A stretch of 64,000 nt of DNA from Nitrospirales bacterium. GTDB lineage: Bacteria > Nitrospirota > Nitrospiria > Nitrospirales > UBA8639. Below the pieces are notes generated by a model, which ran no database searches, was not told the DNA's origin, and saw nothing but the letters and a program-made list of their open reading frames with translations. Below are positions 1 to 64,000 of the stretch, piece after piece. The stretch spans positions 608,001 through 672,000 of the forward strand of contig CBDCWC010000002.1 in NCBI GenBank assembly GCA_965223295.1, given 5' to 3'. Both the position numbers and the translations under genes were made by a program. Position 1 is the first letter of the stretch. Each line of letters starts with the position of its first letter.

Positions 1-1
1 T

Positions 2-1081
2 CAAAAAGGCCTTTTAGTTGGCATTCCTTTGTTGGGAGGTTCGTTACTCAGGATTGTAGTTGGGCCTTTAGGCGATTGGGCTGGAGCAAAAACAGCAGGG
101 TTGGCCATTTTGGGACTTGAAGCGGCAGCACTACTTTTGGGCTGGCAATGGGCAACCAGCTTCGAGAGCATTATCATGGTTGGGCTCCTCTTGGGAATTG
201 CCGGAGCAAGTTTTGCTATTGCCCTCCCACTCGCGAGCCAAGCCTATCCCCCTGCTCATCAGGGTCTGGCCATGGGTGTTGCGGCCGTCGGTAACAGCGG
301 GGTGTTGCTGGCCTCGCTTTTGGCACCCCGTTTAGCTGCCTTATTTGGGTGGCAGCACGTATTCGGATTGATGCTGGTACCTGTTCTCGGGACGGGTGTT
401 GTGTTTTTTCTGTTAGTGAAGTCTTCGTTATCGCCATGTGAGAGTCAAATAAATAGGGGAATATTTACATTTTCCACATTTCTCTCCGAAGGACTACGGC
501 ATAAATCAATGTACTGGTTATGTGGGTTGTATGCTGTCACGTTTGGAGGATTTGTGGGCCTTTCGAGTTATCTTCCTATTTTCTTTCATGATCAGTTTCA
601 GTTGGATATGGTCAGAGCAGGAACCCTGACAGCTCTCATTGCCCTAGCAGGTAGTGTGGCACGGCCAATTGGAGGTTATCTGGCTGATCGCCTAAGTGGG
701 ATCACACTTCTTCCAAGCCTTTTTGTAATCATTGTGATTTTATGTTGGATCTCAGGGCAAGTTTCGACCATTGGCGGAACGCTCCTCCTTATTTTTGGAA
801 TCATGCTCTGCTTGGGATTTGGGAATGGAGTGGTATTTCAAGTGGTCTCGTCTCGATTTCAGGGTATGATGGGTACGGCTTCTGGTTTCATTGGAGCTGC
901 TGGGGGCTTAGGCGGATTTTTGCTGTCTACGTGTTTTGGGTGGTTGAAAGATCTGAATGGCACATTTTCGGCAGGATTTTATGCCTTGGGTTTCGTTTCG
1001 GGAATTGCAGCAATTAGTGTTATGATAGTCCAGCGTTCAACTCGTTTCAGACAATCAAAGTCGATTTCTTCGGAGGCTTAA
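2..1081 (+). CDS. narK: NarK/NasA-family MFS nitrate/nitrite transporter (5' end truncated by the window)
   Basis: Frame is open from base 2 ([13 protein letters not shown]...). Multi-TM MFS protein with nitrate-transporter-like motifs [38 protein letters not shown] and GAAGGLGGF. Confidence 0.8.
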
Positions 1082-1136
1082 GGACAGTAGTGCAAAGGTC
1101 GCCGTATTTCACATCAAACTGAGCGGCACAGCAGAG

Positions 1137-2366
1137 ATGCCTATGAAAAAACCATCAATACCCGATACCCAATTCCATAGTATTGGGGAAGCCCTTAATG
1201 ACATTCAAGCCGGCAAGTGCGTGGTCTTAGTTGATGATGAAGATCGCGAAAATGAAGGGGACTTAGTATTAGCCGCCGAATTAGTGACTCCGGATGCGGT
1301 AAACTTTATGGCAAAACATGGCCGTGGCTTGATTTGCCTAGCCTTAACACCTGAACGCGTAGAGGCCCTCAAGCTTCCTCCTCAATCCCAAGAAAATACC
1401 GCAACGTTTGGAACGGCCTTTACGGTGTCTATCGATGCCGCCAAAAATATTACCACTGGCATTTCCGCTGCTGATCGATCAACAACGATTAAATTGGCCG
1501 TCTCTCCTGAAGCCAAGCCCAGTGATTTTGCAAGACCAGGCCATGTCTTTCCCCTCAAGGCGCATAAGGGTGGAGTGCTCCGCCGTGCTGGACAAACGGA
1601 AGGGTCTGTGGATCTGGCTCGATTGGCTGGACTCTCCCCAGCTGCCGTTATTTGTGAAATTATGAATGATGATGGCACGATGGCTCGCGTCCCTGAACTG
1701 ATGAAGTTTGCGGCGCAGCATCAATTAAAGATCATTACCATCAAAGATCTGATTCAATACCGCTTGCATCGTGAGACCTTTGTCAAGGAAGTGGTTCGAG
1801 CCAATCTTCCAACAACCTTTGGGCAGTTTAACGCTGCGGTTTTTGAGAATGAACTGGATGCAGGAACGCATGTCGCCTTGCTCAAAGGGGAAATTGATGG
1901 GAGCCCCACAATGGTTCGCGTTCATTCCGGATGTCTGACGGCTGATGTATTTGGATCATTACGGTGTGATTGTCGAGAGCAGTTGCATCAAGCCATGGAA
2001 CTTATTGAGAAAGAAGGCAAAGGTGTGTTGCTCTATTTGAATCAGGAAGGCCGTGGCATTGGTTTGACCAATAAAATTAGAGCCTACGATCTTCAAGACC
2101 AAGGCAGCGACACAGTAGAAGCCAATCTGCAATTGGGGTTTAAGCCCGATTTACGGGATTATGGAATTGGTGCACAAATCTTGGTAAATTTGGGCCTTAA
2201 AAAAATCCGTCTCATCACGAACAATCCTCGAAAGATTGTGGGAATTGAGGGATATGGGCTGGAAGTTGTCGAACGAGTGCCTATTGAAATTACGCCTCAA
2301 GAATCCAATGTGCATTATTTGCGGACCAAAAAAGCCAAATTAGGCCATCTCCTGAATAATGTCTAA
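1137..2366 (+). CDS. ribBA: Bifunctional DHBP synthase / GTP cyclohydrolase II
   Basis: [37 protein letters not shown] and QEGRGIGL motifs. Confidence 0.97.
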
Positions 2367-2456
2367 AAGGGGGCTTGCAGTTCCCTTATGTAAGTGGTAC
2401 ACAATCCTATCTCTGTTTTCTAAGAGAACACAGTCGCGAAGGACACACCTAACAGA

Positions 2457-2954
2457 GTGAAGACTTTTGAAGGAAAGCTGGATAGCACAGCTTATTCCGT
2501 CGGTGTTGTTGTCAGTAAGTTTAACGAATCTGTCACCAGTCGTTTATTGGCCGGAGCCACTGAGACTTTACGGCAACTAGGCGTGGATGATGAGCAGATG
2601 ACGCTTGTTTATGTGCCGGGAGCCTTTGAATTACCCCTGGCGGCCAAAGTCTTGGCGCAATCTCAGCAAGTTGATGCAGTCATCTGTTTGGGCGCAGTGA
2701 TTCAGGGTGAGACAGCCCATTTTGAGTACATTAGCCAAGAAATGAGTCGTGGCCTCGGGTCTGTGGCTTTGGAAACAGGGATTCCAGTTATTTTTGGTGT
2801 CCTCACAACGAATAATGTTGAACAAGCCATGGAACGTTCTAGTTCTTCTGAGCGGAATAAAGGCGCTGATGCAGCGCGGACCGCTATTGAAATGATTTCT
2901 CTTCTTAAGGAATTACGCAATGCTAATACTCGCCAGTCTGGATTTTTACGATAA
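2457..2954 (+). CDS. ribH: 6,7-dimethyl-8-ribityllumazine synthase
   Basis: VPGAFELP, LGAVIQGETAHFEY and GIPVIFGVLT motifs. Follows ribBA. Confidence 0.96.
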   Translation: MKTFEGKLDSTAYSVGVVVSKFNESVTSRLLAGATETLRQLGVDDEQMTLVYVPGAFELPLAAKVLAQSQQVDAVICLGAVIQGETAHFEYISQEMSRGLGSVALETGIPVIFGVLTTNNVEQAMERSSSSERNKGADAARTAIEMISLLKELRNANTRQSGFLR

Positions 2955-2963
2955 CTTCCACTC

Positions 2964-3488
2964 ATGACGATGACCATTCCCTCAGATATTTCTCAGGCAC
3001 CTTCTGCCAAGGGAGGCTCTTCTCGCCGAGTCGCCAGGCAATTAGCGTTACAACTTCTCTTTCAGCAAGAATTTCAAGTAAAAAATGAAAGTTTGGAAGC
3101 AAAGTTTTGGGAAAACCAGTCCGTCTCTGACTCGGTGCGGGCTTTTGCTTCGAGCTTGTTTGATGGAGTCAAGAATCATCAAGCGGATATTGATCATATT
3201 ATTCAAGCCTATGCTATCGATTGGTCCATTGCGCGCATGCCTGTCGTTGATCGTAATATTCTTCGGTGTGCCATCTACGAACTGGTATGGGAGCCTGCCA
3301 TACCTGCTGCCGTAACGATTAATGAGGCGGTTGAACTCTCCAAGCGATTTGCGGATGAAGAAGCTCAAAAATTTATCAATGGCATGTTAGATCATATTCT
3401 TCGACGAGAAGAACGTTTGAGCAAAAAACGTCAGCCAACGATGCCAACGGTTTCTGAAGAAATCCCACCACCAAAACCTGCGTCTTGA
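2964..3488 (+). CDS. nusB: Transcription antitermination factor NusB
   Basis: RRVARQLALQLLFQ, W...RMPVVDRNILR and INEAVELSK..FINGMLD motifs. Canonical ribH-nusB order. Confidence 0.95.
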   Translation: MTMTIPSDISQAPSAKGGSSRRVARQLALQLLFQQEFQVKNESLEAKFWENQSVSDSVRAFASSLFDGVKNHQADIDHIIQAYAIDWSIARMPVVDRNILRCAIYELVWEPAIPAAVTINEAVELSKRFADEEAQKFINGMLDHILRREERLSKKRQPTMPTVSEEIPPPKPAS

Positions 3489-3503
3489 TGCCTTCTCAAC
3501 CCT

Positions 3504-4823
3504 ATGATTGATCGGTATACGCGGCCACAGATGGGGGCCATTTGGACCCAGCAACGAAAATATGAATATTGGCTGTATATAGAGTTAGCCGTCTGCCAGG
3601 CTATGGAGGAGATCGGGCAGGTTCCTCAGGGGGTAGCCAAACGGATACGGAAAAAAGTCTCCATTAATCCTTCCCGTATTGCTGCCATCGAACGTGTGAC
3701 GAAGCATGACGTCATTGCCTTTTTAGAGGCTATCGCAGAGCAAGCTGGAAAAGACGCCCGGTTTCTCCATGCAGGTCTCACCTCGTCTGATATTTTGGAT
3801 ACCGCCTTGGCCTTACAAATGGTGGAGGCCTCCAGTCTACTCATGGACGATCTTGATGTCTTGCTTGCTTCATTAAAAGATTTGGCCTTTGCCCATCAAG
3901 ACACGTTCATGGTTGGACGTTCGCATGGCATTCATGGAGAGCCGATCACCTTTGGTTGGAAAGTTGCCATTTGGTATGAAGAATTTACACGTCAACACCA
4001 GCGTCTGAATGCTGCGGTTACAGATATTGCTGTGGGAAAACTTTCTGGCGCGATGGGAACGTTTGCCCATTTGCCTCCCAAGATAGAAAAAACTGTCTGC
4101 CGTCAATTGGGATTAACACCGGCACCTATTTCGAATCAAGTGATTCAACGGGACCGCCATGCCGCATTTCTGTCGGCCCTGGCACTTGTTGCAGCCAGTA
4201 TTGAAAAGGTAGCTACGGAAATTCGACATTTACAGCGTACAGAAGTGTTGGAAGCTGAGGAATATTTTGAGCCCGGGCAAAAGGGGTCCTCCGCCATGCC
4301 ACATAAGCGAAACCCAATTGCGTCAGAGAACTTGTGTGGATTAGCTCGAGTCGTTCGAAGTAATAGTCTTGCCGCCATGGAAAATGTGGCACTCTGGCAT
4401 GAACGGGATATCAGCCACTCATCTGTTGAACGAATTATCATTCCGGATAGCACCATTTTGCTGGATTATATGTTGGCTCGAATAACAAGGGTCTTGTCTA
4501 AGTTGGTTGTCTATCCAACTAATATGATGAAGACTCTCAAGCAAACAGGTGGGTTGATATTTTCGCAGCGTTTGTTACTTGCCCTCATTGACAAAGGGGC
4601 TATTCGAAAAGATGCTTACGAGCATGTTCAACGTCAGGCGATGGCTGCATGGAAAGGGCAGGGAAAATTTCAAGAATTGGTAGAACGTGATTCATTTATT
4701 GCCAAGCATTTGTCACACAAAGATATTGCCGCCTGTTTTAATCCCAGAGCCTATGTCCGTCACCAACAGCAGGTTTTTAGACGAGTCTTTGGATCAAAAA
4801 AACCCTCTATCGCTGACAAGTGA
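3504..4823 (+). CDS. purB: Adenylosuccinate lyase
   Basis: MIDRY start, TKHDVIAF, GRSHGIH and GSSAMPHKRNP signature. Confidence 0.97.
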   Translation: MIDRYTRPQMGAIWTQQRKYEYWLYIELAVCQAMEEIGQVPQGVAKRIRKKVSINPSRIAAIERVTKHDVIAFLEAIAEQAGKDARFLHAGLTSSDILDTALALQMVEASSLLMDDLDVLLASLKDLAFAHQDTFMVGRSHGIHGEPITFGWKVAIWYEEFTRQHQRLNAAVTDIAVGKLSGAMGTFAHLPPKIEKTVCRQLGLTPAPISNQVIQRDRHAAFLSALALVAASIEKVATEIRHLQRTEVLEAEEYFEPGQKGSSAMPHKRNPIASENLCGLARVVRSNSLAAMENVALWHERDISHSSVERIIIPDSTILLDYMLARITRVLSKLVVYPTNMMKTLKQTGGLIFSQRLLLALIDKGAIRKDAYEHVQRQAMAAWKGQGKFQELVERDSFIAKHLSHKDIAACFNPRAYVRHQQQVFRRVFGSKKPSIADK

Positions 4824-4870
4824 CGCAAGACTAAATATTCAAGTAAACCTTTAAGGTAAAGGATCAAAAA

Positions 4871-5575
4871 ATGGAAAAAGGTGAGATGTTGTACGAAGGT
4901 AAGGCCAAAAAAATTTTTCTCACTGAGAAGGAAGATGAAGTCATCCAATACTTTAAGGATGATGCTACCGCGTACAATGCGGAAAAGAAAGGAACTATTC
5001 TAGAGAAAGGGATTGTGAATAACAAAATATCAACCAGACTGTTTCAGGTCCTAGCAGATGCGGGAATTCCCAGTCACTTTATTCAACAACTTAACGACCG
5101 GGAAATGTTAGCGCGGCGGGTCGACATTATTTTGATCGAAGTGGTGGTTCGAAATCGAGCGACTGGAAGCATTATCAAGCGGCTAGGTTTAGAAGAAGGG
5201 ATGTTTATCAATCCTCCTTTAGTCGAATTTTTTTATAAAGATGATTCATTGGGAGATCCGCTTATTACGGATGACCATATTCGGCTGCTCAAATTGGCCA
5301 CGCCCGCTCAGGTCGCAGAATTGCGGGATCAGGCCATCAAGATTAACGAAGTGCTTTTGCCATTTTTTCAAAAGCGCGGGATGATGCTGGTGGATTTTAA
5401 GTTAGAGTTTGGTCTGTGGAACGGGCAAATCATTTTAGCCGATGAAATCTCACCAGATACCTGCCGTTTTTGGGATATCCAAACTGGAGAACGTATGGAT
5501 AAAGATCGCTTTCGAAAAGATTTAGGCCGCATTGAAGAAACCTATCAAGAAGTACTCAAGCGGGTCTGTAACTAG
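4871..5575 (+). CDS. purC: SAICAR synthetase
   Basis: LYEGKAKK, LVDFKLEFG and LADEISPDTCRFWD motifs. Confidence 0.97.
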   Translation: MEKGEMLYEGKAKKIFLTEKEDEVIQYFKDDATAYNAEKKGTILEKGIVNNKISTRLFQVLADAGIPSHFIQQLNDREMLARRVDIILIEVVVRNRATGSIIKRLGLEEGMFINPPLVEFFYKDDSLGDPLITDDHIRLLKLATPAQVAELRDQAIKINEVLLPFFQKRGMMLVDFKLEFGLWNGQIILADEISPDTCRFWDIQTGERMDKDRFRKDLGRIEETYQEVLKRVCN

Positions 5576-5587
5576 GGCAGGGCTCTT

Positions 5588-5833
5588 ATGAAGGCGAAAA
5601 TCTACATTACCCTAAAAAATGGTATTCACGATCCTCAAGGTCTAGCCATCCAACAGTCACTCAAAACCCTTGGGTTTGATGATGTCAATAACGTGCGAAT
5701 GGGAAAATTCTTAGAAGTTGATATTAAAGCGGCAAAGAAGGAAACGGCTGAATCCCACATTACCAAGATGTGCCAACAGGTACTTGCCAATACTGTCATT
5801 GAAGATTTTCGATACGAAATTAGTGATTCGTAG
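5588..5833 (+). CDS. purS: FGAM synthase subunit PurS
   Basis: DPQG..I, VRMGK and LANTVIEDF motifs. Lies between purC and purQ. Confidence 0.95.
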   Translation: MKAKIYITLKNGIHDPQGLAIQQSLKTLGFDDVNNVRMGKFLEVDIKAAKKETAESHITKMCQQVLANTVIEDFRYEISDS

Positions 5834-5864
5834 CCTAGATTAGACGAAAGCAACGACACTCCAC

Positions 5865-6575
5865 GTGAACATCGGCATTATTGTTTTTCCCGGTTCCAAT
5901 TGCGATCGTGACTGCGCCCATGTGGTGTCCCATGTGATGGGGCAAACAGCGCAGCTCATTTGGCATCAGGACACCTCTCTCAAGGGCATGGATGCCATCA
6001 TTCTGCCTGGTGGATTTTCCTACGGGGATTATTTGCGCACCGGATCGATTGCCCGCTTCTCGCCAATTATGGAAGCCGTGATCGCCTTTGCCAATCAGGG
6101 AAGATTGGTTTTAGGTATTTGCAATGGCTTTCAAATTCTCTTAGAAGCCGGATTGTTGCCCGGAGCCATGTTGCGTAATACGGGTTTATCGTTTATTTGC
6201 GAAGATGCGTATGTGCGTGTCGACAATGCCGATACACCGTTTACCAATCAATGCCGGGCTGGCCAAATTCTGACGCTTCCTATCGCACATGCCGAAGGAA
6301 ATTACTATACCGACCCGGTGACGTTATCAGCTCTTCAAGCCAACGCCCAAATCGTTTTTCGTTATTGTGACAAGAATGGTAAAGCTACGACGGCTGCTAA
6401 CCCGAATGGATCCGTCGATAATATTGCCGGCATCCGGAATGCCGCAGGCAATGTGTTAGGCCTGATGCCCCATCCCGAACGTTGTGCCGAAATGATCTTC
6501 AATAATCAGGACGGCCGCCTTATTTTTGAATCGATGATGGCCGCGTTCTTGAAGGAAACGCCATGGTCGGTTTGA
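5865..6575 (+). CDS. purQ: FGAM synthase glutaminase subunit PurQ
   Basis: [26 protein letters not shown] and LMPHPER motifs. Confidence 0.97.
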
Positions 6576-6610
6576 AGAGACAGTGATCATCTGAAACGCG
6601 TAATCCATAT

Positions 6611-6838
6611 ATGGAAGTCTTTCCTGGCATAACGATGAGTCCTGAAATTTGTGACGGAAAGCCATGTGTTGTTGGCTCTTCTTTCGATGTGGCGACCATC
6701 GTGGGGACCCTAGGGGCCGGGAAGTCATATGAGGATGTTGAAGAAATTTTTCAGATCAGTCGAGAGCAGATTTATTCAGCGCTGCGTTATGCCTCTTATG
6801 TGACAGACCATTTGCCATTGAAGATGCCCTCATCTTAG
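6611..6838 (+). CDS. DUF433-domain small protein (antitoxin-like HTH)
   Basis: ITMSPEICDGKPCV.G...V..IV..L..G.S.EDV...F..S.EQIY.AL.YA matches the DUF433 pattern. Confidence 0.8.
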   Translation: MEVFPGITMSPEICDGKPCVVGSSFDVATIVGTLGAGKSYEDVEEIFQISREQIYSALRYASYVTDHLPLKMPSS

Positions 6839-7086
6839 ATAGGGCAGAGGACAGAGTGGACGCGTCTGTGGTACATTCTTCCCTCTATGTGTGAGTGGAG
6901 TGTTTCAATCTTCACCCTTCCCTTTTCCTGCCTGGGAGAGGGGTAGAAAACCAAATTTCTGGCAATCTCAAATTTTGTGACTAGAGCTTTGCTTTCTTCC
7001 GACTTTTCACGTTTTCCACTCGGCCAAATCTGCTTCATGTTTGTTGTTCGTCTAGCCAAAACTCAGTGTATAAGGCTTTGCCTCCT

Positions 7087-9339
7087 ATGACGATTGCCAA
7101 AGAACTTGTGACACAACATGGGTTGTCTGAGGACGAATATCAGAAAATTTTAACCCACTTAGGTCGTGAACCAAACATGACTGAGTTGGGTATATTTTCC
7201 GTGATGTGGAGTGAACATTGTAGTTATAAAAGCTCACGAGTACATCTCAAGCGGCTTCCCACCGAAGGTCCGCATGTGGTCCAGGGACCAGGTGAAAATG
7301 CCGGCGCGGTGGATATAGGCGACGGATTGGCTGCGGTCTTTAAGATGGAATCGCATAACCATCCGTCTTTTATCGAACCTTTTCAAGGAGCCGCTACCGG
7401 AGTCGGTGGAATCCTCCGTGATATTTTTACGATGGGTGCGCGACCGATAGCACTTTTAGACTCGCTGAGGTTCGGTGAGCTCGATACCGCACATAATCGG
7501 CATCTTTTAAGAGGCGTCGTCTCCGGTATTTCCTGGTATGGCAATTGTATGGGGGTACCCACCGTCGGCGGGGAAATTACCTTTAACAATATTTACTCTA
7601 AGAATCCTTTAGTCAACGTATTTTGTTTAGGTATTGTCAAAAAAGATCGCCTGTTGCGTGGGCTGGCTAAAGGCGCAGGCAATCAGGTTCTCTATATTGG
7701 TGCGAAAACAGGACGAGATGGCATTCATGGAGCCACCATGGCTTCTGATAGTTTTGATGATGCCTCTGAAGCCAAGCGCCCCAACGTCCAAGTTGGTGAT
7801 CCATTTTTAGAAAAGCTCTTACTTGAAGCATGCCTCGAGTTTTTAGAACAAGACCTTTTGGTCGGCATTCAGGATATGGGAGCGGCGGGTTTAACCAGTT
7901 CGTCTTGTGAGATGGCCTCACGTTCGGGAACGGGTATCGAACTGGATGTGGCCAAGGTTCCCCGGCGAGAACCTAATATGACGCCTTATGAAATTCTTCT
8001 TTCTGAATCGCAGGAACGGATGCTGTTAGTCGCACAACCAGGCAAGGAAGCTGCTGTTCTAGCCGTATGCCAAAAATGGGGAATTGATGCGGCCGTTGTT
8101 GGACGTGTGACGGATGATGGCTTTCTTCGTGTACGAGAAGGGGAAGCCATTGTTGCCGAAATTCCGGCCAAGGCTATTGCCGATGAGGCTCCGCGCTATG
8201 AACGTCCTTCAGCACCGCCTCAATATCAAGACCCGTTGCAAGCCTTAAATTTGGATGCCCTACCGGATGTCAAAGATCCGGCTGACGCGTTGCTTCAGCT
8301 GTTAGGTTCTCCAACAATTGCGAGTAAACGTTGGGTGTTTCGGCAGTATGACTATATGGTGGGGACCAATACGGTTGTGTGTCCAGGATCAGATGCCGCC
8401 GTGATTCGGCTGAAAGGGACCGACAAAGCGCTTGCTCTGGCCACCGATGGGAATAGCCGGTACTGTCTTCTTCATCCCTACATGGGAGGAGGGTTAGCCG
8501 TAGCGGAGACTGCTAGAAATCTCGTCTGTTCGGGTGCTCAACCTTTAGGAGCCACAGATTGTTTGAACTTTGGAAATCCTGAACGGCCTGACATTATGTG
8601 GCAGTTTATTATGGCGGTGGAGGGCCTGGCCGATGCCTGCCGGGCTCTGGAAATTCCTGTGGTGAGCGGTAACGTGAGTTTGTATAATGAAACGAACAGT
8701 CTCTCTATCTACCCAACGCCCATTATTGGAATGGTGGGTCTCATTGAACGGCAAGAGGATATTACGACACAATGGTTTAAACAGCCTGGTGATGCCATTC
8801 TTCTATTGGGAGAAACAAGAGAAGATATTGGTGGGACAGAATATCTTAAAGTCATACATTCGAGAGAGCAGGGGATGCCTCCCTGGTTAGATCTTGAGCG
8901 TGAACAGGCTATGCAGAAATGCCTTTTGTCTTTGATTCAACAAGGATGGATTCAATCAGCCCATGATTGTTCAGAGGGAGGGCTCCTCGTAACGCTTGCT
9001 GAAAGTTGTCTCACGCACCCCACGTCAAAGGTAGGAGCTAATATCTCTCTCAACCAGGAACGCTTACGCCTTGATGCCCTGTTATTTGGTGAAAGTCCGT
9101 CACGAGTCGTGATCTCGGTTAAACCGGAAAACCTTGAGTCAGTGCAATCCTCGATTCAAGATCTGAATGGAAATGTGCTGATGAGCATATTAGGCCATGT
9201 CACTGAGGAGCAACAGCTGGCTGTGAAGGTCATGGGCTCCAACCTGGAACCAATAAGTCAGTTCTCTTTGCCTATCGCTGATCTGGCTGATCGTTGGCAT
9301 AACAGTTTCGCCCAGCATCTTGCAGGTAAACAGGTGTAA
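7087..9339 (+). CDS. purL: FGAM synthase subunit PurL
   Basis: [32 protein letters not shown] and DMGAAGL motifs. ATG at 7087 chosen over GTG at 7066. Confidence 0.97.
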
Positions 9340-9387
9340 TGGCTTTTTCATTGGTCAGTCTTTCAATTTCCTTTCCTTTTTGAATCT

Positions 9388-10839
9388 ATGAAATCTCTTC
9401 CGATGATTCATCGTTCATCTTCCCCTGATGGTTTTCAGGAAGAATGTGCGGTATTCGGTATTTCCGGTCACAAAGAAGCGGCAAATTTAGCCTACTTAGG
9501 CCTCTATGCGTTACAGCATCGTGGACAGGAAGGGTCAGGAATTGTGTCGTCTGATGGGGAACGGTTTTATCAGCAAAAAGGGTTGGGGCTGGTTGCTGAT
9601 ATTTATTCAAAAGGAAAGTTGAAACAATTGCCGGGAGCCAAAGCGATTGGCCATAACCGTTATTCCACCGCAGGGAGTGGCGATCTACATAATGTTCAAC
9701 CATTGTCCGTCAATTTTGCGTTTGGCAATTTGGCTCTAGCACATAATGGTAATCTCATTAATGCAGGTGTGTTACGGGGCGAGTTAGAGGCCTACGGCGC
9801 AATCTTTCAATCCGATTCCGATAGCGAGGTGATTATTCATTTAATCGCTCATTCCAAAGGTGAGACAGTCGTTAATCGAGTGATTGATGCCTTGAGCCTG
9901 GTGAGAGGAGCCTTTTCGCTGGTTTTGCTCACTGACGATCATCTCATCGCTGCTCGTGATCCGTTTGGCTTCCGTCCCTTGTGTTTGGGACGGTACAAAG
10001 ACAGTTGGGTGGTTGCGTCTGAAACCTGTGCCTTTGATTTGATTGATGCCAAATTCGAACGGGAAATTGAGCCTGGAGAAATTGTGGTGATTCAAGGGAC
10101 TGAATTAACTTCGTATCATCCCTTTCTTGATCGGGGCCGGGCACAATGTATTTTTGAATATGTCTATTTTGCCAGACCAGATTCTAAAATTTTTGGCTCG
10201 CATGCGGTGTATCCCATACGCAAAGCCTTTGGCCGACAACTCGCCAAGGAATGCCCGGCTGAAGCCGATTTGGTTATCCCGGTTCCTGACTCAGGGGTTC
10301 CAGCAGCACTTGGATATGCTGAGGGCAGGGGCTTGCCTTTTGAAATTGGATTAACCCGAAATCATTATATTGGCCGGACCTTTATTGAGCCGCAACAAGC
10401 CATACGTCATTTTGGAGTTAAACTGAAGCTGAATCCTGTTCCCGATGTGTTAGAAGGGAAACGTATTGTGGTCGTTGATGATTCAATTGTGCGCGGAACC
10501 ACGAGTCGAAAAATTGTGAAAATGCTTCGGCAAGCTGGAGCTCGGGAAATTCATATGCGAGTGAGTTCCCCGCCAGTGCTTGCCCCCTGTTTTTATGGAA
10601 TTGATACACCAAATCAAAAGGAGCTTATTGCAGCGAAATGCTCTCTTGAAGAAATTCGACGCTATATCACGGCTGACAGTTTAGGTTATTTAAGTCTTGA
10701 AGGTATGCTAGCGACCGCTCCTGATGCTTCTCATCATTACTGCAATGCCTGTTTCACAGAAAACTATCCCATTAGTTTAACGAAAGCGGAACAAATGCAG
10801 CTTGGGCTTTTTGAGCCCGACCAGATCCCTTCATCGTAA
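9388..10839 (+). CDS. purF: Amidophosphoribosyltransferase
   Basis: Propeptide followed by EEC/AVFG, plus LQHRGQE, GHNRYST and VDDSIVRGTTS motifs. Confidence 0.97.
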   Translation: MKSLPMIHRSSSPDGFQEECAVFGISGHKEAANLAYLGLYALQHRGQEGSGIVSSDGERFYQQKGLGLVADIYSKGKLKQLPGAKAIGHNRYSTAGSGDLHNVQPLSVNFAFGNLALAHNGNLINAGVLRGELEAYGAIFQSDSDSEVIIHLIAHSKGETVVNRVIDALSLVRGAFSLVLLTDDHLIAARDPFGFRPLCLGRYKDSWVVASETCAFDLIDAKFEREIEPGEIVVIQGTELTSYHPFLDRGRAQCIFEYVYFARPDSKIFGSHAVYPIRKAFGRQLAKECPAEADLVIPVPDSGVPAALGYAEGRGLPFEIGLTRNHYIGRTFIEPQQAIRHFGVKLKLNPVPDVLEGKRIVVVDDSIVRGTTSRKIVKMLRQAGAREIHMRVSSPPVLAPCFYGIDTPNQKELIAAKCSLEEIRRYITADSLGYLSLEGMLATAPDASHHYCNACFTENYPISLTKAEQMQLGLFEPDQIPSS

Positions 10840-10967
10840 CACCACCGCTGTTTTCTTGCTGCCCTCAAAAATCCTGTGATAACATCTATCAGCCAACATT
10901 GACTTGGTAGAGTAGTCTAGCAAGCGGAAAGATTTTTCCAGATGCTGACATAATCACAGGAGGATTC

Positions 10968-11522
10968 ATGATGACACGACAACTCAGAAGAAGCCTCATA
11001 TTTGCAGCCATGGTCCTTGGGTTCATTGCCATTGCACAGGCAGGAAGTTTTTTTAAAGTAGGTGAGCCCGCACCAAGTTTTACGTTAACTTCGTTAGATG
11101 GCCAGAAGGTCTCTCTGGATCAATTTAAAGGAAAGGTCATTGTGCTAGGCCTCTTTCACATTTGTCAGCCGTGTTTGGAACAAGGCACAAATTTGCAGAA
11201 AGTTTATGAAGCCACTCAGGGCAAGCCTGTCGCAGTTGTGGGAGTCAATTCTTCAGGTGATTCTCAAGGGGACGTCGGTGAATTTCTCCAAACATTTCCA
11301 GTCAAAGTGACATACCCCTATTTATTAGACCCTGAGCAAACCACCGATAAACTCTATGGCGGCGGAAAATTTATTCCGAATGTGTATGTGATTGATCAAC
11401 AAGGCTTGATCCGTTGGCAACGGGTGGGGAATTTTTTCACCGACGGAACTTTGGCAGGCCATGAAATGATTTTAGCAGAAGTCGAGAAGCTCTTAGGCTC
11501 GTCGATGCCTTCTGCCATGTAA
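10968..11522 (+). CDS. Exported TlpA/ResA-like thiol-disulfide redoxin
   Basis: Signal peptide, VGEPAPSFTL, CQPC (CxxC), IPNVYVIDQQG. RBS GGAGG upstream. Confidence 0.8.
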   Translation: MMTRQLRRSLIFAAMVLGFIAIAQAGSFFKVGEPAPSFTLTSLDGQKVSLDQFKGKVIVLGLFHICQPCLEQGTNLQKVYEATQGKPVAVVGVNSSGDSQGDVGEFLQTFPVKVTYPYLLDPEQTTDKLYGGGKFIPNVYVIDQQGLIRWQRVGNFFTDGTLAGHEMILAEVEKLLGSSMPSAM

Positions 11523-11557
11523 CGCAAAAGAATCGTCGGTAGAAGGATAGGAATGGC

Positions 11558-11797
11558 ATGGATGAATTTGAAGAAGGAAAACAAAAATTTCTTGAACTGG
11601 TTGCCAATCTCGATGAGACGGTTGAAGTCGTGATTCCAACGACGCCTTCACAAAGTCTCTTTAAGATTTCCCTCTCAAAAGGAGGTAATCGAACCTTTCT
11701 GACGGTTCATGAAGACGATATTTTAGACCTTCCTGAAGAATCCTCTGCTCAAGAAAAAACACGGTCCATGTTGCAGGAAACCATAGGCGCCTTATGA
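11558..11797 (+). CDS. Hypothetical acidic small protein
   Basis: 79-aa ORF with RBS, coupled to the next gene by an ATGA overlap. Confidence 0.7.
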   Translation: MDEFEEGKQKFLELVANLDETVEVVIPTTPSQSLFKISLSKGGNRTFLTVHEDDILDLPEESSAQEKTRSMLQETIGAL

Positions 11798-12393
11798 AGG
11801 CTCTGCTTCCAAACATCTGGGAGTGGTCGTGGTTCTCTGAAGACAAGCAACTCAATTTTAATGGCCACTTTTTGACTGTTGGCGAACACCGGATTCTTGT
11901 CGATCCTCCTCCAATGGAGGCGAAGGATATGGCATTTGCCCAGCAAGGCGGTCCAGTTGATTATATTATTATCACGAATCGGGACCACGAACGAGAGGCC
12001 GGTCGATTACGCAGCGAGTTTCAATGTACCGTCATGGTGCCGGAATGTGATGCTCCAGAAATGTCGCTCAGTTCTGTTAAAACCTATAAGGATGGAGAGT
12101 TGCTGCCCGGCGGTATTTGGGTCATGCAACTAGCTTATCAAAAGTCACCCGGGGAAAGTGCCTTATTTTTAGAAACAGGAAAAGGTATTCTTATTGTTGG
12201 TGATGCCATCATAGGGAATCCAGAAGGGGTGTTGCGCCTTCTTCCTCCTGAAAAATATACTGATATCATGCGAGCGCGTGAAGGTTTACGTCGATTATGT
12301 AAGTATAATTTTGATAGTCTCCTTGTGGGTGATGGAACATCTCTTCTGACTGGAGCCAAAACTCTGGTAGAGCAGATGCTTGTTGAGGCGTAA
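11794..12393 (+). CDS. Metallo-beta-lactamase-fold protein (atypical metal motif)
   Basis: ILVDPP, IIITNRDHER, KSPGE, ILIVGDA and LLVGDG correspond to MBL-fold motifs. Confidence 0.75.
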   Translation: MKALLPNIWEWSWFSEDKQLNFNGHFLTVGEHRILVDPPPMEAKDMAFAQQGGPVDYIIITNRDHEREAGRLRSEFQCTVMVPECDAPEMSLSSVKTYKDGELLPGGIWVMQLAYQKSPGESALFLETGKGILIVGDAIIGNPEGVLRLLPPEKYTDIMRAREGLRRLCKYNFDSLLVGDGTSLLTGAKTLVEQMLVEA

Positions 12394-12467
12394 CGAGATT
12401 CACGATGCCGTCCCCTCCTTTCCTTCTGTCTTTTGTCATGCTTGGTCAGGGTTGTGAGTGACTTACA

Positions 12468-13271
12468 ATGGCCTGGTCTCAATCTGCTGATCTCAATTCC
12501 TTAGGCAACCAATATTTTTCCAAAGGATTTTATACTGAAGCCTTTCAATGCTATGCCCAAGCATTGGAAGTCGATCGAAAAAATGGGGATCAACGAGCCT
12601 TGGCCACGACCTTAGGAAATCTTGGAAATATTTGTGCTGTGAGTGGGCGTCGTGAACAAGCCCGTACATATTACGCTGAAGTGCTGGAACTGCAGAAAAT
12701 TCTTGGTGAGGATCGTGGTATCAGTATCACATTAGCCAATCTAGGCAATGTATCCGCTGATGCCGGAGAGTGGGAACGCGCCCGCGCGTATTATTTAGAA
12801 GCCTTGGATATGATGAATCTGTTGTCGAACTATGCAGGCAAAGCCGTGTTACTTTCGGATTTAGGCTTGGTTGCCCGCGAAACTGGGCAAGAGGCAGAGG
12901 CTTTTTCCTATTATCAAGAATCCCTCGTCTTGATGCGTCGGGCTGGAAATGACGAAGGCCAGGCCGATGTCTTTCGAATGATGGCACGACTGTATTTGAA
13001 ACAAGGGCGAGTAGACGAAGCTCAGTCTTGTACGCTCACGAGCTTGGATGTCGCTCGACGACTGAAAGACGAATTACGCATGGGTGGAGCCTGGTATGTT
13101 TTGGCCAGTTGTTATGAGGCAAGAGGGGATTGGAAACAGGCTGTCCAGTATCTACAAAAGGTCGTACGTATTGATGAAAAATATCAACTTCCCAAACTCA
13201 ATGAAAATACGCAACGTCTTCAAGCTTTATCGATACGGCTGAGGAAATCAGCGGAATCTTCTCATGCGTGA
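12468..13271 (+). CDS. Tetratricopeptide repeat protein
   Basis: About six TPR-like repeats (LGNLGNI....G..EQA..YY.E.LE). Confidence 0.85.
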   Translation: MAWSQSADLNSLGNQYFSKGFYTEAFQCYAQALEVDRKNGDQRALATTLGNLGNICAVSGRREQARTYYAEVLELQKILGEDRGISITLANLGNVSADAGEWERARAYYLEALDMMNLLSNYAGKAVLLSDLGLVARETGQEAEAFSYYQESLVLMRRAGNDEGQADVFRMMARLYLKQGRVDEAQSCTLTSLDVARRLKDELRMGGAWYVLASCYEARGDWKQAVQYLQKVVRIDEKYQLPKLNENTQRLQALSIRLRKSAESSHA

Positions 13272-13701
13272 CATCCTTTCCATTTCTCCTCATTGGGCCA
13301 CCGCGCGCACTTCTCTGCTCACAACAATTGCAGGGTGGTTTGATTCTCTCGACCACGAGCCGCTGACCTTATCTTTGCCTGATGAAGAGTGGTTATTGGA
13401 AGTGACGCCTGATGGTCGTCTGGTCTGTATGGCGGGGTATGATTTAGATGATATGAAAAGCATGCTTTCCGATGGAACCGCGGAAGATTTAGGGAGTGAT
13501 GAGTTAGCCAAACAGGTCAAGTTTTTTCTTCAACAAACCACGTCAAAGTACCGCCGAAAATTGATGGCCGAAGGATTTACGGAACGAATAGAAATGAATG
13601 ACGACTTTGTGGCCGCGAACTTTGAACAAGAGGTTGATTTGGAATCAGTTGCCGAAGTCTGTGCGAAGATTCAATCCTGCCAAACCTGGTTTCGTCCATA
13701 A
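13264..13701 (+). CDS. Hypothetical protein
   Basis: 145-aa ORF overlapping the TPR gene stop, co-directional within the cluster. Confidence 0.7.
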   Translation: MRDILSISPHWATARTSLLTTIAGWFDSLDHEPLTLSLPDEEWLLEVTPDGRLVCMAGYDLDDMKSMLSDGTAEDLGSDELAKQVKFFLQQTTSKYRRKLMAEGFTERIEMNDDFVAANFEQEVDLESVAEVCAKIQSCQTWFRP

Positions 13702-13749
13702 CACGAGTATGCAACAGCCTGCACACTGCACATCTGGTCATTATTTTTA

Positions 13750-14772
13750 ATGCCACGCAAGCCGACTCTCTCATCATTTTCTGAGTTTCGCGAAATGGCG
13801 TATGGCTTTCGGTTATCTCGGGTTATTTTTTCTGCTTTAGATCTGGACCTCTTTAATGTGATGGGACATCGTACCTGGTCGATTCCTACCTTAGCCAAAC
13901 AGTTGAAAGTGAGCACGCGTGGGCTCCATATTCTTTGCCGGAATTTAGCCAGTGCAGGCTTGTTGGTTCCCGCATTAGGACGATATCGAACCAGTAACAT
14001 GGTCAAGCAATACCTGCAAAAAGAAAGTCCCGACTATCGCGGAGATTACCTTGCCTTGATACAGCGGCAATGGACGGAGTGGTCTCGTCTTACCGAAGTG
14101 GTGACCACAGGTGTTCCCTTTGACCATGATGAACCAGAAACGGCTGCATATCGGAAGTCTTTTTCTTGGGCCATGCATCATCGGTCTCAAGAACCAGCGC
14201 AGGAGGTGGCCAGCCAAGTCTCTTTGAAGTCAGCACGTTCCATTCTCGATCTTGGTGGCGGACCTGGGACCTATGCGTTGGCGTTTCTTCAGGAGAATCC
14301 TCAGTTACAGGCAACAGTGATGGATCGGCCAGCTGCGCTGCAAGTCGCAAAAATTTTAGCGAAAGAACAATCGCTCACGTCTCGTCTTTCCCTACAACCT
14401 GGGAATTTCCTGGATGAGGAAATTTCTGGAAAATACGATGTTGTGTGGTACTCCAATGTGCTCCATATTTATTCTGCGTCTCAGAATCTCAAGATTTTTA
14501 GGAAAATCAAACGAGTGCTCAACCCTGGCGGACGACTCCTCATTCAAGATACCTTCTTGGAAGATCCGAGAGGGCTTCGGCCCTTAGAGGCTAATTTGTT
14601 TGCGGTGACGATGTTGCTCTATACAGAGAGCGGCAATACCTACCCCATACAAGATGTGCGCGCATGGCTTCACAAAGCTGGGTTGAATTGTACTCGTGTT
14701 CTTCGCCTGAGGCCAGGAACCGGAGATTGGGAAGGTCAAATACTTGAAGCGCGTAGGTCTCTATCTACTTAA
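13750..14772 (+). CDS. SAM-dependent O-methyltransferase (family 2, N-terminal dimerisation HTH)
   Basis: ALDLDLF winged-helix region, ILDLGGGPG, YDVVWYSNVLH and LNPGGRLLIQD motifs. Confidence 0.9.
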   Translation: MPRKPTLSSFSEFREMAYGFRLSRVIFSALDLDLFNVMGHRTWSIPTLAKQLKVSTRGLHILCRNLASAGLLVPALGRYRTSNMVKQYLQKESPDYRGDYLALIQRQWTEWSRLTEVVTTGVPFDHDEPETAAYRKSFSWAMHHRSQEPAQEVASQVSLKSARSILDLGGGPGTYALAFLQENPQLQATVMDRPAALQVAKILAKEQSLTSRLSLQPGNFLDEEISGKYDVVWYSNVLHIYSASQNLKIFRKIKRVLNPGGRLLIQDTFLEDPRGLRPLEANLFAVTMLLYTESGNTYPIQDVRAWLHKAGLNCTRVLRLRPGTGDWEGQILEARRSLST

Positions 14773-15120
14773 ACTCTTCATTATTTATAACTCAACAGGA
14801 AAAGAGTCGGGTTCTTTGGTCGACGTATTTGTTCTTGACTCAATTGGCAGGGTTGAGAATATTGTCAGTTTTCTCAAAAGGCTTGTAAGGCCTGCTCTTT
14901 TGAGTCCGTCTCCGAGGCAGGGGAAAGTTCCTACAACCCAACAACACTCTCGTAAAATTCATAGTTAGACATCCAGTGGATTTGTGAAAGCTCCTCCCTA
15001 TTCAGGGAACCAAGTATATCCATCGAATCTTCCCGACGTTTCTCTGAAGAGACTCTCAATACCGAAAGCCGAAAGAGACGTGTCATTTCGAACTTAAGGC
15101 CTGATGGTTATGCGGCCATA

Positions 15121-17304
15121 CTAGGATGTCTGCGGGGTTTGTGCCGTCCCTTCAGATGGTTTAATTGATGTAGGATCCTGAGAATACAGACTGGGCAAGT
15201 TGATAAAAAAGGTCGTACCCCGTCCCTGCAAACTTTGTACTTCAATCTTTCCCCCATGCTCTTGGATAATTTGGTGGGCAATGGCTAATCCTAGTCCAGT
15301 TCCTTCATGTTCTTCACTGAGATGTTTGGTCGTGAAAAATGGGTCAAAGATATGTTCAATATCTTCAGGAGCAATCCCTGAACCTGCGTCTTGAATTTCT
15401 ATTTGAACCCATTCTGGTTTTCCAGGGGAGGTGAGATGTCTAGTGCGGACGGTTAACACACCGCCAGCCGGCATCATGGCTTCCACGGCATTAAACAGAA
15501 AATTAAGAATGACTTGTTTCAGTTTTTGACGGTCAGCATAGACCTTCGGTAAACCTCGAATGAGATCGGTTTCAATCACAATGAGTTCATGGGAAGGGCG
15601 GACGCGTAGCGTATACAAGCACGATTCCAAAATCTCATTCAGATCTTCTTCTCGCAAGAACGGTTCAATTGGTTTGGCATAATCCAATATTTCTCGAGTT
15701 AGTCGTTCAATACGAAACACATCTTCCTTGACCACTTTGCTGAATCTAGCCAAAAACTGTTCATCGTCTTTTCGTTCCGGTGCCAAATCCACAAAGGCTT
15801 TAATTGAGGTTAAAGGATTGCGAATTTCATGGGCCAAGCCTCCTGCCATGGTCTCTAGTGAGCGCAATCGGTCAGTTCGGCGTACTAATGATTGAGATTG
15901 TTTGAGCTCTTCATACAAGAGAGCATTATCCAAGGCCACTGAAGCTTCTTGGGACAAGGTGGCTAGTAATTCTAAATCTTGGACTGAATAGCTCCCGTCG
16001 TCTGTTATTCGTGGGCCAAACACACAAAAGCCTAACAGGCGATTTTTGTTGACCAGAGGTAGACAGACCTCTGCTCCGATTTGCCCAAGTTTGGTCAGTA
16101 CCACTTGCGATTCTTCATCTGTGGCGAAGTCTTTCAAATCATTGACCAAAAAACTTGTTGTCCCTTGTTGCCAGGAGTCTTCCAATAATGAGCGGGATGC
16201 AAGGTGTACGTCAGAAAACTCGGTTAATAATTTTCCAAAACTTGATACGGGATGATAGTCCTGGCCGCTTTTCTTTCGTAAATATAAGGTACCCCATTGG
16301 AGTCCTAACGTTGGGCAGATCGATTGAACAATTGTGGCCGTCAAATCTTGAAGTTCTAAAATAGAGACCAGGGATTTCGAAAAATTCAACACGGTCTTAT
16401 ATTGATCATACCGCTCCTTAAATAGCGCTTTCGTAATGAGATTTTTTGCCTGCGTTTTCAATGAAGAGGCTCCAAACACCAGAAGCAACAACACGAAAAG
16501 TTCAAGTAAGGAATACCCAATATTGATGGATCCTAAATACCAATGTTGGCCGAGTAGTAAGACGGGATAGGCGGGAAATGCAATCAATACGACAAGTAGG
16601 CTGCCGGTGACACCGCGTTCCAATGCCGTACCAAGGTCAAGAAGGCGATAGCGGAGAAGGGTGAACGCAACCACAGAGATGTACACGGTTGCCAAAATTG
16701 CCCCGACAGGTTGTATGTTGATGCCATACCACAAGGGGAAGGTGGTGAGGCCACCACCGTACGCCACAATAGAACCACCAACTAAAAGATAATACCGTGA
16801 TCGTTCGGCGCCATGTTTTCTCTGAGCGGCTTGGAACAATAACCATGTCCCATAGAGAGAACAGAGCCCAAACCAGAGGAGATAGAAATGAAAGACAGGT
16901 CCGGGTTGTGGCCAGAACGAAAAACCTCCGGCAGGCTGAACGTTAACCACAAAATAGGGTGTTCCATTGGCAACCCATAAGAAGGTGGTGACGCCAGCGA
17001 TGACCCACAAAAATCGACGCTTATGGTGGATGTGTTCAAATTCCAGTAATGTGAAGACGTGCCAGACAAAAGTCCCGGGGAGGGCAATTGCCCCAATCAT
17101 GAGGAGGCGTACACATAATAACGCCGCATCATGGGATGAGGAAATTTGCCATGCTCCATAGCCAAACCCCCAGATTGCAGCTGCGAGCACATAGAAGGCA
17201 TAGGCTTGATGCTTAGGATGAGAAGGATTTTTGGCAAAAACGAGTAGGCCGGAAATGGTGGCGACTAGACCGGTCAGAAATCCACTTAAGGCATGCAGGG
17301 TCAC
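15121..17304 (-). CDS. Membrane sensor histidine kinase (N-terminal multi-TM/7TM-type sensor, GAF, HisKA, HATPase)
   Basis: About 8-9 hydrophobic segments, GAF (LPLVNKNRLLG...DLELLATL..EASVALDNA), H-box LAHEIRNPL, N-box NFLFNAVEAM, DAGSGI, FDPFFTTK and GTGLGLAI. Confidence 0.92.
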   Translation of the reverse strand: MTLHALSGFLTGLVATISGLLVFAKNPSHPKHQAYAFYVLAAAIWGFGYGAWQISSSHDAALLCVRLLMIGAIALPGTFVWHVFTLLEFEHIHHKRRFLWVIAGVTTFLWVANGTPYFVVNVQPAGGFSFWPQPGPVFHFYLLWFGLCSLYGTWLLFQAAQRKHGAERSRYYLLVGGSIVAYGGGLTTFPLWYGINIQPVGAILATVYISVVAFTLLRYRLLDLGTALERGVTGSLLVVLIAFPAYPVLLLGQHWYLGSINIGYSLLELFVLLLLVFGASSLKTQAKNLITKALFKERYDQYKTVLNFSKSLVSILELQDLTATIVQSICPTLGLQWGTLYLRKKSGQDYHPVSSFGKLLTEFSDVHLASRSLLEDSWQQGTTSFLVNDLKDFATDEESQVVLTKLGQIGAEVCLPLVNKNRLLGFCVFGPRITDDGSYSVQDLELLATLSQEASVALDNALLYEELKQSQSLVRRTDRLRSLETMAGGLAHEIRNPLTSIKAFVDLAPERKDDEQFLARFSKVVKEDVFRIERLTREILDYAKPIEPFLREEDLNEILESCLYTLRVRPSHELIVIETDLIRGLPKVYADRQKLKQVILNFLFNAVEAMMPAGGVLTVRTRHLTSPGKPEWVQIEIQDAGSGIAPEDIEHIFDPFFTTKHLSEEHEGTGLGLAIAHQIIQEHGGKIEVQSLQGRGTTFFINLPSLYSQDPTSIKPSEGTAQTPQTS

Positions 17305-17342
17305 GTAGAAGAAAATTCCCCGGGTGAGAAAAAGGCATCCCT

Positions 17343-17358
17343 AGCAACGGTTTTGCCA
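17343..17358 (-). promoter_or_regulatory. Sigma-54 (-24/-12) promoter of the histidine kinase gene
   Basis: Minus strand TGGCAAAACCGTTGCT is GG-N10-GC in TGGCA/TTGC consensus context, about 40 nt upstream of the GTG start. Confidence 0.7.
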
Positions 17359-17534
17359 CATGAAGGCTTATTGGACAATAAATATGCCTAGAAGTCAAAG
17401 CTTTGGGGTTCTTCCTCCCTTTCCCACATGGTCTCATTGAAGGCTCACGACAGCTGTTGCTGAACGAGTCTGTGGTTCATGGCTATTCTGAGAATCGTGT
17501 TCTTTCTGAGCTCATTGAGCGATTTCAACTCGTG

Positions 17535-17770
17535 GGTCTGCTGAAAAAACCCGCCAGCGGCGTTCCCTGACTTCGCCGGAGCGGCTTCGCGCAGGCAGGT
17601 CGCCATTTTTCCGTGCTCACATACTGCCAGTATGCTCCGCGCGCAAGAATGGCTGTGGCCTTTCCTTCGACAAGCTCAGGGCAGGACTGGACGGGCCGAC
17701 CCGACGTTCTTGATCGCCAAGAGCTTCCTGGCGAAACATGGCCTTTGCTATCTTCGTTATTCAACACTCC
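17535..17770. repeat. MITE/REP-like intergenic element with nested palindromic insertions (copy 1)
   Basis: Core aligns by eye to 61251-61374 (reverse complement) and 49281-49464. Imperfect terminal IRs. ACTCGTG is directly repeated at 17528-17534 and 17771-17777. Confidence 0.75.
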
Positions 17771-17782
17771 ACTCGTGCAAAG

Positions 17783-20128
17783 TCATGCCGCGCCTTTGAA
17801 ATCATTGGATGTGTTGCTGATTGGAGTTTTCGGTCCAGTAGTCTTTTGCAATGGACGCAATGAAAAATTTCCAGCAGCGATGGGCTTTTCTAAGATAATC
17901 ACATACGCTTGGTTGGCAAATGCAGGATACACCCCTGCATGCACGCATCCCAGCGAATCTAAAGCTTTTTCCCATTCTGTTTGATCGAAAAAACGAAATT
18001 GCCCTTCTTTTTCGGCTTGTCGAATTTTCCCGTAATTATTCAGGAGTTCCCGGGCTTCCGCTTTCTGAGCATGTTCCTTCGCCTGGTTGATTAGATTTTG
18101 GTAGATGCCGGAAAAGTCTCCATTGGGTTTCAGATTGGAAAGTACCATTCGGCCGCCGGGAGCAAGAACTCGATACAATTCTTGTAAAGATGAGTGAGGA
18201 TCAGCCACATACCCAAGAACCAAGTTTGAAACGATCCGATCAAATTGGTGATTATGAAATGGCAACGGCTGCTGCAAGTCTACCTGTGCCCATGCCATTT
18301 GAAAGGAGGGAAACTCCGGCGAACGTGTATTTTGCAGCCCGTGGTACGTGTGAGTCATGTGTGCTTGAGCTCGTCCAAGTGCTTCAGAGCTCGCATCGAT
18401 ACCAACATAGCGAATCGAATGCTCTGAAGTTAGAGAAGGAAAAGTGTGTTGATGTTTCAGAGATTCCAATAAAAACAGCCCCGCATTCCCATTGCCACAT
18501 CCGACATCTAACACATATTGCCCTGCAGTAATGGGCCCCAACGCCCGAAACACATGATCTAACAGTTGAACATAATCCTGACATTTTCCCACGGATTGAA
18601 AATGTCCAAGATAATCATCCCAAAAACCTTGGCCAACATCGGTGTGAGAATGTGCCTGTAATGCCATTTTTTCATGGCGATTTTGCCGACCAAGGGTTAG
18701 ACGATTAGGTTCATGAATCTCAGTTTGAGATGCGGCACATGCGACATGGTTTCGGCAATGATCAATAATGTGTCGATAGGTTCTGCGTGCCACTTTTGGA
18801 TTTTCTTGAATTCGATGTAACGCTTCAGGTATATCCAGCCATTCTGATACACGTGTGCCTGCGGCCTGCTTCACCATTTCAGCATCCTGGCGGTCAATCC
18901 AACAATCTTTCCCTGCTGAGATATAGAAGATTGGAGTCTGCAAGGCCCGCACATTGTCAATCGTGTGATTGAGTTTGGAGAAATTATTGGTTGCGGCATC
19001 GGTTAAAAAGTGTCCATTCACATTAAATCCCAAAATATTTGTGGAATAAGGAATGTGTCCCTGCCGATAGTTGGCAAAGAGGTCTTCTTGATGAACCGTG
19101 GCCACGGTTCGTTCAACATCGACGACTCCAACCAGCAGAACTAACAGTGCCAGTGAAGGTTCCTCTACTTCAGCTTTGATGGTGACCGGCCCAGCTAAAC
19201 TCGACGCCACTCCGATAACCTGGCTCTGAGGCCATTGCTGACGAACAAACCGTATTACCGACTGGAAATCCTGTTTCATTGAAGAAAGGGTAAAACCAAA
19301 GTGCTGCCCATCACTCTCTCCCACATGATTGGTGTGGTCATAACGCACAACATGAAACCCATTGCTGGCAAAATAATAGGCTAACGTAAGATAGTCACGC
19401 TTCGTTTCCCCATAGCCGGGAGCCATGACCACAACCGGCAATCTGGAAAGATCAGTTTCAATTGGATAATCATGATAGGCGATAATAGTGTGGCCTTTGG
19501 AATTTTCCAGCGCCACTCTGTTGCTCTTAATAGGTTGATTAGCTGGAGAAGCCTGATTGTTTGGATTGCAGAATGTCTGTGTTTTAGAAACTTGAAGAGG
19601 GTGGGATTCATGATTCTGGAGTTCGTTGTCACATGAAGGACCCGACTTAGGTTTCGTGACTTGGCTCATGACAAAACTGCCAGGCTCCAATGCGAACGAA
19701 TCAATTGGAGAATTATCCAATGTTCTGGGAGGTTTTTGTGAATGATGAAGCATCACACGAAGAAGGGTGCTCCCTTCCCATACCGTCGGCCCTCGATTGA
19801 TTGTGACGTGTTGAATCGTTCCCTGCTGCATTGAGGTCAATAGTGTGGACCTTGTTCCAAAACACTGAAAGGTCATTTCCTGCCCGACGTGTACGGGAGG
19901 CATTCCTTGTAGGTTCAATTCTAAAGCTCCTGTTGCCCCTAGTTGTATCTGACCTTCCCAATTTCCGCCGAGACAATGAAAAAATACTGGAACGGGAGCA
20001 CATCCGTTTAGTGCTGGTTGTCTCTTTTCTCTGAATAGTTCAGATCGTTCGGGAGCGAATTCTTGATTTCTTTTCGAGACGGATGTTGACGTGTCCAATA
20101 AAATTTCATTCATCATTCTTTCCCCCAT
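17783..20128 (-). CDS. LuxD-like acyl-ACP thioesterase/acyltransferase fused to a class I SAM-dependent methyltransferase
   Basis: Central domain follows the LuxD motif order (YFASNGFHVVRYDHTNHVGESDG, VASSLAG, LVGVVD, AGKDCW, LHRIQEN). C-terminal VLDVGCGNG, LPFHNHQFDRIVSN and RVLAPGGR. Start may be the ATG at 20116. Confidence 0.85.
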   Translation of the reverse strand: MGERMMNEILLDTSTSVSKRNQEFAPERSELFREKRQPALNGCAPVPVFFHCLGGNWEGQIQLGATGALELNLQGMPPVHVGQEMTFQCFGTRSTLLTSMQQGTIQHVTINRGPTVWEGSTLLRVMLHHSQKPPRTLDNSPIDSFALEPGSFVMSQVTKPKSGPSCDNELQNHESHPLQVSKTQTFCNPNNQASPANQPIKSNRVALENSKGHTIIAYHDYPIETDLSRLPVVVMAPGYGETKRDYLTLAYYFASNGFHVVRYDHTNHVGESDGQHFGFTLSSMKQDFQSVIRFVRQQWPQSQVIGVASSLAGPVTIKAEVEEPSLALLVLLVGVVDVERTVATVHQEDLFANYRQGHIPYSTNILGFNVNGHFLTDAATNNFSKLNHTIDNVRALQTPIFYISAGKDCWIDRQDAEMVKQAAGTRVSEWLDIPEALHRIQENPKVARRTYRHIIDHCRNHVACAASQTEIHEPNRLTLGRQNRHEKMALQAHSHTDVGQGFWDDYLGHFQSVGKCQDYVQLLDHVFRALGPITAGQYVLDVGCGNGNAGLFLLESLKHQHTFPSLTSEHSIRYVGIDASSEALGRAQAHMTHTYHGLQNTRSPEFPSFQMAWAQVDLQQPLPFHNHQFDRIVSNLVLGYVADPHSSLQELYRVLAPGGRMVLSNLKPNGDFSGIYQNLINQAKEHAQKAEARELLNNYGKIRQAEKEGQFRFFDQTEWEKALDSLGCVHAGVYPAFANQAYVIILEKPIAAGNFSLRPLQKTTGPKTPISNTSNDFKGAA

Positions 20129-20323
20129 TTAATTAAGTGTTTTTACTTACTTTTTTGGTCAAAGAATTCCCCGGGTTCACAAGAACCCCCACGAAGTTCA
20201 ACCGAATTTAGTGAACTGTTTTAAGAGCAAATCGGAGAAGGCTGGTCGGCAGGGAGAGGGTTGCTGAATCGCCTGAATGATTCAGGGCGCCTTCGGATTT
20301 TTTCTCTTATGACTTAGTACTAG

Positions 20324-20340
20324 AGCAACCTAAATGCCAA
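20324..20340 (-). promoter_or_regulatory. Sigma-54 (-24/-12) promoter of the LuxD-like/methyltransferase gene
   Basis: Minus strand TTGGCATTTAGGTTGCT is GG-N10-GC in consensus context, about 195 nt upstream of the ATG. Confidence 0.72.
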
Positions 20341-20435
20341 AGTTTTGGCAAAAAGAAATTCCTTGGAAATACTGGGAAATTTTTGCCGAAGAAAGCAGAA
20401 ACACGGCATTGAAACGTGAAAAGTTCATTATGAGC

Positions 20436-20451
20436 TGTCGAGCAACTGACA
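20436..20451. promoter_or_regulatory. Candidate upstream activator (enhancer) site TGT-N10-ACA
   Basis: TGTCGAGCAACTGACA dyad about 100 bp upstream of the sigma-54 site. Confidence 0.4.
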
Positions 20452-20567
20452 GGGCCAGAGCAATTGCGTAGAGATCCCTGACATGCAGGAATGACTTTTT
20501 TCATTGACTCCGCCCTATGGTCTACCTAGAATTCATTCACGATTGCCAACATCACGAGGAGGTTCGT

Positions 20568-22655
20568 ATGAAACACGGCACCATCCACAATGTTGTCCTG
20601 GCTTCCTATCCTGGAGCCGGAAAAACCAGCCTCACTGAAGCTCTCGCCTTTTCGGCCGGACTCATTCCCAGTATGGGCCATGTCTTACAGGGCACTACTC
20701 TTGCCGACTTTGAACCGGAAGAAGTACATCGTCATCATTCCTTGAGTTCTGCGCTGATTCAATTTGAATGGCAGGGGACAAGAATGAACGTCCTGGATAC
20801 TCCGGGTATGTCGGATTATGGAGTGGAGGTCCAGTCGTCGCTGAGGGCTGCGGATGGCGTGATTTTAGTGATCGGGGCTGGAACGGGGCTTCGTTCAGAA
20901 ATTGAACGGGTGTGGGACTTGATTCAAGAGCAGGAACTGCCTTGTTTGATTTTTATCAATGAATTAGATAAGGACGGGACCGATTTTACGGCGATCTTGG
21001 AGGAGTGCCAAAAAAGCTTAGAGCTGAAGGGGGTACCGCTGACGATTCCAGGAATGCAAGATGGACAACTGTCGGGAGTCATTGATCTCCTATCTCGCCA
21101 GTTCGTAACCTCTCATATACAGGGACCAAAATTTCAACGAAAGGATCTTTTGGCAGAACATGAAACGTTGACAACTGAGCATCGACGTCGGCTTACCGAA
21201 CTAGTGGCCGAGACGAATGATCAACTGGTGGAAAAGTACCTCACGGATGGAGAGCTGTCGGATGAAGATCTGATTGATGGCTTGACGTTGGGTACTCTGG
21301 AGCGAAAAATTGTTCCCGTTCTTTGTGGATCAGCAACCAGCAACGTGGGAATAGCGAGTCTTTTGGATGCCGTCATCCGTTTTCTGCCCTCGCCTGAAGA
21401 TCGCGCCAAGTTACATCCCTTGGCTGGTATTCAGCCACAAACTCAGGAAGCCTGTCAGCGACATCCCAACCCTCAAGAACCATTTTCGGGCCTCGCATTT
21501 AAAACTACGATTGATCCATTCATGGGTCGTCTCACCTATGTTCGAGTCTTGTCGGGAACACTCCAAGCCGATTCAGCTTTTTTCAATGCTTCACGGCAAG
21601 TCAAAGAAAAAGGTGGGCACCTCTTCTTTTCTATCGGGAAAAAACATCAACAAACCGATCACGCGGACGCGGGCGATATTGTGGCAATCGCTAAGCTTAA
21701 AGACACACAAACTGGCGATACGATTTGTGAAGAGAAACATCCCATTGCCTACCCCGGTCTTACGATTTTAAAACCTGTCATGTCTTATGCGTTAGAGGTT
21801 AAAAGTAACAAAGAAATCGACAAGGTGAGTTTAGGCTTACATAAGTTGGTGGAGGAAGATCCCTCTCTGGAATTTTTGAGAAATGATGAAACCAAGGAAA
21901 TGCTTCTGAGCGGGGTAGGGCAAGTCCATATCGATGCGACCTTAGAAAAGTTACGGCGGAAATATGGGGTAGACGTAAATTTACATATGCCAAAGGTGCC
22001 CTACAAAGAAACGATTCACCGTATGGCTCAAGCCCAAGGCAAGTACAAAAAACAAACAGGAGGACATGGGCAATTTGGCGATTGTTGGTTGCAGATTGAA
22101 CCGCTGTCCCGGGGAAAAGGCTTCGAATTTCACAACAAGATTGTGGGCGGCGCGATTCCGAGGAATTTTATCCCCGCCGTTGAAAAAGGCGTACAAGAAG
22201 CCATGCAACATGGCATTATTGCCGGCTTTCCGGTGATCGACGTGCAAGTCACTGTCTATGATGGCTCACATCATCCGGTTGACTCCTCAGAAATGGCCTT
22301 TAAAGTCGCTGCATCAATGGGCTTCAAGAAAGCTATGGAGTCAGCCCAAGCAGGCTTGCTTGAACCAATCATGGCTGTGGAAGTGACTGTTCCTGATGAT
22401 CTGGTAGGAACCGTCATTGGTGATCTCAACTCGCGTCGTGGGCGTATTCAGGGGATGGATGCCAAAGGCCATCATGAAATCGTCAAAGCTCATGTGCCCT
22501 TAGCGGAAATGCTCACCTATGCACCAACGCTCACATCACTGACTGGAGGAAAAGGCAGTTATCGAATGGAATTTTTTGGCTACGAAGACGTTCCCAAAGA
22601 ATTGGTCAATCGAGTCGTAGAAGAACAACAGAAGGAAGCGGTCGCGTCGACTTAG
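20568..22655 (+). CDS. Elongation factor G paralog (EF-G2/FusA2-like)
   Basis: GAGKTS, DTPG, EEDPSL, KKQTGGHGQFG, YDGSHHPVDSSEMAF and DLNSRRG motifs, with divergent G motifs. RBS GAGGAGG precedes the ATG at 20568. Confidence 0.9.
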   Translation: MKHGTIHNVVLASYPGAGKTSLTEALAFSAGLIPSMGHVLQGTTLADFEPEEVHRHHSLSSALIQFEWQGTRMNVLDTPGMSDYGVEVQSSLRAADGVILVIGAGTGLRSEIERVWDLIQEQELPCLIFINELDKDGTDFTAILEECQKSLELKGVPLTIPGMQDGQLSGVIDLLSRQFVTSHIQGPKFQRKDLLAEHETLTTEHRRRLTELVAETNDQLVEKYLTDGELSDEDLIDGLTLGTLERKIVPVLCGSATSNVGIASLLDAVIRFLPSPEDRAKLHPLAGIQPQTQEACQRHPNPQEPFSGLAFKTTIDPFMGRLTYVRVLSGTLQADSAFFNASRQVKEKGGHLFFSIGKKHQQTDHADAGDIVAIAKLKDTQTGDTICEEKHPIAYPGLTILKPVMSYALEVKSNKEIDKVSLGLHKLVEEDPSLEFLRNDETKEMLLSGVGQVHIDATLEKLRRKYGVDVNLHMPKVPYKETIHRMAQAQGKYKKQTGGHGQFGDCWLQIEPLSRGKGFEFHNKIVGGAIPRNFIPAVEKGVQEAMQHGIIAGFPVIDVQVTVYDGSHHPVDSSEMAFKVAASMGFKKAMESAQAGLLEPIMAVEVTVPDDLVGTVIGDLNSRRGRIQGMDAKGHHEIVKAHVPLAEMLTYAPTLTSLTGGKGSYRMEFFGYEDVPKELVNRVVEEQQKEAVAST

Positions 22656-22823
22656 TGAGGGTGCGTGTATTTCGGAAAGAATAACCGTTCAGGTTATAAG
22701 AGCAGGCAACCGCCTTCATGTACCAAGGTCTTCGCACGGTACTATGAACTGCATCTTCTGAGGAAGATCGTACTTGAGCACTAGCACTCCACGTTGTTCT
22801 TATAAGCGCTAAAGGCTATATTT

Positions 22824-23543
22824 TTATAACTTCTTTCTACGACGAAAGAGTTCCAGACATACTAAGCCAGATATGAAAAGGCCTAACGTACTTGGCTCAG
22901 GAACGGGAGTCGAGGACTCTTTGGTTAATCGCACATTGTCGAGAATCAAGCCAATGTTGTCTCCACCATTGTCTCCACCTGAGGCATGAGCAAAGAACAA
23001 TGTTCCTGTGGTTGAGGCATCGGAAGAAACCATGCGTGTGACTGTCTGAAAAGGATCGTCAAAATCCCGCACGAACGTTTCTTGGTAAAGAGAACCAAGC
23101 ACCACGGTAACAGCGTTGTCACCCTCGTTTTGATTCGGGAACTCACTGCATATAGGAGAAGTGGTGGCGCAGGGGCCTGCCAAATCAAAGGTGAGAATGA
23201 TTTGGTCATTCGGATTAAATGAAAAGGTGTTCTTCGATTCAAGCCTTCCCGCATGGCTTGTCGACCCATCTAGGTCGAGATAGAGGCCGTTGCCTGGGTA
23301 AAAATCCACGAATCCATTACCTAAGAGATCGACACTGCCATTTGTTACGTTCCAGTTGGTGAAAGTAGAGAAGTTCGTTTGTCCCATACCGCCGTTCTCA
23401 TTATCAAAATTATCCTCTAGAAGAGTCATGGTAGCTGCGAATGCCACCTGAGAAATGCAAAGGAGAAAACCGGCAATACAGACCATGAGACCAATTAAAG
23501 TCTTGCGTTTGCTTCTTAATGCCGTAGGATGAATCATAAACAT
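22824..23543 (-). CDS. PEP-CTERM sorting-domain surface protein
   Basis: Signal peptide, Asn/Gly/Thr-rich beta domain and C-terminal PVPEPSTLGLFISGLVCLELFRRRKKL. Confidence 0.9.
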   Translation of the reverse strand: MFMIHPTALRSKRKTLIGLMVCIAGFLLCISQVAFAATMTLLEDNFDNENGGMGQTNFSTFTNWNVTNGSVDLLGNGFVDFYPGNGLYLDLDGSTSHAGRLESKNTFSFNPNDQIILTFDLAGPCATTSPICSEFPNQNEGDNAVTVVLGSLYQETFVRDFDDPFQTVTRMVSSDASTTGTLFFAHASGGDNGGDNIGLILDNVRLTKESSTPVPEPSTLGLFISGLVCLELFRRRKKL

Positions 23544-23778
23544 TCTCCTTTCTTAAGATTTGTCTTTTCTCCCTTGATAGACTTCTACTTTGCAATAGAA
23601 CCACGTAGAGGGGGAAACTTGCAGGAGGCTCTCAAAGAAACGACCAGACTTTATAAGTCAGGCTAGTCAATAGTTCCATTAATTATGCAAAATTAACCGT
23701 GAAATGACGTAAAGTCAATGCAGGATCTGTCATGTATGAATGACCTCGCCTTGCTTGAAGCACAATAACTAAAGAGCT

Positions 23779-24126
23779 ATGAATAGAATGAAAACAATAG
23801 TAGTGGTAGTTGTCACTGGATTGGGGATGATGACCTTTGGGGGAATAACGTCAGCCAACCTGCTTGAAGTCAAGAAAGCTGTGGAAGGGACTCTTTGTCG
23901 AAAGCTCGCGACAGACTATGCAAAAGATCCTAGCACTTTGACTGTGCAAACCATTGCTCAACTGCAAATCTGTCTGGCGCAAACTCTGCAAGCCGCACCT
24001 TCACGTGCCATACCCAAAAATTTCGATATTCAAGCCCCACCTCCTCCATCATCCAATCGTGTCGACACCATACTTCCAACTCCACCAACCCCGCCTACGC
24101 CTCCCCAATCCATTAGGATTAAGTGA
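23779..24126 (+). CDS. Hypothetical secreted protein with Pro-rich tail
   Basis: Signal-peptide-like N-terminus, two Cys and a PTPPTPPTPP tail. Confidence 0.6.
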   Translation: MNRMKTIVVVVVTGLGMMTFGGITSANLLEVKKAVEGTLCRKLATDYAKDPSTLTVQTIAQLQICLAQTLQAAPSRAIPKNFDIQAPPPPSSNRVDTILPTPPTPPTPPQSIRIK

Positions 24127-24325
24127 TTAAAGCATTAGTCCCGGCTGTTTTCGTGAGTCTGCACTCTGACAGCTGCTTTTCCGCCAATTAGGTTTATTGC
24201 AGGAATGGCAGTATGACCGAGAGGAGATAATGGATACCCGATGACATATGTTGAGCATGATGCAGCAGAACTGAATCGCCTATATTTTTAACATGTGGAG
24301 AAAGCCAGAGAAAAGAAAAAATTTT

Positions 24326-25699
24326 TTATTGCTGGGTTTTGAGGACGATGAAGAAGGCGCGGGCTTTGCGGATGATGCGGAGAAGGACGGTTTGCCCGGG
24401 TTTAATTTTTTCTAAGGCTGCAGAGAATTGTGCGACACTTCTGACTCCTTGACGGTTGACTTCAGTAATAAAATCACCTTCTTGAATGCCTTCTGAATGA
24501 GCTAGACCGCCTCGCTCTACTTTTGAAACTAACACTCCAACTGTTTCTTTCAGTTCAAACTCTTCGGCTAGGGCTGCCGTGAGCGCTTGAACATCCAAGC
24601 CTAATTTGATCTCTGATTTTTGTGAGGGGAGTGAGGCGAAGGTTGTTTTTTCCGGCCTTTCGGCCATTGGAACATGATAAATCAACTCTTTACCGTCTCG
24701 CAGCAAGTGAACTTTGGCTTCTTGCCCAGGTCCAACTTGGGCCACCAAGCGGGACAGTTGATTGGGTGAGTCAACAGACTGGTCATCGACCTTCAAAATA
24801 ATATCTCCGGGCTTAATGCCTGCGGCATGAGCCGGGTCATCTTCATAGACTTCATTAATAAGAACGCCTCGTCCTTCCTTAATTCCAAATTGTTTGGACA
24901 GTTCTTTTGTTAACGCCTGAATGCCTACACCCAGCCAGCCCCGCACCACGCGACCTTGTGAGACCAATTGATCAACCACACGAGAGACCATGTTTGCAGG
25001 GATAGAGAACCCTATGCCTTGTGCCATATGGATAATGGCCGTATTAATGCCGATGACTTCACCGCGAAGATTAAATAAAGGACCACCTGAATTTCCTGGA
25101 TTAATTGCTGCATCAGTTTGGATGAAGTTTTCATATTTGGATAAATTTAATCGTTCACGTCCAATTCCACTAATGACGCCTAAAGTCACAGTTCGATCCA
25201 GTCCCATTGGATTGCCAACAGCCAAGACCCATTGGCCTACTTTTAGGTCTCGCGAATTGCCAAATTGTGCCGCAGGTAATTCTCGGTCAGTTTCAATCTT
25301 AATAACGGCAATATCTGTTTCTTTGTCGCGACCAATAATGCGTCCAATTTGGTGTGTTTTGTCAGAGAGACGGACTTCAGCTTCTGTCGTATCTTCACCC
25401 ACAACATGATTATTCGTTACGATAATGCCATCCTCTCGGACAATGACACCGGAACCGCTTCCTTGGGCATAGGAACCCCGTCTCTTAAATCCCTGAGGCG
25501 AGGTGATTTCTCGAATCGGCGTAATGTTAACAACCATAGGCGTGACACGTTCCGCTAGGCTGGTAATTGAAAATTGAATTTCTTCCAAAGCTTGAAGCCC
25601 ACGGAGCTCTTTATCTGTTGGCGCAGTGGCCCAAGCGAAACTTAGTGGCAAAAAGGCATAAACGATTGAATAGATAGCTATTTTTGATAGATTTTTCAT
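24326..25699 (-). CDS. degP: HtrA/DegP (Do-family) periplasmic serine protease with two PDZ domains
   Basis: GSGSGVI, TNNHVV, TDIAVIK and QTDAAINPGNSGGPL motifs, followed by two PDZ domains. Confidence 0.92.
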   Translation of the reverse strand: MKNLSKIAIYSIVYAFLPLSFAWATAPTDKELRGLQALEEIQFSITSLAERVTPMVVNITPIREITSPQGFKRRGSYAQGSGSGVIVREDGIIVTNNHVVGEDTTEAEVRLSDKTHQIGRIIGRDKETDIAVIKIETDRELPAAQFGNSRDLKVGQWVLAVGNPMGLDRTVTLGVISGIGRERLNLSKYENFIQTDAAINPGNSGGPLFNLRGEVIGINTAIIHMAQGIGFSIPANMVSRVVDQLVSQGRVVRGWLGVGIQALTKELSKQFGIKEGRGVLINEVYEDDPAHAAGIKPGDIILKVDDQSVDSPNQLSRLVAQVGPGQEAKVHLLRDGKELIYHVPMAERPEKTTFASLPSQKSEIKLGLDVQALTAALAEEFELKETVGVLVSKVERGGLAHSEGIQEGDFITEVNRQGVRSVAQFSAALEKIKPGQTVLLRIIRKARAFFIVLKTQQ

Positions 25700-25741
25700 A
25701 TAATTTCTCGAATATCTAAATGTCGCATAATAAATATTATG

Positions 25742-26338
25742 TCAAATAGACGAGAAGCTTATTTTTGGCTCTGTCCCCTTTAAGAGTCGAACGATATTAT
25801 CTTTGTGACAGTACACAATTAATGCTAACACTGCTAACGCAAAAAGGAAAAGGAAGAAGTTTCTTTCGTAAAACCATGCGAGAAACGGAAATGCCGTAAA
25901 TGCAGCTAGCGCGCCACCTGACGAATATTTGAACAATACGACAGCAGTTAGCCAAACTCCCAGTAAGCATAGACCCAAAAATAAGCTCATGCCACAGACT
26001 GCACCTAAGGCCGTCGCCACGCCCTTGCCACCTTTAAATTTGAGGAATACCGAAAAAATATGTCCAAGAATAACTGCAAGACCTATAAGAAGCACCCAGC
26101 CATGTGGAGTTTCTAGGTATAAAGCCAGACCTGTTGCTAATGCCCCTTTCCCGATATCTCCAAGCAGAGTCAGTATGCCGGCTTTTTTGCCTGAGACTCG
26201 CAAGACATTGGTAAATCCAATATTTTTACTGCCTTGAGTGCGGGGATCCGTCTCTCCTAATGCTTGGCTGACAATCAACCCAAACGGAATTGATCCTAAA
26301 AGATACGCTCCTAGGGCAGCCAGGACATACATAAACAT
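25742..26338 (-). CDS. plsY: Glycerol-3-phosphate acyltransferase
   Basis: YLLGSIPFG, GSKNIGFTNVLR, GGKGVAT and HKDNIVRL motifs. Confidence 0.95.
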   Translation of the reverse strand: MFMYVLAALGAYLLGSIPFGLIVSQALGETDPRTQGSKNIGFTNVLRVSGKKAGILTLLGDIGKGALATGLALYLETPHGWVLLIGLAVILGHIFSVFLKFKGGKGVATALGAVCGMSLFLGLCLLGVWLTAVVLFKYSSGGALAAFTAFPFLAWFYERNFFLFLFALAVLALIVYCHKDNIVRLLKGTEPKISFSSI

Positions 26339-26360
26339 TCATGCTTATCTTTAGAAGGAG

Positions 26361-26978
26361 CTACCAATATTGTGGGCTGAGTTTTTTAAAGATAAGGACG
26401 AGGTAATGCCAGCCTGAAGCTAGTGAGAGGACTAACGCCACATAGAGTAGAACGAGACCTACAGAGGACAACGCACCTTGAAATTCTGGCCAAGCCGTGT
26501 GGAAAATAAGACAAAGAATCCCTCCAATTTGACCAACAACTTTAAATTTCCCCAATGAGTCAGCCGGCACGATAAAGCCTTCTTTTGCTGCCACTGCTCT
26601 CGCTCCGGTGACCACCAACTCTCTGGCAATCATGACGAGCGCAAGCCAGACTGCCACCTGTTGAGATTGCACGAGAAGAATAAGGCCTGAAGCCACCAGG
26701 AGTTTATCGGCTACAGGATCCAACAATTTCCCTAAGTTCGTGATTTGCCCGCTTCGTCGAGCTAGATATCCATCTAGGAAATCCGTGAAAGCCGCAGCAG
26801 AAAAAACCAACCCAGCCCATAAAGCTCTCTCCGGGGTCGGCTCTAAATAGAGCCAAACAAACACAGGAATTAAGAGAATCCTCAGAAGAGTAATGGAGTT
26901 AGGAAGATTCAAACTTGCCTCTCTACTTTCTAGATTGGCATGTGGCGCTTTAGATTTTAGGATATCTGAAGAGTTCAT
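26361..26978 (-). CDS. pgsA: CDP-diacylglycerol--glycerol-3-phosphate 3-phosphatidyltransferase
   Basis: NLPNSITLLRI and TDFLDGYLARR..QITNLGKLLDPVADK motifs. Confidence 0.93.
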   Translation of the reverse strand: MNSSDILKSKAPHANLESREASLNLPNSITLLRILLIPVFVWLYLEPTPERALWAGLVFSAAAFTDFLDGYLARRSGQITNLGKLLDPVADKLLVASGLILLVQSQQVAVWLALVMIARELVVTGARAVAAKEGFIVPADSLGKFKVVGQIGGILCLIFHTAWPEFQGALSSVGLVLLYVALVLSLASGWHYLVLIFKKLSPQYW

Positions 26979-27006
26979 TGTTTCTTTTTAAATTTAAAGC
27001 GCGATA

Positions 27007-27852
27007 TCAAGTAAGAGCAGAAAACATTCCTTTTCCTGCAGCTTCCCAAATAGTTTTTAATTGAACAAGTAGCATTTTCAATTCACTTAACCGTACCATA
27101 TTGGGGCCATCGGATAGCGCTTCCTCTGGATGAGGATGGACCTCCATGAAAAAGCCATCGCACCCCACCGCCGCTGCCGCTCGAGCCAAGGGAGCGACAA
27201 ATTCTCGCTGGCCTGAGGAACACGTTCCTCCTCCACCTGGTAGTTGGACACAATGGGTCGCATCAAAAATGATCGGATAGCCCAAATCCCTCATGACCGG
27301 CAAGGAGCGCATATCCACAACTAAATTTTGATATCCAAAACTTGAACCTCGTTCGGTTAAGCAAATGTTCTTCGTGCCAGCTTCTTCCAGTTTTTTCACA
27401 ACATTAGTCATGTCCCATGGAGACAAAAATTGGCCTTTTTTGACATTTACGACTCGGCCAGACTTTGCAGCAGCAGCTAACAAGTCAGTTTGCCGACAAA
27501 GAAACGCGGGAATCTGCAAAATATCCGCCACGTCAGCTACTTGAGATACGTCCTGTACCTGATGAATATCGGTAAGAATGGGGACACCAACGTCATCTTT
27601 GACTTTCTTGAGAATCCGTAATCCTTCATCAAGCCCTAAGCCGCGAAAAGAAGAAATCGATGTTCGATTGGCCTTATCGTACGATGCCTTAAAGATATAC
27701 GGAATTTGTAATTCTTGAGCAATCTTCGAGATTGTCGAGGCAGTATTTAAAGCAATACATTCACTTTCAATGACACAAGGACCAGCAATTAAAATATGCG
27801 GGGCATCTCCACCCACTGCAATGGAGCCAATTTGAACGTGAGAATATGCCAT
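27007..27852 (-). CDS. kdsA: KDO8P synthase
   Basis: [31 protein letters not shown] and KKGQFLSP motifs. Confidence 0.96.
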
Positions 27853-27866
27853 GGGCAATCCGGTCG

Positions 27867-29519
<1,653 letters not shown>

Positions 29520-29586
29520 TCACCATATTGTTCCATCTCTTTTCAAGTCTCTCCATATGACAACATTTTCCTTCCATTCAACCCCA

Positions 29587-30318
29587 TTAGTTCGTTACCA
29601 GAAATGATTCTGCAGTGGCAAGATCTTCTGGTGTATCAATACGAAGAGACGCATGAACGGTCTCCCACACCTGTATTGGCAGGCCATGTTCTAAGGCCCG
29701 AAGTTGTTCAAGTTTTTCGGCATCTTCAAGAAGCCCAGTGGGAAGATTTTGAAATTGCTGCAATGCCGTTTTTTGAAAAATATAGATTCCTAAATGCATC
29801 CAGGCTATGTGACCGGTTGCTTCAGGGATTCCATCCCGCCAACAGGGAATGGGGCTGCGTGAGAAATACAAGGCCTGTCCCTGCTTATCGGTGACGACTT
29901 TCACTATGGAAGGATTGGCGTAGTCTTCTTGTTTGACGATTTTTCTCTTCAAGGTGCCAATCTGTGCTTCTGAACGGACAAATGGCAAAATAAGGTCACT
30001 CAGTAAGTCAGCATGAAGCAAAATTTCATCGGCCTGTACATTCACCACCACATCATGCGTCAGTTCGGATGCCACCTTTGCTACGCGGTCAGTCCCGGTT
30101 CGACAAGATTCAGTGACCAGACGGGCGTCTCCACCAAAATCTTGTACCGTTTGTAGGATCGTCTTATCTTCTGTGACCACTAAGATTTGACCTGCTTGTG
30201 GGACACGCTGCACAGCTTCATAGGCATGCTGAATCAGAGGTTTGCCCGCGATTTTTTTGAGGGGCTTGCCAGGAAACCTTGAGGATCCATAGCGAGCCGG
30301 AAGACAAATACTCACCAT
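29587..30318 (-). CDS. kdsB: 3-deoxy-manno-octulosonate cytidylyltransferase
   Basis: PARYGSSRFPGKPL, ALYFSRSPIP and EKLEQLRALE motifs. Confidence 0.95.
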   Translation of the reverse strand: MVSICLPARYGSSRFPGKPLKKIAGKPLIQHAYEAVQRVPQAGQILVVTEDKTILQTVQDFGGDARLVTESCRTGTDRVAKVASELTHDVVVNVQADEILLHADLLSDLILPFVRSEAQIGTLKRKIVKQEDYANPSIVKVVTDKQGQALYFSRSPIPCWRDGIPEATGHIAWMHLGIYIFQKTALQQFQNLPTGLLEDAEKLEQLRALEHGLPIQVWETVHASLRIDTPEDLATAESFLVTN

Positions 30319-30324
30319 AATGGA

Positions 30325-31338
30325 TTAAGGGATATCATGTGTGAAAACATGTCGAAGCTGAGATTGTGTAACGGTGGCTGTCCCCACGATTCCAACAACG
30401 ATGCCTGCAGCCTGATTGGCCAGAACTGCGGCATCCGCAATGGGAGCCTTTGCACTTAACGCCAACGCCAGAGTACTAATGACCGTATCTCCTGCCCCTG
30501 TCACATCATAAACCTGTCGAGCCACCGCCGGAATGGTCCATGTATTTCCATTCTGTTCAAAAATACTCATGCCCTCTTCTCCCCTGGTCACGACCACAGC
30601 CTGACAATGCAACCGCTTTTGGAGAGACGTGCCAATCTGTTCGATCGGAATCTCTTGAGTCGGCAAATATCCTGCTGCTTGTTTAGCTTCAAGATGGTTG
30701 GGAGTGATGACCGTCACCCCCGCATAGTAGGACATATGTTCGACTTTGGGGTCCACAATAATGGGTACCTCATATGGTTTTGCCAGTTCTCGAATGTGTT
30801 GCATCAGTTCTTCTGTAATCAGACCTTTCGCATAATCGGAAATCACAATACAGGAAAGATGAGGCAGCCTCGCAGTCACATGCCGAAGAATTTTTCGTTG
30901 AATTGGCTGAGAGACGGAATCACGATGCTCCACATCAAATCGAACGATTTGTTGGTTATGTGCGATAACTCGGGTTTTTTTAATGGTTGGGCGGCTTTTG
31001 TCGATGAAAATTCCGGGTCCTAGCTTTGATGGGTGATGAATCTCTTGTAAGACCTGTTTGCCGGCTGCATCGGAGCCCAATACGCCACATAGTTCAACTT
31101 GGCCTCCCAGAGAGAGAATATTTTGATAGACGTTTGCCGCTCCCCCCATTCGATAGGACTCGGATTTCACGTGCACAACTGGAACTGGCGCTTCCGGTGA
31201 GACCCGGCTTACCGATCCCCAGATATAATGATCCAGAATTAAATCCCCAAGGACTAAGATATTGGTCTGAGAGAAACGGCGAAGATATTGAGAGAGTTTT
31301 CGTGAGGAAATTGTGGCAACAGAAGAAAAAGTCTTCAT
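30325..31338 (-). CDS. rfaE1: D-glycero-beta-D-manno-heptose-7-phosphate kinase (RfaE1/HldA, PfkB family)
   Basis: GDLILDHY, SRVSPEAPVPV, SDYAKG and DVTGAGDTV motifs. Confidence 0.92.
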   Translation of the reverse strand: MKTFSSVATISSRKLSQYLRRFSQTNILVLGDLILDHYIWGSVSRVSPEAPVPVVHVKSESYRMGGAANVYQNILSLGGQVELCGVLGSDAAGKQVLQEIHHPSKLGPGIFIDKSRPTIKKTRVIAHNQQIVRFDVEHRDSVSQPIQRKILRHVTARLPHLSCIVISDYAKGLITEELMQHIRELAKPYEVPIIVDPKVEHMSYYAGVTVITPNHLEAKQAAGYLPTQEIPIEQIGTSLQKRLHCQAVVVTRGEEGMSIFEQNGNTWTIPAVARQVYDVTGAGDTVISTLALALSAKAPIADAAVLANQAAGIVVGIVGTATVTQSQLRHVFTHDIP

Positions 31339-31390
31339 GCAAGATACGCGAAAGAAAAAAGAACTATCGAACGAGGACTATGGTTATGTG

Positions 31391-32143
31391 TTACTGAATG
31401 CCTTTTCCGATTCTGCCCCAGCGAATCCAATCTTTCCAATCCCCCTGCCCTTTCCACGACCAGTACACAAGGAACGCACGCCCCTTAATTTTATTCATTT
31501 TCACAAACCCCCAAAATCGACTATCCAGACTTTGATCTCGATTGTCGCCCATCACAAAATACGAGTCAGCAGGGACTGTTAGTGGTCCTAGATTGTCGCG
31601 TGGATTAATGCGGCCATCAATCATTCCAGGATCCACCCTTTGCGTGAAGTCCTTATCTTTAAACGGTTCTCCGTTGATTAAAATTTTTTTATTTTGAATT
31701 TCAATCACATCGCCAGGAGTCCCAATCACTCGCTTAATAAAATCTTTGTTCTCATCTTCAGGATAACGAAAGACGATGACATCCCCACGTTTGGGAGGGT
31801 CAAAATTCATGAGGATGGTAGAAGAAAAACAAGTGAGTGGCGGAAATGCCACCTGAAACTCGCAGTCTTGGGGCAATTGGACGCCGTAGGCTAATTTGGA
31901 AACAAGGATGTGATCGCCTATTAATAAAGTGGGAATCATGGATCCTGAAGGAATTTTAAAGGCCTGCACAACAAAGACACGAATGGTCAATGCCAAAATA
32001 ATGGCAATAATAAGGGCTTCAGCATATTCTCTGACAATGGATTTTGTGGACGAAGCTTTGTCTTTGCCGACCGAAGTCTCAGGAGACGATTTTTCTAGGC
32101 TGGAATTTGACGGTTCAGTTGGCTGCGGTTCGTGATCGGCCAT
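31391..32143 (-). CDS. lepB: Signal peptidase I
   Basis: IPSGSMIPTL, FIKRVIG and GDNRDQSLDSRFWG motifs. Confidence 0.96.
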   Translation of the reverse strand: MADHEPQPTEPSNSSLEKSSPETSVGKDKASSTKSIVREYAEALIIAIILALTIRVFVVQAFKIPSGSMIPTLLIGDHILVSKLAYGVQLPQDCEFQVAFPPLTCFSSTILMNFDPPKRGDVIVFRYPEDENKDFIKRVIGTPGDVIEIQNKKILINGEPFKDKDFTQRVDPGMIDGRINPRDNLGPLTVPADSYFVMGDNRDQSLDSRFWGFVKMNKIKGRAFLVYWSWKGQGDWKDWIRWGRIGKGIQ

Positions 32144-32150
32144 CAGCAAC

Positions 32151-33965
32151 TCAACTCGGATCGGTTTTAAGAATGGCCAGAAAGGCTTCTTGGGGTACTT
32201 CTACCCGTCCTATTTGTTTCATTCGCTTTTTCCCTTCTTTTTGCTTTTCCCATAATTTCCGTTTCCGGGAAATGTCTCCGCCATAACATTTGGCGGTCAC
32301 ATTTTTCTTAATGGCTCCAATCGTCTCCCGCGCAATAATTCGCTTCCCAATGGCCGCTTGTATAGCAATCTCAAACATCTGTTTCGGAATCAATTCCTTC
32401 ATTTTCTCAGCTAATTGGCGTCCACGAACCGTCACTTTGTCTTTATGGGCAATCATGGACAAGGCATCGATGGTTTCTCCATTCAATAGCAAGTCAAGTT
32501 TCTCTAACTCAGATTTACGGTAGCCCAAGAGTTCATAGTCCAAAGAAGCATACCCTTGAGTGCGAGATTTCAAGCGATCATAGAAGTCTAACACAATTTC
32601 ATTTAAAGGTAGCTCATAGGTCAACATGGCTCGAGTGGGATCAAGATAGGTTAATTCAATCTGAATTCCTCGCCGTTCCTGACAAAGCTGGAGAATATTT
32701 CCGATATACTTCTCCGGAACGATAATCGTGGCCTTAATAAAGGGTTCTTCAATATGCTCAATATGAGAAGGGTCAGGAAGTTTAGATGGATTATCAATAT
32801 CGATCACGTTTCCTGTGGTCGTATAGACTCGATACACGACAGTCGGAGCAGTACTGATAAGATCAAGACCATATTCTCGTTCGAGACGTTCCCGAATAAT
32901 CTCCATATGAAGCAAGCCCAAAAATCCGCAGCGAAAACCAAAACCTAACGCCAGAGATGTTTCCGGTTCATAATCAAAAGAGGAATCATTGAGTTGTAAC
33001 TTTTCCAATGAATCACGAAGATCTTCAAATTTGGCATTGTCTGTCGTATAGAGTCCGCAAAAAACTACAGGTTTGACATCCCGATAACCCGGTAAAGGCT
33101 CGGAAGCAGGATGCTTAGCCTCGGTAATGGTATCGCCGATCTTGGTGTCGGACAGTTCCTTCATACCAGCACAAATATATCCCACTTCCCCGGGAGCTAA
33201 TTGAGGGACTTTGGTGCGCTTTGGCGAAAAGGTCCCGACTTCCAAGACTTCAAATTCTCGTCCTGACGACATCATTTTAATCGTCATATTTTGACGGATC
33301 GTTCCATCCATCACTCTCAACAGCACAATGGCACCTTGATAATTGTCAAACCAGGAATCAAAAATTAAGGCTTTTAAGGGCTCTTCTGATCGACCTATTG
33401 GTGCAGGAATAATATCAACCAGACCTTCGAGCACCTCCCGTACGCCTCGCCCGTCCTTGGCGCTCACCAAAAAGGCTTCATGTTCGGTCAGACCCAACAC
33501 ATCACGTATTTGTGTTTTCACACCGTCGACGTCTGCACTGGCTAAATCGATTTTGTTAATAACAGGAATAATGACTAAATCATTGGCTATGGCCAGGTAC
33601 GCATTAGCAATGGTTTGGGCTTCCACCCCCTGCGTCGCATCAATGAGTAAGAGTGCACCTTCACAAGCGGCTAGACTCCGAGACACCTCATAGGCAAAAT
33701 CAACATGTCCGGGCGTGTCGATCAAATTGAAGAGATAATTTTCTCCATTGGAGGTGTGAAATTCGGTGGTCACCGCATGCGCTTTTATGGTAATCCCACG
33801 TTCCCGTTCTAAATCCATATCATCGAGATACTGCGCGCGAAACTCACGTTGAGACACGGCTCCAGTCATTTCCAAAAACCGATCGGCCAATGTGGATTTG
33901 CCGTGGTCAATATGGGCAATAATAGAGAAATTTCGTATGTGGGTTTGCGGGAAGGTCTTACGCAT
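32151..33965 (-). CDS. lepA: Elongation factor 4
   Basis: [31 protein letters not shown] and [13 protein letters not shown] motifs. Confidence 0.98.
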
Positions 33966-34050
33966 TCAGAATGTCTAGGATTGTAGTGAGGCTTCAAAAG
34001 GTTGTCAAAACATTGAACATAAATTTTAAAGGTCTCCCCAAGCTCATACC

Positions 34051-35442
34051 ATGAAACACCACCCAACCAGCCAACAGTTGCAAAACGATGATCGCCAGTA
34101 CCTCTGGCATCCTTTTACACCCATGCAGGAATGGGAACAGCATACGCCCCTGATCATTGAAAAGGGGAAAGGTTCGTATGTCTACGATCTTGAGGGTAAT
34201 CAGTATTTAGATGGGACTTCATCTATTTGGGTGAATCTCCATGGACATCGTCACCCAGTTCTTGATCAAGCGATTCGTCAGCAACTTCAAAAAGTCGCGC
34301 ATTCCACACTTCTAGGTCTTTCGAACCCTCCTGCGATTCAATTAGCGAAAGCATTAGTTCGATTGGCACCAAAAGGACTCACCAAAGTCTTTTATTCTGA
34401 TAATGGGTCTACGGCTGTTGAAATTGCCTTAAAAATGGCCATTCAATATTGGCAGCAACGTACTGCACCTCAACCTCACAAAACGCAATTTATCCACTTA
34501 GGCCTGGCGTATCATGGTGATACGGTTGGGGGAATGAGTGTCAGTGGCATTGAATTATTCCAAAAGCCTTTTTCAACACTTGTCTTTTCCGGCCGCCATC
34601 ATATTGAGGCGCCGTACTGCTACCGATGTCCTCTGCATCTACAATTCCCTCAATGTCAGACAGCTTGCGTTGATCCGCTGGAAACATTTCTTCAAGCCAA
34701 TCATGAAAAAATTGCTGGGATTATTATAGAACCAATGGTGCAAGGCGTGGCAGGGCTCATTCCCTCCCCTCCTGGATATCTGACACGTGTTCATCAACTC
34801 TGTCGGCAATATCAGGTGTTATTGATTGCCGATGAAGTCGCGACTGGATTTGGCCGAACGGGACGGATGTTTGCCTGTGAACATGAATCCGTGACTCCAG
34901 ATTTGATGGCCGTAGCCAAAGGATTAACCGGGGGCTATCTTCCTTTAGCGGCCACTCTCACCACTGATGAAATATATTCGGCATTTCTAGGAGAGCCCCA
35001 TGAAGGCAAAACATTCTTTCATGGCCATAGTTATTCGGGCAATCCATTGGGTTGTGCAGCCGCCTTGGCGAATCTTTCTATTTTTAAACGTGAGAGAACA
35101 TTACAAAAAATACGAAGCCGCCTGCCAAAATTTTCGCAATTTCTCGAATCACTATCACAAGACCCATGGGTTGGAGATATTCGTCAATGCGGATATATGG
35201 TGGGCATCGAGTTAGTTCAGGATCCACACACCAAAACACCGTTTCCCCCTGAAGATCGCATGGGCCAGCGAGTGGGCATCACTGCCCGGACCCTTGGTCT
35301 GCTCATTCGGCCAATTGGCAATACAATGATTCTTATGCCTCCTCTGTCAGCTACCCTTCAAGAATTAAAACAAATGGTTGATATTCTCAAAATGTCAATT
35401 GCCATCATTCGTCAAGCAAGCACATGTAAGGCAGATGCTTAG
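34051..35442 (+). CDS. bioA: Adenosylmethionine-8-amino-7-oxononanoate transaminase
   Basis: LWHPFT, SDNGSTAVEIALKMA, YHGDT, DEVATGFGRTG and KGLTGGYLPL motifs. Confidence 0.94.
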   Translation: MKHHPTSQQLQNDDRQYLWHPFTPMQEWEQHTPLIIEKGKGSYVYDLEGNQYLDGTSSIWVNLHGHRHPVLDQAIRQQLQKVAHSTLLGLSNPPAIQLAKALVRLAPKGLTKVFYSDNGSTAVEIALKMAIQYWQQRTAPQPHKTQFIHLGLAYHGDTVGGMSVSGIELFQKPFSTLVFSGRHHIEAPYCYRCPLHLQFPQCQTACVDPLETFLQANHEKIAGIIIEPMVQGVAGLIPSPPGYLTRVHQLCRQYQVLLIADEVATGFGRTGRMFACEHESVTPDLMAVAKGLTGGYLPLAATLTTDEIYSAFLGEPHEGKTFFHGHSYSGNPLGCAAALANLSIFKRERTLQKIRSRLPKFSQFLESLSQDPWVGDIRQCGYMVGIELVQDPHTKTPFPPEDRMGQRVGITARTLGLLIRPIGNTMILMPPLSATLQELKQMVDILKMSIAIIRQASTCKADA

Positions 35443-35484
35443 TATGCGATGACTTTATGTCCTGTCGTCCAGAAAAAACTCTAT

Positions 35485-36285
35485 CTAGATCAGTTCCACT
35501 CGTTGTCCCACTTGCAAATCACAACGATCGACGGCACGACCTTGTTTAATAAAAATTTCAAGATACCCATTACTGTTGATTAACATTTCAGGCAAGCCAG
35601 TGGCCCCTTCGCCATAATAGGTTTTGAAGTCTTTAATGGTGAAAGCTCCAACTCTGAGACCCGCGCAGTCTTGTTTTGTCACAGAACGAAAGGTCTCGAT
35701 ATCAGAAGGCGTGATGTCGGTAATGGCATTCCCAAAATGATCAATATAGATGATGCGCCCCTGAAGGACCTGCTGATTCATTTTCGGCGGGTCTTCAGGA
35801 AGGGTGACATGGTCATAGACCAATCGTCCGTACGAGCCAGGGACTTGGCCTTTGGTCAACCAAGCAGCCGACGGTGCAAACAAGTCCCGTCCATCAAATG
35901 TGGCCCCGGCTGAATCCAGCCGATATTGTTTATTTTCGATGGCTCGTACCTCAACAGACGCTTCTTCTTTTAACACGTAACTTAAGACGCCATTATCTGG
36001 CGCAATAAAAAAATAACGCGAAGTTGAAACCAGTAATGCCCGTCGATCGCTTCCCACATCTGGATCCACGACGACGACATGAACGGTGCCATCGGGGTAA
36101 TATTGATAACAAGATTTCAAAAAAAACGCCGCTTGCTGGATCCCATGGGGAGGAATGCGATGAGTAAGATCCAGGATACGGGTTTGCGGGTTAATGCCCA
36201 GTATGACTCCTTTCATGCTGGGAACAAAGTAATCCGATTCTCCAAAATCTGTGAGAAGAGTGACCAAGGAAATCGCTGAAGGCAT
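35485..36285 (-). CDS. DUF62 / SAM hydroxide adenosyltransferase (fluorinase/chlorinase superfamily)
   Basis: TLLTDFG, VVVDPDVGSDRR, APDNG, TFDGRDLFAP and IDHFGNAIT motifs. Confidence 0.9.
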   Translation of the reverse strand: MPSAISLVTLLTDFGESDYFVPSMKGVILGINPQTRILDLTHRIPPHGIQQAAFFLKSCYQYYPDGTVHVVVVDPDVGSDRRALLVSTSRYFFIAPDNGVLSYVLKEEASVEVRAIENKQYRLDSAGATFDGRDLFAPSAAWLTKGQVPGSYGRLVYDHVTLPEDPPKMNQQVLQGRIIYIDHFGNAITDITPSDIETFRSVTKQDCAGLRVGAFTIKDFKTYYGEGATGLPEMLINSNGYLEIFIKQGRAVDRCDLQVGQRVELI

Positions 36286-36764
36286 TATTCCGGCTCCTCA
36301 AAACAGATGGATTGAATTTCATATTCAATCGCTCCCGCTGGCCGATGGACTTCGACAATGTCACCCACTCGGTGCCCAATCAGTGCTCGACCAATAGGCG
36401 ACTGAACCGAAATTGACCCATTCTTTAGATCTGCTTCTTCTTGGCCTACCAGGGTGTACCGCTTCTCTTCCTCGGTTTCCATATTCAATAACGTCACAGT
36501 CACTCCAAAGACAACGGTCTCACTGTCTCCACTCGTGATTTCGACAACCTGGGCACTGCCAAGTTTGTATTCCAGTTCGGCCATTCGGGTGTCAATAAAC
36601 TGTTGATGTTCTTTGGCTGCTTTGTATTCGGCATTTTCTTTCAAATCGCCATGTTCGCGTGCTTCCGTAATGGCTTGAATCACCTTGGGGCGTTCCTCTC
36701 GCCGCAAACGAGTCAGTTCGGCTTGTAAGGCTTCATAGCCTTTTTTAGTCATTGGAATATTCAT
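36285..36764 (-). CDS. greA: Transcription elongation factor GreA
   Basis: AREHGDLKENAEY and SPIGRALIG motifs. Confidence 0.95.
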   Translation of the reverse strand: MNIPMTKKGYEALQAELTRLRREERPKVIQAITEAREHGDLKENAEYKAAKEHQQFIDTRMAELEYKLGSAQVVEITSGDSETVVFGVTVTLLNMETEEEKRYTLVGQEEADLKNGSISVQSPIGRALIGHRVGDIVEVHRPAGAIEYEIQSICFEEPE

Positions 36765-36850
36765 ACATTACCACTCCCCATAATGAACAAATAATTGGCT
36801 ATGGGCACCAATACATATTGGACATTCATCTTCAGAACTCAACATCATAC

Positions 36851-40147
<3,297 letters not shown>

Positions 40148-40170
40148 GGAGAAGTCTCAAGCAAGCCACA

Positions 40171-41052
40171 TTATAATGAGGCATCCGATGGCGCAGTTTT
40201 TTCTGTTGGCTCAGCCGACTCTGGCCGATAGAACCGCATTGCCTGTGGAATCCAGGCTTCGATTTGATTAATCCGCGTCACATCTGACGGATGCGTTGAC
40301 AAAAATTCAGGGACGGCATTTTGACTGCGGAAGCAAAACTTTCCGATCATTTTACGTGGACAACCGCTCATGCGTTCCCAAAACGGAACGGCTTCCCGTG
40401 GGTCATAGCCAGCCTTGGCCATTAATTGCAATCCAACAAAATCCGCTTCGGTTTCTTGAGCACGAGAATTTGGCAAGGCCACACCCACTCCATAGGCGCT
40501 CATGGCTCCAATTGCCACACCAGGATCGATACCTCCTGCAGCCGCTCCGGCTAACGCACCAAGATTCGCAATTTGTTCGATGATGCCTCGGCTATATCGC
40601 TCGGCGCCATGGCGCTGTAGTGCATGAGCGACTTCATGAGCCATCACAGTCGCTAGCCCAGCCTCGGTTTCTGTGTACTTTAACAGTCCGGTAAACACCG
40701 CAACTTTTCCACCTGGAAGGGCGAATGCGTTGATTTGCTCATCATCATCGATAACCGCAAACTCCCAAACATACTCAGGCTTATTGGCAACTTTGGCAAT
40801 GCGTTGCCCGATTCGATTGACCATCAGAGTAATTTCTGGATCCCGGCTAAGCGGAGCGTTTTTCAGCACTTCCCGAAACGCCGATAGGCCTAAGGCAATT
40901 TCCTTTTCTTCAGAAATATAAATGAGTTGATCTCGTGCCGTCCCAGGAGCTTTTTGACAGGCAAAAATAAGCAAACAAGCGATTCCGAGACAGCCAGCTC
41001 TGACTATACTCAATTTGTGATAAACCTCTGGTCTAAACAGAATGTGATTCAT
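40171..41052 (-). CDS. M48-family zinc metalloprotease (lipoprotein-like)
   Basis: LIFAC lipobox-like motif, NAFALPGG, HEVAH, ETEAD and LSTHP. Confidence 0.9.
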   Translation of the reverse strand: MNHILFRPEVYHKLSIVRAGCLGIACLLIFACQKAPGTARDQLIYISEEKEIALGLSAFREVLKNAPLSRDPEITLMVNRIGQRIAKVANKPEYVWEFAVIDDDEQINAFALPGGKVAVFTGLLKYTETEAGLATVMAHEVAHALQRHGAERYSRGIIEQIANLGALAGAAAGGIDPGVAIGAMSAYGVGVALPNSRAQETEADFVGLQLMAKAGYDPREAVPFWERMSGCPRKMIGKFCFRSQNAVPEFLSTHPSDVTRINQIEAWIPQAMRFYRPESAEPTEKTAPSDASL

Positions 41053-41068
41053 TGAAAACGACTATCCT

Positions 41069-42037
41069 CTATGGAACCCACATATACATCATTTGTGGAG
41101 CTCCACCTTGTAGCAAGCCCAATACTGTGTTGACATTCATTGATGGAAATCCAATTTGCCCAACCGCAGGCGCTTTATACTGAGAATACATATTTTGATG
41201 CGTGTCAGGACTCTTTCGACTATAGGTTACAACCTGCGCATCGGTTAATTCAGCATCTTCTTTGGCACGTTCAATCGCATCGTCCAGATACCCGATCTCA
41301 TCAATGAGCCCATGGTCTTTAGCAAGATCAGCCGTATAGATTCGGCCATCGGCCAATTCTCGAATTTTTCCCTTGCTTAAGTTCGGCCGACCGTTCTCGA
41401 CAACTGTGAGAAAGCGTGCATAGAGCCGGTCTATCACGTCTTGAAAAATCTCGCGCTCATCATCGTTCATAGACCGAAATGGCGACCCCATAGATTTTTT
41501 GGGACCTGAAACGATGGCCGAAGGCTGAAGACCAACTTTTTCCAAAAGGCCTTCGGCGTTGACGGTCACCATGATCACGCCGATGCTCCCTGTTATCGTC
41601 GATGGATGAGCATAAATCGCGTCAGACGCCATGGCAACGTAGTAGCCGCCAGATGCACCGACATCCATGATGGAGGTAATAATCGGTATTTTGCGTTTCT
41701 GTTTAAACTCTTCAAGTTCATGATAGAGAATATCGGACGAGGTCACCGTTCCACCAGGAGTATTAATACGAAGGACAATGGCTTTCACATGTTTGTCTTT
41801 TTGAGCTTTGGTTAAAATTTCTTTCAAACGGGCAGGATGGCTGGGTTCTGAGAAAATTCCTGAATCTTTGCTTGTCGTCAAGGCTCCAGAAATATCAATG
41901 AGTAAAACTTTATCAGTCCCTTCACCTGAAATAGTCGTTTCCTGCAATTCGCCGTTTCCGGAAAAGAGATCAATGTGAATGCATCCGTTAGAAAGCAACA
42001 AAAACAGTGCCAATACCCAGCGTAATCTAACCTGCAT
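41069..42037 (-). CDS. sppA: Signal peptide peptidase SppA (S49)
   Basis: LRINTPGG, GASGGYY, TGSIGV and ADGRIYTA..A...GLIDEIG motifs. Confidence 0.9.
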   Translation of the reverse strand: MQVRLRWVLALFLLLSNGCIHIDLFSGNGELQETTISGEGTDKVLLIDISGALTTSKDSGIFSEPSHPARLKEILTKAQKDKHVKAIVLRINTPGGTVTSSDILYHELEEFKQKRKIPIITSIMDVGASGGYYVAMASDAIYAHPSTITGSIGVIMVTVNAEGLLEKVGLQPSAIVSGPKKSMGSPFRSMNDDEREIFQDVIDRLYARFLTVVENGRPNLSKGKIRELADGRIYTADLAKDHGLIDEIGYLDDAIERAKEDAELTDAQVVTYSRKSPDTHQNMYSQYKAPAVGQIGFPSMNVNTVLGLLQGGAPQMMYMWVP

Positions 42038-43220
42038 GTTTCTGCCCTTTCATCATGTCAATAAATTGTTGAAAAAGGTAAGAAGAATCATGAGGGCCAG
42101 GTGAGGCTTCAGGATGATACTGAACCGAAAGAATTGGACTATCCAGTCCCACCATGCCTTCACAACAACCATCATTGAGACTACGATGAGTCACTTCCAT
42201 CCGGCCAACGGAGGTATCAAAATATTGTGAGGCCCTGAACCCGGCGTCATCGCCTTTGTATGGAAGATCTACGGCAAAATTATGATTCTGTGAGGTAATT
42301 TCAATTTTTCTTGTCCGAAGATCCATCACAGGATGGTTGGCTCCATGATGCCCAAAGGGCAGCTTATGCGAGGTGAGCCCTAATGCCAGTCCTAAAATTT
42401 GATGCCCCAAACAAATACCAAATATCGGTTTCCACCCAAGAAGAGCTTTGACTGTCTGAACGGCATACGACACGCCTTCAGGGTCACCTGGACCGTTTGA
42501 GAGGAACACCCCATCTGGTTGCAATTGGCGAATGTCTTCTGCGCTTGTGGAAGCTGGAACGACCTGAACCTGGCATCCTACATCTACCAAGCTCCGAAGA
42601 ATATGATGCTTGACGCCAAAATCCAAGACCACAACCTTAAAAGAAGAAGGGCTTGGCGACGGTGGAGACGAAGAAACTCCATTTGTCGTAGAGCTGAGCG
42701 CACGGCTTCCCTCTGACCATTGATAAGAAGCGGCGCAGGACACTTCATGGACCAAATCTCGGCCAACCGTTGAAGGTGCCGCCTGTGCTTTTCCACATAA
42801 TGAGCTCTCATCAAAGTTTAAATGGGAAATGACTCCCATTTGGGAACCCTGGTCTCGGATATGACTGGTTAGCGCACGGGTATCAATGCCTTGAATACTC
42901 ACGATCTTGTGTTGGATCAAATAGTCTTCGAATGATTGACGCCCCCGCCAATTACTCATTCGTTTAGAGGCTTCCCGTACAATAAAGCCTTCGGCCCACA
43001 CTCGATGGGATTCATCATCTTCGGGTGTGACCCCATAATTGCCAATTTGTGTGCTAGTCATCAAGACAATTTGTCCTTTGTAGGAAGGATCCGTCAAAAT
43101 TTCTTGATACCCGGTCATCGCGGTATTAAAAACGACTTCTCCAACGGTTTCGCCTTCAAAGCCAAGAGCGTCTCCTTTAAATACGGTACCATCTGCTAAT
43201 GCAAGCATAGCCGATTTCAT
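42027..43220 (-). CDS. carA: Carbamoyl-phosphate synthase small subunit
   Basis: GEVVFNTAMTGYQE, SNGPGDP, GICLGHQ and QYHPEASPGP motifs. Confidence 0.97.
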   Translation of the reverse strand: MKSAMLALADGTVFKGDALGFEGETVGEVVFNTAMTGYQEILTDPSYKGQIVLMTSTQIGNYGVTPEDDESHRVWAEGFIVREASKRMSNWRGRQSFEDYLIQHKIVSIQGIDTRALTSHIRDQGSQMGVISHLNFDESSLCGKAQAAPSTVGRDLVHEVSCAASYQWSEGSRALSSTTNGVSSSPPSPSPSSFKVVVLDFGVKHHILRSLVDVGCQVQVVPASTSAEDIRQLQPDGVFLSNGPGDPEGVSYAVQTVKALLGWKPIFGICLGHQILGLALGLTSHKLPFGHHGANHPVMDLRTRKIEITSQNHNFAVDLPYKGDDAGFRASQYFDTSVGRMEVTHRSLNDGCCEGMVGLDSPILSVQYHPEASPGPHDSSYLFQQFIDMMKGQKHAG

Positions 43221-43277
43221 AGCAGGACCTTATTTTTTTTGTATGCATGAATGAGCTTGATAAAGAACAAAGACATT

Positions 43278-43811
43278 TTAGGAAGCCGTAGAAAGACGAT
43301 AAACCACCGTTTTTCGTAGTTTTAAAATGAATAAGGAAAACGCCAGCCCAACATTCACAAGATGAAGGGCTCGTACGATCATATGAAGGCGAAAGAATTG
43401 TGAATACGCTAATTCTTTTTGCTCTTTGGATATGGCCTCAAAGGCTTCCTCTTGGAGGGCAACGGCTTGAGGTCCTAAGACTCCTAAGATTCCCAGAGTA
43501 ACAATAACCATTCCCCCGAGAATCCACCATTCCCCTGCACTGACAGAAAATGGTTGGGAGACATCGTGGCCATAGGCCTGATAACGCAGAAATGCTAAAA
43601 GGCCCAACACACATAAAATGCCCAGATTTACATATCCGTAACCATCAAAAACGCGACGCAAGAAACGGCCAGCGGGTTCCATGCCAAAGGAATTAAACAC
43701 CGCGGGAATCACCACGGCAATAATCATCATCAAACCGCCCACCCATACGGTCAACGCGAACATTTCCGCAAAAAATCCTATCATTCCCCAATTCGTCCGC
43801 TTCTTAGCCAT
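43278..43811 (-). CDS. DUF4149/TMEM205-like membrane protein
   Basis: Four hydrophobic helices, WVGG....AVVIPAVF and FFRLH motifs. Confidence 0.7.
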   Translation of the reverse strand: MAKKRTNWGMIGFFAEMFALTVWVGGLMMIIAVVIPAVFNSFGMEPAGRFLRRVFDGYGYVNLGILCVLGLLAFLRYQAYGHDVSQPFSVSAGEWWILGGMVIVTLGILGVLGPQAVALQEEAFEAISKEQKELAYSQFFRLHMIVRALHLVNVGLAFSLFILKLRKTVVYRLSTAS

Positions 43812-43814
43812 GAG

Positions 43815-45134
43815 TTAACGGCTATCATACACTAACTGACCCTCTACCAAGGTCATTTTAACTTTTCCCTTCATAGTCATGCCGCTAAACGGGGTATTCC
43901 GGCTTTTAGAGTGAAACTGATCGGGATCCACAACCCATTCTTCTTCGGCATCAAAGACCACAAGATCCGCCGCATTTCCCGGCGCCAGATTTCCTATGGG
44001 AAGGTTAAACAATTGGGCGGGCGCACGGGTCAACTTATCAAGTGCCTGTTCAAGAGACAACGTGCCATCATGGACCAAGCGAAGCGTTAACGGCAGTGCC
44101 GTTTCAAAGCCGACAATACCAAATGGCGCGGCATCAAACTCTAGTTGTTTTTCTTGAAGAGCATGAGGGGCATGATCGGTCGCAATGACATCTATCGTAC
44201 CATCCGTGAGGCCTTTCTTAAGAGCCACAATGTCTTCATCAGTTCGCAGAGGCGGATTCATTTTGGCATCAGCCTTGTAGCCCCGCACCGCTTCTTCGCT
44301 AATAGAAAAATGATGCGGGCAGACTTCTGCGCTAACCGGCAATCCTTGGGCTTTCGCATGACGCACCAATTCAACGGAACGTGCCGTACTTAAGTGAGCC
44401 AGATGGACTGTCACGCCTGTTAGTTCAGCCAAAGCCAGGTTGCGCGCCACCATGACCTCTTCGGAGGCATCAGGAATCCCCGGCATGCCTAATTCCGTCG
44501 AGACAACCCCTTCATTCATGCACCCACCATCCGTGAGGTGTAAGTCTTCACAGTGATCAACTACGGGTATCCCAAAGGCTTTGGCATATTCTAAGGCGCG
44601 GCGCATGACCAAGCTATTCATCACCGGACGTCCATCATCTGAAATAGCCACACAACCAGCCTCGACCAGTTCCCCAATATTTGCCAATTCTTCGCCGGCA
44701 GAACTTTTAGTAATAGCCCCAATGGGAAAAATACGAGCCTTTCCCGCCTGTTCACCTTTGGTCAGCATAAACTGAGTGATTGCGGCATTATCGTTAACAG
44801 GTTGCGTGTTTGGCATACAGCAAATAGACGTAAATCCACCGGCCACAGCCGAGGCGGATCCAGTGGCAATCGTTTCCTTATATTCAAAGCCCGGCTCCCG
44901 CAGATGACAATGCAGGTCCACCAATCCCGGCGACACGATCCAACCCCTGGCATCCAAGATCATGAGGGAAGGATCTTCCGCCGCCGCATGTTTCAGCGGA
45001 TGACCGATTTCAATGATTTTTCCATTTTGGATGAGCACGTCAGCCCGTTTGTTCACATGGCCAGGATCAATGACCGTTCCGCCTTGAATACAAATAATTC
45101 GAGATTGCGTAGGTTGAGATGAGAGGTTCTTCAT
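43815..45134 (-). CDS. pyrC: Dihydroorotase
   Basis: DLHCHLREPG, MPNT.P, KMNPPLR and ATDHAPH motifs. Confidence 0.95.
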   Translation of the reverse strand: MKNLSSQPTQSRIICIQGGTVIDPGHVNKRADVLIQNGKIIEIGHPLKHAAAEDPSLMILDARGWIVSPGLVDLHCHLREPGFEYKETIATGSASAVAGGFTSICCMPNTQPVNDNAAITQFMLTKGEQAGKARIFPIGAITKSSAGEELANIGELVEAGCVAISDDGRPVMNSLVMRRALEYAKAFGIPVVDHCEDLHLTDGGCMNEGVVSTELGMPGIPDASEEVMVARNLALAELTGVTVHLAHLSTARSVELVRHAKAQGLPVSAEVCPHHFSISEEAVRGYKADAKMNPPLRTDEDIVALKKGLTDGTIDVIATDHAPHALQEKQLEFDAAPFGIVGFETALPLTLRLVHDGTLSLEQALDKLTRAPAQLFNLPIGNLAPGNAADLVVFDAEEEWVVDPDQFHSKSRNTPFSGMTMKGKVKMTLVEGQLVYDSR

Positions 45135-45156
45135 AATTTCCTAATTCTGAAAAAGG

Positions 45157-46077
45157 TTAGGCAGAGCCCGATAATAAATACATTAAGGCCATTCGCACCG
45201 ACACGCCGTTGGTGACTTGATCCAAGATAACGGCTGAGGAGCTATCGGCAACTGCAGGGGAAATTTCGACTCCTCGATTTAAGGGACCGGGATGCATGAC
45301 GATAGCTTCAGGCTTAGCCAGCTTCAGCCGTTCTGCAGTCAGACAAAATAAAGTGGCATATTCTCGAATACTAGGCAGCAGGGCCCGCCCCAACCGTTCT
45401 CGCTGTAGCCGCAGCATCATGATGACATCTGCTCCAATTAACGCCTCGTCAAATTGGAAATACACGTTGGCTCCCAGCCGTTCAACAGAGAGGGGTAACA
45501 TGGTGGGCGGGGCGACAACTCGTACCTCCGCGCCCATTTTTGTTAAGGCCACAATATTTGATCGTGCCACCCGGCTGTGAGCCACATCGCCCACGATCAC
45601 AACAGTCAACCCTTCAACCTTTTCTTTCTTCTCTTTAATCGTATAGAGATCTAACAGCGCTTGTGTAGGATGTTCATGCCAGCCATCACCGGCATTGATG
45701 ACGGACGATTGAACAAAACGAGCCAAATGCTCGGCCGCACCAGGCGAAGAATGCCGCAATACAATAATATCAGCTTGCATGGATTCAATATTTCTGGCCG
45801 TATCAATCAGCGTTTCCCCTTTCACGACACTGCTGGTGGAGGGAGAAAAATTAATTACATCCGCACTCAACCGCTTGGCCGCCAACTCAAACGAAGTGCG
45901 AGTGCGGGTGCTTGGCTCAAAAAACAAATTCACGACGGTTTTTCCACGGAGAGCCGGGACTTTTTTGATATCCCGTCCGCCGACTTCTTTCAACGATTCG
46001 GCTGTCGAAAGCACAGACTCAATCTCTTCAACCGATAGGTCGGCAATGGTCAACACATCTTTGCGTTTCAAGCCCAT
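45157..46077 (-). CDS. pyrB: Aspartate carbamoyltransferase catalytic subunit
   Basis: FFEPSTRTRTSFE, HPTQALLD and MHPGP motifs. Confidence 0.97.
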   Translation of the reverse strand: MGLKRKDVLTIADLSVEEIESVLSTAESLKEVGGRDIKKVPALRGKTVVNLFFEPSTRTRTSFELAAKRLSADVINFSPSTSSVVKGETLIDTARNIESMQADIIVLRHSSPGAAEHLARFVQSSVINAGDGWHEHPTQALLDLYTIKEKKEKVEGLTVVIVGDVAHSRVARSNIVALTKMGAEVRVVAPPTMLPLSVERLGANVYFQFDEALIGADVIMMLRLQRERLGRALLPSIREYATLFCLTAERLKLAKPEAIVMHPGPLNRGVEISPAVADSSSAVILDQVTNGVSVRMALMYLLSGSA

Positions 46078-46085
46078 AGGCCCTG

Positions 46086-46640
46086 TTACTCGGTTGCTTT
46101 AGAAATAATTGAGACCCGATCGATTTGTCCCAGCTCTTCATAAAAAACTTGAACATTTTCATCACGGGCAGTCGGAATGCTTTTTCCTACATAGTTGGCT
46201 CGAATAGGAAGCTGCCGATGTCCGCGATCAACTAACACGGCCAGTTGAATCTCGGCAGGACGTCCAAAATCCATCAGGCCATCCAAGGCCGCTCGAATGG
46301 TTCGTCCGGTAAAGAGCACATCATCTACCAACACAATCTTTAAATCTGAAATGTTAAATGGAATAGAAGTTTTTCGAATCTCAGGTTGGTCCTTGCGAAT
46401 TGACAAATCATCCCGATAGAGCGTGATATCGAGCTCACCAAACGGAATCTCGCGTTGTTCAATCTGTTGAATACGGTCGATCAAACGCTGGCCAAGATAC
46501 ACCCCCCCTGTTCGAATGCCCACCAACGCTAAATCCTGCGTCCCTTTATTGCGTTCAATAATTTCATGACTAATTCTGGATAAAGCCCGCGACATTTCTT
46601 GGGCATCCATCAAGGGACGTTCGGTCTTCTGGTCACTCAT
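46086..46640 (-). CDS. pyrR: Pyrimidine operon attenuation protein / UPRTase PyrR
   Basis: LDITLYRDD, VLVDDVLFTGRTIRAA and DRGHRQLPI motifs. Confidence 0.96.
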   Translation of the reverse strand: MSDQKTERPLMDAQEMSRALSRISHEIIERNKGTQDLALVGIRTGGVYLGQRLIDRIQQIEQREIPFGELDITLYRDDLSIRKDQPEIRKTSIPFNISDLKIVLVDDVLFTGRTIRAALDGLMDFGRPAEIQLAVLVDRGHRQLPIRANYVGKSIPTARDENVQVFYEELGQIDRVSIISKATE

Positions 46641-46679
46641 AAAAACTAAACTTTTACCTTAATTTCAAAAAATCAAGAC

Positions 46680-46791
46680 AAAAAAAAGCCCTTCTCCTGG
46701 CATCATGAGAAAGGCATAAATCTGTGGCCTTTGGGGTGGCCGTCGGCATCACTTGTTCTCCTTACTCACCTCACTGGATGAGTCTTAAAGG
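46680..46791 (-). promoter_or_regulatory. PyrR-binding attenuator leader (anti-antiterminator plus intrinsic terminator)
   Basis: Minus strand CCTTTAAGACTCATCCAGTGAGGTGAGTAAGG resembles the PyrR loop (CUUUAA ... UCCAGNGAGG). It is followed by GCCTTTCTC...GAGAAGGGC and a T-run, directly upstream of pyrR. Confidence 0.85.
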
Positions 46792-46798
46792 TTAATCA

Positions 46799-46827
46799 AT
46801 CCTAGTATCCACACCCCAACTTGTCAA
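46799..46827 (-). promoter_or_regulatory. Sigma-70 promoter of the pyr operon
   Basis: TTGACA-N17-TAGGAT on the minus strand, immediately upstream of the PyrR leader. Confidence 0.65.
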
Positions 46828-46846
46828 GTAGTTATAGAGGACATAA

Positions 46847-46889
46847 TAGGAGTCAGACTCGAATTAAATAATTGGAGTCTAACCCCTAA
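46847..46889. repeat. REP-like inverted repeat, degenerate copy of the element at 58461-58537
   Basis: TAGGAGTCAGACTCGAA ... TTGGAGTCTAACCCCTAA, just downstream of the kynU stop. Confidence 0.65.
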
Positions 46890-46902
46890 TTACCAAATCA
46901 CC

Positions 46903-48129
46903 TCAAGGAATCGACTTGAGGATTGAACCTAATTGCTTAGCGGTCTCAAGGAGTTCGGTCTCAGTTGTGAGGATGTCAGGGCAGATACGCAGTTTTCCTT
47001 CTCGGGCATCGACGACGATCTCACGTTTTTTTAGTTCTTCTGCTATATGGCTTGCACGCTTATGAGGAATGGCCAGAAAAGCCCCTCGCTGTTCAGGTAT
47101 CCCACTTATGGTTACCCTCTGTTCCTTTAACAGGTCTAAGAATAGCGCTTGTTGATGAAGCGAATAGGCACGTAATCGTTCCACTCCCAGTTCCAAGGTC
47201 AGTTCAATTCCAGCCTTAGCTTGATAGAAGGGCAGAACAGCAGGGGTCGATTCCAGAAACGCGTTCCCGTCTTGTGCGTATTGCCCCGATTCTTTTCGCT
47301 CAAAGTCAAATGGGTGTGGCTGTGCAAACCATCCCGTGTCGAGTGTTTGAAAACTTCCAGTGAGATGACGCGGATGAATATATAGCCAACAGACACCTGG
47401 CCCGCCGCGGAGATATTTATACGATCCACCAACTGCAAAGTCGGCATTCAATTCCTGTATATCAACGGGTATCACTCCCCCGGCGTGATACACATCTAGC
47501 AAGACATACGCTTCCTTTGCCTGAGCTTGAACTATCAACTCCTTTAATTCCGAGAGATATTGTCCTGAGGTAAAGAGCACCATTGAGAGAACGACCAAGG
47601 TTCCCGGTTCTCCTACAGCGAACAGAATATCTTCTTCATGATACACCCCTTGGTCATCCGGCTGAACCCATTGCATCGTCAGCCGATGACGTTGTGCGTA
47701 GACCTTGAGGATATGATCAATAGAGTTAAATTCTGCTGTGGTGGTGACAATTGGGATGGTGTCATTAAAGCAATTCAGAATGGCCCGCAACCCTTGCCCT
47801 GCACTTGCCTTTGGTACGATACAGTCATGGGAAGGTGCATGAATAAGACGGGCGGTTTGTTGCCGAAATGTTTGAACTTCAGCCAACCAATCATCCCATG
47901 CTCCATCCATTTTCTCATACCAGCTCGCTAGTGCTGCCTGAACATCAAGAGCCATTTGGTCGAGCGGGCGGCCTAAAGAATGATTCGCCAGATAGATCTC
48001 TTTCCGGCTAAGTACTTGTGAGAACAGAGGATGAATATATGTGCACAGCAGGGATTCGTCTAATGCTTCCTGCCCAAGTGCGGCAACAGTCTGTTGAATG
48101 GGGTTACCGGCCAATTTCTGTTCTGACAT
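46903..48129 (-). CDS. kynU: Kynureninase (PLP, class V aminotransferase fold)
   Basis: [29 protein letters not shown] and GWFA motifs. Adjacent to kynA. ATG at 48129 chosen. Confidence 0.8.
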
Positions 48130-48961
48130 CAAAGAGCTCTGGGAAAAAAGTGCAATCAAGAGCGTGCTTGAGGAAGGGCACTCCTGATGATCCGCCCGTG
48201 CCGCGTTTGAAGCCAATGATCCGTTCAACGGTTTTTAAATGCCGAAACCGCCAAAGTTGAAAGTTTTCTTCGACATCCACCAGTTTTTCACACATTTCAT
48301 AGGCATCCCAATGGGATTTCGGCTCATCATAGATTTTCTTGAAAATAGGTACGAGTGCTGGGTTCCGTTCATGCGGAATAGCCCAATCTCGCTTAAGACA
48401 GCCTTGGGGAATAGCATAGCCCTGTCGGGATAATGAACTTAAAAATTCATCGTACAGGCTGGGGGAACGCAGGGTATTCAGCATTTCTTGATACAACTGA
48501 TCATCATGACGATACACCTCAACAGCTTCGGCGTTTTTATTTCCGAGTATAAATTCGATGGACCGATACTGAATCGATTGAAATCCTGAAGCATTGGCCA
48601 AGACTTTGCGAAACTCACCATACTCATTTGGGGTCAACGTCTCTAATACCGCCCATTGCTCAAATAATTGGCGTTGGATTTGTTTGACTCGAGCCAAAAT
48701 TTTAAAGCACGGATTGAAATGATCCTGTTGAAGATGTGAAATGGCTGCACGTAATTCATGTAAGATCAGTTTCATCCAGAGTTCAGAGGTTTGATGCTGA
48801 ATGATAAAGAGCAGCTCATCATGATGGGGGGGACGGCTTAACGGTTGCTGAGCAGTCAACAGCGTCTCCAGCTTCAGATAATCCGCATAGGTCATCTGGT
48901 TCTGAAAGTCGAGCGTCATGCCTTGTTCAAGCTTACGCTGTTGGTGAAGAGGGTCTGGCAT
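48104..48961 (-). CDS. kynA: Tryptophan 2,3-dioxygenase
   Basis: [32 protein letters not shown] and [11 protein letters not shown] motifs. Confidence 0.96.
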
Positions 48962-48969
48962 GGCGCAGA

Positions 48970-49263
48970 CTAAGCTTTTTCTTCAGGTGGGTCGCTGGGC
49001 CAACGAAGATGATCTCGATACATATCTAAATCAATCGTGTGGGGAAGGGATTCCATCTCCTGGTGAAGGGTTTGAAGGTTCTTAATCGTTTCATAAATGC
49101 GATAGTGTTTACTCTTGGCCCAAAACTCATCTTGCTCTTGTTGGAACTCTTCGATTTTGATATTGGTTTTTTCGACTAATAGTGCCTTGAGATATTGAAT
49201 TTCGTTCTCTTGATGTGCCAGGGCATGGGCAAACACCACTAACTGTTTCTCTTGCTCAGTCAT
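48970..49263 (-). CDS. Hypothetical protein (97 aa, helical)
   Basis: ATG at 49263 is preceded by AAGGAG. The longer ORF-track extension runs through a repeat element. Confidence 0.7.
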
Positions 49264-49280
49264 AGCTACACTCCTTATGA

Positions 49281-49464
49281 GGCTATTGAAAAAAGTTGCC
49301 AGCAGCGTTCCCTGCCTTCGCTGGCCTACTTCGCCGCAGTGGGTACGTAGGCTGAAAGCGGTTTCGCGCAGGCGAGGAGACCTTTTTGAACACCCCCACC
49401 TCCTTGAGCGCCCTCGGCTTTGGGACGAAATATGACTCTTGATATCGTCATTATTCACCACTCC
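49281..49464. repeat. MITE/REP-like intergenic element with doubly nested insertion (copy 2)
   Basis: Left end TTGAAAAAAGTTGCCAGCAGCGTTC and right end TTATTCACCACTCC match copy 1 (17535-17770). Confidence 0.7.
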
Positions 49465-49501
49465 CCTTGTATGGAATCTGTGTGTGACGGTACCACAGTA
49501 T

Positions 49502-51274
49502 TTAAGATTGCTGAACAATCCATAGGGTGAGTTCTGGCTGAAGCTGCCCTGCTTGCAGAATGGCCTGATGAATCTTGAATGTCGGTAAGGAGGCGCCTTG
49601 CTCTGCATGGAGCACGGCGAGACCATGTTCCTGCAGACTGCGCTCCAGGATTCCCGGTCCAGCGATACAGCCAATTCCCCCAGGGACCAGATTGTTAGCG
49701 AAAAACCAACTCCACTGCCGCAACTCCTGCGGATCATCATAGACCGCGAAGGGAATCCACACATACATCCAATCAAATGGGGAATAGGTGGTCATGAGAG
49801 CCTGCTGAGGAACTGGGAGAAATTGGTAGTGATGCAGCCAGGATAACCCCTTCTGACGATGTAAGCTATTCCAAATATGCTGAGCCTGTTTTTGGGCGAG
49901 TGCAGGCCACTCATACCAGACTGTATGCTGTTGTGGAACCCCACATCGCAGACACGCCCCAAGACTCGCCTCACATCGAGCTAGCAATACATGATCTGCC
50001 GTATCTCGAAATTGCCGCAATTCTGTTTGTTCTTCCAAGAAATCATCCAGGTAATCAAAGAGAAACGGTTGGCTTTCTTTTTCACCGATCATTGCGGCGT
50101 GATCCGGATACAGCAACACAGCAGAAAAAGCCTCTGCAGGAGACAACTCAGGAGGGCCCTGCGGAAAACACGTTCGCCACGATGTTGAATGGGCTTGCCA
50201 TTCTTGTCCGTGTGCTTGAGACAATTGATTCCATGATGGTTGTGTTTGAAAAGTCTGATGATCATCGCCATCATAGAGATGCAGTTCTTTATTGAGAATG
50301 CGGGCTCCACGGCCATCAGCCTTGGCCTCTCCAGACGGAGTTACCGCAAGATAAGAAAGCCCCGAGGCATCATCCCAGCAGGTCACTTTCTGGATAGTCT
50401 TACGATGAACGGTGACACTCAAGCGTTGAGCCTCATCGATATAGCGGACAGGATATTCTGGTATTGGCAACCATTCTACCTCATGCGATCGATTCACATC
50501 TAAAAACAACTCCTCGGGATTGTGTCCAGATGGAGAAGACGGAGAAAAAAACAAACTGAATAACCGGAAGGCGCCAACGGAAGGATAGGCTGGAATACCT
50601 CGGTAGTACAGAGTCCGTGGAGTATCCTTCTGCTGATCATCATACAGCCCCCGAATCAATTCAAACGTGGCACTCCCCGTCCCAGGGAGGAGTGACAAAA
50701 ATAATTCGACGACCGGCAAATAGTCGATTCGCCCCCATTCCATACGGCTCATGCAGGACATGAATTTTTCGCCCTCAAACGAACTCTCCGGCAACACGTA
50801 AAACGCATCTTTTATTTGCCGAATCTTAGCTGTCCCATCACTGCGGATTTCTAAGTCTTCATCACGGTAAAAGAATTCAACAGTTGAGATATCAGCATTC
50901 ATAGCTTGGGCGGCCATGGCTCGAAGATCATCTCGCGTCAACTGTTCCCACCCGGGCCGCCTTGAAAGATCTAGAGTCATGGTGTTGACAAGACCGGCAG
51001 GCTTAATACCAACCCATTTCTTCCAATCCAGGAAAAGCCTGGCCGACGTGAGCATGGGAATATCAGATCTAGATGTTTCCCAAAGACATTCATGCAACGG
51101 ATACCCATCCGGGTCGGCCAAGAGAATCCGCTGGCCATGCTTGCCGTAGAACACAACATGGCCGGTGGGTTGCTCTACCGCATGTCCACCGGCAGAATCC
51201 CAATTTGCTTTGTATTCGTTATGCTCAGGGAATGTTAGGGCATCTGGATGCGCTAACGCGGTTTGAATTTTCAT
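49502..51274 (-). CDS. Hypothetical protein (about 590 aa)
   Basis: Long ORF co-oriented with its neighbours. No family recognised. The C-terminus has weak methyltransferase-like motifs. Confidence 0.8.
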   Translation of the reverse strand: MKIQTALAHPDALTFPEHNEYKANWDSAGGHAVEQPTGHVVFYGKHGQRILLADPDGYPLHECLWETSRSDIPMLTSARLFLDWKKWVGIKPAGLVNTMTLDLSRRPGWEQLTRDDLRAMAAQAMNADISTVEFFYRDEDLEIRSDGTAKIRQIKDAFYVLPESSFEGEKFMSCMSRMEWGRIDYLPVVELFLSLLPGTGSATFELIRGLYDDQQKDTPRTLYYRGIPAYPSVGAFRLFSLFFSPSSPSGHNPEELFLDVNRSHEVEWLPIPEYPVRYIDEAQRLSVTVHRKTIQKVTCWDDASGLSYLAVTPSGEAKADGRGARILNKELHLYDGDDHQTFQTQPSWNQLSQAHGQEWQAHSTSWRTCFPQGPPELSPAEAFSAVLLYPDHAAMIGEKESQPFLFDYLDDFLEEQTELRQFRDTADHVLLARCEASLGACLRCGVPQQHTVWYEWPALAQKQAQHIWNSLHRQKGLSWLHHYQFLPVPQQALMTTYSPFDWMYVWIPFAVYDDPQELRQWSWFFANNLVPGGIGCIAGPGILERSLQEHGLAVLHAEQGASLPTFKIHQAILQAGQLQPELTLWIVQQS

Positions 51275-51383
51275 ACCTAAATAAAGGAATCTATATAAAA
51301 CCAGCCATGAAAATGACTCGAGGCAACGCAACTTGGAGAGAAACTGACCGTATTTTAACTTTCAACTAAGACATTTCAGAACT

Positions 51384-51406
51384 CCCTCTCCCTTTGAGGG
51401 AGAGGG
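51384..51406. terminator. Strong hairpin CCCTCTCCCT-TTG-AGGGAGAGGG (terminator or REP-like palindrome) downstream of proA
   Basis: Perfect 10-bp stem between proA and the next gene. Confidence 0.5.
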
Positions 51407-51469
51407 TGAAAAGCGTATTTGATTGTTCAAACACGATAGTTCATGCTGGTCTTGGAAAAGTCAAAAAAA

Positions 51470-52819
51470 TTACTCGCGGATTTGGCCGGTGCCATAGACG
51501 AGGTACTTTGAGCAGGTCAAATCTTCGAGTCCCATTGGTCCACGGGCATGGATACGTGTTGTGCTGATGCCAATTTCAGCCCCCAAGCCAAATTCAAAGC
51601 CATCATTTAAGCGCGTGGACGCATTAACCATGACAGCTCCGGCATCAACTTCTCTTAGAAATCGCAAGGCACGGTCATAATCGTTTGTCACAATGGTTTC
51701 TGTATGGCGGGAGCCATATTGGTGAATATGACTCATGGCATCATCAAGATCTTTGACGACTTTGATGGAAACGATGAGTGCCAAAAATTCGTAGCCAAAG
51801 TCGTCATCTTGGGCGGGGATAGCTTCGTTAACGATCTTGCAAGTTTTCGGACAACCCCGCATTTCCACGTTGGCTTTGACAAATTCTTCTGCCAAAGGCG
51901 GCAATAATTTTTTGGCCACTTTCTCATGGACCAACAATGTTTCCATCGCATTGCAGGTTGAAGACCGTTGAACTTTGGCGTTGAGGCTAATGTTTTGAGC
52001 CATCGCTAAGTCTGCGCCAACATCAACATACACGTGGCAGACACCTTTGTCATGTTTAATGACCGGAATGGTCGCGTGCTCATTCACCGTTTTCATTAGA
52101 GCATCGCCCCCACGCGGAATAATGAGGTCGATGTATTGGTCACATTTCAGTAAGGCCAATACGACTTCTCGCTCAGGCCGATCAATAAAGGTAATGGCGC
52201 CATCCGGAATGCCACACTTTTCAGCAGCTTCGCCTAATACTTTGGCAATGGCTTTGTTCGAGTGCAAGGCTTCCGAGCCTCCACGTAATACACAAACATT
52301 GCCAGACTTCAAGCATAGTGCCGCAGCATCAGCCGTGACATTGGGGCGGGATTCATAAATCATCCCAATGACCCCAATTGGAACCCGCACCCGGCCGACT
52401 CTCATGCCGTTCGGCCGTTGCCAAAGTCCCTTGGATTCGCCCACAGGATCACGCAACGCCGCAATCTCTCGAATCTGTTTGGCCATATCCGCAATTCTGG
52501 CTGGAGTCAAACGAAGGCGATCAGCCATGGCTGCCCGTTCGTCATCTCCCTCAAATGCCTTGAGATCTTCCTCGTTGGCTTCAAGAAGGGCTTCTTTGGC
52601 TTCTTCAAGCCCATCAGCCATAGCCAGTAACGCGGCATTTTTTTTTATGGCAATCATTCCGCTCAAAGGACGGGTCGCATCCTTTGCCTTTTGCAGAAGA
52701 GCCTCTAAATATTCCTCATGAGTCAGTTCCTTTTCTTCTTCCTCACTAGACTGTTCATCCTTGAGTTCTTCAGACTCATCTAAAACTTTAAGATCTTCCT
52801 GAGAAACCTGCTCTTCCAT
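51470..52819 (-). CDS. proA: Gamma-glutamyl phosphate reductase with acidic N-terminal extension
   Basis: IYESRPNVT, LRGGSEA, CNAMETLL and VNASTRLNDG..FGLGAEIGIST..HARGPMGL motifs. Confidence 0.95.
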   Translation of the reverse strand: MEEQVSQEDLKVLDESEELKDEQSSEEEEKELTHEEYLEALLQKAKDATRPLSGMIAIKKNAALLAMADGLEEAKEALLEANEEDLKAFEGDDERAAMADRLRLTPARIADMAKQIREIAALRDPVGESKGLWQRPNGMRVGRVRVPIGVIGMIYESRPNVTADAAALCLKSGNVCVLRGGSEALHSNKAIAKVLGEAAEKCGIPDGAITFIDRPEREVVLALLKCDQYIDLIIPRGGDALMKTVNEHATIPVIKHDKGVCHVYVDVGADLAMAQNISLNAKVQRSSTCNAMETLLVHEKVAKKLLPPLAEEFVKANVEMRGCPKTCKIVNEAIPAQDDDFGYEFLALIVSIKVVKDLDDAMSHIHQYGSRHTETIVTNDYDRALRFLREVDAGAVMVNASTRLNDGFEFGLGAEIGISTTRIHARGPMGLEDLTCSKYLVYGTGQIRE

Positions 52820-53068
52820 AATAAGGCCTTTATCTATCTCGAACCCCGCCTTCAAAAAGCGAGATCTAGAGACAGCATATCGATGAAATAAAAAAGCAAA
52901 ACCGTGAAGGAGAATACCTGTCAGTCATAAAAACCGTCAAGAAATCTAGGACTGTCGCAAACTTCTGACAAACCCTATCCTTTTGCTTGATTTTATAGGT
53001 AAAATCTTGTTACACACTTTGGCTTTTTCTGCGCAGTCATATGGTCAAATTATTATACAAATTGACGT

Positions 53069-53144
53069 GCCGAGGTAGCTCAGTTGGCAGAGCACAGCCC
53101 TGAAAAGGCTGGTGTCCGCAGTTCGATTCTGCGCCTCGGCACCA
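53069..53144 (+). tRNA. tRNA-Phe (GAA)
   Basis: GCCGAGG acceptor pairs with CCTCGGC-ACCA. D-arm AGCTCAGTTGGCAGAGC, anticodon stem CAGCC-CTGAAAA-GGCTG, T-loop GTTCGATTC. Length 76 nt. Confidence 0.96.
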
Positions 53145-53204
53145 ATTCATACGAAAACTCATGGTATTGGTACATGAGGTGCCATTGACATCATCTCCCT
53201 CTCA

Positions 53205-54206
53205 ATGAAATCCATGCTAATGGTTTTTCCTCGATTCCTCGCTTTAAAGACAGCCTCTAATTTTTTTAGCGTCTTCTTGTTTTGCCTCATCTCGCCTGGC
53301 CTTCTTTTGGCTGAAGACGACCTGGAAGCTCTTTCCGCTCCAAAAACCAGGACGGTTGTTGCCGACGTTCTGGACGTTGAAGGAGATTTTCATATTGTAC
53401 GGGGAGAGCGAGGAGAAATCCGAATTGAAGTAACTGCTGACACCAAAGTATCCGAAACATTCGCGTATGGTGATCGGATCAAAGCGGTCTTACTGCCCAA
53501 TGATGTCGCACTGACCATTACCCGCGCAGCCCCCAACGAACCCACAGGTATTTTTACCGACGAACCTACAGAATCTCCAGCATCTCCTTCCACACCCCAA
53601 GAGACTGCTGAAAAAGATGCAGATAAAAAGGCTCCGCCCAGGTATGTCACCCCGAAAGTACGGGTCGTTATCGCCGACTTACTTATGGTTGACGGCAGCT
53701 TTTATATTGTTCGAACTGAGTTTGGTGAAATCCAAATTGAAATTACGCCAGACACTAAATTAAGCGAAGACTTTAAATTTGGGGACAAAATAAAAGCTCG
53801 TATTACACCCAGTGATAAGGCTCTCTCGGTCGTTCGTGCAGGCGAAGATGACCCTGTTGGCATCCACAAGGAAGCGAGTTTTGATTCTTCTAATTCAGCA
53901 TTATCTGCTCCACCGACAGTGACAACTCAAGACGAAGCGTCGGAAGAGACTGCTTCGAAAGAGCCTCCTGCTCCTGAGCCCCCAAAAAACCGAACAATTG
54001 TCGCAGATGTATTAATGATCGATGGCGATTTTATTATTGTTCGTGGTGAACGGGGAGAAATTCAGATCGAAGTGACACCTACAACATCCATATCCGAAAA
54101 ATTCGACTACGGAGATCGGATTAAAGCCGTGGTACTCCCCAACGACAAAGCCATCACTGTTGAACGCGCCAGCCCCGACGACCCCATCGGGATCACCACC
54201 CCCTAA
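53205..54206 (+). CDS. Secreted protein with three tandem ~68-aa beta-rich (OB-fold/DUF5666-like) repeats
   Basis: Signal peptide and three copies of RT/VxxADxLxxxGxFxIVRxExGEIxIExTxxTxxSExFxxGDxIKA, separated by Pro/Ser/Glu linkers. Confidence 0.8.
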   Translation: MKSMLMVFPRFLALKTASNFFSVFLFCLISPGLLLAEDDLEALSAPKTRTVVADVLDVEGDFHIVRGERGEIRIEVTADTKVSETFAYGDRIKAVLLPNDVALTITRAAPNEPTGIFTDEPTESPASPSTPQETAEKDADKKAPPRYVTPKVRVVIADLLMVDGSFYIVRTEFGEIQIEITPDTKLSEDFKFGDKIKARITPSDKALSVVRAGEDDPVGIHKEASFDSSNSALSAPPTVTTQDEASEETASKEPPAPEPPKNRTIVADVLMIDGDFIIVRGERGEIQIEVTPTTSISEKFDYGDRIKAVVLPNDKAITVERASPDDPIGITTP

Positions 54207-54470
54207 TCCCTTTTTTAGCGTTACTTCTCTTTCAGCCAAAAATAACAACGGGCCCGGATTGCCTTATTTCCATCGGCTGCAAAACTCGTTTCAGCGATCA
54301 ACTCGAGCAAAGTTGATAGTCCCTTATACAGCTTTTTCTTTTTTTGAGTAAATTCAAACTTCGATTTCTTCGTCATCTTTAAAGCCTTCGTGATATTCAA
54401 TCAATTCAAAGAAGCAGGGCTATTTCGCATTCTTTTTTGCTCATCTATAAATAAAAAAAGTAATTATAAA

Positions 54471-54500
54471 TTGACATATATGATATTTAAAAATTACAAT
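54471..54500 (+). promoter_or_regulatory. Sigma-70 promoter of modABC
   Basis: TTGACA-N18-TACAAT about 120 nt upstream of modA. Confidence 0.55.
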
Positions 54501-54619
54501 ATTCTTAGAAATTCTTTAGGGGTCCTAACCTAAATAACGCCATAAGCCTTGCTGGCAAAATGCCAGAGATTTTTTAAACATGCACACTCATGGGCAAACC
54601 TCGTTAAGAAATTGAGAAC

Positions 54620-55399
54620 ATGCGAAGCCTCTTTCTTGTCATTGCCGTCGCGTTCAGTCTCTTCACGGTCTCTGCTGAGGCAAAAGAGACGCGGGCTGCA
54701 GTAGCATCAAATTTTCTAAGCACTTTCAGATTGTTAGCTTCGGATTTCGCTCAAAACACGCAACATCAAATCGTCATTATTTCTGGCTCTAGTGGCAAAC
54801 TCTTTGCCCAAATTCAACATGGTGCACCGTTTGATGTGTTTTTCTCGGCTGATCAGGAACGGCCAAGACACTTAGAAGACACCGGACTCGGGGTCCAGAA
54901 AAGTCGTTTTCCCTATGCGTTGGGGTATTTAACGCTTTGGAGCCCACACATCAACCTTATTGGCAAAGATGGAACAACTTCTCTAAGCACACAACCCTTT
55001 ACTCATCTGGCGATTGCCAATCCGAAAACCGCCCCCTACGGTCGAGCTGCCGAGCAAACCCTGCGGAGTTTAGATTTATGGGAGAGGCTCAAACCTCGTC
55101 TCGTATATGGCGAAAATATCGCTCAGACTCATCATTTTGTAAGTTCTGGCAATGCAGAATTGGGGTTTCTCGCTCTTGCACAAGTACGATCATCCAACGC
55201 GCTGAACAAAGACAACCGGTGGGATGTTCCGTCAACTTTACATGATCCTATAGTGCAAGAAGCCATACTCTTGAATCATGGAGCCAGCAATACTACAGCC
55301 CTCGCTTTTCTACAATATCTGAAAAGTCCAGCTGCAAAAAAAATCATCATGCAACGGGGCTATGGCATTCCCGATTCTCAACAACAGAAGAAGCCCTAG
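54620..55399 (+). CDS. modA: Molybdate ABC transporter substrate-binding protein
   Basis: AVASNF, GSSGKLFAQI.HGAPFDVFFSAD, ANPKTAPYGRAA and GENIAQ motifs. Confidence 0.95.
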   Translation: MRSLFLVIAVAFSLFTVSAEAKETRAAVASNFLSTFRLLASDFAQNTQHQIVIISGSSGKLFAQIQHGAPFDVFFSADQERPRHLEDTGLGVQKSRFPYALGYLTLWSPHINLIGKDGTTSLSTQPFTHLAIANPKTAPYGRAAEQTLRSLDLWERLKPRLVYGENIAQTHHFVSSGNAELGFLALAQVRSSNALNKDNRWDVPSTLHDPIVQEAILLNHGASNTTALAFLQYLKSPAAKKIIMQRGYGIPDSQQQKKP

Positions 55400-55401
55400 T
55401 C

Positions 55402-56079
55402 ATGCCTCATATGGATTTAGGCCCCCTGTGGCTCACGTTACAGTTGGCGAGTGTCACGGTCATCGTCCTTCTTCTTGTAGGCACCCCTATTGCGTGGTGG
55501 CTGGCATTCACATCATCACGATTACGAACCACCGTCGAAGCTGTTGTGGCCCTTCCCATCGTTTTACCCCCTACCGTCTTGGGGTTTTATCTCCTCATCG
55601 CTCTTGGGCCACAGGGTATCATCGGCGAACCCTGGAAAGATTTCACAGGATCGGCTCTGTCTTTCACGTTTACTGGGCTCGTCATAGCTTCTACGCTCTA
55701 CTCACTCCCTTTTGTTGTGCAACCTCTCCACGGAGCCTTTGAAACTCTTGGAAAGAACTCTCTCGAAGCAGCTTGGGCGCTTGGTGCCACCAAGTTGGAT
55801 GCGTTTTTCACTGTGGCCTCCCCTATGGCTATCCGCGGATACCTCACAGCTATTGTCTTAGGATTCGCCCATACACTTGGAGAATTTGGTGTCGTACTCA
55901 TGGTAGGCGGCAATATTCCAGGACAGACCAAAGTTTTGTCGATTGCCATTTATGATCATGTGGAAGTCCTGGAATATACTCAAGCACATATGCTCTCTGC
56001 CGGACTCCTTATTTTTTCTTTTCTGGTGCTCCTGGCCGTTTATACCGTTAACAGACGGTTGCCTCTTCATGTCAGATGA
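55402..56079 (+). CDS. modB: Molybdate ABC transporter permease
   Basis: LPIVLPPTVLGFYLL and FAHTLGEFGVVLMVGGNIPG motifs. Confidence 0.96.
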   Translation: MPHMDLGPLWLTLQLASVTVIVLLLVGTPIAWWLAFTSSRLRTTVEAVVALPIVLPPTVLGFYLLIALGPQGIIGEPWKDFTGSALSFTFTGLVIASTLYSLPFVVQPLHGAFETLGKNSLEAAWALGATKLDAFFTVASPMAIRGYLTAIVLGFAHTLGEFGVVLMVGGNIPGQTKVLSIAIYDHVEVLEYTQAHMLSAGLLIFSFLVLLAVYTVNRRLPLHVR

Positions 56080-57173
56080 GTCGATTAACCGCCAACTTTG
56101 ATCTGGCCTTTTCCACCTTTCGGCTGACGGTTAACATCGCAGTTCCCGCCAAAGGCATCATAGCAGTCTTTGGCCCATCAGGATGCGGCAAAACAACATT
56201 ATTGCGATGTCTCGCAGGTTTGGAGCATGCATCCTCAGGAACCATGACCCTAGGTGACGACACTTGGCAGGACGAAAGTCGAAACATTTTTGTTCCGCTA
56301 CCTCAACGGTCTCTTGGCTATGTCTTTCAAGAGTCTCGCCTCTTTCCTCATTTAAACGTACGAGCCAACTTACATTACGGCTGGAAGCGCATTGCAGAAG
56401 CCTCACGGCGCATCACCTTCGAGCAAGTCGTCCATGTTCTAGGCCTTGAACCACTTCTCGAACGCCGTCCTGCCTCGTTATCTGGAGGAGAGCAACAACG
56501 CGTGGCGATCGGCCGCGCCTTATTGACTAGTCCCAAACTCTTGCTCATGGATGAACCGCTTAGCTCACTTGATGCACAACGGAAACGAGAAATCCTACCC
56601 TTCATCCAACGACTGGAAACAGAATTTCACATTCCCATTGTCTACGTCAGCCATGACCTCGGTGAAATTGTCGAGCTTGCGAAAACTGTGGTGTTCTTGA
56701 AAGAAGGAAAGGTGGAAGAAATTGGACCGATTGGGGATGTCTTCTCGCAACTAAACCTACGGCATCTCGTTCAAGAGCACCATCTCGGGGCAATTGTGGA
56801 CACCACTATTGCCGCGCAAGATCAGGAATTTGGCCTCACAAAATTGGCGTTTGCCGGTGGCCATCTTCATGTTCCACGTCAACAAGGAGAGATAGGAAAG
56901 CCTCTGCGGGTACAAATTCTGGCTAAGGACGTCAGTATTGTATCGAGTCCGCTCTCGTTTCAAACCAGTGTTCTCAATCTTCTGGAAGCGACCATCGTAG
57001 AAATAGGAAAGATCAATACGGAACATCCTTTTATAGACATTAAACTTGATATCGGTTGTCCTCTACTCGCCACCATTACCCGCAAATCATTGACCAGGCT
57101 CCAGCTCAAGCCAGGCCAACGTGTCCATGCTCAAATCAAAGCTGTCGCCTTTAACTCAGAAGTCTCCAAATAA
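56076..57173 (+). CDS. modC: Molybdate ABC transporter ATPase with C-terminal TOBE
   Basis: GPSGCGKTT, LSGGEQQR, LLMDEP and LLATITRKS...L.LKPG..V.AQIK motifs. Confidence 0.95.
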   Translation: MSRLTANFDLAFSTFRLTVNIAVPAKGIIAVFGPSGCGKTTLLRCLAGLEHASSGTMTLGDDTWQDESRNIFVPLPQRSLGYVFQESRLFPHLNVRANLHYGWKRIAEASRRITFEQVVHVLGLEPLLERRPASLSGGEQQRVAIGRALLTSPKLLLMDEPLSSLDAQRKREILPFIQRLETEFHIPIVYVSHDLGEIVELAKTVVFLKEGKVEEIGPIGDVFSQLNLRHLVQEHHLGAIVDTTIAAQDQEFGLTKLAFAGGHLHVPRQQGEIGKPLRVQILAKDVSIVSSPLSFQTSVLNLLEATIVEIGKINTEHPFIDIKLDIGCPLLATITRKSLTRLQLKPGQRVHAQIKAVAFNSEVSK

Positions 57174-57340
57174 TAACCATCAAAAATTCCATTTCGTAAC
57201 CTATTTTTGGCAATAATTTTCTTGTCGCTCCTCCGCCACTTCTCAGTACACCGCAATTGCTGTCTATTTTTGAATATTTAGACTTTACGGTTTTCAGCCG
57301 AAACACACTCTAAGTTCACACTAACTCTTTCTATCAAAGT

Positions 57341-57905
57341 TAGCGCGGAGGACCACGCGGCGTGAGCCTGTGGGTGAAAGCGCTCCCCGCTGGAAGCGGG
57401 GGGCTCCTTGCCACATGAGGGATTTTTGATGATTATGGCGCATGGAAGTTCGCCTCAGTGGCCATGGGGCCTATCAGCACCACTATCATGTGGTGTGGGT
57501 TCCCAAGTATCGTCGGCGCATTTTGCGGGGGACAATCAAACTCTTTGTCCAGGAGCAATTACCTCAGATTCAACCTTTTCATCCTGAGGTAGAGGTCCAG
57601 CAATGGAGTGTGCAGATTGACCATATTCACATGGTGGTGGTGATCCCTCCGAAATATGCAGTCTCGAGTATTGTGGGCAAGATGAAAGCCAATTTGAGTC
57701 GACAACTGGGACTTCGATATCCCGAACTGAAGCGGACGTACTGGGGAGCAGTGTTGTGGTCTCCGGGATTTTTCTCTTCGACGGTGGGGTTGAATGAGGC
57801 AGTAATCCGGCGGTACGTGGAGCATCAAGAACGAGTGGACAAAGGGCAGCTTCAACTTGAATTTGAATTTTAAGTGCCACGCGGCGTAAGCCCGTGGGTA
57901 TCTAC
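57341..57905 (+). mobile_element. IS200/IS605-family element (tnpA only); ends approximate
   Basis: tnpA is flanked by near-identical subterminal hairpins CCACGCGGCGTGAGCCTGTGG (57353-57373) and CCACGCGGCGTAAGCCCGTGG (57877-57897). GC is higher than in the flanks. Confidence 0.88.
57442..57873 (+). CDS. tnpA: IS200-family Y1 HUH transposase
   Basis: YHVVWVPKYRR, DHIH (HUH), LWSPGFFSSTVG and IRRYVEHQ (catalytic Tyr). Confidence 0.93.
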   Translation: MEVRLSGHGAYQHHYHVVWVPKYRRRILRGTIKLFVQEQLPQIQPFHPEVEVQQWSVQIDHIHMVVVIPPKYAVSSIVGKMKANLSRQLGLRYPELKRTYWGAVLWSPGFFSSTVGLNEAVIRRYVEHQERVDKGQLQLEFEF

Positions 57906-57926
57906 GAGCAATACTAAAATCTTTCA

Positions 57927-58312
57927 ATGTATATTCGCTTCGTCATTCAAACAAAAGACAATGGCTCGGCCGCAGGCAAGGACCATTTCAAGCCTTCGCA
58001 GAACTAAAACAGGCTGACATCCTAAAAGAAAAGGATCTATGCAAATACAAGGAAATCTACAATTGGTTCAGGAATAACCTCAAAGCACCATGTAGGTTTT
58101 CACGCTCCGCTAAACCTCATGCCAAAAATGTTGCAATCAGTTGGTTTAAAGATATGGCCAATGAACATATAGCTAAAATGCACAGTCTTCGACAAATCCT
58201 TGAAGATTATGGAATTTCTGTTGAGATAATTAGAACAAATCGACCAGGATATATTGTTTATGAGGACAGATATCAAATAGCAGCGGAGCCCTTCAATGAT
58301 ACCCCTACATAA
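57927..58312 (+). pseudogene. Frameshifted hypothetical gene (about 128 aa if repaired)
   Basis: ATG at 57927 reads MYIRFVIQTKDNGS and stops after 26 codons. Restoring one base near 57968 gives a continuous GRRQGPFQAF...ISWFKD...RPGYIVYEDRYQIAAEPF frame to the TAA at 58312. Confidence 0.65.
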
Positions 58313-58460
58313 TTAAATACAAACTCTTTGCCAAAAGATTAAGAGCTCAAATCGCTCGTCCTCTCCCGTCACACTTCGACGCCTACTGATTTGCCGTTGA
58401 TTCGGATGCTTTTATCATACGACTGACCTTGTATGAGTGAAGGAATTACTCCTCCAGTCG

Positions 58461-58537
58461 TTAGGGGTCAGACTCGAAATGAAATTTACCTATACAGGCC
58501 CGAATATGATGAAAATTTATTCGAGTCTGACCCCTAA
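58461..58537. repeat. REP/REPIN-like perfect 18-bp inverted repeat with 41-bp spacer
   Basis: TTAGGGGTCAGACTCGAA (58461-58478) and TTCGAGTCTGACCCCTAA (58520-58537). Confidence 0.8.
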
Positions 58538-58552
58538 TACAAACAGCCTCTG

Positions 58553-59758
58553 TTACCATTCGAGGGTTTTTCCGATGTCGGCAAGATTATATCCTCCAAG
58601 CGCCTCAACCTCTCGTCGAAAAGGTTTGCTCACAACCGCATCTAAAAACGTCGAGGCCATGGGATGTCGATTGAGAAAGTCTGTGTGCATGATTAAGTCA
58701 TACTGTTCTTCTCGAAGCGGAATAAAGCCCAACCCAAAATAGCGGGCAGCTGATTCAACACCAATACCTACATCCGCTCGTCCATCCCGCATATAACGAG
58801 CGACCTCTATATGAGACGTCACTTCATTCTGATAACCTGTAAGTTTTTCTGCCGTGATTCCTGCTTCTTCGAGTAGCGCATCTAAGAAAAATCTTGCACC
58901 GGCTCCCACCTCACGATTCACAAGACGGATGCCTGGCTTCACCAAATCTTGAATGGTCTTGATCTGTTTAGGATTGCCGGATTGAATGAGCAACCCCTGC
59001 ACCCACGATGCAAAATGCACCCCAACAAAACTCCGGTTGCGTGCATGGCGCTTCAAATAGGGGACATTACTTTGGCCTGATTTTTTATCCACAAGATGTA
59101 AGCCAGCCATATGCACTTCTCCACGTTGAAGTGCCTGAAGGGCATTGGCGCTCCCCAGAGTCCAATTCGTGACGCTTGAAAGAGCATGAATCTTTCTCAC
59201 GTGTTCTCTCGCCAAAAAAAGTGCGGGGTCACACCCGGCAATCACAAGATTTTTTTCTATCGTTTCTGGGGTATGTAGTAACTTTACAGCCACATGTGCA
59301 TTCTTTGTTCGAGAACCGCGCGAAGAATCCTCGACAATCACTCCATCCGCGGGCATCACAAAATTTAACGTATCTCCAAGATTGGCCATGGGTCTAGCCA
59401 AGACTCGCTCTCCGACTTTTGCCAAATTTACCCGCATGGAATGGTTCTGAGTCGATCGCGATCCAATGAGTTCTGCCTGAATAATGGTTTCTTCTTCTTG
59501 CAAGCTAAACAGATCTTCCACGCGGCAATTTAAAACTTTTGCTAACTGTAGAGAAATTTGTGTGCTGGGCAAATATTGATTGCCCTCAATCGCATAGACC
59601 GCTTGCCGAGTGATTCCAGCTTGTTTAGCTAAAGTCGCTTGAGACAACCCCTGAATTTTCCGTCTTTCCGCTAATCGATTCGTAAACAGTTCTTCCTGAT
59701 GTACGGCGTCGGAAGACGGAAGGCCCTTCTTGGGTGATGACGAGTTTCGCATACGCAT
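58553..59758 (-). CDS. XRE-family HTH regulator with molybdate-type PBP domain
   Basis: N-terminal HTH (LSQATLAKQAGITRQAVYAIEG..YLPS). C-terminal PBP-like domain (AGCDPA, GSANAL..L.RGEVHMAGLHL, VNREVGAGAR, EEQYDL). Near modABC. Confidence 0.85.
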   Translation of the reverse strand: MRMRNSSSPKKGLPSSDAVHQEELFTNRLAERRKIQGLSQATLAKQAGITRQAVYAIEGNQYLPSTQISLQLAKVLNCRVEDLFSLQEEETIIQAELIGSRSTQNHSMRVNLAKVGERVLARPMANLGDTLNFVMPADGVIVEDSSRGSRTKNAHVAVKLLHTPETIEKNLVIAGCDPALFLAREHVRKIHALSSVTNWTLGSANALQALQRGEVHMAGLHLVDKKSGQSNVPYLKRHARNRSFVGVHFASWVQGLLIQSGNPKQIKTIQDLVKPGIRLVNREVGAGARFFLDALLEEAGITAEKLTGYQNEVTSHIEVARYMRDGRADVGIGVESAARYFGLGFIPLREEQYDLIMHTDFLNRHPMASTFLDAVVSKPFRREVEALGGYNLADIGKTLEW

Positions 59759-60084
59759 GCTACTAATTAGAGTCGAAAATGCATAAAATTTCCAGTAAAA
59801 TTGCTGCTTTTCTTATTCCAGTCTTTCCTTGACTGACTATTTTCAAGCAGGTAAGGTTATGGTAATTGATTTAGACGTGAGTCGTCTCCCCCTCCATAAG
59901 TTTCTTTGCTGTTCCCTCCAAGACGAGATCGTGACTACTGGGAGAAATGGCTGTTATTGAGGACAGCTGATTTCTCATCATTCTATGTTCGCTTTTCAGA
60001 AGCCACTACCTGAAAATATGCGTAGCTCTCTACCTCTTTCTTTATTTATACTCCGACCAATTTGCAAAAAGGAGCACTCTTATT

Positions 60085-61131
60085 ATGCTTAGTCGTTTTT
60101 GTGTATTCGTTCTCTTATTTAGTGGCTTCACGACAACCGTCGTTATGGCACATGACCAAGAATCTCATGGCTCACCAAAAATCCCTACCTTAAATAAGCC
60201 CTTGACGTCCATAACTCTTCAACCTAATTCCGTCACTGTCACATTTGGTCCCATCGACCTCCCAGTTCACCATAGCGGAGATTTAGCGGCAAGTATGCCA
60301 AAACATTTTTTCAAGCTTCCTGAAGATCGCTACATGACGGGGTATTCAACTGAAGTCTTTACAAAAGAAGGGAAAACACTACCGCAAGAATACCTCCACC
60401 ATATTTTGCTGTTAGATACAAATCAGGATAGTATTTCCTGTCCTGGGGAACCGTTATTTTTTGCCGGTGCAGGAATGGAAATGCGAGAAACCCGATTTCC
60501 AACTGGTTACGGAGTCAAACTCGATCATACACACAAACTTATGGCCCTTGTCGCCTTTTACCATAAGGCGGCTCCCACAAAAGACGCTATGGCTCGGTTT
60601 ACCATTTATACGGCACCCAAGGGAGAGCAGATGCACCCCATGGAAGTGTATCAAGTTGGAGTCAATGTCGTGTGTTACAGCAAATTTGATCAACGGCCAG
60701 CCAATCAATCTGATGAAGGTATTGCCATTGAACCTGGCGTGCACGTCATGACAGAGCCACTCAAGTTTTTAGTGGATGGATGCGTGAAATATGCCTATCC
60801 CCATGGACATAATGGAGCATTGCTGATTGCGCTGGAAAATCGCACTCGCCAACAAACTTTATTGCGGACAGTGCCAGATGTTCTGGCTGATGGGACACTT
60901 TTGGGCTTTCCAGACCGCCAAGTCTATTCTGATCCGATCGGTTTTCCTGTCACAACGGCTGAAGAATATGAAATGGTGCTGGTCCATCATCGCCCCTTAG
61001 AACAACAGGGAGATATTCGGGGAATGGGCAATTATTTACTCTATATGACACGGGAAGCCTGTCCCACACCAGAAGCAAGCGACTCTGTGGCTGCAGCCAC
61101 AGAGCACCCTAAACAGTCTGAGATTCGATAG
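60085..61131 (+). CDS. Secreted His-rich protein, probable copper type II (PHM/DBH-like) monooxygenase fold
   Basis: Signal peptide and RBS AAGGAG. YLHHILL, FYH, YPHGH and GMG occur in the order of the CuH (HH..H) and CuM (HxH..M) ligands. Confidence 0.6.
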   Translation: MLSRFCVFVLLFSGFTTTVVMAHDQESHGSPKIPTLNKPLTSITLQPNSVTVTFGPIDLPVHHSGDLAASMPKHFFKLPEDRYMTGYSTEVFTKEGKTLPQEYLHHILLLDTNQDSISCPGEPLFFAGAGMEMRETRFPTGYGVKLDHTHKLMALVAFYHKAAPTKDAMARFTIYTAPKGEQMHPMEVYQVGVNVVCYSKFDQRPANQSDEGIAIEPGVHVMTEPLKFLVDGCVKYAYPHGHNGALLIALENRTRQQTLLRTVPDVLADGTLLGFPDRQVYSDPIGFPVTTAEEYEMVLVHHRPLEQQGDIRGMGNYLLYMTREACPTPEASDSVAAATEHPKQSEIR

Positions 61132-61250
61132 TATTTCATGAGGCAGCTGGGCCTCATGTTCTGAGACCTCATTTTTACAGGATGGACCTGTTGAATCATA
61201 CAATTTCAAGTGACGAAAAGGCTTTCAGAGCTATGGGGACTTTAATTCGA

Positions 61251-61374
61251 TGGGAATGGTCAAAAAAGTCCGTCCAGCAAGGCCGAAGCCATTTTTGTGC
61301 GCAGAGGGTACGGGTACTACCTGAGCGCAGAAAAAAGGCGAGAACACCGCTGGCGGCTTTTTTCAACATTCCCA
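61251..61374. repeat. MITE/REP-like intergenic element, un-nested form (copy 3)
   Basis: Terminal IR TGGGAATGGTCAAAAAAG / CTTTTTTCAACATTCCCA (16/18). Core is the reverse complement of copy 1. Lies between convergent genes. Confidence 0.8.
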
Positions 61375-61380
61375 GGATTG

Positions 61381-62064
61381 TTACATTTTGATCATTGACA
61401 ACTGAGAAAGGTCTAATACGATTTCTCCACTTCGCTCATCGCCAAAGACCGCATCAAACAGGTTTTCTGTTTCCGCCAGCACAAAATCGTGCTCTTCTAC
61501 TTCATAAAAAATATCAACTCCTAAGGGCCCCAACGAAAAGAGTGGAAAACGGCGGTCATAAATGAGCCCTGCGGGGGGAATTCCATACACAGCCCGGTAG
61601 TTGCTGAGAATAATATGCAACCGTCCTTCCGTGACGTAAAGCCCTCCTGACGTCACTTCTCGTGTCGTGGCATTCACAGGGTGGCTCAGATAAAACGTGA
61701 CAAGCTCCTGAGGAACCGCCAACTCTAAACCTTCCAGTAGGCGAGGAAGTAACAGGTTCACTTCTTCTTGCCGAAAAACCGGCTCCATCTCGGCCGCTCC
61801 AAGAATCCATTGAATGAACTCCGCACGATGCTCTCGCACACGGAGACCTTGCAGGGCCTGATGAATTTGGCGACGGGATAGAGAAATGGGATGAGCGTTC
61901 CAGGTTGCGGGCTCATCTACCTCAGCCCAGGGGGATGTTTCTAAACGTACAAAAGCTGTCGGATTTTCATAGACTACATAAGAATAGAGGGGCGGAGCTG
62001 TACATCCATAAAATATTCCGGCCAACAACAATGCGAAAACATCATTCCCCCATTGTTTAGGCAT
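61381..62064 (-). CDS. Hypothetical lipoprotein
   Basis: Hydrophobic N-terminus ending FYGC (lipobox-like). Overlaps the cyclophilin stop. Confidence 0.7.
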   Translation of the reverse strand: MPKQWGNDVFALLLAGIFYGCTAPPLYSYVVYENPTAFVRLETSPWAEVDEPATWNAHPISLSRRQIHQALQGLRVREHRAEFIQWILGAAEMEPVFRQEEVNLLLPRLLEGLELAVPQELVTFYLSHPVNATTREVTSGGLYVTEGRLHIILSNYRAVYGIPPAGLIYDRRFPLFSLGPLGVDIFYEVEEHDFVLAETENLFDAVFGDERSGEIVLDLSQLSMIKM

Positions 62065-62581
62065 TGGTTTCGGTAACGGTCATCTTCATCTCAATGCGCT
62101 GAAGGGGATTATCATTTCCATCACGCTCAACATTCACGATGCGGTCAACAACCTCCAGCCCGCTAACCACCTCCCCAAAAGCCGTGTATTGCCCATCCAA
62201 AAAATTCGCATCGGCCACACAGATGAAAAACTGAGAGCCAGCGCTATTAGGATCTTGTGCCCGTGCCATGGATAGGATTCCCCGCTTATGAGGCGTTTGA
62301 TTAAACTCGGCCTTCAACCGGTGCCCAGGTCCACCTGTCCCATGACGAGACCGATCAGCATCCTTACTATTGGGATCGCCTCCCTGAATCATAAACCCGG
62401 GAATCACACGATGAAATGTGGTGCCATCGTAAAATTTATCTTTGGCTAAAGTCACCAAATTGTTCACATGATTGGGAGCCCGATCAGGATATAACTTCAA
62501 TTGAATATCTCCCCAAGACGTTCCCTCTACGTCAATGTCAATCTTAACTCGCGTTTGCTCAGTCACAACAACATCACTCAT
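62057..62581 (-). CDS. Cyclophilin-type peptidyl-prolyl cis-trans isomerase
   Basis: FYDGTTFHRVIPGFMIQGGDP, LSMAR, SAGSQFFI and LDGQYTAFG motifs. Confidence 0.95.
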   Translation of the reverse strand: MSDVVVTEQTRVKIDIDVEGTSWGDIQLKLYPDRAPNHVNNLVTLAKDKFYDGTTFHRVIPGFMIQGGDPNSKDADRSRHGTGGPGHRLKAEFNQTPHKRGILSMARAQDPNSAGSQFFICVADANFLDGQYTAFGEVVSGLEVVDRIVNVERDGNDNPLQRIEMKMTVTETNA

Positions 62582-62619
62582 CTTGAATCTTGGTCCTTTC
62601 TGTTCACGTAATAGATTCG

Positions 62620-63729
62620 TTAATCGTACGGTCCCTTCGGACTCATTTGCAGACCAAAGCCCTGACTAATATTTGTCCAATGTTCACCTCCATCATCACT
62701 CCGGAAGGCTCCGCTGTTGGTTCCCACATACCAATCACCCGAATTCGCGATAGTCAAAGTTTGAATGGCCAAGCGCGTCAGCCCATCATTCATGGGACGC
62801 CATTGTTGCTGATCATGAATCCATCGAAAAATTCCTTTCCCCGTGGCCACCACGACATCTTTTTCGATCGGCACAATTCCTCTAATCGAGTCATTTGGAA
62901 GGCTTCGACTCAACGGCGCCCATGTCGCACCACGATCCACACTCCGAAACACTCCGCCATCTTGGGTGCCTAAATAAATATGTTGTGCCTGATTGATGGC
63001 AATCACACGAAGATAGCGATGCGGCAATCGTTCCCGAGGATCAATAAACACGGATCGGGAATCGACCCACTTGGATACCCCTGTTTCCTGGAGTTGAACA
63101 TGATGCAAGCCCTTCCCAGACGTGGCGGCAAAAAGGCGTCCGTCATCCATGATAGCTAACCCCGGAACCAGCACCCGATCTAAACCGGTTCCGGTTTTAT
63201 GCCACCTTTGGTTGGCTTCCGACCATTCAAAAACTCCCTCGCCAGTTCCAGCATAAACACGATGATCATGAACGAGAAAAGATTTGACTTCAGTATCTTC
63301 TAAGCCCCTGCTAATGGACTCCCATTTTACTCCCTTCAAAGAGAGACGGTAAACTCCACCACGCATAGTTCCCGCGTATACATGCTTCCCCGGTGTCACG
63401 GCAAGACACAGCAGAAAGGGGTCTGTCAGTCCGCGATTGAGCCCTTCCCATGATGCGCCTCTATCTGCACTCCGAAACAATCCCATACCAAATGAACCAG
63501 CATAGAGCATGCCATCCGGCGTCACCACCAATGTTTGAATACTTGGAGCGGCCCCCTCCCAGGGACCATCAGAATCACCTGAATGCGCTAGAGGCAAATT
63601 CGAAACAGGGTACCAGGAAGAAAAAAGAGGGGGAGCTTCGGCAAAGGTTGTGACTGTCGGCAACAGCACTAGGAGACTTACACGGCAAAGCACCCAGAAT
63701 ATAGATATAACATGTCGTTGAAATTTCAT
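62620..63729 (-). CDS. Secreted beta-propeller protein with BNR/Asp-box repeats
   Basis: Repeated FRSxDxGxSW/TW motifs and a signal peptide. Start is at 63729 or 63753. Confidence 0.8.
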   Translation of the reverse strand: MKFQRHVISIFWVLCRVSLLVLLPTVTTFAEAPPLFSSWYPVSNLPLAHSGDSDGPWEGAAPSIQTLVVTPDGMLYAGSFGMGLFRSADRGASWEGLNRGLTDPFLLCLAVTPGKHVYAGTMRGGVYRLSLKGVKWESISRGLEDTEVKSFLVHDHRVYAGTGEGVFEWSEANQRWHKTGTGLDRVLVPGLAIMDDGRLFAATSGKGLHHVQLQETGVSKWVDSRSVFIDPRERLPHRYLRVIAINQAQHIYLGTQDGGVFRSVDRGATWAPLSRSLPNDSIRGIVPIEKDVVVATGKGIFRWIHDQQQWRPMNDGLTRLAIQTLTIANSGDWYVGTNSGAFRSDDGGEHWTNISQGFGLQMSPKGPYD

Positions 63730-63754
63730 GAACGCCTTATCCAGCCCCTGCATG

Positions 63755-64000
63755 TTATAAGATTTCTGATTTCTCTCCCGATACGGATTCTGAATCTTCA
63801 CTATTTTGGTCTTTGGCCACAGGCTTGGGCACACGACCAAAATATTTCGCCCCCCAAATTCCGATTTCGTACAGCACAATTAAGGGTATAGCCATCAATA
63901 ACATCGTAAATAAGGTCGCGTCCGGCGTCACTACCGCTGACAGGATCAACGCCACCATGGCCGCATGTTTACGATATTGCATTAACATTGATGCCTGCAC
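63755..64000 (-). CDS. tatC: Twin-arginine translocase subunit TatC (3' part only)
   Basis: RKHA.....ILSAVVTPDATLFTMLLMAIPLIVLYEIGI is the TatC C-terminal signature. Confidence 0.88.
   Translation of the reverse strand: MQASMLMQYRKHAAMVALILSAVVTPDATLFTMLLMAIPLIVLYEIGIWGAKYFGRVPKPVAKDQNSEDSESVSGEKSEIL

Follow-up and report, generated by a model that had tools for sequence, protein, structure and literature searches.

Within the window, the whole 64-kb stretch of Nitrospirales DNA analysed here, a gene for a three-domain enzyme precedes a co-oriented gene for a membrane-bound sensor histidine kinase (Table 1). We found that the enzyme combines a PilZ-like β-barrel, a LuxD-type acyl hydrolase and a class I SAM-dependent methyltransferase. 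An earlier note on this DNA had described a LuxD-like hydrolase–methyltransferase fusion of 781 amino acids, and the open reading frame and Pfam domains bear this out; all the motif strings it quoted are present in the translation (SNGFHVVRYDHTNHVGESDG, GVASSLAG, LLVGVVDV, SAGKDCWI and EALHRIQENP). The N-terminal domain (residues ~45–130) had been overlooked. Translation probably starts at a conserved ATGATG (20116/20113), giving a protein of 777 or 776 amino acids; the overlap of the first ATG with the ribosome-binding site speaks for this start. The ATGATGAATGAA start and a GGAG-like site 5′ of the enzyme gene are conserved in six aligned loci, and a 776-amino-acid database entry is 100% identical to the window enzyme.

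Table 1. Features of the enzyme–kinase locus (window coordinates)
Feature	Position	Strand	Basis and remarks
Partner sensor histidine kinase, 727 aa, GTG start	15121..17304	(-)	Pfam
Intergenic gap, enzyme to kinase, 478 nt	17305..17782	(-)	Alignment of 5 loci and pattern search
Three-domain enzyme gene	17783..20128	(-)	ORF list and translation; 781 aa from first ATG
Class I SAM-dependent methyltransferase with helical N-terminal cap, residues ~475–750	17879..18706	(-)	Pfam, Foldseek
LuxD-family α/β-hydrolase (acyl-thioester hydrolase/acyltransferase), residues ~200–465	18734..19531	(-)	PF02273, 1THT; triad Ser310/Asp408/His438
PilZ-like β-barrel, residues ~45–130	19739..19996	(-)	Predicted structure and hhalign; lacks canonical c-di-GMP motifs
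5′ leader, ~200 nt, predicted conserved long-range helix and two hairpins	20117..20312	(-)	RNAalifold, 6 loci
Sigma-54 type -24/-12 promoter element TGGCATTTAGGTTGCT	20324..20339	(-)	Pattern match; ~190–200 nt upstream of enzyme start codon
Activator-type palindrome TGTCAGTTGCTCGACA (TGT-N10-ACA)	20436..20451	(-)	112 nt upstream of -24/-12 element

The Pfam model Acyl_transf_2/LuxD (PF02273) matched residues 212–455 of the enzyme with 86.1 bits (gathering cut-off 20.3), the sole match to this model in the genome; the match, at nt ~18764–19495, lies close to the span of 18800–19530 proposed earlier. A phmmer alignment to the LuxD structure 1THT (E 4.9e-17) paired Ser310 with chain position 114, Asp408 with 211 and His438 with 241, which we take to be the catalytic triad of LuxD. 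None of the three varies among 48 aligned homologues, in keeping with the apparently intact triad of the earlier note. Grouping with generic esterases rather than with LuxD was among the refuting conditions set in the earlier note, and the domain sides with LuxD: Hydrolase_4 scored 55 bits versus 86 for PF02273 on the same domain, and the best Foldseek match was 1THT (E 1.7e-17, TM 0.84), with monoglyceride lipases and feruloyl esterases weaker, at about 1e-12. Membership in LuxD proper was rejected, the score against NCBIfam LuxD (NF052253) being 89.5 bits versus an equivalog cut-off of 420, and that against PRK13604 85.3 versus 529.

In the lux fatty acid reductase system, LuxD serves as the myristoyl-ACP thioesterase/transferase. 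The window domain resembles it in exceeding the family cut-off, in its best structural match, in the position-for-position alignment of the triad, and in a nucleophile elbow that opens with Ala rather than Gly (A-S-S-L-A here, A-A-S-L-S in LuxD). It differs, however, in sharing only ~19% identity in the structural alignment, in having a methyltransferase and a PilZ-like domain as fusion partners, and in the pairing of its gene with a kinase gene. The host genome also differs: the earlier note had seen no luxCABE genes in the window, and across the whole, 100%-complete genome LuxE (PF04443) gave zero matches. LuxC (PF05893) gave a marginal 22.4 bits to a 999-amino-acid open reading frame on contig C3, with a model that also matches non-luminous control genomes, leaving no convincing luxC.

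The methyltransferase domain has the Rossmann-like fold and glycine-rich motif I of class I enzymes: Methyltransf_31, 23, 11, 12 and 25 match residues 524–728, and D541, G543 and G545 of motif I (LDxGCGxG) are invariant among aligned homologues. The Foldseek matches (CouO, CurJ C-MT, RebM and Coq5) are generic, and two of them, CurJ and CouO, are C-methyltransferases. No NCBIfam equivalog cut-off was reached: the fatty-acid O-methyltransferase Mtf2 (NF045825) scored 20.5 bits versus a cut-off of 400 and BioC (TIGR02072) 36 bits versus 184.95, with UbiE, ArsM and BioC about level with Mtf2. Since no functional cut-off was reached and the fold matches include C-methyltransferases, O-methylation of a carboxylate is a guess.

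The N-terminal barrel was predicted by AF2 with a pLDDT of 80–92. Its best VIA-align matches were PilZ domains of BcsA (97 and 95 residues aligned), with a Z score of 6.9, below 8, and an rmsd of 4.3 over 97 residues; at least seven other PilZ-protein entries were among the 50 matches listed, with several PilZ structures at Z 5–6.5. Foldseek with the barrel gave no match below 1e-3, and residues 1–210 gave no Pfam match, PilZ (PF07238) included, even at E≤5. When the barrel was compared by hhalign with the same region of PilZ-positive orthologues, the probability was 71.7% (E 3.5e-5); orthologues L039, L040 and L045 match PF07238 at about 1e-7 to 1e-8. The c-di-GMP binding motifs of PilZ, RxxxR and (D/N)xSxxG according to the PilZ literature, are missing from the window enzyme and from all 45 database homologues in A3 (Nitrospirota, Nitrospirales or Nitrospira, where named); L039 keeps both (RRRWTR and NLSRGG). 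With a Z score of 6.9, an hhalign probability of 72% and the binding motifs absent, the modelled barrel is best termed PilZ-like.

Relatives bear true PilZ, REC-PAS-PilZ or START-like domains at the N-terminal position. PilZ was found in 16 of the 29 family representatives scanned, some of them with REC-PAS-PilZ; in L037, L047, L048 and L052, as well as in several representatives, the enzyme bears a REC-PAS-PilZ-PilZ fusion. The architecture recalls the cellulose synthase BcsA, the best fold match, where a small β-barrel is likewise fused to a catalytic domain, and many members of the enzyme family share a bona fide Pfam PilZ with PilZ effector enzymes; the window clade differs from such effectors in lacking RxxxR and D/NxSxxG. 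In two PilZ surveys, a term search found 'hydrolase' and 'esterase' absent and 'methyltransferase' used for CheR only.

Upstream of the enzyme gene lie a conserved sigma-54 promoter and a TGT-N10-ACA site, both overlooked in the earlier note. The pattern TGGCA-N6-TTGCW occurs 32 times in the 3.78-Mb genome and twice on the two strands of the window (0.53 expected), one of the two being the element listed in Table 1. In five same-family relatives, a matching site 209–237 nt upstream of the enzyme gene is the sole match within each 18–20 kb locus (the comparison covers two genera among the four genomes handled; the one named record is Nitrospirota). The TGTCAGTTGCTCGACA palindrome is unique within the window and is accompanied by a TGTCAGGG half-site ~30 nt further upstream; among the 32 genomic sigma-54-like sites, the enzyme promoter alone has such a palindrome within 250 nt. 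Its TGTCA...CGAC core is invariant in six aligned loci, five of which keep the full CTGTCA...CGACAGC. The leader has 29 predicted pairs in six loci, eight with compensatory changes, and matches no Rfam family. The promoter together with its upstream site suggests that expression of the enzyme depends on an NtrC-type activator. The genome encodes 22 sigma-54 activators, none of which groups with the regulators that accompany the module at other loci, and no response regulator gene adjoins the enzyme–kinase pair in the window.

Pfam confirmed that the next co-oriented gene, as had been supposed, encodes a multi-TM and GAF kinase: the protein contains 7TM (residues 10–224; HisKA_7TM, 59.9 bits), GAF (317–460; GAF_2, 38.8 bits), HisKA (483–544; 44.3 bits) and HATPase_c (591–704; 97.6 bits) domains, with an HEIRNPL H-box and N, G1 and G2 boxes. 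The context of its GTG start is conserved in an alignment of five loci, as is an element, TTTGACTTCT...TATTTATTGTCCAATA, directly upstream. A sigma-54-like site in the gap (17343–17358) is specific to the window and not conserved in four relatives; an 80-amino-acid open reading frame there (17525–17767) has no Pfam match. The best architecture-level NCBIfam match spanning the GAF domain and kinase core is PrsK (TIGR02916), of the PEP-CTERM/exosortase-associated PrsK/PrsR system, which likewise involves a multi-pass membrane kinase with GAF and HisKA and sigma-54 type regulators. Membership was rejected at 152.7 bits, below the equivalog cut-off of 300, and, unlike in that system, no exosortase genes are adjacent here.

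The linkage of enzyme and kinase, which the earlier note had left to be checked, proved conserved far beyond what shared neighbourhood ancestry explains. A kinase homologue follows the enzyme gene on the same strand in 21 of 21 Nitrospirota loci, 15 of which share no other tested window gene. We also analysed 80 distant metagenome loci with core-only forms of the enzyme, of which 70 were usable (at least 600 nt downstream). The kinase lies downstream in 68 of these: in 64 a 7TM-GAF kinase, aligned from about residue 1, begins 3–261 nt past the enzyme, and in four the distance is 2–3.5 kb; two have none. In L053 and L067, the fully annotated two of those four, biosynthetic genes fill the interval. 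Distant lineages have the enzyme and kinase genes overlapping or abutting. Among 41 same-family genomes, 24 have both genes (adjacency visible in 21), 15 have neither and two have a kinase match only, and across Nitrospirota the enzyme is patchy (48 of 301 genomes). Enzyme and kinase genes, nearly obligate as a pair across lineages, probably form one conserved functional module, which ranges over Nitrospirota, Omnitrophota, candidate division WOR-1 and further metagenome lineages.

The wider neighbourhood bears on the substrate. In L053, L055, L067, L058, L078 and L054 the enzyme gene shares an operon with genes for an ACP, a pair of ketosynthases, an SDR ketoreductase and a FabA-like dehydratase, and genes of this kind occur within 6 kb of it in 11 of the 80 distant loci, a context that ties the enzyme family to ACP-bound acyl chains. 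In 27 of the 80, START/SRPBCC lipid-binding domains are either part of the fusion or encoded next to it. The lipid or acyl-ACP substrate supposed in the earlier note is independently supported by these operons and START-like fusions, but none of the 21 Nitrospirota loci has ACP or ketosynthase genes, and the window genome lacks the oxidoreductases of the distant operons. For the window genome we infer an acyl-ACP substrate by analogy with relatives of about 30–35% identity.

Regulatory genes also accompany the pair. In L037, L039, L047, L048 and L052, the five Nitrospirota loci with annotated downstream genes, NtrC-type regulator genes and REC-HD-GYP genes come after that of the kinase, and three more loci have size-matched unannotated open reading frames. 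This c-di-GMP context had gone unremarked in the earlier note, as had the breadth of the enzyme–kinase pairing. By tblastn, stand-alone receiver genes adjoin the kinase in 23 of the 80 distant loci; the last genes of the ACP-type operons are those of the kinase and one lone receiver. Several Nitrospirota relatives have a kinase devoid of the 7TM part and an enzyme with REC-PAS-PilZ, an arrangement suggesting that the enzyme is a target of the kinase and not the source of a signal that it reads.

Because the three-domain enzyme almost always adjoins the same kinase in several phyla, the sequence evidence points to a lipid-based regulatory or signalling module, which looks undescribed in the literature searched. 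With moderate confidence we favour, as the overall explanation, a regulated lipid-tailoring enzyme with a dedicated kinase and sigma-54-driven synthesis. The LuxD-type Ser-Asp-His domain would take an acyl chain off a thioester carrier, most likely acyl-ACP, and the fused methyltransferase would methylate it, the simplest product being a fatty acid methyl ester. The N-terminal barrel may be a PilZ relic serving as a regulatory handle. The enzyme gene would be transcribed from the sigma-54 promoter with its enhancer-type site, and the 7TM-GAF kinase would be the module's dedicated sensor, feeding NtrC-type receiver proteins. Our preferred wiring is a feedback loop: synthesis would be under the control of the kinase pathway, which may itself react to the lipid product. 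The sequences establish the domain identities and catalytic residues, the conserved promoter, the near-obligate pairing and the ACP and fatty-acid-synthase setting of distant members; carboxyl O-methylation, the identity of the promoter's activator and the direction of information flow are what we infer here. The receiver-bearing relatives of the enzyme and the sigma-54 promoter fit control of the enzyme by the kinase as well as they fit product sensing. The synthase/receptor proposal of the earlier note stands in part: of its four refuting conditions three were examined and none spoke against it, and the LuxD grouping, the kinase linkage and the acyl-ACP context agree with it, but the opposite flow fits equally.

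It is possible, if somewhat unlikely, that the enzyme is purely an output. The kinase would then respond to some unrelated stimulus, perhaps the state of the membrane or a GAF-bound small molecule, and receivers, c-di-GMP (PilZ, HD-GYP) and sigma-54 would switch on a lipid-remodelling enzyme, for example in envelope or biofilm adaptation. Such a role is consistent with the REC-PAS-PilZ-PilZ fusions, the receiver genes beside the kinase, the REC-HD-GYP and NtrC-type genes of the five annotated Nitrospirota clusters and the conserved promoter with its activator site. However, the enzyme pairs one-to-one with a single kinase family, even where it lies in a biosynthetic operon, and pairing this tight is more usual where sensing is tied to the product; the window clade lacks the c-di-GMP motifs and its enzyme a receiver domain.

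Product sensing in its full form, which we consider unlikely, would make the two genes an autoinducer pair: the enzyme would make a diffusible fatty acid methyl ester, the 7TM-GAF kinase would be its receptor, and the NtrC-type regulator would boost the synthase promoter in a quorum-sensing-like positive feedback akin to Ralstonia PhcB/PhcS. According to the abstracts of two papers, the Ralstonia methyltransferase PhcB makes methyl 3-hydroxymyristate, which is sensed by the kinase PhcS (PMC8578825, PMC7694676). The conserved order of synthase then kinase parallels Ralstonia, a kinase and single receiver gene close the ACP-type biosynthetic operons, a membrane 7TM and GAF sensor suits a lipophilic ligand, and a sigma-54 promoter on the synthase gene permits feedback. 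The likeness to phcBSRQ is one of architecture only, in that a SAM methyltransferase gene lies directly upstream of a sensor kinase gene; receiver-domain regulators come next in some relatives, and a lipid methyl ester would be the plausible product. In contrast, PhcB is not described in those abstracts as fused to a thioesterase or PilZ, whereas the kinase here is 7TM-GAF and the linked regulators are of NtrC/sigma-54 and REC-HD-GYP types. Export, a diffusible product and ligand binding are all purely hypothetical, and the Nitrospirota kinases that lack 7TM beside REC-PAS-PilZ enzymes speak against a receptor role.

There is a slim chance that the enzyme instead works like BioC and BioH, the methyltransferase capping a malonyl- or dicarboxyl-ACP primer at its free carboxyl for extension and the hydrolase later removing the methyl ester or releasing the chain, to yield an omega-functionalised acyl chain. 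BioC and BioH likewise bring a class I methyltransferase and an α/β-hydrolase to bear on ACP-bound chains, the methyltransferase here has BioC among its weak matches, and one source annotates P0213, a member of the family, as both a methylase and a pimeloyl-ACP methyl ester esterase. An operon of ACP, ketosynthase, ketoreductase and dehydratase is what a primer-masking route needs, and the genome has BioB and no BioC above the cut-off (best 60.7 versus 184.95 bits). However, BioC and BioH are separate housekeeping proteins, and neither enzyme domain reaches their cut-offs. UbiE and ArsM match the methyltransferase at least as well as BioC does, and the hydrolase comes nearest to LuxD, a thioesterase, rather than to any known pimeloyl-ACP methyl esterase. 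Kinase, PilZ and sigma-54 control, foreign to biotin synthesis, and the patchy distribution misfit a housekeeping cofactor route. That a generic esterase–methyltransferase fusion merely sits beside a kinase, as might be suggested by the 478 nt between the genes and by what look like separate promoter elements, is scarcely credible, being already contradicted by the synteny counts (21/21 and 68/70 loci despite otherwise different neighbours), the gene overlaps in distant lineages and the matching presence and absence across the family.

A more far-reaching, and unlikely, reading is a self-contained, previously undescribed, multi-phylum lipid autoinducer system in which the didomain synthase would tap acyl-ACP to make a methylated lipid signal, read by the 7TM-GAF kinase, with c-di-GMP and sigma-54 feedback on top. 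If true, nitrite-oxidising Nitrospirales would use a new chemical language that differs from the AHL, DSF and Phc systems.

The earlier note described two co-oriented genes, and both ORFs were recovered on the minus strand, the kinase being the next co-oriented gene after the enzyme (see the table below). It had also described the enzyme as a LuxD-like hydrolase fused to a class I SAM methyltransferase, and this was confirmed by Pfam matches within the single ORF. Residues 212-455 matched Acyl_transf_2/LuxD (PF02273; 86.1 bits, cut-off 20.3), and residues 524-728 matched five class I methyltransferase models. Every motif quoted for the enzyme is present in the translation, the catalytic triad is intact, and the SAM-binding motif is present. 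The domains of the neighbouring protein likewise agree with a membrane GAF histidine kinase.

Features of the enzyme-kinase module (window coordinates)
Feature	Position	Strand	Remarks
Enzyme gene	17783-20128	-	781-aa ORF
Kinase gene	15121-17304	-	727-aa ORF, GTG start; HisKA_7TM, GAF, HisKA and HATPase_c (Pfam)
Predicted sigma-54 promoter element TGGCATTTAGGTTGCT	20324-20339	-	Pattern TGGCA-N6-TTGCW, upstream of the enzyme gene
Palindrome TGTCAGTTGCTCGACA (TGT-N10-ACA)	20436-20451	-	112 nt upstream of the promoter element
Conserved element TTTGACTTCT...TATTTATTGTCCAATA	17385-17425	-	~80-120 nt ahead of the kinase start; almost unchanged across 5 loci
Leader, sigma-54 promoter to enzyme start	20117-20312	-	~200 nt; conserved in 6 loci

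We found that the sole strong PDB sequence match of the enzyme was the LuxD structure 1THT (E 4.9e-17). Ser310, Asp408 and His438, which are invariant in 48 full-length homologues, align to positions 114, 211 and 241 of the 1THT chain, which we take to be the catalytic residues of LuxD. The AlphaFold model of the enzyme (mean pLDDT 76, domains mostly 80-96) also had 1THT as its best PDB fold match (E 1.7e-17, TM 0.84), followed by monoglyceride lipases and feruloyl esterases at ~1e-12. Since 1THT tops both the sequence and the fold matches, the hydrolase domain groups with LuxD and not with generic esterases, as the note had proposed. The enzyme is not, however, LuxD proper, because it scored 89.5 bits against a cut-off of 420 for the NCBIfam LuxD equivalog. 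The absence of lux partner genes extends to the whole genome: LuxE had no match in this 100%-complete genome, and the LuxC family had a marginal match only. The methyltransferase domain is a generic class I domain, falling below every functional cut-off; its fold matches were a mixture of C- and O-methyltransferases, and a search of the ESM Atlas with this part returned generic methyltransferase clusters only.

The third domain lies at the N terminus, where a beta-barrel is confidently predicted in the model at residues ~45-130. No Pfam match was found for the barrel of the window protein; Pfam PilZ occurs at the same place in orthologues from other Nitrospirota, and more distant Nitrospirota orthologues carry REC-PAS-PilZ-PilZ. 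Profile-profile comparison of the window-type barrel with the PilZ-bearing orthologues gave a probability of 71.7%. With the isolated barrel as structural query, PilZ domains from the cellulose synthase BcsA ranked highest (Z 6.9), and VCA0042, PP4397, PA0012, YcgR, MotI and PlzA were also among the matches listed; all had Z below 8, so these matches are not decisive alone. Foldseek with the N-terminal model gave nothing below 1e-3. From these comparisons we read the domain as a probable PilZ-derived regulatory barrel. The c-di-GMP motifs RRRWTR and NLSRGG are present in the orthologue at locus L039; in the window protein and all 45 aligned database homologues they are replaced by the clade-specific CLGGxWEG and G[MF]PP[VI]. 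We infer that the window barrel has probably lost canonical c-di-GMP binding.

We surveyed 301 sampled Nitrospirota genomes and found the enzyme in 48. In all 21 loci fetched, with ~9 kb on each side, a kinase homologue lies downstream of the enzyme on the same strand; 15 of these loci have nothing else in common with the window among the genes tested, and in distant lineages (e.g. L037, L039, L045) the two ORFs overlap or abut. A second survey covered 80 metagenome loci with distant core-only members, 33-61% identical to the family member used as query (P0177). A 28-sequence alignment of the family had no stretch conserved enough for the metagenome scan, for which a smaller alignment was used. 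At least 600 nt of downstream sequence was available in 70 loci (counts that include near-duplicates and so are not all independent). In 64 of them a full-length kinase homologue, whose alignment starts at the first residues and spans the 7TM, GAF and catalytic parts, begins 3-261 nt after the enzyme. In four more the kinase lies 2-3.5 kb downstream, and two of these (L053, L067), annotated in full, have biosynthetic genes in between; no kinase was found downstream in the remaining two loci. Among 41 genomes of the window's family, which are related and hence not independent, 24 have both genes, 15 neither, and two a kinase match only (one paralogue-like at 37% identity, the other an incomplete gene from a fragmented assembly). 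Coordinates place the two genes side by side in 21 of the 24, the other three being cut by contig ends. The linkage claimed for the pair thus holds in 21/21 Nitrospirota loci, in 68/70 metagenome loci and in the matching presence and absence within the family. These three independent counts identify the kinase as a real, dedicated and conserved partner of the enzyme, and the synteny rules out chance adjacency.

Some variation was seen among the kinases. In one Nitrospirota genus (L040-L044) a ~1009-aa kinase has two tandem HisKA_7TM-like regions before the GAF and kinase core. The best architecture-level NCBIfam match of the window kinase, over GAF and kinase core and below the cut-off, is the PEP-CTERM system kinase PrsK. 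The window's own genome (G000) encodes further full-length 7TM-GAF paralogues at C2:906716-908833 (34% identity) and C2:1308081-1310150 (22%). The latter sits between two sigma-54 activator genes and looks PrsK/PrsR-type; a similar second paralogue is found in most genomes of the family.

The TGGCA-N6-TTGCW pattern has two matches in the whole window, against 0.53 expected, and 32 in the genome, where the site ahead of the enzyme gene is the only one combined with a TGT-N10-ACA palindrome. In five relatives from the window's family the promoter element is invariant, as is the palindrome core (full form in 4/5), and the promoter match is the sole one in each 18-20 kb locus. The pattern and its conservation establish a conserved candidate sigma-54 promoter ahead of the enzyme gene. 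Outside the family no strict sigma-54 pattern was found upstream of the enzyme gene, and loose, differently placed matches occur only in L038, L039 and L048. A second sigma-54-like site just upstream of the kinase (17343-17358) is given little weight because it is not conserved in four relatives. The conserved element TTTGACTTCT...TATTTATTGTCCAATA could serve as a promoter for the kinase gene itself or as an operator; a terminator scan of the enzyme-kinase gap gave nothing beyond chance. The leader, with a predicted long-range helix of 17 bp, two hairpins and some compensatory changes, may be regulatory; an Rfam scan of 17200-20600 returned no family.

In all five Nitrospirota loci annotated downstream (L037, L039, L047, L048, L052) genes for an NtrC-type sigma-54 activator and a REC-HD-GYP protein come after that for the kinase, and L049, L050 and L051 have unannotated ORFs of matching size there. 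Neither gene adjoins the module in the window. The window's genome encodes 22 sigma-54 activators; in a maximum-likelihood tree of the 11 among them that have receiver domains and seven module-linked regulators, the linked regulators formed a 100/100 clade with no own-genome member, and no cognate emerged among those included. A REC-HD-GYP orthologue (51% identity) does lie ~55 kb away at G000:C2:570511-571494 (L133:8506-9507, minus strand); it adjoins a different kinase, a PAS hybrid histidine kinase, and was rejected as part of the module.

The module's flanks were also annotated. An EF-G family gene (20517-22655, plus strand; NF009381, 851 bits) is divergent from the enzyme gene on its upstream side. 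On the downstream side, an O-methyltransferase gene of the Methyltransf_2 type (13750-14772, plus strand), whose product has a dimerisation domain, is convergent with the kinase gene. Both keep their places in six relatives with the window's neighbourhood (L001, L033-L036, L038), and the O-methyltransferase is absent there in other loci. Genes for the glycerol-3-phosphate acyltransferase PlsY and a CDP-alcohol phosphatidyltransferase (phospholipid synthesis; 25742-26978, minus strand) lie ~6 kb from the module, a pair also present in L001, L036 and L038, and 22824-23543 (minus strand) encodes a PEP-CTERM protein of 239 aa that weakly matches choice-of-anchor C.

The hydrolase-methyltransferase core is widespread. 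A representative search, in which representatives are clusters at 50% identity, gave 1753 at E<=1e-3 and 179 at E<=1e-30, that is, at least 179 clusters at the stricter value. Lengths among the 150 representatives listed range from 163 to 1488 aa, the shortest being fragments, and full core-only forms measure ~549-587 aa. The named members belong to Nitrospirota, Omnitrophota and the candidate division WOR-1; members carry source names such as "methyltransferase domain-containing", "alpha/beta hydrolase", "serine aminopeptidase domain-containing" and "hypothetical protein", or COG-type methyltransferase/lysophospholipase labels. Of 29 representatives scanned, 16 have PilZ, in some cases along with REC and PAS; six consist of the core only, and a START/SRPBCC lipid-binding domain occurs in one.

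In six metagenome loci (L053, L055, L067, L058, L078, L054) the core-only gene lies within an operon that encodes ACP, a pair of ketosynthases, a ketoreductase of the SDR type and a FabA-like dehydratase. The operon also has genes for a nitroreductase-family protein, for one or two FAD oxidoreductases resembling CrtI and, at times, for an acyltransferase of the PlsC type, and it ends with those for the 7TM-GAF kinase and a single receiver. Within 6 kb of the enzyme gene, 11 of the 80 metagenome loci have genes for a ketosynthase, ACP or FabA, as against none of the 21 Nitrospirota loci; 27 of the 80 have SRPBCC matches. The operon itself (L053:3178-13423, L067:1404-13342, and in L055, L058 and L078) appears to be an uncharacterised type II fatty-acid/polyketide-like one, with the LuxD-like/methyltransferase gene in its middle, CrtI/amine-oxidase-like FAD enzymes and sometimes an SRPBCC protein. 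No other evidence speaks as strongly for a LuxD-like domain acting on ACP-bound acyl chains as this gene context, which bears on the window protein by homology at ~30-35% identity. No homologues of the ACP-operon oxidoreductases were found in the window's genome. If the acyl-ACP assignment holds, the window enzyme would tap the general acyl-ACP pool, as LuxD does.

We rate the module as an enzyme coupled to a two-component system. The enzyme would remove an acyl chain from ACP and then methylate it, a methyl ester being the simplest product; the kinase pathway would control synthesis of the enzyme, and the kinase may respond to the product as well. The REC-PAS-PilZ part of the enzyme in Nitrospirota relatives, whose kinase lacks the membrane part, suggests a flow opposite to that of an autoinducer system, the kinase controlling a lipid-remodelling enzyme as its output; this reading is at least as consistent as the autoinducer model, and we hold it as a tentative possibility. 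The autoinducer model of the earlier note, a methylated fatty acid sensed by the kinase as a diffusible signal, is one version of the coupled mechanism and seems to us doubtful as it stands, although a 7TM-GAF sensor would suit a lipophilic ligand and the synthase-then-kinase gene order parallels Ralstonia PhcB/PhcS, as far as the accessible part of that literature describes it. The module is possibly a Phc-like synthase/sensor pair. BioC/BioH-like primer masking, a third chemical possibility to which the ACP operons of relatives and a weak BioC similarity point, is improbable given the LuxD-type fold and the regulatory context.

Whichever way the enzyme and its two-component system are coupled, that the module is real and conserved is well supported. 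Full-text searches outside subscription journals and supplements turned up neither the LuxD-type/methyltransferase fusion nor its pairing with a HisKA_7TM kinase. By term search, two PilZ surveys contain neither 'hydrolase' nor 'esterase', and 'methyltransferase' there means CheR only; nor is the fusion described in the titles and opening abstract lines of papers on PilZ with hydrolase and methyltransferase, or on Nitrospira with c-di-GMP and PilZ. The module is a conserved, widespread and uncharacterised one, which couples a lipid-tailoring enzyme to one particular sensor kinase family. If its product is a signal, cell-cell or intracellular signalling by lipid methyl esters would be added to the repertoire of marine nitrite oxidisers and of candidate phyla about whose regulation very little is known. 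Should the enzyme instead be the output, it would represent a new kind of catalytic effector under PilZ and receiver domains.
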